Source of the DNA: Vitrella brassicaformis CCMP3155
Taxonomy: Eukaryota > Protista > Chromerida
Length of the DNA stretch: 28,603 bases
Direction of reading: 5' to 3'
Assembly (NCBI GenBank): GCA_001179505.1
Contig: CDMY01000705.1
Span: 1 to 28,603 of the forward strand
Positions within the stretch are counted from its first letter, which is position 1. Each line of letters starts with the position of its first letter. Shown one piece after another: positions 1 through 28,603 of this stretch. The position numbers and the translations under genes were made by a program. The notes under the pieces are model-generated. The model was not told the origin of the DNA, did no database searches, and worked only from the letters and a program-made list of their open reading frames with translations.

Positions 1-291
1 CTCCCAGTGTGTGCCTACGTATCCGCCACAAGGTCCGTCCCCTCGCCGATCACATACTGAGGCAGACAGCATATGCATTTGACCCGCACATCAGTCAGGG
101 GAACACGGGACTCTCTCTCAGAGCGGACGGCACGAAAGTGTATGTGTGGCTGGCTACCTCTCTCTCTCTCTCGGTTGGCTGAGATCAGTTGGTCGTCTGG
201 TGTGTTTGGCTGTGCGTATGGGTGGCTGGCATGCTTCGCGTGTAGGTTTGACCGTTGCCAGAGAGAGGACATCCGCACCATGACACTTTTG

Positions 292-1752
292 TAACATGGC
301 CTCCTTGATGTGTTGGGGCAGGAAAGTGGGAATGTCAGGGATCTGACAGAGGGGAGAAAGAGAGAGAGGGATAGTTATCTCGGGTGTCAGGAAAAGGACA
401 GTCACCTTTCCCTGCACGACAACCGCAGTGATGATCTGCACGTGGACCTTGCCCTCGAAGGGAGGCCGGCCTGAACACCACAGCACTAGAATACGCTGCG
501 CAGATTGTGCGGACCTGCTGACCTCCAAACAGCTCAGCCAGTACTGAAGCACAGAAGCGCACAGTATTGAATAGCGAGAGGTTATGCATCAGTGTCTGGC
601 GACAGGTCTGCTTACTTCCTCCCAGGGCCCAGATGTCATCCTTCTCAGAGAGCTTCTCCACTGAAACACAGACAGACAGACAGACAGACAGAGAGACAGT
701 GAAGATCGCCGACAAATTCGATTCTCACACTTACACTCATCCTTCAGAGACTCGGGGGACATATAGTTGGGCGTGCCCCCTCCTGCAGCGCACTCATGAT
801 TGTGGTCAATTCAGCCTCTCAGCGGTTCTGTGCCTGTCTTCGTGTACCTCCGGCGACTGTAGTTGTCCTCTGGATGCTGCGCGTCATACCGAAGTCAGAT
901 ATCTTGATGGTCAAATCCTGACCCAACTGAACACGGAAGGGAGAGACGAAGCAGCAAGAAGACGCCCATAGAGAGCGGCAAAGAACACTGTGTCCTCACC
1001 AGAAGGTTTCCAGGCTTCAGGTCCCTGTGCATGATGCCATGATTGTGAAGATACTGCAGGCCCTCACATATCTGACAAAGACAGACACAGACGACAGGCG
1101 GCGGCCGGCGGCGGTCGGCGTCTCCCGTTCGTCCGCTCTGCTGCACCTCTCTGATGGACTTGTCGCGGACGTTCGGCTTCAGCGGTCGATTCTTGGCCAG
1201 GTATTTCTCCAGTGACCCGCCCTCACACAACTTTGATCCACAAAGACAGGCACCTAAGATGCCCATTGATGAAGTCCGAAAGAGGCCGACCTGTGACGAT
1301 CACGAGGCCGTATTTCCTGTGTGTGCAGACGCCCAGAAACTCAACTATGTTGGAGTGGCGCAGGTGCTGCATCTCCTGAGCCTCGGCCAGAATATCTTCC
1401 ATCGCCCCAGCCATCAGGTCCTAGACGCCACACCAATGCAGACAGCACACAATGCAGCCACGGGGGTTCAGCCGCTCACCTCATCGTCGACGTCTTCCCC
1501 TCTGTCCCTAAGGCGGTCGACATTCATGATCTTGACCGCCACGGGCCGCCTCTTCCACAGCCCCTTGTAGACCACCCCGAAGCCCCCGCTCCCTACATGA
1601 TCATGAGTCATGACAACACAGCACACAACAAGACGTCGGGAGGGGGGGTGCAATCGGGCCATCTGGCGGCTGTTGCGCCGACCGAGGGGCTTGTCATTCT
1701 CATTGAATTTCAGGTCCCTCGCCCTGATCAACAAACGGGGGTTGGCGGCCAT
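292..1752 (-). CDS. TKL-type Ser/Thr protein kinase (K1), multi-exon, 3' end unresolved, possibly pseudogenised
   Basis: Exons 1752-1683, 1592-1480, 1420-1291, 1232-1147, 1071-1000, 926-848, 782-735, 660-616, 543-523, 470-406, 342-~292. They encode GSGGFGVVYKG, VAVK, HRDLKPGN, DFG, YMSPE, DIWALG and PPFEG. The acceptor before the 1232 exon reads AA rather than AG. Exon sizes (86, 72, 79, 65 nt) match the paralog at 20588-21987. Confidence 0.85.
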
Positions 1753-2298
1753 CCAAAACACCCAATTGTGAAGGCCGCGTTGGGTGCCGATGGCCCCTGT
1801 TCAATCAAGCCAGGGGCTCAGCCACTCGAGAAAAGGGCCAGGAGAGGCCGATTGGGGGGCGGGACGCCGGGACGAGACCCAAGCAACAGGGGAATCGTCG
1901 GATTTTGCAAGCTTTCAAGCGATCCTCCGGTTCAGGCCTTCTCTCGCCGTGACGAGAAGGGTCTGAGGGCGAGGGATCCCCAGTAGGCCCGCCACCAAAG
2001 ATGTTTCGCAGGAGATGAATGAAAATGACCCGTTGCCTGTCTGCCTTTCCGCTCGCGTCAGACTCTGCCTGTGTCACCTGCAGGAGTAAGTGCCGAGTGG
2101 AATGTAGGAATGTAGTGGAATGCCTGAGGGCCCTGAGACGGCCAACTACGTGAATGGCAGCCGGTCACTATACTTTCGAGTGCAGAATGGTAGTCTGATC
2201 TGCGTGCGTGTGGTGAGCCCGCCTGTATGAGTGTGTGCTCTGTCCTAGTGGCCAGTGCCCATCTTTCGCGAATACGGGCGTGGGTGCATACCCTTAAG

Positions 2299-2657
2299 GG
2301 CAAGCGTCTTGGTGGTCGAAAACTGGCTGCGAGCCACGAAAACCGACCTCTGAGCCCAAAACCAGCTTTGCACAGTGCAAAACCGGTTTTGCGACAGAGA
2401 AAACCGGTTTGCAATAGAGAAAACCGGTTTTGCTTGTTTTCAAAGCCCGGTTTTCCCTGTTTGAGTGCCGGTTTTCGAGCCACACTTTTGTGGAGACATC
2501 TATTTCCGGTTTTGCTTGTTTTCAAAGCCCGGTTTTCTCTATCGCAAACCGGTTTTCTCTGTCGCAAAACCGGTTTTGCACTGTGCAAAGCTGGTTTTGG
2601 GCTCAAAGGTCGGTTTTCGTGGCTCGCAGCCAGTTTTCGACCACCAAGACGCTTGCC
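2299..2657. mobile_element. Non-autonomous foldback/MITE-like element with 129-bp terminal inverted repeats
   Basis: 2299-2427 is the reverse complement of 2529-2657 with 2 mismatches. Termini are GGCAAGC...GCTTGCC. The arms are built from ~19-21 bp AAAAC-initiated subrepeats. A 32-bp direct repeat lies at 2424-2455 and 2506-2537. No clean target-site duplication is visible. Confidence 0.75.
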
Positions 2658-2918
2658 TTGTTGCAATTGTGTGCACTCTTCGTCTCGGCAGGAGTTGAGC
2701 GGTGTGCTCTCTTCATCCGCCTCCACACTATGCAAACGATCGGCGGCGGACACGTGGAGAAACATGCCAGAAACTCATGAAACTCATGAAGCTTATCACA
2801 CACATGGATGGATGGATGGATGGATGGATTGTGTGGGTTGCGTGCGTACGCGAGGATGAAACTGATTGGTGGGTGGCCACAGAGAGAGAGACGGACCACA
2901 CACGGACGCCATCTCTCC

Positions 2919-2959
<41 letters not shown>

Positions 2960-2966
2960 CATTCAG

Positions 2967-3359
2967 AACCACGAGGGCGTGTTAGGCCCCAACCGCTGTC
3001 ACCTCCCCCGCCTCGTGGGCATCCTCTCGCGCCTACCCCCAACACACACGTCTCTCTCTCTCTCTCTCTGTGTGTGTTTCGTTCTGCCAGGCCACGAGCA
3101 GCTGCACCAGTGGCAGCAGAGCGGCGCCTTCAAGCCAAAGGAGGCCGAGCGCATCGAGAAGGTCTGGAAGGACATAGCCGTCCAAAGCGCCAAACAGCAC
3201 CACCAAGCAGCCACAGCAGCTGCCCACACACCCTCCCCCACCGCACAGCAGACACTGCACCCGACGGCTCCCCACCTGCCGTCCCCCCACCCATCGCCCG
3301 AGGCCTCCCCGCTGCACCCCCAGCAGCAGACTTTCGGCGGCACACACGCAGCCGGATAA
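2967..3359 (+). pseudogene. Probable 3' fragment of an importin-5/karyopherin-beta3-like gene
   Basis: An exon after CAG at 2966 encodes NHEGVLGPNRCHLPRLVGILS, resembling from memory the importin-5 C-terminal NHPxxLGxNxxNLPxIxxI motif. The final exon 3091-3359 encodes HEQLHQWQQSGAFKPKEAERIEKVW plus a P/H/Q-rich tail. There is no room for the ~1000 upstream residues, and the phases do not join through a GT donor. Confidence 0.4.
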
Positions 3360-4108
3360 TGACACACACCGACAGCCAGCGTCATGGTGTGTGGATGCGT
3401 GTGTGGTGTGAGTGGTGGTCCCTTCCTCCAGTCGTCATTGCATGTAAACCGACGAGAAAAGGACAGTCGACTGATTGATTGGTGCATGAGCAAGACAGAC
3501 GTACAAAACGGGTGTTTTGTTTCGTTTCGTCTTCTCTCTCTCTGTGTTGTGTGTGTGTCTGTCTGAGTGTGAGTGTGAGTTTTAATGCGTGAATGACTGA
3601 ATGGGTGGCTGGATGGATGAGTGCGTTCGTCCGTGGCTTTTCTCTGTCTGTCTCTTTTTGTTGGAAGTCCATGCGTTGAGCACCATGCGTACCTTTAACT
3701 AAGTGTGTGCCCACAGTTGTTGATTCGACACATCCACTCGATAGAGACAGACAGGCAGACAGACAGACAGACGGACGACCACCAGCAGGACACCACACCC
3801 GACCAAAGGAGAGAGTGCACCAGACGCCCCCCTCACTCACTCAACACGCAGAGAGGCAGCCGCTGCCAGGGGGTGAGATCCGTGCCGAAGAAGACGAGGC
3901 ATTGTTTGTGTCAAAGGGTCCCTGCGCCTCTGTCCGCCCCGTCGGAGCTCAATTGACCGGTGAGCACATCAAAGAGCACTCAGCAAGTGGACCATCCAGT
4001 CGCACACAGACTTACCAAAGAGTACTCCCACACACAAACACAAGAGACACGAGGGCTTACACACTCCACACACGAAGAAATAAGACCACAGCCATCACCA
4101 CACAGTGA

Positions 4109-4180
4109 CTATCGCTTGTACTCCTTCATGATCTTTCTGATCTCCGGCTGTTTCTCCGCCAAGTCCCAGGCGTCCGCCCC
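4109..4180 (-). pseudogene. Orphan duplicate of the ankyrin-gene terminal exon
   Basis: Reads AWDLAEKQPEIRKIMKEYKR*, homologous to the terminal exons at 4268-4354 and 23647-23715. 23 bp at 4116-4138 are identical to 4281-4303. It lacks an AG acceptor and has a 1-nt deletion relative to GKTPW. Confidence 0.75.
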
Positions 4181-4267
4181 ATGGGGACATGGGGTCAAGG
4201 GGAGGAGGGGAAATTTTCTTGCCGGTATATTGGTCAGTAGTGCATGCGCACCAAGCCTAGACTAGTC

Positions 4268-5852
4268 CTATTTCTTGTTTTTGTACTCCTTCATGATCTT
4301 TCTAATGTTCGGCTTTTCCTTCGCCAATTCCCACGGGGTCTTCTCGCCCGACCACTGTTGTCATGGGATGAGATGAGCACATGACTTGACCCATCGATGG
4401 TGTGGATGTCTGTGTGCACTCACCTTGGTGGTTTTGATGTTGAGCAGAGCACCGCCGCCCCACTCGAGCCTTTGAGAATGACACACAGACAGAGAGAGTG
4501 GAGGAGACACTCGCGTCAGTCAGTCATCTGTGTGGCCCACAGCTGAGACACAGCTGCAGATTGGTTAGAGTATGCAGCCCAATGGAGTGCCGTCCAGCCC
4601 CTCTGTGTGTGTGTCATACAAACAGGCAAGGGCAATCAGACAGATGAGAGGCATTCTGTTTCTGTTTCGCCCGCATGAGGTCTCACATTGTCCTTCTCAG
4701 TGAGAAGCTCTTTCCCTCCTTTGGCATACAGAGCCTTCAGCGCACCGACATGACCACTGGAGGCAGCCAATATGAATGGCGTAGTGCCGCTCTGAATCCA
4801 CACACACACACACACACAGTTGGCACACACAGTTGGCACACAGTTGGCAATCAGACAGATGAGAGGCATTTTGTGTTTTTTCGCGGGTGAGGTCTCACAT
4901 TGTCCGTCTGTGTGAGAAGCTTCTCTCCTCCTTTGGCAAACAGGGCCTCCATCACCTTGACATGACCGTAGTAGGCAGCCAGCATGAATGACGTCTTGCC
5001 CCCCTGAATCAACAAACACACGCACAGTTGGCACACTGAGGTGTCAGAGACGTGTGTGTGCTCTGTCACCTTGTCGCGTGCATCGATCAGTTTGGGATCC
5101 CACTCCAGCAGCTGATCGACAGCCGCAAGACGGCCATTGCTGGCAGCGTGGTGCAGAGCATTGTCACGATTCTGCATTGCATCGCAGCCAACATACATCT
5201 TCCCTCACCACCACCAGCAGAACAAATCATTCTCGTCTGTGTCGGTACCTCGTCTGTTTGTTGCAGTACGTCAGGTTTTTTCTCATGGATGACCGACATG
5301 ACGTCCACGTGACCCTTCTCAGCAGCCACGAGGAAGGGCGTGTTCTGCGCGCATTAATGAGAAGACACAGCCAGACCACTGAGTCCACTTCTGTCATCTT
5401 CACGATTGCATACCTTGTACTGGCTCTCGTCTCGTTTGTCGAGTATGCTCTTGCCGTCTTTGTACCTGTCGCTGGCGATGAGCGCACGAACGGCCTCCAC
5501 ATCGCCGACCTCTGCAGCTTTGAAGATGTCATTCTGCAGACAACCAGCTCAAGAAGAGCGGCCCATTGACGTGTGGGACTCAGCTGCTGGTGTGTCCCTG
5601 ACGTGTTTGATCTGCGGCTGTGGGGCGCTCGGCGGTGTCTTTGCTAACGGCTGCTGGGTGGGGGACGCTGCACGACAAACAGATCATGTGCTAATGTGTC
5701 TCTCGCTGTGTGTGTGTGTGTCAGTGATCACCTTTAACGCTCTCGCCCGCCCCGCGGAAGAATCCCCAGCGGAACCGCGGCGGTGCCTGCAAGTCAGCTG
5801 CTGTCCCTCTTTGACTCCCAGACGAAGGAGAGATGCCCAACTTGTCGAGGAC
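4268..5852 (-). CDS. Ankyrin-repeat protein (ANK1), about 6 repeats; additional uncertain 5' exon(s) in 5956-6078
   Basis: In-frame exons 5852-5732, 5667-5603, 5533-5414, 5344-5249, 5171-5070, 5003-4899, 4791-4687, 4602-4541, 4469-4424, 4354-4268 (TAG). Ankyrin motifs: TPFLVAAEKGH, NALHHAASNGR, TSFMLAAYYGH, TPFILAASSGH, TALHWAAYSN. Confidence 0.88.
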
Positions 5853-5893
5853 CTGCCATGGGATGAGCAGCAAGGCGCAACCAAGAGATGAGC
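4310..5893 (-). repeat. Inverted paralogous segment of ~22128-23715 (exons and introns)
   Basis: 5721-5893 is the near-identical reverse complement of 22128-22300. Downstream introns and exons align through the last ankyrin exon. Homology stops inside an intron at ~5893/22128. Confidence 0.9.
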
Positions 5894-7204
5894 CTCCATC
5901 CCTTTGCTGTTCCTGCTCGTGTGTGTCTGCCGTGTGTGTGTAGCTTTCCCTCCACCTCGGAAGTAACTTGGAGTGTTTTGTCAGATTGTTCTTGGAATGT
6001 AACTTGGAACGTCTTGGCAGCGGGGAGAGTGAGGCAGAAACACACCACTCGGAGGGCCTTGAGAAGCGCCGTCGCCATCTGCAATGACACCGAAGCGCAC
6101 ACGCACATTGCATCCCGCATCACTTGCATGGCGCAGTACAGGGCGGCTATTGAAGTGCTCAGTGACACCGTCTCGAGAGCCCCAGTCACCTCAACTAGTG
6201 AGCCTCAGGGAGGATGTTCACGCGACGCAGGGCGGCAAGGATATAAGGCTCCTTTAAGACTTGAGGTGAGGACGGTCCGGCTGGACAAAAGGGATGCTTT
6301 GGATGATGTGCTGTGCTAAACTCAGAGACGGGCGGAGACGCCTCTTCTCTGATTTGCGCGCTTTTCCCTGGCCGCCCTCCTCCCTCATTCATTCATTCAT
6401 TCATTCGGCGTCCTCATGAACACACAGGGCATTCATTCGGACGAGACTAGCAGCACTGCAAGACACCTCGCAGCGACCAGGGCGGCTGGTCCGGCTCACC
6501 AAGGTTTCCCTTGGCTACTCCTGGCTTTCACATGCCCCGTATATTTTACAAGCGAGGGGGGAAAAAGTCGCCGGCGCCCTACTTGATACCCGCCGGGCTG
6601 CGAGCGGTGTGGCGTGTCAGGTTGGTGTCTATGGGGGTGCGTGCACGCGTCTCTCTGTGCTCTGTGTCCGTGTCGTGTCTGTGTCGTGTCATGTCGTGTC
6701 CCCGGTGGAGCCGCCCATACATACATACATAAATGTGTACACACGCATATAATACACATCGCACGCAGAGACGAACGTGTGTGAGTCGAATGAATGACGG
6801 TGTGTCTGCAATCCATCTACACGTGGTCATTGAAGGTGGTGTCGTGTCGTGGCGTGCAGTGACGTGTGGATGTCTGAAGAGACACGCAGGATTAGTTCAC
6901 GTGAAGCGTCTGTCTTTTTCCTCTCGTTGTGTACAGAATGTTCATGCTGTGTGCGCCTGTGTGTGCATGTGTCGGCTGGCTGCGTGCGGACCTATCTTGA
7001 ACTATCATAGACACACGTGCTCTCAATCTCACCAAGGAAGGTGTCATGTGCATGCCGCACCCATACTACTCATTAAGGAAAACCAGTAAGGCATTCGAAA
7101 TGTTTCAGCAGACAAAAGGCAGGTAGATGGGCTGGCAAGAACTAATTGCTCAAGGGGCGGGGCCTTGTCTGTCTGTCTGTCTGATCGACTGACTGATGTG
7201 TGTC

Positions 7205-7412
7205 TTACATACTGGTGTCCTCGATGACCTCCCGCATGACGGCGTCGATCTCGTCGATCGCCCCTTGCAGGAGCCTCTTGCAAGTCAGCCGGTACTCAAT
7301 AGCCACACGCATGTTGATGCCCAGCGACTTGTCCTCGCGCAGCCGCCTCTCGTCCTCCGCTATGCTCGTCCGCTTCCTCAAGGACAGCAGATGTCTGATG
7401 ACCCCCTGCACA

Positions 7413-7452
<40 letters not shown>

Positions 7453-9659
7453 ATGAGGCGACACTAGTCTGGTGTGTCTACACATGCGCCGATCGGTGTG
7501 TGGCGGTTCGTACCTTAACGCTTTTGAGTGCATCCAACTCGACCTGCTTGTCGGCCAACCGCCCCCTCCGGAGGTCACACAAGGCATCCAACTCGGCCCG
7601 ACAGAGACCCACCATCCGCTGAGGTCCCCTTCGTTGTGCTTCCTGTCTGGCTTCTCAGCTCGTCGATGGTCCTGGCAGAGAGAATGCGCATTGCGGCCAC
7701 GAAGCGGCCGTCCACAATGGGCGGCACTGTGCGTTCAGAGGACAACGGGGAAGAGGCCACAATGGACAGATGAATGGGTTACCGCCGCCGGATACCCACC
7801 TGCCTTTATCTTCATCAGGCGATCGCTGTCAGTCCCCAGCAGCCGTAACCTCTCCAACAGGTCAGCCTAGATAGTGAGATAGATACCGCACACATTCCAT
7901 CGAGAAACAATGACGGCAGCGCGCGTCGCGTACTCGCCATTCGCTGATCTCGAGCGCACCGTCCTCGCCTCCTGAGGCGGTGGGCGCGAAGGTGTCCCGG
8001 CCGGCCTGGATCAGGCGCTTGTCGAAGGAGAACGGCAGAAAGTCATGGGGGCCGCCCTCGGGCACAAACCCGTACCACGTCAGATAAAAGGACGATGGCA
8101 ACCTGATTGCATTCACACCAACAACAAAGGCCAACACACGGCACAGTGGGAGGGTGGATGGCAGGCATTCACGTCCCTCCTCTCTCTCTCTCTCTCTCTC
8201 TCTCGGTGTGTATGTGTGTGTGTGTGTGTGTGTGTCTTACTCTTGGCTCCTCGCAAAGCGACCGTAGTCGTAACGGAGGAATTCACCCGCCGAGATATCC
8301 CTTTTGACATACATAAAATGATACAGTATGGACGAAAGGCTTGAGGGGAGGATTGACAGATCGAAATGCATACCGGTTGGCAACCACGAGAACGGACCCC
8401 TCCGCATCCCATTCCAGCCGGCAGTTGGCGTCGAAGAAGAATTCGTGATTGATCATGTCAACCAGGGGCACCAAGCGAGCAGGGAACACCAATGCATCGA
8501 TGAATTGTTTACTGTCTGGAAATGACCTGACGCACAGACAGACATGAGGGTCGGTCTATCTCTCTGTCTGGCTGGCTGGCTGGCTGGCTGGGGGGAAGGG
8601 GGGGTCACTTACCTGGGAAGCCAGATAGACCGTGTGTAGGAAATAGCCAAGGCCCACCCCAAGAGGTTCGCGTCCACCTCCACCTCCCCACCACCACCAA
8701 CACCACCACCGTTGGCACCGGCGGCATCACTCTCGAAGAACATACGCTTTGTGGTCACATACCGGTGAGAGATCTTCTTGGCCAGCTGCATCAGGGACTT
8801 GGACACCGATCCGACATGCGCCCGTTGGCCGGTCTCCTCGAGCGCGGCGAGGCAGGCCGAGTTGAAGAACAGTGGGAGCCCGACAAAGGATGCCGGCAGG
8901 ACGTCGATGTAGGGTTGGAAGAAGGAGTTGCCCTTGATGCGCTCGGCGAGCACCACCAGCCCAAGCTGCAGCATGAACAGGTCGGGGGGCACTGAGCCGT
9001 CAACGGTTTCCGGCAGTTGAATGCCTGCATGTATTATTGCACACATCCATCCATCCATCCACCCACCCACCAGTCAATCAATCGAGACGAGAAAGACCGT
9101 GGGCACGCCGACTCTCTCTCTGTGTCTGTCTGTCTGTCTATCTGTCCATTGTACCTTTGAGCAACCATTCCATATCGTGTCGATAGGTGGCATTGACGTC
9201 CATGTGCAGCCTCCTCGGCACATAGAGCACCACCTCCCCCTCCCTCTTGTCCTTCAGACACTTCACCCCAAACCCCATACCCCTCTCCCTCTCACAGACC
9301 ACGTCGCTCGCCACACCGCCGTGCCGAGTGATCCAGCTCTGCAGTGCGTCGAAGCTCTTCTTCAGGGCTGGCACAGACACACTGGCCGTGGCCGGCGTGG
9401 CCATCATTGGTGGCGCCGGCTGATGATTCTTCCGCCTTCGTCTATTGTGCTGATGGAGGGGTGTGTGCTGATGGATGAATGACGCCGGCCGGATGGACGG
9501 CGCAAGAGGGCTGGCGGCGGCAGAAAGGCACGGCATCGCCAGGACGGTGCATAGCAGCGAGATGGGAGGGTGGGGCAGTGCTGACCTCCTCCTCTTTCGC
9601 TTTCCTGAGCCCCGGTGTTGCAGATCTTGATGCACACGGATGCGGATCGTTGATACCAT
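7205..9659 (-). CDS. SET-domain protein-lysine methyltransferase, Rubisco-LSMT/SETD3-like, probably plastid-targeted
   Basis: Exons ~9659-9155, 9024-8613, 8526-8374, 8300-8241, 8102-7934, 7866-7800, 7726-7514 (internal splice path ambiguous), 7405-7205. Motifs: WITRHGG...GFGV, SFFQPYIDVLP, LVPLVDMINH, RDISAGEFLRYDYG, LTWYGFV, and the C-terminal substrate-binding EDERRL...AIEYRL. The N-terminus is a hydrophobic stretch followed by ASF and a basic S/P-rich segment. The start codon is uncertain. Confidence 0.85.
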
Positions 9660-9853
9660 TAGATCTGCCTGGCAGGCTGAGTCTGTTCGCACCGCGTGCG
9701 CGAGCTAAGCTCCCACCAAAGCTCGCACAGGGCGCAAGGGGAAAAGGGAGCAATGAAGACGGCATACGACGCACGGTGCCGCGTCTGACGTTGTTGTTGC
9801 GAGATCTCTTCATTATCTGCAGCTGAAGCAAACGTGTATCGGCTGACCCGGGA
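9660..9853. promoter_or_regulatory. Putative bidirectional promoter between the SET and PES-like genes
   Basis: Divergent predicted start codons lie ~200 bp apart. No specific motif was identified, and the interval depends on the uncertain SET start. Confidence 0.45.
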
Positions 9854-12800
9854 ATGCAGACGACCATTGAGACGCTGCTGCGTCTGCTGGCGTGTTCATC
9901 TGGCGCCCTTGCCGTATCTTCTGACATCGGGCTGCAGAAGACAGCCTTCTTACCCGCCTCCGGGCTGCCACTGGACAGGGGCAGGAGATCAGCAGCACCG
10001 TCTTCGCGCCCACATCTGGCTCAACTCTCGCGACATTATGCGGCCTCCCGGCCCGTTGAGCAGCCGCCATCACCGCCGCAATCAGTGGCCACCGAGCTGC
10101 CCGCTCGGCTGAATGGCAACAACGCATCAGCACTGCACCACGGACGACAAGCAGCGGTGAACCATGAGACCCAGGCGTCTGCTGCTGCTGCTGCTGCTGC
10201 TGTTGTCATGGATGAGAGGCCGCGTGTGGCTGTGAATGGTGTGGAGTTCGACGTGCTGGACAGGGAGGGGAACCTGACGGACGGTGAGGCGGTGACGCGG
10301 AGGGACGACACTGTGGTGCTCTTCCTCCCCGGCATCTTCGGTGAGGGAGGGAGGAAGAAGACCATGCACTGCACTGCTCGCTTCAGTCAGTCTAATTGGC
10401 AAGCGCTTCTCTCTCCCTCTGTCCCCCTTTGTGTGCGGTCCGTGTGTGAGTGGTTCTCGTAGGTTATTCGGGCAACAGTTCTCAGCCGCAGCTGGCGAGT
10501 CTGTCGCACCGGTGTCCCGTCTGGCGGCTGTCAATCCCGCCAACTGACCGCTCCACCTTCTCAGAGCTCGAGGGAGCCGTGGTCACCTTCATCAAACAGC
10601 TCAAACAGCAACAACCACACAAACAGGTCCGGTGGTTGGCACACTCACACACAGACTCACTGTTGGTCTGTCTGTCTGTCTGTGTAGGTGGTGCTTGTCG
10701 GTGACAGCTTTGGGGGCCTTCTCGCCCTGGGTGTTGCATTGAGGTGCGCCACAGACCCCCTGTTGCGCCCGCAGCGGCTCCTGAAGGGCGTGCTGGTGGT
10801 CAACCCCGCCACATCATACCTCTACACGGCCTGGCCGCTGCTGGGGCCGATAGCCACCGCGCTCGACGGCCCCCTTTACACCCTGATGGGCAGCCTGGCT
10901 TTGCTGTCGACGGTGCCCGACCCCATCCAGCGCGCATCGATTCGGGAGGCCTTCTGGCCGTCCTCTGTGCCCATCACACAGAGGCCGAGAGAGCTCGTCA
11001 AACAAGGTAGGTAGCTGAGGAAAGACATACAGACAGACAGACAGACAGACACACAGAAGGACAACGTGTGGATGGATGGATGGCTCTCTTTCTTTCACTG
11101 TATCCCATGCATTGTGTGCTGCTTGCAGTGCAGTCAACCTGGGCGGGCTTCTCGCGATTGGCAGACCGCATCGACCCCGACACCCTGAGGTTTCGTCTGG
11201 AGAAGTGGCTGCTCGACGGCAGTGAGCGCGTGTCGATCAAGCTGCAGACCAAGAGGGACAAGTACCCCTACGACCTGCCCACGGTGATTGTGGCGGGCAG
11301 CGAGGACGCCATGCTGCCCAGTGAGAGGGAGGCCAAGCGGCTGGCGAAACTGATGCCCGACAGCGAGCAGGTGCCTGCCAATGAATCAATGCGCTCCTGC
11401 CTGTGAGGCAAGCCATGATGGTATGTGTGTATGTGTGTGTGTGTGTGTGTGGTGCCTGTGCAAGGTGTTGGTGGCCGGTTCGGGGCACTATGTGCTGGAC
11501 AACCGGACGAACCTGACGGACATCCTATTCACGTCCAAGATACTCAACCCCCCACCGTCTGCAGAGGAAAAGTACTTTGAGAAATTCGTGCCGCCAAAAC
11601 TCACCGAGGTACATACGGGCTGTTGATTTATTTGGTCTTTTCTGTCCTCCCTCCTTTCTGTGTGCGGTGCACACGCACACACACGTCCATCTCATCTGTG
11701 TGTGTGTGTGCCCGCCACGGCCCGGTAGGTGACCGATTTGGAGATGCAGCAGGTCAACAGGATAGAGAATGCGACGTCGCCCGTGTGGGTATCGACCAAC
11801 GTGTACGGCCGAAGGATCTGGTGAGAAACAAGATGACCGACAGCCATGCGTGTGTGTGTGTGTGGACACGTGTGTGTGCGTGTGTGTGTGTGTGTGTGTG
11901 TATTCAAGGGGTCTGTCTGGCGTGCCCACCGACCGGCGAGTGCTGTTTGTGGGCAACCACCAGCTGTACGGCCTCGATCTCGGGCTCCTCGTGCGGCAGA
12001 TATACAAGGTAGGTACCTACCTAGCTACGTCACCAACCAAACAAATCCATTCTCCATTGTCTGTGTTGTCTTGGTGCAACCAGGAGAGCGGTCGGTTAGT
12101 CCGCGGCATGGCCCACCCGATAGTGTTCAACGGCTTCGGTCCCGGCAGCACCGACCCCAACAGGTCCACTCGCACCATCACCACTGCACCCACACAATCC
12201 CCCACACAATCACAGCAGCCGCTACAGCCACAGCAACAACAATCCTCTCGCCGGTTCCTGCCGCCATTGCCCCCGCCGCCGCCTCTTCCCGCTCTCCCAT
12301 TGCGGAATAGGCGGAGGAATCGGCGAAGTGATGAAAGTGGAGACGAGAGCAATGGGGAGGGGCGGGAGAGCGATATCGTGATGGGGATGCCGCCGCTTGA
12401 GCGGTTTGGTGCGGTGCCTGTGACGGGGCGGAACCTGGTGCGGCTGATGCAGAGGCAGGAGTGGATACTGCTCTTCCCTGGTACGGACGGACACTCCTTG
12501 TGCTACTGGCACTCATGTGGAGCGGGTGAATGGATGGATGGATGGATGTCCCTCTCCACATACACTCGTGTGTCTGCTGTGGTGTCTGGTGTGCCTTCGC
12601 TTAGGTGGGGTGCGCGAGGTGTTTCACAGGAAAGGAGAGAACGACCTGGTGTGTACGCAATCGGACAGACGCTCAGCTACCCACTCTCACCCTCTCCTTT
12701 CCTCTCCTCTCCTCTCTCTCCATAGGTCTTGTGGGCGGACACGGCCGAGTTTGTGCGCACGGCGGCCAAATACAACTACACTATAGTGCCCTTCTCGGCC

Positions 12801-13247
12801 ATCGGTGCGTCGGACAGCTTCCAGATGCTGCTCGATCCCGAGGAGATGCTGCGGCTGCCTCTGGGGCTCGGCGAGCGCATCAGACGACAGGCCGACAAGA
12901 TGCCCACAGTGAGGGAGTACGAGAAGATGGTGCCGCCACTGAGTGTGCCAAAGGTCCCCGACCGCTTCTACTTTCTCTTCCACGCTCCCGTCGACCTGAC
13001 GGCCGTCAGCCCCACCGACCGCGACACGTGCCAGTCCGTCTACAACGACATCCGGCAGCGTGTCGAGACCGGCATCGAGCACCTGAGAGAAGCGAGGCAA
13101 AAAGACCCCTTCCGCAACTTTGTGGCCCGCACGGCCTTCAAGCGGCTGTATGGCCGCCAGCCGCCATCTTTCGAGCTCGACGAGCTGCCCAGCGCGCGAT
13201 CAGAGGAGGCAAAGAATAATGGGTCAGACGGCAGCGAAGCCAACTGA
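9854..13247 (+). CDS. Phytyl ester synthase / esterase-lipase-thioesterase (PES1/PES2-like): alpha/beta-hydrolase plus DGAT-type acyltransferase, probably plastid-targeted, 836 aa
   Basis: Ten in-frame exons: 9854-10340, 10463-10626, 10688-11006, 11129-11370, 11465-11608, 11729-11820, 11909-12008, 12084-12480, 12605-12648, 12726-13247 (total 2511 nt). Hydrolase motifs: LFLPG, GDSFGG, VNPATS, GSEDAMLPS, GSGH. Acyltransferase motifs: FVGNHQLYGLD (H-X4-D), RGMAHP, LLFPGGVRE, FVRTAAKY...IVPFSAIG, RFYFLF. The N-terminus looks like a signal peptide followed by TAF. Confidence 0.9.
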
Positions 13248-13611
13248 TGCTCCTGTCGCCTGTTGAGCTGTCAGCTGCTCTACTGTGTAACGTTCGCGAA
13301 GCGAAGGAAGGAGCTGGGTGAGCTGAGCAGAGAAGTGAGAGGAGCCCAGGCCGTAGGTTTTTGACGTTTGCTGTGTTGTCACCCGCCGTCCATATCTAGA
13401 CGCACCGGCCCCATTATGCATGTGTTCTTTCTCTGTCTGTCGATCGAGATCTGCAAACAAAACGACTCCTGGCGGTAGTCGGTGAGTGGATGTGTAGCGA
13501 GCGACTCACTGATTGGGCGGGGGAGTGCATGTGTGTGGGGGGTGTACAGGCAGAGAGACGGACAGTGCCAGCAAGCTTCAAGTTGGCAGGGGGGAGAGAT
13601 TTTGGGCCGGG

Positions 13612-13642
13612 GGAATGAATGCCATGGAATGGCATTCATTCC
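13612..13642. repeat. Perfect 14-bp hairpin with 3-nt loop (intergenic)
   Basis: GGAATGAATGCCAT-GGA-ATGGCATTCATTCC. Confidence 0.8.
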
Positions 13643-13983
13643 TCCATGAGCTGCATGAGTGTGCCACCGTGTCGATCCCAGGAGTAACGTGACGACACGC
13701 ATAGCAGACCAACCCCTCAAAGCCATATGTAGGACTGCCGCTGGCAGGCTTCTTTGACGTCGACGTAACGGAAAGCGGCCACAGCGTCTGATCTCGAGTC
13801 TACCGTGTATCAAGACCATCCATTCACGGGGACTCATCGCACAGAGAAAAGGCAGCACCGAATCACACCACACGACACACACGCACACTACAGAAAACCA
13901 CACCACCGATGCAGGCATGGCCCACCAACACAGGCTCGCGCCCCTCATTCCGTGAAACCGCTCTCTCAAGCCATGCCCTCGAC

Positions 13984-15265
13984 ATGTTGCGAATTGATGA
14001 GTCTGTGGCCGAGCGGATCTTGCACCTGCATCAGCACAAGCACCAACAGCAGCAGGCAAGCACCACTGAGATGATGACGCACCTCGTTCAGCTGCTTTGC
14101 GTTGTGCGTGTGTGTGCAGCGCGTCTGTGTGGTCGGCGTGACGAAGAAGCACGAGGACGAAGGGAGATGGACTGACTTGATTGGCGCATTCATGTGAAAC
14201 ATCAGCACACACACTTGCGGGTATCATTGTGCCTCTCGTGTGTGTGTGTTGTGATTGCGTGTGCAGTTACCCGCCCCAGCGTGACGACGACGAGGCCATC
14301 GATGACACCGATGTGCCCTCACTGCAGGACATCACTGATGGTGAGCCAATCCGCCAGACAGACAGATGGATGCGGCCATCCACCTGTGTGTGTCCTCCCT
14401 CCCTTCCTCCCTCCCTCTCTCCGTTCTTCGTTCAGCGCTGCCTTTGGGACTGTCTGTGGTCGGCACGACGGCAGCACCGACAGACGAGCACACACAACAC
14501 ACTGGTGGGCACTCACACAGCGATGGATGTCGGCACACATCAGTGTCTGTTGTGTGTGAGGATGACGTGCAGACGCTGCTGGGGGCTCGCAGTGCCTCGT
14601 GCGGCTGACTGTCAAAGACGGTCAGTCCGCACACAACCACACACATACATAGGCAGCACACAGTGAGTCGATGGCGCCCACATGATGAGTGTGGGCGGTT
14701 TCTCACAGATGAGTCCGTCGCATTGGCGGATCGCTTCACCGCACACACGAGCAAGGGCCTCTCCATCCCAGTGTCGATTGCGCCCATTGTGAACGACTAC
14801 GTGGCCTTGCGCGCGAGCATGGAACTCTCGTGGGCACAATAATCTCTCTCTCAATCTGTGTGCATGTGTCTGTGTGTGTGGGTGTCGTCGGTGCGGTGTG
14901 GTGCAGGTGCGTCGGTGTGACGCCAAAGGACCTCATTGCCCACCTGCAGGCCTTCCTGAGGCAATTGGTGTGCGGCAAGGGCGACTGCATGCGCCTCCTC
15001 ATAGCCGTGAGAACAAAGCCATTGATGCTGACAGACGCACACGCAGGAGTGGCCACACGATTGTATGTGTGTGTCTGTGCAGGGCAGCGACATGCGGCCG
15101 CTGACGATAAAGGAGATTGGTAACCGCACACACACATGGTGCCTTAATTGCACATTGTACCGATGCGTGTGTGCCTTTACCTACACAGTCGATGGTGCGG
15201 CGGAGTCAGACGTCGCCGCACTGTTGACCGAGCCAATCGGCGAATTGATGTATGCCCCCCCCCCC

Positions 15266-15317
<52 letters not shown>

Positions 15318-17657
15318 TTCCCACATACATACATACATATATACAAATGTCTGTATGTCTGCATTTGTATGTATGTATGTATAATGTACAATGTACATAT
15401 ACACATACACATACACAGTATATGTATACGTGTATAGATTATGTATATACGTATAAGTGTTGCGTATTGGTGCCATCTATCCATCGACTCAGCGATCCAT
15501 CCATGCCGCACACCCGTTCGTCACGCAGCCATCGGTGTTGGTCTGTGTCTGTGTCTGTGTGTGTGGCGGTGTAGATCCTCATCAGCAGCGGTGCCGTCAA
15601 CGACAGTGCCGATCATCCCCTGCAGCACATACGCACAGCCGATTTCTGGACGCCCCCCATTGGCTAAGTCTTACCGCCACCCACCGGCGCACACAGACAC
15701 AGAGAGGCCCTCGTTGATGTGCACGACGGCGCACGGCCTGGCCGTCATGACCCGATCAACCGCTGTGCAGAAAGGTGCCGCAAATTATAATCCCATTAAT
15801 ATCGGCGCGTTAGTGCAAAGGCCTTATGTGTGGTTTCTGTGTGTGTTCAGGTCTGTCTTTGGTGGGCCAGTCCCTGGTGCGTCAGCTGCTGAAAGTCATG
15901 GCCGACACGCAGCGATGGGGCCAGTGCGTCGGGTACTATCTGCTGCAGGTGCCCTTGTGTTTGCTTGTGTACACCCAACACTCACACGATGGATGGATTG
16001 ATATCGTCGCTCTGTGTGTGTGTGTGTGTGTGTGCAGCCTTTGGTGCTGTCCCATCCTCTGATCCTCGGCGGTCCGCAGATCGACACGCGAGAGTGGGTG
16101 TGGGATATATCCGATGGAGCACCCTCCACACCTCTCCCTCTCTCTTTCTCTGTGTCCGTCCGTCTGTCTGTCTGTGTCTGTTTAGGCGTCGCCTGTTGCT
16201 GCACCGCATTTGGCGCCTCCCGATGTACCCCTGCGTCACAAAAGAGGTAACCGGGTGGACGGGGGTCTCTACTTTTGCGAGTCCGGCGGTATGCATTTCG
16301 TTCACTCAGGCGGCTTTGCGTGGCGAGGGCGAGAGCAGAGTGACCGACGAGGGGCGGCTGATCAATGTGAGCTAAGAGCGGACGCACCCCATGAGAGCTG
16401 CCTGAGTGGGGAATGTGTCGCTGTGTGTGTGTGTGTGCGTTTGCCCGCTGTGTGCAGCCCCACAGGGCCCTCATCCACAAGACACAAAGATACACACATG
16501 TGCGGAGCGTCAGAGGTATGCACCTCTCTCTCTCTCTCTCCCCTACAGCTGCGCATCTCTCTCTCTTTGTCTCTCTCTGTCTGTGTGTGTGTGTGTGCAG
16601 GAAGTTACGAGTACCATCACTGCGGTCACGGCGGTGTGGCCGACATCGGGTGGGGCGGCTGCTACCGCGCTGTCATGACCATCGTGTCATGGTACACACG
16701 ACAGGGATACACCACACAGGTCTGCACACAGATAGCAAGAGAGAGAGAGGCATGCACACAGCAGATCCATAATGGTGCTTGGGGCGCGTGTGACTCGTTC
16801 GATCGGCCAACCACTGCAGGCCGTCCCTTCGCACAGTGACATCCAGAGGGTGCTCAGGGCGCGAGAGCCCGCACACAGACAGCTCGCTATCGGATCAACC
16901 ACATGGCTCGGCTGTGTGGAAGGTCAGGCAGGCACTTTGTAGGAGTCACTGGTGTACCCCATTCATTGTGAGGCGTGTGCCCGCCCCCCACAGGGAGCTG
17001 TGCGCTGGAATGGCTCGTCGGCAAGGAGAAGGACGATGACGATAAGTCGGTCCTTCTGTTCATTCAGGTGAGTAATTGACTGAGGGACACCAACACACAC
17101 ACACACAGAGAGGGAGAGAGACAGACGAGTGCGCGCGCGCGCGTGTGTGTGTGTGTGTGTGTGCAGGATGCGACTGACCTGGGCAGCTACAGCCAGCAGA
17201 TCAGGCAGCATTTCGTCGCACAGGGCACGCCCATCCTCGTGGGCGTCGGCAGCCTCACACTCATCCTGGTCGCCACGGCAACAGACACACACACAGGTGC
17301 ACACCAACAGACACACAGAGGGAGAGAGAGAGCCAAATGTCCCCCATTGCTTGACTGACTGCAGGGGAGTCTTCGTATCTGGTGGTCGACCCGCAGTACG
17401 CCGGCCCCGACCATCATGACGATGCCGCCACACTCACCGCCAGCGAGTGCGTCGCATGGCGATCGGTCAGTAGCGTGATGATATGTTCCCAACGGCACCG
17501 TTAATGCGCGTCTGTGTGTCTGTCTGTCTGTCTGTCTCTGTGTGTGTCTGTCACTCGCCTGCAGGCCGAGTGGCTGGGCGAGATTGCCGGCGGCCGGTTT
17601 ATGTGTTTGGCTCTGCCGCAGATGATCAGAGACCAACAGGGCAGGGCCATCATTTGA
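13984..17657 (+). CDS. UFSP2: UFM1-specific peptidase 2-like (peptidase C78) protein, predicted catalytically inactive
   Basis: C-terminal exons 16601-16719, 16820-16922, 16994-17067, 17167-17296, 17365-17465, 17565-17657 join in frame. They give GSYEYHHC...DIGWGGCYRAVMTIVSWY, VPSHSDIQRVL, GSTTWLGCVE, HFVAQGTPILVG, YLVVDPQY and FMCLALPQ, the linear motif order of UFSP2. The N-terminal exons (13984-16480) and start codon are less certain. Confidence 0.8.
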
Positions 17658-18535
17658 CCAATGAGTGGATGGATGGATGGATGGCGTGCTAATTAATTGA
17701 TAAGAGTGTCAGAGCGTCGAGCTTTTGACACGTCAACAGAATCCGGCACACAGAGACGGATGGAGCCTTGTACAGAGCATACAGGCGAATCTGCATGGCC
17801 GACAGACAGATAGACAGACAGACAGACCGAGAGACAGAGAGACAGACAGAGAGGGGTGCGTGCCGTGTGTGAATCTGCACACTTTGACACCAATGGCAAT
17901 CAATCACGGTATGTTGATGAGATGTTGATGAGATGTTGATGAATCCAATGGTTCCACTCACATCGCCAGATCGCCTCTCTGCTTTTTTACACCCACCTGC
18001 ACCCCAGCTGAGCTCCACTGAGTACATACTGGGGGGAATGAAAATGACGGCTCCGCTGAGAGAATACGTGCATAAACACGCACGCAAGTAGGGTCGGCTG
18101 CGGGCAAGCGCTGCGCATTGCTTGCTTGTTGCATAGCAGCTGCAGCCCTGCCCCAACACGTATTTAGGGGTGTGTGTGTGTGTGTGTGTATATATCAATG
18201 AACAGAGATCCTGTGTGGGCAGACCGTCCAGTAAGTGGCTTTCTTCGGTCTGTTTGATTTAGGGTGCGTGCGAGGCCTTGGGCGCATGTGCGTTGCAACG
18301 CAAATGGGATTGACCGATTGACCGATTGACGGATCTCCTGCGATTGGGATTGACGGATTCTGTGTGTCACTGTCAGTAAGCATTGATTTGCGTGTACATC
18401 ACAAATGGTGCACACACGACATTAAGTACGTCTCATACCACACGCAGTATAAGCCGGCAGTCGACCCTAGCTATCCACTCTATGGCCCACTTAGCCACCC
18501 GGCCACTCACAAATGAACGCGTCGACCACCAATAA

Positions 18536-20247
18536 TCAGCAGCAGAGGCCCCAGCAACTCTTGGCCTCCTTGGGCACATCAGCCAACAGGTCATAATAAC
18601 GACCTGCATGAGCACACACCAACACACACACACACACACACAGACACACACACGTTCTCCCTGTGTCTCGCGGGCAAATCTCATGGCAGTCCCACTCAAT
18701 CACTCACCATTTTTCTTGCGATAGGCGGGTGCCCAGAAGCAGTCGTTCATAAACAGCGTGTAGCTGGTCATCCTCGACCGCAGCACATTCACCCCGTGGG
18801 CCGTCATCCAATACCCAGCAGTCTGCACAGAGAGAGAGGGGGGGGAGGGCAGATGCATCTGTGCGTTCAGCCACCATCACACATCTCCTTCAAGGCACGT
18901 ACGTCCAGCACGGCAGGCAGCAGGATGCGCGCGTCCTCCAGCTTCATCCACTTGTGCAGGTACTCCTTCATGAGAAACTCCTGATGGATGGACACAGAGA
19001 GAGACACAGAGAGAGACAGAGAGGTGTGTCGGGGTGTGTGTCTGTGGGGGAGGGGGGCTGGAGGTGGAGATGGACTTGCCTGGTCCGAGAGGGAGTACAG
19101 GCATTTCGCACCGCCGACGGGGTCGATTGACAACTTCTCCTGAACATACACATGACAGACGCACCGACAGATGGATGGACGGATCTCTCTCTATCTCCCT
19201 CCCTCCCTCTCCCTGTCTGTCTGTCTGTGTCTGTGTGTGTGTGCACCGACCATTTCGTCAATGTGCTTCTCCGTGTATGGAATCAGCAGATCCAACGCCT
19301 ACAGGTGAACAGAGACACAGCACACACACACGAGAGAGGCCAGCCAGGTGTTCGTGCCTCTCTGTATATCTTTGTGTGTGGTTGCCCAGTGCCCACCTCG
19401 CAGGTTTCTGTGAGGCTCTCCTCGAAAGGCCTCTGGCGGAACCTCTTGGCCGCGTCCATCAGCTTGGTCAGCCGCTGACCGACGCACAACAACAAATGCA
19501 GAGACAGAGTGTGTGTGTCTCTCCCCATGTTGTCATCCTTCTCTCTTTCTCTCTCTGCCTCCCCAGTGGCTGTCTCTCTGTCTCTCTGTGTGTGTGTGGG
19601 TATGTATCTTTTGTGTGATGTCTGTTGCTCAGTGCTTTATTACCTCCAGGACGTCATTGTATCTGTCCCGGTATGGCTGCTTGTACAGAGTGGTAAGCGG
19701 CGTGCACGACATCCACGTGTCGAACAGGACCTTCTCCAACGCCAGCGCACGATCCATAAACACACCCACACTCTCACTGAACCACTGCACACACACACAC
19801 ACACACACGCACGATGAAAGGAGTGAGTGGCGTCTTCGTGCGTGAGTGTGACCTGCAAAAACTGTTCCAGCCGCCACTTCTTGCCTTCGCGGAGCAAGGT
19901 CGTGAACCTCCGCAACTGCAGACAGGACAGCACCGACATTGAAATTAATCGCCAATCCATCAATTTTATATGCAGTCAAGAGGCCATCCATGTGGGCTGA
20001 CTGCTCTTCCCGACCTGCTTGAGTTGTCTGCGGATGGGCTCGTGAAGCAGTAGCAGCCACTCCTCCAACAGATCACTACAGTCAGTACAGGCAGCCGGAT
20101 ACAAACCGACACACATGGCACAAAGAGGGAACAACCTTCACGTCTCCCTCCCGGCCTGCCTTCCTTGACCCTCCCTCACCTGGGCGCGGGAACGATCTCA
20201 CTGAGCACCTTGTCAGTGTACTTGGCCTCTTCGCTCGGAGTCATCAT
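18536..20247 (-). CDS. 259-aa hemerythrin-like (HHE four-helix) protein with a degenerate metal site and Cys-rich C-terminus
   Basis: Ten in-frame exons: 20247-20180, 20075-20015, 19915-19853, 19784-19644, 19474-19397, 19298-19251, 19139-19080 (GC donor), 18980-18903, 18822-18708, 18603-18536 (total 780 nt). Motifs: WLLLLHEPIRRQL, WRLEQFLQWF, LEKVLF, HIDEME; the protein ends SCWGLCC*. The gene model is strong; the family assignment is inferred. Confidence 0.65.
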
Positions 20248-20587
20248 AACCGTGGGGTGGTGTCACAGCGTTGCAGACTTGCACAAACTTGCCACAAAGG
20301 AAACAGAAACGAAGCTGTACTGCGGTAACCGTTGGGCTGGGCTGCCTTATCCAAAGACAGGGGACCGGATCGAGGCTGGCGAGCCGAAAATACAAAGAGG
20401 GAAGGGACAGAAAGACCGATGCGATGCGATGTGGACCCGACAGTTCCTTCTGACAGCCAAACTTGCGCTGCAACAAAGACGCTTGACAAAGCCCTTCCGA
20501 GTCGAAGCACTCAAACGCCGCGTCGAGACGGGGGCCAGCTGGGGGCGCCGAGTTGCCGGTCCCGGTCTCCATCCCATCTCGCCACCA
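20248..20587. promoter_or_regulatory. Putative bidirectional promoter between the hemerythrin-like gene and K2-ANK2
   Basis: Divergent ATGs at 20247 (-) and 20588 (+), 340 bp apart. Confidence 0.45.
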
Positions 20588-23500
20588 ATGGCTGCCAGTA
20601 AGGTGCCTCGTCTGGTGATCTACGCCAAGGATCTCACCTTCAGCGAGGATGACAAGCTCGGTGAGTGTCACTGAGACGATGTGTGGTGGCAGGGGGCTGT
20701 CACGGGCATCCTTGTTGTGTCTGGGGCACACAGGAAGGGGGGGATTTGGAGTTGTGTACCGGGGCGTCTTCAGGGGGCGGCCCGTGGCCGTCAAGATCGC
20801 CCACCCGAGCGAAGAGCTCGACATGCACGTACGTGCGAACACACAGCCTGAGGGGGAGGAGGATTCCCTCACTGGTGGGGTGACCTCCGTGTGTGTGTGT
20901 GTGCCTTCTGTGTCTGTGCAGGAACAGTTCATTGAGGTTTTGCGAGAGGTGGAGCCCATGCAGCATCTGCGTCATCCCAACATCGTAGAGTTCCTGGGCG
21001 TCTGTGCGGCGGACAAAAAGCACGGACTCATGATCGTCACCGGTGAGGGCTGCCGCTCCTTCGCTGCGTTCATCTGACTTCCTCTGTGTGTCTGCTCGCC
21101 ATTCTCATCAGAGTTGTGTGAGGGCGGCTCTCTGGCGGCCTATCTGGCCACGAACAGACCACTGAAGCCCGAAGTGCGAGACAGACTCATAAGAGAGGTA
21201 CGGATACGGAAGAGCAGACAGACAGCCGGCGTCAGGCGTCTCATCTCTGTGTGTGTGTGTCGATTGCCGTCAGATATGTGAAGGAGTGCAGTATCTTCAC
21301 GACCACGGGATCGCTCACCTGGACCTTAATCCGGCGAACATTCTGGTGAGGGAAGCCATCTCTCAGTCGACGGCTGCAGGCGGCTGTCATGTCACACCTG
21401 TTTGTCAGTTGACTGAGGGGCTTGTGGCGAAGATATCTGACTTCGGCATGACGCGCAACACTCAGAGGACAACGAGCTCCTTTGCAGGTGGCCAGAGACA
21501 CCCTGACAGAGACCAAAGTGAATGCACTCAATCGCACTGATGCCCGGTGCTGCAGGCGGGGGGACCTACAACTTCATGTCTCCCGAAGGATTGGATCCTG
21601 AGAAGCGTAAGTGCGTGAGAAGTTTCGTGTGGACGGCGGCCTTTGTATGACTGCTTGTGTGTGCAGTGGGGAAGCCTTCGATTCAGTCGGATAGTGGGGA
21701 AGCCTTCGATTCAGTGGCGAGCTACACGGAGGTCAGCACAGTCGTCTGCCCACGAGTCAGACGCAATATTATTGAGGCATCAGCTGAGATTTGCGGCGCT
21801 CAGGCGGGCCGCCCTTCGAAGGCCAAAGCCCCGCCGCCATCATCACAGCAGTTGTGGTCCGGAAGCAGGTGACACTCCACTTCTCTTGTTGTCCGCTCCC
21901 TGTCCTGCTTTCATTCGGTGTCTCCCTTCATGTCAGATTCCGGCCATCCCGGCATCCCTGCCGGCGAACGTCAAGAATGCCATCAAGGCAAGAAAGACAT
22001 CATGCGTATCGATTACATACTCTCTTCTCTGTCCCCTCTCTGCGTTTATCAGAGTTCTTTTGCCTACAAAGCGGCTAACCGCCCGACAGCCAAACAAGTC
22101 ACACACACACACACTCGGGCAGAGATTGCTCATCTCTTTGCTGCGCCTTGCTGCTCATCCCATGGCAGGTCCTCGACAAGTTGGGCATCTCTCCTTCGTC
22201 TGGGAGTCAAAGCGGGACAGCAGCTGACTCGCAGGCACCGCCGCGGTTCCGCTGGGGATTCTTCCGCGGGGCGGGCGAGAGAGTTAAAGGTGATCACTGA
22301 CTGACATGAGGCTGCTCTCTGCTCTGTTTGCACATCTTGCGGTCAAATGCAGGCAGTGCGTCATCTCCTGGTGTGTCTGCTGTCGGCCATTCGTCGGGTG
22401 TCCACATGAGCACGGCCAGCACCACAACGGGGACGACGAGCAGTGTGGTCAAAAAGACCTCTCAGCCGCTGTCACAGCACATAGGTCCGCGACACACACA
22501 CACACACACAGCGAGAGACACAGCGCCACATGATCTGTCTGTGTCGTGCAGCGTCCCCCGCCCAGCAGCCATCAGCAAAGACGCCGCCGAGCGCCCCACA
22601 GCCGCAGATCAAACACGTCAGGAAGACAGAGACTGAATCCCACACGTCAATGGGCCGCTGCTCTTGTGCTGATTGTGTGTCAGAGTGACATCTGGAAGGC
22701 TGTCGACGCCGGCGATCTTCCGGCGGTTCGTTCGCTCATCGCTCGAGACGGCAAGAACATACTCGACAAACGAGACGAGAGCAATTCCGACAAGGTATGC
22801 GATCGTGAAGACGACAGAAATGCACTCAGCAGTCTTTGATGCGTTCTCATTTATGCGCGTAGAAAACACCCTTCCTGTTGACTGCAAAAAGGGGTCACGT
22901 GGGCATCATGAAAGTCATGTATGAGAGCAAACCTGACGTACTGCAGCAAACAGACGAGGTACCGACACAGACAAACCATCCTCTGTGTTGCTGCTGAAGA
23001 GATGTGTGTCGGCTGTGATGCAATGCAGACTGGCTCGAATGCTCTGCACTTGGCTGCCTTCGATGGCCGTCTTGCGGCGGTCAAGCAGCTGCTGGAGTGG
23101 GATCCCAAACTGGTCGATGCACGGACCAAGGTAACAGAGCACAGACACGTCTCTGACACGTCAGTGTGTGTGTGTGTGTATGTGTGTTGATTGCAGAGTG
23201 GGTGGTGGGGGCCAGGCGCCACGCCATTCATCTATGCTGCCGTCAATGGTCATGTCGAGGTGCTGAAGGTTCTGTATGCCAAAGGAGGGGAGGACCTGCT
23301 CACTCAGACGGACAAGGTGAGACCTCACCCACGAAAAAACACAAAATGCCTCTCATCTGATTGATTGCCTTTCTTTTGTTCGCATGACACACACAGTTCG
23401 GCAGGACGGCACTCCACAAGGCTGTATCCTATAGCCGCTCTGCAGTTGTGTCTCTGCTGTGGGCCACACAGATGACTGACTGACGCGAGTGTCTTCTCCA

Positions 23501-23715
23501 CTCTCTGTCTCTCTGTGTGTCATTCTCAAAGGCTCGAGTGGGGCGGCAGTGCTCTGCTCGACATCAAAGACAAAATTGTGAGTGCACACAGACATTCACA
23601 CCATCGATGGGTCGAGTGATGTGCTCATCACATCTCGTGACGACAGGGGAAGACGCCCTGGGACGAGGCGGCGAGCAAGCCGGAGATCAGAGAGATCATG
23701 GTGAAGTACAAGTGA
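20588..23715 (+). pseudogene. TKL-type kinase-linker-ankyrin repeat gene (K2-ANK2), disrupted in kinase subdomain IX
   Basis: Kinase exons 20588-20660, 20734-20828, 20922-21042, 21112-21197, 21274-21345, 21409-21487, 21556-21606, 21667-21731 (lesion, frameshift), 21804-21868, 21937-21987 (GC donor), 22053-22097. Linker exons 22169-22289, 22353-22484, 22552-22616. Ankyrin exons 22684-22794, 22863-22958, 23029-23130, 23197-23316, 23397-23458, 23532-23577, 23647-23715. All junctions after the lesion are phase-compatible. Confidence 0.8.
21665..21715 (+). repeat. 23-bp direct duplication at the kinase lesion
   Basis: AGTGGGGAAGCCTTCGATTCAGT at 21665-21687 and 21693-21715, separated by CGGAT. Confidence 0.95.
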
Positions 23716-25813
23716 TTGCTTGATGTGACCTCTCGTGCGAAAGGTGTGTGGCGTGATGATTGTGTGAAGCGGTATGGTTGTTGTGTGAAGTGCGTAAGGC
23801 CCTTGTGTCTGTCTGGTGTCGGTGTGTGTGTCTCTGTGTGTGTCTGTCTTTGTGTCGGCAGCTGCCACACTTGTCTTGCCAGTGGTGCATTGCTTGTCTC
23901 ATCGCGTCTCAATCGCACACAGGCAGACAGACATACACAGACAGATGGGCTGTGATATGTGTTTTGGGTCGTCGGCAATATCGTTCAGTGTGTGGCTGCG
24001 GTGGTATGTGGTGTGTGGGGATGAGTGGGAGAGGGACAAAGGTCGATGAGTTCAAGCGACGGATGTGCGCTCATTAGCTCCAGTCCAGACTGAAGGAAAT
24101 TTGTGCAGGTCTCCCCATCGATGGGTCTGCCCATGGGTGTGTGTGGGAAGAGTCAATCATAGGGCCAAGTCGAGAGAGACATGTGAAGGCGAGTGCCTTT
24201 CAGTGATCGGTCCATATATATCTTATCTAATGTCCATCCTACTTTTCTGGCTAGGCATGACATCCACTCAACGATCCACCCACGCCGCCCACCCACTGGT
24301 CAGCCCGCCGTGAGTGAGTGATCAGATATCGACAAAACAGCCAGCTGGGGGGCTGACTGACTGAGTCAAGGCAGCAGCAGGCAGCCGCTAGCAAGAAAGA
24401 CACACACGTACGTCGCGCGATGGATGGATGGATGGATGGACGGACGGATGGATGCAACGCCTTCGATCGCTCACACACTCATGCAGTGTATATACAGCCA
24501 CGGCAGCCGAGCGATCAATGACTGACTGTACACACATGAGCACACAGGCGGAGAGAGAGAGAGATGTGCATGTGTGTGTGTGTATGTGTGTGCTAGCCAC
24601 ACGCGTGATGCATACGTCATGTGTGTATGCTCTCAGTCACTGCCTACACTAAGGAGTCCCTCCCCCCAACCGAAAGAGGCGCCGACCTGCGCGTCTGTAC
24701 AGTGCAGGTGCGTGCGGGAAAAGCACCAAAACCCTCCCCTCCCTCCTCTCGCCGATCTCGGCTGTCTGTCTGCTTGTCTGTCTGTCTGTCTGTGGCGCAT
24801 CGGTGTGGGCGATCGATCAAACACACGATGCAGCAGCCGTGAGGATGAAACCCTGCCAACCACCCCCACCCCCTTGCTACGCATCTCATGCCATCCTCAG
24901 CTAAGCCGGCGTGACTGTGTGGAGCGAACACATACGCAAACACACAAGACGGTGTGGGTCGGTGGAAATCTGAGAGAGTGAGGGAGTGAGTGAAGCGCTT
25001 CAAAACGGACAGTGAGTGTGGCAAAACCGCCGCTGGAATGCAAAAGGGGAGGGAAGAAGCGCATTCAAGCCAAGGTGAAACAGCACCCCACCCAATGCAG
25101 CGATGCATGCATCGATGGACCCCCTCCTCCACTAATTCTGCCTCGTGTGATGCATTCATTATGCACCTGTGAGTGCACGGCCAGGCAAAAGGCGGCGGGC
25201 AAAGTTACCCTCTCTCCACACACAGCACAGAGGTACCACCAGGCACACCCATCTCAGGCAGGCAGGCTGGAAGCAACACGATATGAGCCAAAAGGGGCGT
25301 CCAAGCAGCATGTATGTATCCATCGACGCGACGAGTGGGCCTTCGCGCGATGCAATCAGCCTAGCTAGCTAGCTTGCTATGGCCATATCTGCCTCTCCGT
25401 GGGCATGGCGTCTGTCTGCACAAGGAATGGAATGGGATGGGGCGAAGGAGGGCGACAAGGGACCTGGGGGGCAGCAGTGCGGTCATCCCGGCTGCTGCCT
25501 GCCCTCCAGAAGCTAGCTATCCGTGCCGACCATCCGGCGAAATGACACCCACCTCTCTGTCTGTCTGTCTGTCTGCCTGCCTGTGTCTTTTGCTGTGAGT
25601 GAGTGAGTGGTCGGCAAGTCTGTCTGCACAAATGAATTAGAGAGGCAGAGCGTTCATTCGTCAGGCTGGCAGGCTGGCAGAAGCTACGTACGCTAAGAGC
25701 AACAAGACATCCCTGCACCCACTCCCCAATCTGCACACCGTCCCTCTCCCCCTTCCCCCTCCCTCATCCCTCTCCCTTGCTACATCATCATTATCATTGC
25801 ATTGCCACTATCG

Positions 25814-27508
25814 TTATGAGAGCGCCGCCCAGATGAGCTGCGGCAGGTGGGACAGAACGGTCGAGAAGACAATGGCCATGAGCACCACCACCACGGCACT
25901 CTTGACGTTCGCCACGCTAAGGCCCCACACCCGGCCCTCCCGGCCGTCGTCCGCGTCGCCCTCCCACCCACCGCACTCGCCATCGTCGGACGATGAGGAC
26001 TCCTCGCCCATTTTGTCTATGGACGGCGGGACGGGCTGCCCATTAGCTGTGCCACCCACACCCACGGCCCCGCTGCTGCCGCTGCTACTGCCGCCAACGC
26101 CCTTGGATGCCGCACGCACCTCGGCTTCGCACAACTCGCCCAGGTAGGCCTGACATAAAGACACCACACAGACGCATACACACAAACAAGGAGAGAGGGA
26201 GGGCGTAGGTACCTGGAGAGGCCTGGTGCGGTTGGCCCTGGTGTGAGTGGTGAAGCCGCTCCAGTCGCCCCCCTTGTGTGTGGGTGTGGAGGGGGCCGAC
26301 TCGTTTGCATGGTGTGACAGGGACGGGGAGGGGGCCACACTGACGCACGGCGGCTGTTGGTGGTGGGGCTGGTGGTTGGTGTGGGTGGTCGTCATGTTGT
26401 GGTGGATGTGCAGGTTGGGCGTGGTCGTCCCCGCACTCGTACTGGCACTGGCCTGGGTGCGCGTCACGCTCGCAGACGACTCGGTGTGATCCACCGCCAC
26501 CCCGCCGCCGCCACCAGCACCGCCCCCAGCCCCACTAAGAGGTTGGTCGAGTGGCCTGGGGCGGTATGTGATGACCCGGCAGGCGCCTGCGTCAGGGTGC
26601 TGGTTGATCTGGTGGGCGATCATCTTGACGGCGCGCATGAGGCGCTCGGGGTCGTTGGCGGCCACGCAGACGACCCGCTCGCTGCAGGACTCCTCGGGCG
26701 AGACGAACAGCGGCGAAATCGTCACTGTCGCACCAGTGTCCTCCCGGATCGACTTAACGTGCGCCTGACACACACACAGACAGACACCACTCAGCACGTG
26801 TGTCATGTGCCGGATGCGTCAGGTGTGGTGGCCCACCCCGTTCGGTCCGATGAGGAATCCGACGACCATCCGCGGCACGACGAACTTACAGCTAACCCGG
26901 GCGAGTTTGAGCATGTCGGCGCCCCTGCAGACGCGGTCGACCACCCAGTACATGGCCTGCTGCACCATCTCCCGCTGCCCACTGATGGCGGCCACCCGCT
27001 CGTTGGTGCCGGGGAAGTAGCAGCCGTGCGGCGACAGGACGATCTTGGCGCCCGTCTCCCGCTGCAGCTCCATGATGGTGCGCCCGCTGCGGCCGATGAT
27101 CGAGCCCGCCACCGTGTTGGTCACCAACATCTTCAGGTACCTGCACAACACAAACATGGCAGCAGTGTGGGGGGGCGGGTGGGTGGGCTCCTCTCTCCCC
27201 TGGTTTCTGTCTGGATGTGCTGACTGAGTCACCCACCAGTAGGGCGCGTCTTCAACGTCGTGGCGGACGTCCAGGTCGCCCAACAGGTTACTACTGCCCG
27301 TGCTAGTGGCCGCACACCCGAACGCTCCGCCGCCAAACACTGACGGCCCGCTGGGCTCTGGGAAGTTGGGCATGTTCATCTGCGCCACAGGGGCAGCTAT
27401 GGGTGCGAACATCTGGCCGTCATTGGCCTTGTGGGGGGCGGCCGCTGTGGTCAGGGGCGGCACGGTTGCCATGCCCGATGGAACGAAGGGGAGGGCTGAA
27501 GCCTTCAT
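25814..27508 (-). CDS. Nova/BTR1-type KH-domain RNA-binding protein (2 KH) with an N-terminal PAM2-like motif and a C-terminal transmembrane anchor, 487 aa
   Basis: Exons 27508-27237, 27140-26837, 26764-26213, 26149-25814 (total 1464 nt, in frame). KH1: YLKMLVTNTVAGSIIGRSGRTIMELQRETGAKIVLS...FPGTNERV. KH2: KFVVPRMVVGFLIGPNGAHVKSIREDTGATVTIS...ERVV. The protein starts MKASALPFVP and ends SAVVVVLMAIVFSTVLSHLPQLIWAALS*. Confidence 0.88.
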
Positions 27509-28603
27509 CTCAATCAATCGACAACCAACTCAACCATCAAACCAAACCACCTGCACACCCACAAACAAACGAAGGCACAGAGAGAGAGAGAGGGAGGGAG
27601 GGAGGGAGCGTTAATGTCAGAGAAAACCCAGCGGACGAGTGTGCTGGTGGCCTTCTGACCTTCAGGAGCGGCCTGTTTGCCCTCGACTAAGACAAATATC
27701 GCCAATGAGCCAATGAAAACCTCCACAGCTGCACAACACGCACATCCACACGTGCGCATTGGTCGGGCCAGCGTCCAGTGCGTTCCCATCGCCATCCTCT
27801 GCCTTACCGACGGATAGATCTCTGCTGTCTTCTGCTTATGGGATGGGACGGGCGGCAGCTGGGAAGGGAGAGATGCGGGGTGATATATGGCTGAAAAGTG
27901 GAAAGGGGTGAGTGAGGTGATGCTGCTGCAACTGCCCGTCTTAGGATACAGGGAAGATATCGAAATGCCATCCGCAGCAGCGGTTTCAGGGAGCACCCTA
28001 GGCGGCCTGGCCATCATCCTGCGCGCTGAGACTGGGGGCTACTGGGGGCACTCTGGAGTTTGTGGACGGACGTGGAACTTTGACCTTTTCAACTCGAAGA
28101 TCCGAAAGCATCATTCATCGGCCAGCGTGTTTGCAAAGAAAGACTGACCGTCGAGTAGCAGCACCGTCATCCCGAGTCCGCCCGACTCGCATCGCTTTCC
28201 ATCGCATCGTTTCCCTCTCTTTCTTCGCATCGTTCTCCCGCCTTTGCAGCGCCGCAGAGCGCTGTCGTCGTGTGGGGTCTGTGCGACCCTCCCGCTCCGC
28301 AGTGCAACGACTGTGGACACCCCCCTCTCCTTCCCATTTTGCCTTTCTTCCCCCGTTCGGCTCAACTTGAGAGCCTTCCATCCTTTGCTCCATCCAGTGA
28401 CCCCCTCGGGTCGCCTGTCGGTCTCCACTGTGCACTGAGTGAGCGTCTCCCGTACTGCAATGGGCGCCCAACAAAGCAACCACGTCAGGCCCTCTGAAAA
28501 GGTCAGCTGAGTAGCCAGCCATGGGGGATGCACTGTGCGTGACTTCACTGTGTGGGTCGCATTTGTTCAGACGTGCTGCGGGTGCTTTCTGTCGCGTCAC
28601 GAG

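What the first reader, a model, noticed from the sequence alone, without database searches (positions are those of the whole stretch)
4541..5533. Ankyrin variation is concentrated on the predicted ligand-binding surface, like a diversifying receptor repertoire
Paired exons of ANK1 and ANK2 are nearly identical at framework codons but differ by whole codons at particular sites. Examples: DE-NRD-NALH-H-AA-SN-GRLAAV vs DE-TGS-NALH-L-AA-FD-GRLAAV, and R-G-W-TALH-W-AA-YS-NQ-SA vs F-G-R-TALH-K-AV-SY-SR-SA. These are the beta-turn and helix-1 positions that form the ankyrin binding groove, the ones randomised in DARPin libraries. Coupled to a kinase, this suggests a rapidly diversifying intracellular sensor family, possibly immune-like or effector-recognising, in a protist. 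I am not aware of such a system being described for this lineage.
Basis: partly seen in the sequence, partly recalled or inferred. Interest (0 to 1): 0.8.

Follow-up and report, generated by a model that had tools for sequence, protein, structure and literature searches.

The report
Fast-changing binding face of ankyrin genes
Two ankyrin-repeat genes of the alga Vitrella brassicaformis belong to a family of about 25 copies that stay nearly identical, introns included, except at the few residues that normally grip a partner protein; those residues change two to four times faster than silent sites, as in immune-type receptors, but what they bind is unknown.

Summary
ANK1 (4268-5667, minus strand) and ANK2 (22552-23715, plus strand) encode one ankyrin repeat per phase-0 exon.

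**The pair**
- Over 188 aligned codons, dS is 0.245.
- Framework dN is 0.16.
- dN at the six DARPin-randomised positions per repeat is 0.68, so omega is about 2.8 (Fisher p=6e-4 against silent sites, 2e-7 against introns).

**The family**
- I recovered 15 cassettes from 8 Vitrella brassicaformis loci; with other proteins listed, about 25 exist.
- Surface omega is 2.3 (CI 1.6-3.2) by counting and 4.1 by maximum likelihood (likelihood-ratio p about 2e-6). Framework omega is 0.5-0.66.
- Introns inside the cassette diverge less (pi 0.144) than exons (0.236).
- The attached kinase domains are saturated at silent sites, so the ankyrin cassette evolves in concert.

- ANK1 is an expressed, kinase-less gene, matched by a spliced transcript.
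- ANK2 sits behind a degenerate kinase.
- An immune-like role is untested.

The closest known case is fungal NLR ankyrin repeats. Earlier notes of this scan describe the same family on other contigs.

The parts
6187..6342 (-). ANK1 5' untranslated exon
   Evidence: Transcript contig L001 bases 1-156 align at 99.4%
5954..6080 (-). ANK1 first coding exon (MATALLKALRVVCFCLTLPAAKTF...). It is new to this copy, replaces the kinase, and has a hydrophobic leader
   Evidence: L001 is 100% identical here. Protein P0001 maps with CDS 5956-6078. Kyte-Doolittle maximum 2.28 at VVCFCLTLPAA
5732..5854 (-). ANK1 linker exon (VLDKLGISPSS...). In the family this exon follows the end of the kinase
   Evidence: The family proteins read RPTAKQ|VLDKLGIS
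5720..5893 (-). Recent gene-conversion tract shared with 22128-22301: 5 differences in 174 bases, against about 20% in the flanks. It covers the intron end plus the linker exon
   Evidence: The 100 bases upstream are unrelated (28% ungapped identity)
5603..5667 (-). ANK1 linker exon 2 (SPTQQPLAKTPPSAPQPQIKH)
5414..5533 (-). ANK1 repeat 1 (N-terminal cap), phase-0 exon
5249..5344 (-). ANK1 repeat 2 exon
5070..5171 (-). ANK1 repeat 3 exon. Its hypervariable codons are NRD, H and SN
4899..5003 (-). ANK1 repeat 4 exon
4687..4791 (-). ANK1 repeat 5 exon. It is a tandem copy of repeat 4 plus its intron, absent from ANK2 and from the other sampled cassettes
   Evidence: Direct repeat D7, 4665-4814 against 4877-5026, 77%
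4541..4602 (-). ANK1 repeat 6, first half (exon ends in phase 2)
4424..4469 (-). ANK1 repeat 6, second half
4268..4354 (-). ANK1 C-terminal cap exon with stop codon TAG
3706..4267 (-). ANK1 3' untranslated region. It holds a relic copy of the last exon at 4116-4168, which has no acceptor site
   Evidence: L001 bases 1097-1739 align at 94.7%. Direct repeat D8
20588..22097 (+). Kinase K2 (10 exons), upstream part of the ANK2 gene. It is degenerate: HLDLNPAN in the catalytic loop, a direct 20-base repeat at 21668 and 21696 (period 28), and no subdomain IX
   Evidence: P0153 mapped. Sequence, alignment, Pfam kinase hits, repeat
22169..22616 (+). ANK2 linker exons: 22169-22289, 22353-22484 (absent from ANK1) and 22552-22616
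22684..23715 (+). ANK2 ankyrin cassette. Exons are 22684-22794, 22863-22958, 23029-23130, 23197-23316, 23397-23458, 23532-23577 and 23647-23715 (stop TGA). All are open, with AG/GT borders
   Evidence: The public model P0153 stops in the intron after repeat 2
296..1800 (-). Kinase K1. It is a separate gene downstream of ANK1, has canonical HRDLKPGN, and is cut by the contig end
   Evidence: It is 90% identical over 1.5 kb, introns included, to the P0156 gene on another contig

Best explanation
ANK1 and ANK2 are two members of a multigene family, so far found only in Vitrella brassicaformis. In this family an old, diverged TKL-type kinase is joined through a linker to a six- or seven-repeat ankyrin cassette, built with one repeat per phase-0 exon.

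The cassette evolves in concert. Gene conversion, or repeated copying of the cassette between paralogs, keeps framework codons, silent sites and even introns 75-95% alike. Selection for new binding specificities drives rapid replacement at the beta-turn and first-helix residues (positions 3, 5, 10, 13, 14 and partly 2 and 33). These residues form the concave binding face.

The ankyrin domain is most likely a variable protein-recognition module that brings a partner to the kinase. ANK1 arose when a cassette was copied from within the intron before the linker exon, lost the kinase and gained a new first exon. It is expressed, and probably acts as a kinase-less binder: an adaptor, a competitor, or a differently targeted form.

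**Shown:** gene structures, expression of ANK1, family size, omega above 1 at the surface positions, introns less diverged than exons, saturated kinase domains, mosaic relationships between copies.

**Inferred:** gene conversion as the homogenising process, protein binding as the function, and any role in sensing other organisms.
For: **Gene models.**
- Exons have AG/GT borders.
- ANK1 matches a spliced transcript contig at 100% identity.
- Pfam ankyrin and kinase hits.
- AlphaFold model with pLDDT 93 and pTM 0.89, matching ankyrin domains and DARPins.

**ANK1-ANK2 pair.** dS 0.245; surface dN 0.68 (omega 2.8); framework omega 0.67; intron divergence 0.164.

**All 28 pairs among 8 paralogs.** dS 0.19-0.46; surface omega 1.5-4.6; framework omega 0.43-1.06.

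**13-16 unique exons per full repeat type (11 for exon 6a), from 8 loci.**
- Surface piN 0.49 against piS 0.28, giving omega 2.3 (bootstrap CI 1.6-3.2).
- Framework omega 0.49 (CI 0.39-0.61).
- Peaks at positions 3, 5, 10, 13 and 14 in every repeat.

**Maximum likelihood, GY94+F3X4.**
- Omega 4.06 for surface codons (39) and 0.66 for framework codons (148).
- Fixing omega at 1 costs 11 log-likelihood units, p about 2e-6.

**Concerted evolution.**
- Kinase domains of the same genes have pS 0.59-0.78, which is saturated.
- Cassette introns are 63-95% identical among all paralogs, against about 55% for shuffled sequence. The one exception is the linker-to-repeat-1 intron of P0046, a 247-base intron that does not align.
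- Intron pi is 0.144, below exon pi of 0.236.
- The nearest relative of ANK1 changes along the cassette, and 46% of pairs of informative intron sites fail the four-gamete test.
- A 174-base tract is 97% identical between the two copies.

**Closest exon pairs.** Among exon pairs with under 8% framework divergence, surface codons differ at 415 of 951 bases and the framework at 151 of 2775.
Against: - No ligand, no expression data under challenge and no population data exist, so the function is inferred from the pattern alone.
- Recombination violates the single-tree assumption of the maximum-likelihood test and can inflate omega.
- Silent change is also somewhat raised at surface codons (piS 0.37 against 0.27). 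Omega measured within those codons alone is therefore only about 1.5.
- The test for clustering of incompatible sites was marginal (p=0.07).
- The kinase of ANK2 looks dead, and its public model is truncated, so ANK2 may be decaying.
- High dN/dS under gene conversion can also arise if old differences are merely protected from homogenisation.
Confidence: 0.78

Rival explanations
1. Old specificities are protected rather than newly evolving. The paralogs diverged long ago, as their kinases did. Each has fixed binding residues under purifying selection. Gene conversion has since erased silent and intron divergence around those residues, so dN/dS above 1 reflects a lowered denominator, not ongoing adaptive change.
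For: - The kinase domains are saturated, while cassette dS is only about 0.3.
- Relationships are mosaic, and there is a 97% identical tract.
- Some exon pairs are identical at surface codons too, which fits wholesale copying (L010+5720 against L010+12182, 0 of 18).
Against: - Surface codons are interleaved with framework codons every 1-4 codons.
- Exon pairs with 0 of 42 framework differences still show 5-8 of 18 surface differences.
- Keeping single codons while converting their immediate neighbours, silent sites included, would need tracts of only a few bases.
- Even under this model selection must keep the copies different, so it is still a diversity-maintaining system.
Confidence: 0.15
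2. Relaxed constraint or decay. ANK1 lost its kinase and ANK2 has a dead one. The two are drifting, and surface residues are simply the least constrained part of any ankyrin repeat.
For: - Overall omega of the pair is about 1 (dN 0.252, dS 0.245).
- The K2 kinase is degenerate.
- One neighbouring cassette, L002b, is visibly broken.
Against: - Relaxation cannot push the rate above neutral, yet surface dN is 2.8 times dS and about 3.7 times the corrected intron divergence.
- All 15 ankyrin exons of the two genes are open, with intact splice sites.
- ANK1 is transcribed and correctly spliced.
- Framework omega is 0.5-0.67, so purifying selection persists.
- Departures from the family consensus are symmetric: 11 in ANK1 and 8 in ANK2.
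- The same pattern holds among paralogs with intact kinases.
Confidence: 0.04
3. A local mutational process, such as targeted hypermutation or micro-conversion from a pool of donor repeats, raises change at those codons without selection on binding.
For: - Silent diversity is somewhat higher at surface codons (0.37 against 0.27).
- Motif combinations such as AAICGN or AARHGN recur in different paralogs with different beta-turns.
Against: - The hot positions repeat with the structural period (3, 5, 10, 13, 14) in repeats of different sequence, not with any DNA motif.
- Replacement still exceeds silent change within those codons.
- No mechanism with codon-level precision is known in eukaryotes.
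Confidence: 0.03

Closest known systems
Fungal NOD-like receptors with highly conserved ANK, TPR or WD repeats (Podospora anserina and others; Dyrka et al. 2014, PMC4986451)
   Same: In both, ankyrin repeats are kept nearly identical by concerted evolution. [quoted passage not shown]
   Different: In fungi the exchange is mostly among repeats within a gene and its alleles, and the repeats follow a NACHT or NB-ARC domain. Here the exchange is among whole cassettes of paralogs. Each repeat type keeps its identity, introns are co-homogenised, and the partner domain is a TKL kinase or nothing. No NOD domain appears among the precomputed Pfam hits.
RIPK4 / ANKK1 (animal kinases with C-terminal ankyrin repeats)
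   Same: The domain order is the same: a TKL-group kinase, then a linker, then ankyrin repeats, as in ANK2 (P0153) and most family members.
   Different: No orthology was shown. The animal genes are single-copy and conserved, not a diversifying family. ANK1 has no kinase.
DARPin libraries (designed ankyrin repeat proteins)
   Same: The naturally hypervariable positions coincide with the positions randomised by design: 3, 5, 13 and 14, and less clearly 2 and 33. The predicted fold matches DARPin structures.
   Different: Position 10 is also hypervariable here. Positions 2 and 33 are only moderately variable. Several beta-turns carry length changes, for example SGWWGPGATPF in ANK2.
MHC and plant NLR-LRR gene families
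   Same: In both, introns and framework are homogenised by conversion while the binding residues diversify.
   Different: The fold and lineage are different, and no immune function has been shown here.

Membership tests
Ankyrin repeat domain (Pfam Ank_2 PF12796, Ank PF00023) | Sequence match to the repeat profile above the curated threshold | tested here: met
   window:4854-5204:- scores Ank_3 35.6 bits (cut-off 22.3), Ank_2 33.9 (27.3) and Ank 30.5 (21.1)
Ankyrin repeat domain (Pfam Ank_2 PF12796, Ank PF00023) | Stacked helix-turn-helix repeats joined by beta-hairpin loops | tested here: met
   AlphaFold2 model of P0001:100-343 has pLDDT 93 and pTM 0.89, with paired helices every 33-35 residues. 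The best Foldseek matches are ankyrin domains and DARPins, E about 1e-10
Diversifying receptor-like repertoire | Many paralogs | tested here: met
   15 cassettes, two of them fragments, in 8 loci, plus further Vitrella proteins not fetched
Diversifying receptor-like repertoire | dN/dS above 1 confined to the predicted binding surface | tested here: met
   Omega 2.3 (CI 1.6-3.2) at the surface against 0.49 in the framework. Maximum-likelihood omega 4.06 against 0.66, likelihood-ratio p about 2e-6
Diversifying receptor-like repertoire | A demonstrated ligand, or a response to biotic challenge | not testable with these tools
No paper on this family was found
Kinase-ankyrin architecture (as in RIPK4 / ANKK1) | Protein kinase domain N-terminal to the ankyrin repeats in one polypeptide | tested here: not met
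   This applies to ANK1, the gene of the finding. The transcript and protein P0001 have no kinase, and the upstream neighbour is a SET-domain gene. The feature is met for ANK2 (P0153)
Active eukaryotic protein kinase (for K2, attached to ANK2) | HRD..K catalytic loop and an intact subdomain IX (alpha-F helix) | tested here: not met
   K2 reads HLDLNPAN. The DIWALGG segment is missing. A 20-base direct repeat (period 28) and frame breaks lie in its place. VAVK and DFG are kept
NOD-like receptor (STAND NTPase with repeats) | A central NACHT or NB-ARC domain | tested here: not met
   No such Pfam family appears among the precomputed hits of any Vitrella family member

The most novel reading that the evidence does not exclude
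Chromerid algae, the free-living relatives of apicomplexan parasites, have their own innate-immune-like recognition repertoire. It consists of kinase-ankyrin sensors, some lipid-anchored, together with kinase-less expressed derivatives such as ANK1 that may act as decoys or adaptors. Gene conversion among intron-bearing cassettes serves as the generator of diversity, and the binding face is selected to track changing foreign or self proteins.
Probability: 0.25. Interest if true: 0.85.

Novelty: new variant of a known kind. Interest (0 to 1): 0.65.

Why it matters
Repeat-domain receptors that diversify at their binding face are the hallmark of innate recognition systems in plants, animals and fungi. 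None is described for alveolates. Here the signature is unusually clean: introns are more conserved than the exons they separate, and omega is above 1 at exactly the residues that protein engineers randomise. This points to a lineage-specific recognition family in a close relative of apicomplexans. It offers a natural set of ankyrin binders with paired signalling domains, and a testable case of concerted evolution combined with diversifying selection between paralogs.

Tried and rejected
1. **ANK1 and ANK2 as a private recent inverted duplication: rejected.** ANK1 is 75-80% identical to every cassette, and its nearest relative changes along its length. Only the 174-base linker tract is recently shared.

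2. **ANK1 fused to the downstream kinase K1: rejected.** The transcript ends in a 3' untranslated region at 3706.

3. **ANK2 as a decaying copy that explains omega of about 1: not supported.** Polarisation against the family consensus is symmetric, 11 against 8.

4. **First register of repeat 1 was off by one.** This was. I corrected it, and the numbers changed little.

5. **Search for a spliced ANK2 transcript: uninformative.** A copy-specific 26-mer found nothing in JGI metagenome contigs. A control 25-mer from the known ANK1 transcript also found nothing.

6. **PHI-like clustering test on intron sites: marginal** (p=0.07).

8. **Joined spliced models.** I did not hand joined models of my own to any search tool. 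The database's own protein P0001, which equals the ANK1 model, was used instead. The joined ANK2 cassette was analysed only in local scripts.

9. **Model coordinates.** These are not available, so surface mapping rests on the repeat register and secondary structure.

Full report
**What is there.**
The window is a complete 28,603-base contig of Vitrella brassicaformis CCMP3155. The source names come, and the organism was first suggested by earlier scan notes. The finding covers the ankyrin part of a minus-strand gene that I call ANK1.

Its coding exons are:
- 5956-6078, a new first exon
- 5732-5852 and 5603-5667, the linker
- seven ankyrin repeats: 5414-5533, 5249-5344, 5070-5171, 4899-5003, 4687-4791, 4541-4602 plus 4424-4469, and 4268-4354 with the stop codon

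All have AG/GT borders, and nearly every repeat is one phase-0 exon. ANK2 lies on the plus strand at 22552-23715 and has the same layout minus one repeat. Pfam confirms the ankyrin repeats and the neighbouring kinases. An AlphaFold2 model of the ANK1 repeat region is confident (pLDDT 93, pTM 0.89), and its best structural matches are ankyrin domains and DARPins.

**ANK1 is expressed and has no kinase.**
A full HMMER search with a stop-free stretch of the window returned a 343-residue protein, P0001, that equals my spliced model. It is encoded without introns on a 1,745-base JGI transcript contig. Every coding exon aligns to the window at 99-100% identity. That contig adds a 5' untranslated exon (6187-6342) and a 3' untranslated region reaching 3706.

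The gene upstream of ANK1 is a SET-domain gene. The kinase K1 downstream (296-1800, minus strand) is a separate gene. It is 90% identical, introns included, to the P0156 gene on another contig and is cut by the contig end.

ANK1 therefore arose from a cassette copied from inside the intron before the linker exon. Similarity to ANK2 starts at 5893, within that intron, and the first coding exon is unrelated to anything in the family.

**ANK2 follows a kinase, but a damaged one.**
The public protein P0153 joins kinase K2 (20588-22097) to the linker and to the first two ankyrin repeats, then runs into an intron. The later ankyrin exons are nevertheless open and have good splice sites.

K2 reads HLDLNPAN where relatives read HRDLKPxN. 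It lacks the DIWALGG segment (subdomain IX). In its place are a 20-base direct repeat at 21668 and 21696 and frame breaks. I could not test whether ANK2 is expressed.

I numbered each repeat from the conserved T/N-P/A-L-H motif. As the surface class, I used the six positions randomised in DARPin libraries (2, 3, 5, 13, 14, 33); this set comes from my own knowledge of that design. Results over 188 aligned codons:

| Class | Codons | Amino-acid differences | dN | omega |
|---|---|---|---|---|
| All | 188 | not computed | 0.252 | about 1 (dS 0.245) |
| DARPin positions | 29 | 22 | 0.68 | 2.8 |
| Positions 4 and 10 | 10 | 7 | 0.76 | 3.1 |
| Framework | 149 | 38 | 0.163 | 0.67 |

The aligned introns differ at 16.4% of sites. 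Surface replacement change exceeds silent change (Fisher p=6e-4) and intron change (p=2.5e-7). Codons with two or three changed bases make up 15 of the 39 surface codons (DARPin positions plus 4 and 10) and 16 of the 149 framework codons.

**The pattern is family-wide.**
Word and profile searches list more than 20 Vitrella proteins with the same cassette, several of them from transcript assemblies. I fetched eight genomic loci and recovered 15 cassettes, two of them fragments. I took exon borders either from exact spliced mapping of the public proteins or from the shared AG/GT pattern.

- Among 8 paralogs, all 28 pairs give dS 0.19-0.46, surface omega 1.5-4.6 and framework omega 0.43-1.06.
- There are 13-16 unique exons per full repeat type and 11 for exon 6a. 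With these, mean pairwise replacement diversity at surface positions is 0.49 and silent diversity is 0.28.
- That gives omega 2.3 (column bootstrap CI 1.6-3.2). Framework omega is 0.49 (CI 0.39-0.61).
- Per-column profiles peak at positions 3, 5, 10, 13 and 14 in every repeat. Positions 2 and 33 are only moderately variable.
- A GY94+F3X4 fit on nine intact cassettes gives omega 4.06 for 39 surface codons and 0.66 for 148 framework codons.
- Fixing omega at 1 costs about 11 log-likelihood units, p about 2e-6.
- Aromatic residues are twice as frequent at surface positions as elsewhere.

**The cassette evolves in concert.**
- The kinase domains of the same genes are saturated at silent sites (pS 0.59-0.78, amino-acid identity 35-59%).
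- Whole cassettes, introns included, align at 75-80% nucleotide identity between all paralogs.
- Individual introns are 63-95% identical, against about 55% for shuffled controls. The one exception is the linker-to-repeat-1 intron of P0046, which does not align.
- In ungapped columns, intron diversity (0.144) is lower than exon diversity (0.236).
- The nearest relative of ANK1 changes from block to block: P0080, P0046, P0046, P0080, P0016, ANK2, P0046.
- 46% of pairs of informative intron sites show all four gametes.
- A 174-base tract (5720-5893 against 22128-22301) is 97% identical between ANK1 and ANK2, although their flanks differ by about 20%.
- Among the 50 exon pairs with under 8% framework divergence, the framework differs at 151 of 2,775 bases and surface codons at 415 of 951. 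Several pairs have no framework difference at all but 5-8 changes in 18 surface bases.

**Interpretation.**
The best reading is a lineage-specific kinase-ankyrin family whose recognition module is kept uniform by gene conversion, or by repeated copying of the cassette. Its concave binding face is under diversifying selection.

- Relaxed constraint alone is excluded, because surface change exceeds both neutral yardsticks. The framework is still under purifying selection, and ANK1 and ANK2 depart from the family consensus to similar extents.
- The main surviving rival is that old specificity residues are protected from conversion, so that the denominator is lowered. The fine interleaving of hot and cold codons argues against it, but only population or sister-species data can settle it.
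- Recombination can inflate tree-based omega, which is why I give most weight to the counting results on classes fixed beforehand.

That the family senses foreign molecules is inference by analogy. The closest documented analogue is the ankyrin repeat domain of fungal NOD-like receptors. [quoted passage not shown]

Full-text searches found no paper on a Vitrella or chromerid kinase-ankyrin family. Earlier notes of this scan (s1-239435, s1-233268, s1-239491, s1-239572) describe the same family on other contigs and on the ANK2 side of this one. My tests here were made independently and agree with them.

**Limits.**
- My own joined spliced models were not sent to any search tool.
- Coordinates of the predicted structure are not available, so the mapping to the concave face rests on the repeat register, the DSSP secondary structure and the literature.
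- The sampled cassettes are those reachable with 10 of the 12 allowed look-ups; they are not the whole family.

Noticed in passing
window 296-1800 (-) and L009:9971-11500: Kinase K1 is 90% identical over 1.5 kb, introns included, to the kinase part of the P0156 gene on another contig. This is a recent segmental duplicate. The contig ends 295 bases after the match, so K1's own linker and ankyrin part may lie beyond the assembly.
   Followed up: partly
window 21600-21810 (+): The K2 kinase carries a 20-base direct repeat (21668 and 21696, period 28) and frame breaks where subdomain IX should be. It also has HLD..N in place of HRD..K. The public model P0153 skips this region.
   Followed up: partly
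window 2299-2427 / 2529-2657: An inverted repeat with 129-base arms, 98% complementary and 101 bases apart, lies between the ANK1 3' untranslated region and K1. It looks like a hairpin or a MITE. ORF-like stretches on both strands mirror each other.
   Followed up: no
window 4116-4168 (-): A relic second copy of the last ankyrin exon (...WDLAEKQPEIRKIMKEYKR*) sits inside the ANK1 3' untranslated region, without an acceptor site. In another paralog (L004:7629-7703, compared with transcript P0151), alternative last exons give tails with or without a CaaX-like end.
   Followed up: partly
window 5956-6078 (-); P0016 N-terminus (L005:6001-6085): Two kinase-less family members have independently acquired hydrophobic N-terminal leaders. 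ANK1 has VVCFCLTLPAA (Kyte-Doolittle 2.3) and P0016 has TFLLVALCILV (3.1). These may be signal peptides, which would send an ankyrin binder into the secretory or plastid route.
   Followed up: partly
window 7000-9700 (-); L003:18857-21585; L010:17744-20472; L004:21449-22545: A SET / Rubisco-LSMT-like methyltransferase gene lies next to family members at several loci. This suggests that the segmental duplications carried neighbouring genes along.
   Followed up: no
window 23197-23316 (+): Repeat 4 of ANK2 has a five-residue insertion in the beta-turn (SGWWGPGATPF, against SGTTPF in repeat 5 of ANK1). The binding face therefore also changes in length.
   Followed up: no
L010:6228-6772 and 7334-7878: Identical ankyrin exons flank a run of N in the public assembly. 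This is probably an assembly duplication around a gap. Identical exons were counted once.
   Followed up: partly
L002:4241-5213: A second cassette lies 0.8 kb downstream of the P0070 gene and is partly broken: repeat 1 is truncated and repeat 3 has deletions. Its exon 6a is identical to that of P0070 except at five surface codons, which differ at 9 bases by eye in the alignment and at 8 of 18 in the count.
   Followed up: partly

What the first reader, a model, noticed from the sequence alone, without database searches (positions are those of the whole stretch)
25814..27508. Tail-anchored Nova-like KH protein with an N-terminal PAM2-like motif: candidate organelle-surface mRNA tether
The protein begins MKASALPFVP, matching the PAM2 core L-x-x-x-A-x-x-F-x-P with the initiator Met in the Leu position; an in-frame stop at 27530-27532 supports this start. 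It has two KH domains with intact GxxG loops (GRSG, GPNG), a long disordered H/T/P-rich then acidic region, and a single hydrophobic helix at the extreme C-terminus. Nova, PEPPER and BTR1 relatives are soluble. Sequence-specific RNA binding, PABP recruitment and a tail anchor together suggest a receptor for localised translation at the ER, mitochondrion or complex plastid. I do not know of this architecture being described.
Basis: partly seen in the sequence, partly recalled or inferred. Interest (0 to 1): 0.7.

Follow-up and report, generated by a model that had tools for sequence, protein, structure and literature searches.

The report
Membrane-anchored Nova-like RNA-binding protein family
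This alga expresses an RNA-binding protein whose tail probably anchors it in a membrane; it belongs to a conserved, unstudied family shared with Toxoplasma, Eimeria and Cryptosporidium that may hold messenger RNAs at a membrane surface.

Summary
The minus-strand gene at 27508-25814 has four coding exons and encodes 487 aa, identical to the annotated Vitrella brassicaformis protein. One 1,944-nt spliced contig joins all four exons, including the last. The protein has a disordered N-terminus, a KH1-KH2 tandem closest to Nova-1, a roughly 190-residue disordered linker and one C-terminal hydrophobic helix.

The architecture is not unique, and it has been noted before. The ten best relatives among 1.84 billion proteins all share the two-KH layout, and nine keep a clear C-terminal transmembrane segment (the exception is the Cyclospora model). 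They include Toxoplasma TGME49_212980, Besnoitia, Cystoisospora, Eimeria and Cryptosporidium. They form a 100/99-supported group apart from 50 soluble Nova/PCBP-like proteins. [quoted passage not shown] I found no functional study.

The PAM2 idea is partly supported. MKASALPFVP fits the refined PAM2 definition at positions 3, 7, 10 and 12, but not at 4 and 5. Toxoplasma, Besnoitia and Cystoisospora carry a near-canonical PAM2 (LDASAPEFFPL) as a conserved island in their linker. Toxoplasma and a gregarine share an N-terminal LPxFV[P/A] motif that lacks the invariant Ala.

Best reading: a cytosol-facing, tail-anchored mRNA-binding tether, probably on the ER. PABP recruitment is plausible but unproven. 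It is a new variant of a known kind, of moderate to high interest.

The parts
27809..27962 (-). Upstream 5'UTR exon. Its 5' limit is not determined.
   Evidence: The loose end of the transcript contigs beyond 27729 maps at 27809-27838. The loose part is up to 154 nt long in X1.
27660..27729 (-). Second 5'UTR exon
   Evidence: Transcript contigs X1, X2 and X6 cover 27658-27729. The joint 27548 to 27658 (cut +2) gives an intron at 27551-27659.
27514..27537 (-). Seven-codon upstream ORF (MVELVVD, then stop) in the mature 5'UTR. It ends 5 nt before the main ATG.
   Evidence: Read from the sequence. It lies inside the transcribed block 27235-27548.
27237..27508 (-). Coding exon 1, residues 1-90 plus 2 nt: the disordered N-terminal region
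   Evidence: pLDDT is about 40.
27479..27508 (-). N-terminal motif MKASALPFVP (PAM2-like; also an instance of LPxFV[P/A])
   Evidence: PAM2 definition from PMC2854688.
26912..27241 (-). KH domain 1, residues 90-167, GxxG = GRSG. The range includes intron 1 (27141-27236).
   Evidence: Pfam KH_1, E 8e-18; AF2 pLDDT above 90; Nova-1 KH1 alignment.
26837..27140 (-). Coding exon 2
26600..26896 (-). KH domain 2, residues 173-247, GxxG = GPNG. The range includes intron 2 (26765-26836).
   Evidence: Pfam KH_1 on both halves; AF2; Nova-1 KH2 alignment.
26549..26599 (-). Family-specific extension after KH2, residues 248-264 (HP..C....Y.R motif)
   Evidence: P249, C254 and Y259 are invariant, and H248, R260 and F264 nearly invariant, in alignment A1. 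Signature scan.
26213..26764 (-). Coding exon 3
25913..26554 (-). Disordered linker, residues 263-455: first T/S/G/H/P-rich, then acidic. The range includes intron 3 (26150-26212).
   Evidence: Composition; pLDDT below 50.
25814..26149 (-). Coding exon 4, with the stop codon at 25814-25816
25820..25912 (-). C-terminal hydrophobic helix, residues 456-486 (core 460-478): the predicted tail anchor
   Evidence: Translation; hydropathy; AF2 helix at pLDDT 85-91; conserved in relatives.
25600..25813 (-). 3'UTR. It runs at least to 25600, and the transcript contig continues beyond the stretch that was laid.
   Evidence: X6 record 19 covers 25600-26148.

Best explanation
The gene encodes a tail-anchored, cytosol-facing RNA-binding protein. 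It belongs to a conserved chromerid and apicomplexan family of two-KH, Nova-like proteins that end in a single transmembrane helix.

Shown:
- The mRNA and its splicing.
- The KH1-KH2 tandem, with Nova-1-like sequence and predicted fold.
- The disordered N-terminus and linker.
- The C-terminal hydrophobic helix.
- Conservation of this layout in Toxoplasma, Besnoitia, Cystoisospora, Eimeria, Cryptosporidium and a gregarine.

Inferred:
- With no N-terminal signal sequence and only 9-11 residues after the hydrophobic core, the protein would be inserted post-translationally, by the GET pathway or an equivalent. Everything upstream of the helix would then lie in the cytosol.
- A strongly hydrophobic helix followed by an uncharged tail points to the ER or nuclear envelope as the most likely membrane.
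- The KH tandem would bind short single-stranded RNA elements. The roughly 190-residue flexible linker would let it reach mRNAs or polysomes near the membrane. The protein would thereby tether selected mRNAs for local translation, storage or repression.

My odds: tail-anchored KH family member about 0.9; membrane mRNA tether about 0.5; the Vitrella N-terminus being a real PABP ligand about 0.35.
For: - The gene model equals the annotated protein, and one spliced contig joins all coding exons.
- KH_1 is found twice. By sequence, Nova-1 KH1/KH2 (2ANN) is the best solved relative, E 8.8e-23 over residues 91-249. By fold it is also best, with TM 0.91 and rmsd 2.2 A.
- Only one hydrophobic segment exists, at the C-terminus, and it is modelled as a confident helix. 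The first 60 residues contain no signal-peptide-like hydrophobic core.
- Of 150 best hits among 1.84 billion proteins, P0002-P0011, except the Cyclospora model P0007, have a C-terminal hydrophobic segment, as do P0054, P0117 and P0135. So does P0127, just over the cut (KD 1.67), but it is not a family member. The other hits do not.
- The family shares the signatures SPHGxYFPGT, SPLFV and HP..C..Y. It is one side of a branch with 100/99 support.
- Members are named (Toxoplasma TGME49_212980 and others). cgd7_720 is annotated with a C-terminal TM.
[quoted passage not shown] Vitrella fits at Phi3, A7, F10 and P12. Shuffles give such a match anywhere in the disordered parts 3.7% of the time, and at residue 1 0.11% of the time.
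- In Sarcocystidae, LDASAPEFFPL is one of only two conserved islands in a linker of 21% identity.
- Plasmodium cytoplasmic PABP has an MLLE domain (PMC5760745).
Against: - No localisation, RNA-binding or interaction data exist for any family member that I could find.
- The Vitrella motif has Met rather than Leu, Pro or Phe at position 3, Lys rather than Asn or Ser at position 4, and Ala rather than Pro, Val or Thr at position 5. It sits at the extreme N-terminus.
- The N-terminal motifs that look homologous, in Toxoplasma (ASLPRFVA) and the gregarine (STLPAFVP), have Leu where PAM2 needs the invariant Ala.
- Eimeria, Cryptosporidium and the best hit P0002 show no PAM2-like match outside the KH domains.
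- At least one complete relative inside the clade (P0013, 272 aa) is soluble.
- The KH1 GxxG loops of most members lack basic residues.
- Assigning the membrane from helix hydrophobicity and tail charge is only a rule of thumb.
Confidence: 0.6

Rival explanations
1. The protein is a tail-anchored KH protein, but the N-terminal motif is not a PABP ligand. It would be an instance of a different, family-conserved short motif, LP(x)FV[P/A], that binds some other partner. Only the Sarcocystidae would have acquired a true PAM2, elsewhere in the protein.
For: LP.?F[VI][PA] occurs within the first 30 residues of the Vitrella, Toxoplasma and gregarine proteins. It occurs 0 times in 67,506 residues of 140 non-family KH proteins. 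The Toxoplasma and gregarine versions lack Ala7, which is invariant in PAM2. Toxoplasma carries both this motif and a separate canonical PAM2.
Against: The pattern was defined after seeing the data. Besnoitia and Cystoisospora, close to Toxoplasma, do not keep it. The Vitrella version does satisfy A7, F10 and P12, and it shares A-S-A..F.P with the Sarcocystidae PAM2. No known ligand class matches LPxFVP.
Confidence: 0.3
2. The anchor sequesters or regulates a Nova-like nuclear RNA regulator. The protein would be parked on the ER or nuclear envelope and released by proteolysis, like membrane-tethered transcription factors. Alternatively, it would act at the membrane in mRNA decay or quality control rather than in localised translation.
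For: The closest soluble relatives are Nova-type splicing regulators. The long disordered linker offers room for a cleavage site. A soluble two-KH relative, P0013, exists within the clade.
Against: I saw no protease site and no nuclear localisation signal. A PAM2 in Sarcocystidae points to cytoplasmic poly(A) mRNP biology. The anchor is kept across very distant lineages.
Confidence: 0.1
3. The C-terminal hydrophobic stretch is not a membrane anchor. It would be a hydrophobic oligomerisation or degron helix, or a result of low-complexity drift, and the protein would be soluble.
For: No dedicated TM predictor could be run. The gregarine segment is only moderately hydrophobic, KD 1.55.
Against: Hydrophobic character, length (about 17-22 residues) and position (2-11 residues from the end) are conserved, while the sequence is not, as expected for a membrane span. 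AF2 gives a confident helix. CryptoDB annotators also called a TM in cgd7_720.
Confidence: 0.07

Closest known systems
Cryptosporidium parvum cgd7_720 and Toxoplasma gondii TGME49_212980 (uncharacterised KH proteins)
   Same: They share the two Nova/Pasilla-like KH domains, the family signatures (SPHGxYFPGT, SPLFV, HP..C..Y), a disordered linker and a C-terminal transmembrane segment, and they lie in the same strongly supported clade. cgd7_720 itself was not fetched; these features were checked on its C. felis relative P0117, which lacks the SPHGxYFPGT and HP..C..Y signatures. cgd7_720 and TGGT1_212980 are reciprocal best BLASTP hits (PMC10734933 S3 Fig).
   Different: Identity over the full length is only 22-29%. 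N-termini and linkers cannot be aligned. The Toxoplasma group carries LDASAPEFFPL in the linker, whereas Vitrella has its PAM2-like motif at residue 1. The coccidian motifs STVCSTAxGS and DxFxAFxxF are absent from Vitrella.
Nova-1 / Nova-2 / Pasilla (metazoan splicing regulators)
   Same: The KH1-KH2 tandem is the best match by sequence and by fold: 2ANN, E 8.8e-23, 37% identity, TM 0.91.
   Different: Nova proteins have a third KH domain and no membrane anchor. The protein here has no KH3 and ends in a hydrophobic helix, and its clade is separate from sea-urchin Nova and other soluble relatives.
AKAP1 (AKAP121/149) and Drosophila MDI
   Same: These are membrane-anchored KH-domain proteins that recruit specific mRNAs to an organelle surface for local translation. 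AKAP1 has been proposed to act through LARP4 (PMC12650760); LARP4 docks on PABP through a PAM2w motif (reference list of PMC5760745).
   Different: AKAP1 is anchored by an N-terminal mitochondrial targeting sequence. It has one KH domain plus a Tudor domain and a PKA-binding helix, and it is not a close KH relative. It is a functional analogue only.
PAM2-containing PABP partners (Paip1/2, eRF3, ataxin-2, USP10, LARP4)
   Same: A short disordered motif with Ala7, Phe10 and Pro12. The Vitrella A-L-P-F-V-P resembles the eRF3 PAM2-N ending A-K-P-F-V-P, which I recall from memory. The Sarcocystidae LDASAPEFFP fits at positions 3, 7, 9, 10 and 12.
   Different: No known PAM2 protein that I am aware of is tail-anchored or carries Nova-like KH domains. 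The Vitrella motif starts at the initiator Met and is atypical at positions 3 to 5.

Membership tests
Type I KH domain (Pfam PF00013) | Significant match to the KH_1 profile and a beta-alpha-alpha-beta-beta-alpha fold | tested here: met
   KH_1 E 8.1e-18 for KH1. KH2 matches on both exon halves, 1.4e-4 for the C-terminal half. AF2 secondary structure is E-H-H-E-E-H twice, at pLDDT above 90.
Type I KH domain (Pfam PF00013) | Intact GxxG loop between helices 1 and 2 | tested here: met
   GRSG (residues 107-110) and GPNG (189-192). G107, G110, G189 and G192 are invariant in the family alignment.
Nova / Pasilla orthologue | KH1-KH2 tandem of the Nova type | tested here: met
   2ANN is the best hit by sequence and by fold.
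Nova / Pasilla orthologue | Third KH domain near the C-terminus, and a soluble protein | tested here: not met
   No KH match lies after residue 262. That region is disordered and ends in a hydrophobic helix. The protein falls in a clade separate from soluble three-KH relatives, including sea-urchin Nova-1.
Tail-anchored membrane protein | A single transmembrane segment close to the C-terminus with a short tail after it | tested here: met
   The only KD window above 1.6 starts at residues 450-465. The core is 460-478, with 9-11 residues after it. AF2 helix at 456-486.
Tail-anchored membrane protein | No N-terminal signal peptide and no other membrane span | tested here: inconclusive
   The maximum 15-residue KD in the first 60 residues is 1.07, and the N-terminus is disordered. 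SignalP and DeepTMHMM are not available.
Tail-anchored membrane protein | Post-translational, GET-type insertion and an integral membrane association | not testable with these tools
   This needs fractionation and insertion assays.
Apicomplexan/chromerid tail-anchored two-KH family (cgd7_720 / TGME49_212980) | The shared signatures SPHGxYFPGT, SP[LI]FV and HP..C..Y, plus clade membership | tested here: met
   All three signatures are present in P0001 to P0011. The 15-row clade has 100/99 support.
PAM2 motif (MLLE ligand) | Hydrophobic residue at position 3 (usually Leu, occasionally Pro or Phe) | tested here: inconclusive
   Met1 is at position 3. It is hydrophobic but not among the residues listed in PMC2854688.
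PAM2 motif (MLLE ligand) | Polar Asn or Ser at position 4, and Pro, Val or Thr at position 5 | tested here: not met
   Lys2 and Ala3 occupy these positions. A Pro-to-Ala change at position 5 lowered Paip2 affinity five-fold.
PAM2 motif (MLLE ligand) | Invariant Ala7 and Phe10, and the usual Pro12 | tested here: met
   Ala5, Phe8 and Pro10 of the protein.
PAM2 motif (MLLE ligand) | Location in a disordered, accessible region | tested here: met
   pLDDT is about 46 for residues 1-10.
PAM2 motif (MLLE ligand) | Conservation as a PAM2 in orthologues | tested here: inconclusive
   It is not conserved in place. Sarcocystidae carry LDASAPEFFPL in the linker. The N-terminal LPxFV[P/A] of Toxoplasma and the gregarine lacks Ala7. 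Eimeria, Cryptosporidium and P0002 show none.
PAM2 motif (MLLE ligand) | Direct binding to a PABP MLLE domain | not testable with these tools
   This needs ITC, pull-down or a modelled complex. An MLLE domain is reported for Plasmodium PABP1. The Vitrella PABP was not examined.
AKAP1-type organelle mRNA receptor | N-terminal mitochondrial anchor, a KH plus a Tudor domain, and a PKA-binding helix | tested here: not met
   There is no Tudor match and the anchor is C-terminal. This is a functional analogy only.

The most novel reading that the evidence does not exclude
The common ancestor of chromerids and apicomplexans would have had a tail-anchored, Nova-derived mRNA receptor. It would hold polyadenylated mRNAs at the ER or an organelle surface through two grips: KH-RNA contacts and a PAM2-MLLE contact with PABP. 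That would be a convergent counterpart of the animal AKAP1/MDI-LARP system, and a previously unrecognised route to localised or stored translation in parasites such as Toxoplasma, Eimeria and Cryptosporidium.
Probability: 0.3. Interest if true: 0.75.

Novelty: new variant of a known kind. Interest (0 to 1): 0.58.

Why it matters
Translational control and mRNA storage are central to apicomplexan life-cycle transitions. However, I know of no membrane-bound mRNA receptor described in these organisms.

This work turns a one-off curiosity in an alga into a defined, conserved family. Members occur in genetically tractable parasites, notably TGME49_212980 in Toxoplasma and cgd7_720 in Cryptosporidium.

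The family offers clear handles for experiments: a tail anchor, a Nova-type KH tandem, and a near-canonical PABP-docking motif in the Toxoplasma group. If the tether model holds, it would be a second, independent case of the design that animals use at mitochondria (AKAP1). The family's apparent absence from Plasmodium falciparum would then be informative. If it does not hold, the family is still an unexplained, conserved way of placing a Nova-like RNA-binding module on a membrane.

Tried and rejected
- The word-index protein search with the C-terminal two thirds and with the KH region found only the protein itself.
- The same search with the family alignment was swamped by low-complexity candidates and returned only four proteins. 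It says nothing about the family's range.
- The Atlas search gave only generic KH clusters at low scores.
- A search for the bare number 212980 in papers was useless, because it matched DOIs.
- PF3D7_0302800 was considered as a Plasmodium orthologue, because it appears in a PfGet3 BioID table. I rejected it. Published BLASTP links it to TGGT1_226320 rather than TGGT1_212980, and it is absent from the predicted tail-anchored list.
- Two other identifiers (PFC0135c, PBANKA_0402600) were my guesses from memory and should be ignored.
- The hyperLOPIT supplements and an in vivo CRISPR screen supplement, as held, do not list 212980. Some files may be cut, so this is no evidence about localisation.
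- The Sidik 2016 and Padgett 2017 papers are not held.
- A.EF.P matches in non-family KH proteins all lie inside the KH1 'YFPGT' loop and are not PAM2 motifs.
- FFAT, EVH1 and SH3 ligand readings of the N-terminal motif were considered from memory. None fits.
- A GPI-signal reading of the C-terminus was rejected because there is no signal peptide.
Full report
**Observation**

The region is a eukaryotic gene on the minus strand. Choosing GT..AG introns that keep the frame gives four coding exons: 27508-27237, 27140-26837, 26764-26213 and 26149-25814. Together they make 1,464 nt, or 487 codons plus a stop. A database search with the C-terminal part returned one protein, P0001, the annotated 'K Homology domain-containing protein' of Vitrella brassicaformis CCMP3155. 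It is 487 aa and letter-for-letter identical to my model. Earlier notes of this scan had already placed the genome in a Vitrella-type chromerid.

**Expression and splicing**

Public runs hold this stretch. I laid four of them on 25600-27800. Three carry contigs with joints exactly at the three coding introns (27141-27236, 26765-26836, 26150-26212) and at a 5'UTR intron (27551-27659). All have GT..AG ends on the minus strand.

- One 1,944-nt contig (X6, record 19) joins every coding exon, the 3'UTR down to at least 25600, and two 5'UTR exons.
- A fourth run (X3) gives a colinear, unspliced contig, as genomic DNA would.
- The loose end beyond 27729 maps to 27809-27838, so there is a third 5'UTR exon.

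The runs are not on record as RNA, and their spliced form is my reason for reading them as cDNA. Introns 1 and 3 are also in frame and free of stops, so even intron retention would keep the C-terminus. An in-frame TGA lies 21 nt upstream of the ATG.

**Anatomy**

- Pfam finds KH_1 twice. The second domain is split by intron 2.
- AlphaFold2, run with an 11-sequence family alignment, gives two confident KH folds (residues 90-167 and 173-247, pLDDT above 90).
- It also gives a disordered N-terminus (1-86), a disordered linker (263-455) and a confident C-terminal helix (456-486, pLDDT 85-91).
- The linker is T/S/G/H/P-rich and then acidic. The only strongly hydrophobic window in the protein is 460-478, with mean Kyte-Doolittle 2.27.
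- The first 60 residues have no signal-peptide-like core.
- The KH tandem is closest to Nova-1 KH1/KH2. By sequence: PDB 2ANN, E 8.8e-23, aligned end to end. By fold: TM 0.91 on the target, rmsd 2.2 A, 37% identity.

'Nova-like' is therefore accurate for the tandem. There is no third KH domain.

**Relatives**

The word-index search found nothing but the protein itself, so I used the one exhaustive HMMER search. It found 3,482 proteins at E 0.001 or better, and 18 at 1e-30 or better.

I scored the last 45 residues of each of the best 150 for hydrophobicity. P0002-P0011, except P0007, have a strongly hydrophobic C-terminal segment, as do P0054, P0117 and P0135. P0127 just passes the cut (KD 1.67), but its C-terminus reads as a KH3-type ending and it is not a family member. 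The others mostly end in a KH3-like sequence.

A cluster look-up names the family members:

- Toxoplasma gondii TGME49_212980, and the Hammondia orthologue in the same cluster;
- Besnoitia besnoiti;
- Cystoisospora suis;
- Eimeria tenella and Eimeria media;
- Cryptosporidium felis;
- several unnamed transcript contigs.

A second look-up adds Cyclospora (P0007, whose C-terminus looks mis-modelled) and the gregarine Protomagalhaensia wolfi (P0122, with a weaker hydrophobic end). It also shows that the neighbouring soluble proteins include sea-urchin Nova-1.

The family shares sequence signatures that the soluble proteins lack: SPHGxYFPGT in KH1, SPLFV in KH2 and HP..C..Y after KH2. A maximum-likelihood tree of the KH tandem from 65 proteins puts the 15 family rows on one side of a branch, with support 100/99 (quick version).

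The hydrophobic segment keeps its length, character and position, 2-11 residues from the end, while its sequence drifts. That pattern is typical of a membrane span. One complete relative inside the clade, P0013 (272 aa), is soluble, because its contig has no further ORF.

**What was already known**

A 2023 survey of apicomplexan KH proteins lists TGGT1_212980 as 'hypothetical protein'. [quoted passage not shown]

Its BLASTP table shows the two as reciprocal best hits. The best P. falciparum hit for each is the soluble Nova-like PF3D7_1415300, which pairs with TGGT1_217880 instead. The architecture has therefore been noticed at the annotation level, and P. falciparum appears to lack the family.

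I found no paper on localisation, RNA targets or phenotype of any member. The supplements I could read hold no entry for it.

**The PAM2 question**

- positions 1-2 are not involved in binding;
- position 3 is hydrophobic, usually Leu;
- position 4 is Asn or Ser;
- position 5 is Pro, Val or Thr;
- Ala7 and Phe10 are invariant;
- Pro12 is usual (PMC2854688).

MKASALPFVP places Met at 3, Lys at 4, Ala at 5, Ala at 7, Phe at 10 and Pro at 12. The core and the hydrophobic position fit, and positions 4 and 5 do not. After shuffling the disordered parts, such a match appears somewhere in 3.7% of trials and at residue 1 in 0.11%.

The relatives give two pieces of information.

1. Toxoplasma, Hammondia, Besnoitia and Cystoisospora all carry LDASAPEFFPL in the linker. 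Leu3, Ala7, Glu9, Phe10 and Pro12 all fit, with Asp at position 4. It is one of only two windows with at least 10 of 12 identities in a linker whose mean identity is 21%. This is a good PAM2 candidate, and it shares A-S-A..F.P with the Vitrella motif.
2. The pattern LP.?F[VI][PA] occurs in the first 30 residues of the Vitrella, Toxoplasma (ASLPRFVA) and gregarine (STLPAFVP) proteins. It does not occur at all in 67,506 residues of 140 non-family KH proteins. That suggests an old N-terminal motif, but the Toxoplasma and gregarine versions have Leu where PAM2 needs Ala.

Eimeria, Cryptosporidium and P0002 show no candidate outside the KH fold. Plasmodium PABP1 has an MLLE domain (PMC5760745). I did not check the Vitrella PABP.

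My reading is that PABP docking is likely for the Sarcocystidae proteins and possible, at about 0.35, for the Vitrella N-terminus.

**Mechanism**

The mRNA, the domains, the helix and the conserved family are shown. The rest is inferred.

- With no signal peptide and only a short tail after the helix, insertion would be post-translational. The KH tandem and N-terminus would then face the cytosol.
- A very hydrophobic helix with an uncharged tail fits the rule of thumb for ER-destined tail-anchored proteins, as summarised in PMC8629386. Some relatives have tails of +1 to +2, so other membranes are not excluded.
- The long linker would let the KH tandem reach mRNAs near the membrane.
- The closest functional analogue is AKAP1, an outer-mitochondrial-membrane KH protein that recruits specific mRNAs for local translation (PMC12650760). 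It differs in anchor, domains and ancestry.

**Verdict**

The novelty claim is too strong.

I file this as a new variant of a known kind, namely membrane-anchored KH proteins. It belongs to an annotated but unstudied chromerid and apicomplexan family.

Noticed in passing
window 27514-27537 (-): A seven-codon upstream ORF (ATG GTT GAG TTG GTT GTC GAT TGA) sits in the mature 5'UTR and ends 5 nt before the main ATG. The 5'UTR is long, has at least two introns, and may be under translational control.
   Followed up: partly
window 27141-27236 and 26150-26212 (-): Coding introns 1 (96 nt) and 3 (63 nt) are multiples of three and free of stops. Retention would insert 32 or 21 residues in frame without losing the tail anchor. 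Intron 3 would add a Cys/Val-rich hydrophobic stretch.
   Followed up: no
window 27568-27616 (-), inside the 5'UTR intron: A CCCT/CT microsatellite lies near the acceptor side of the 5'UTR intron. TG/GT-rich runs lie near other acceptors (for example 26766-26790). This echoes another first-reader note on polarised intronic microsatellites in this window (s1-239540).
   Followed up: no
P0004-P0011 and P0003 (alignment A1, columns about 495-506 and 686-705): All coccidian family members share two further linker motifs that are absent from Vitrella: D/E-x-F-x-A-F-x-x-F and S-T-V-C-S-T-A-x-G-S-x-D-x-L. The second is the only other conserved island in the Sarcocystidae linker. Their partners are unknown.
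   Followed up: partly
P0001 residues 375-391 (window about 26107-26154 (-), spliced across intron 3 to 26213-26218): AF2 places a low-confidence helix (AYLGELCEAEVRAASKG) in the linker. It aligns with a loosely similar [SC]-L-x-x-x-hydrophobic-x-E-V segment in Eimeria, Cryptosporidium and unnamed relatives. It may be a conserved amphipathic interaction helix.
   Followed up: no
L002 (ERR13711080 contig), gene at 172-990: This is a complete 272-aa two-KH relative (P0013) inside the tail-anchored clade, with no hydrophobic C-terminus and without the conserved Cys after KH2. It is either a soluble offshoot or a sister lineage. The organism is unknown.
   Followed up: partly
P0007 (Cyclospora cayetanensis OEH78869.1), C-terminus: This protein ends ...STLLLLRSSWLLVHLPPLPYVDAT where its Eimeria relatives have a clean transmembrane segment. 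It looks like a gene-model or frameshift problem in the last exon rather than a real loss.
   Followed up: no
PMC8629386 S2 Table: Two other P. falciparum KH / RNA-binding proteins, PF3D7_0302800 and PF3D7_0605100, appear in the PfGet3-BirA proximity fraction with no peptides in the control. Neither is an orthologue of this family.
   Followed up: partly
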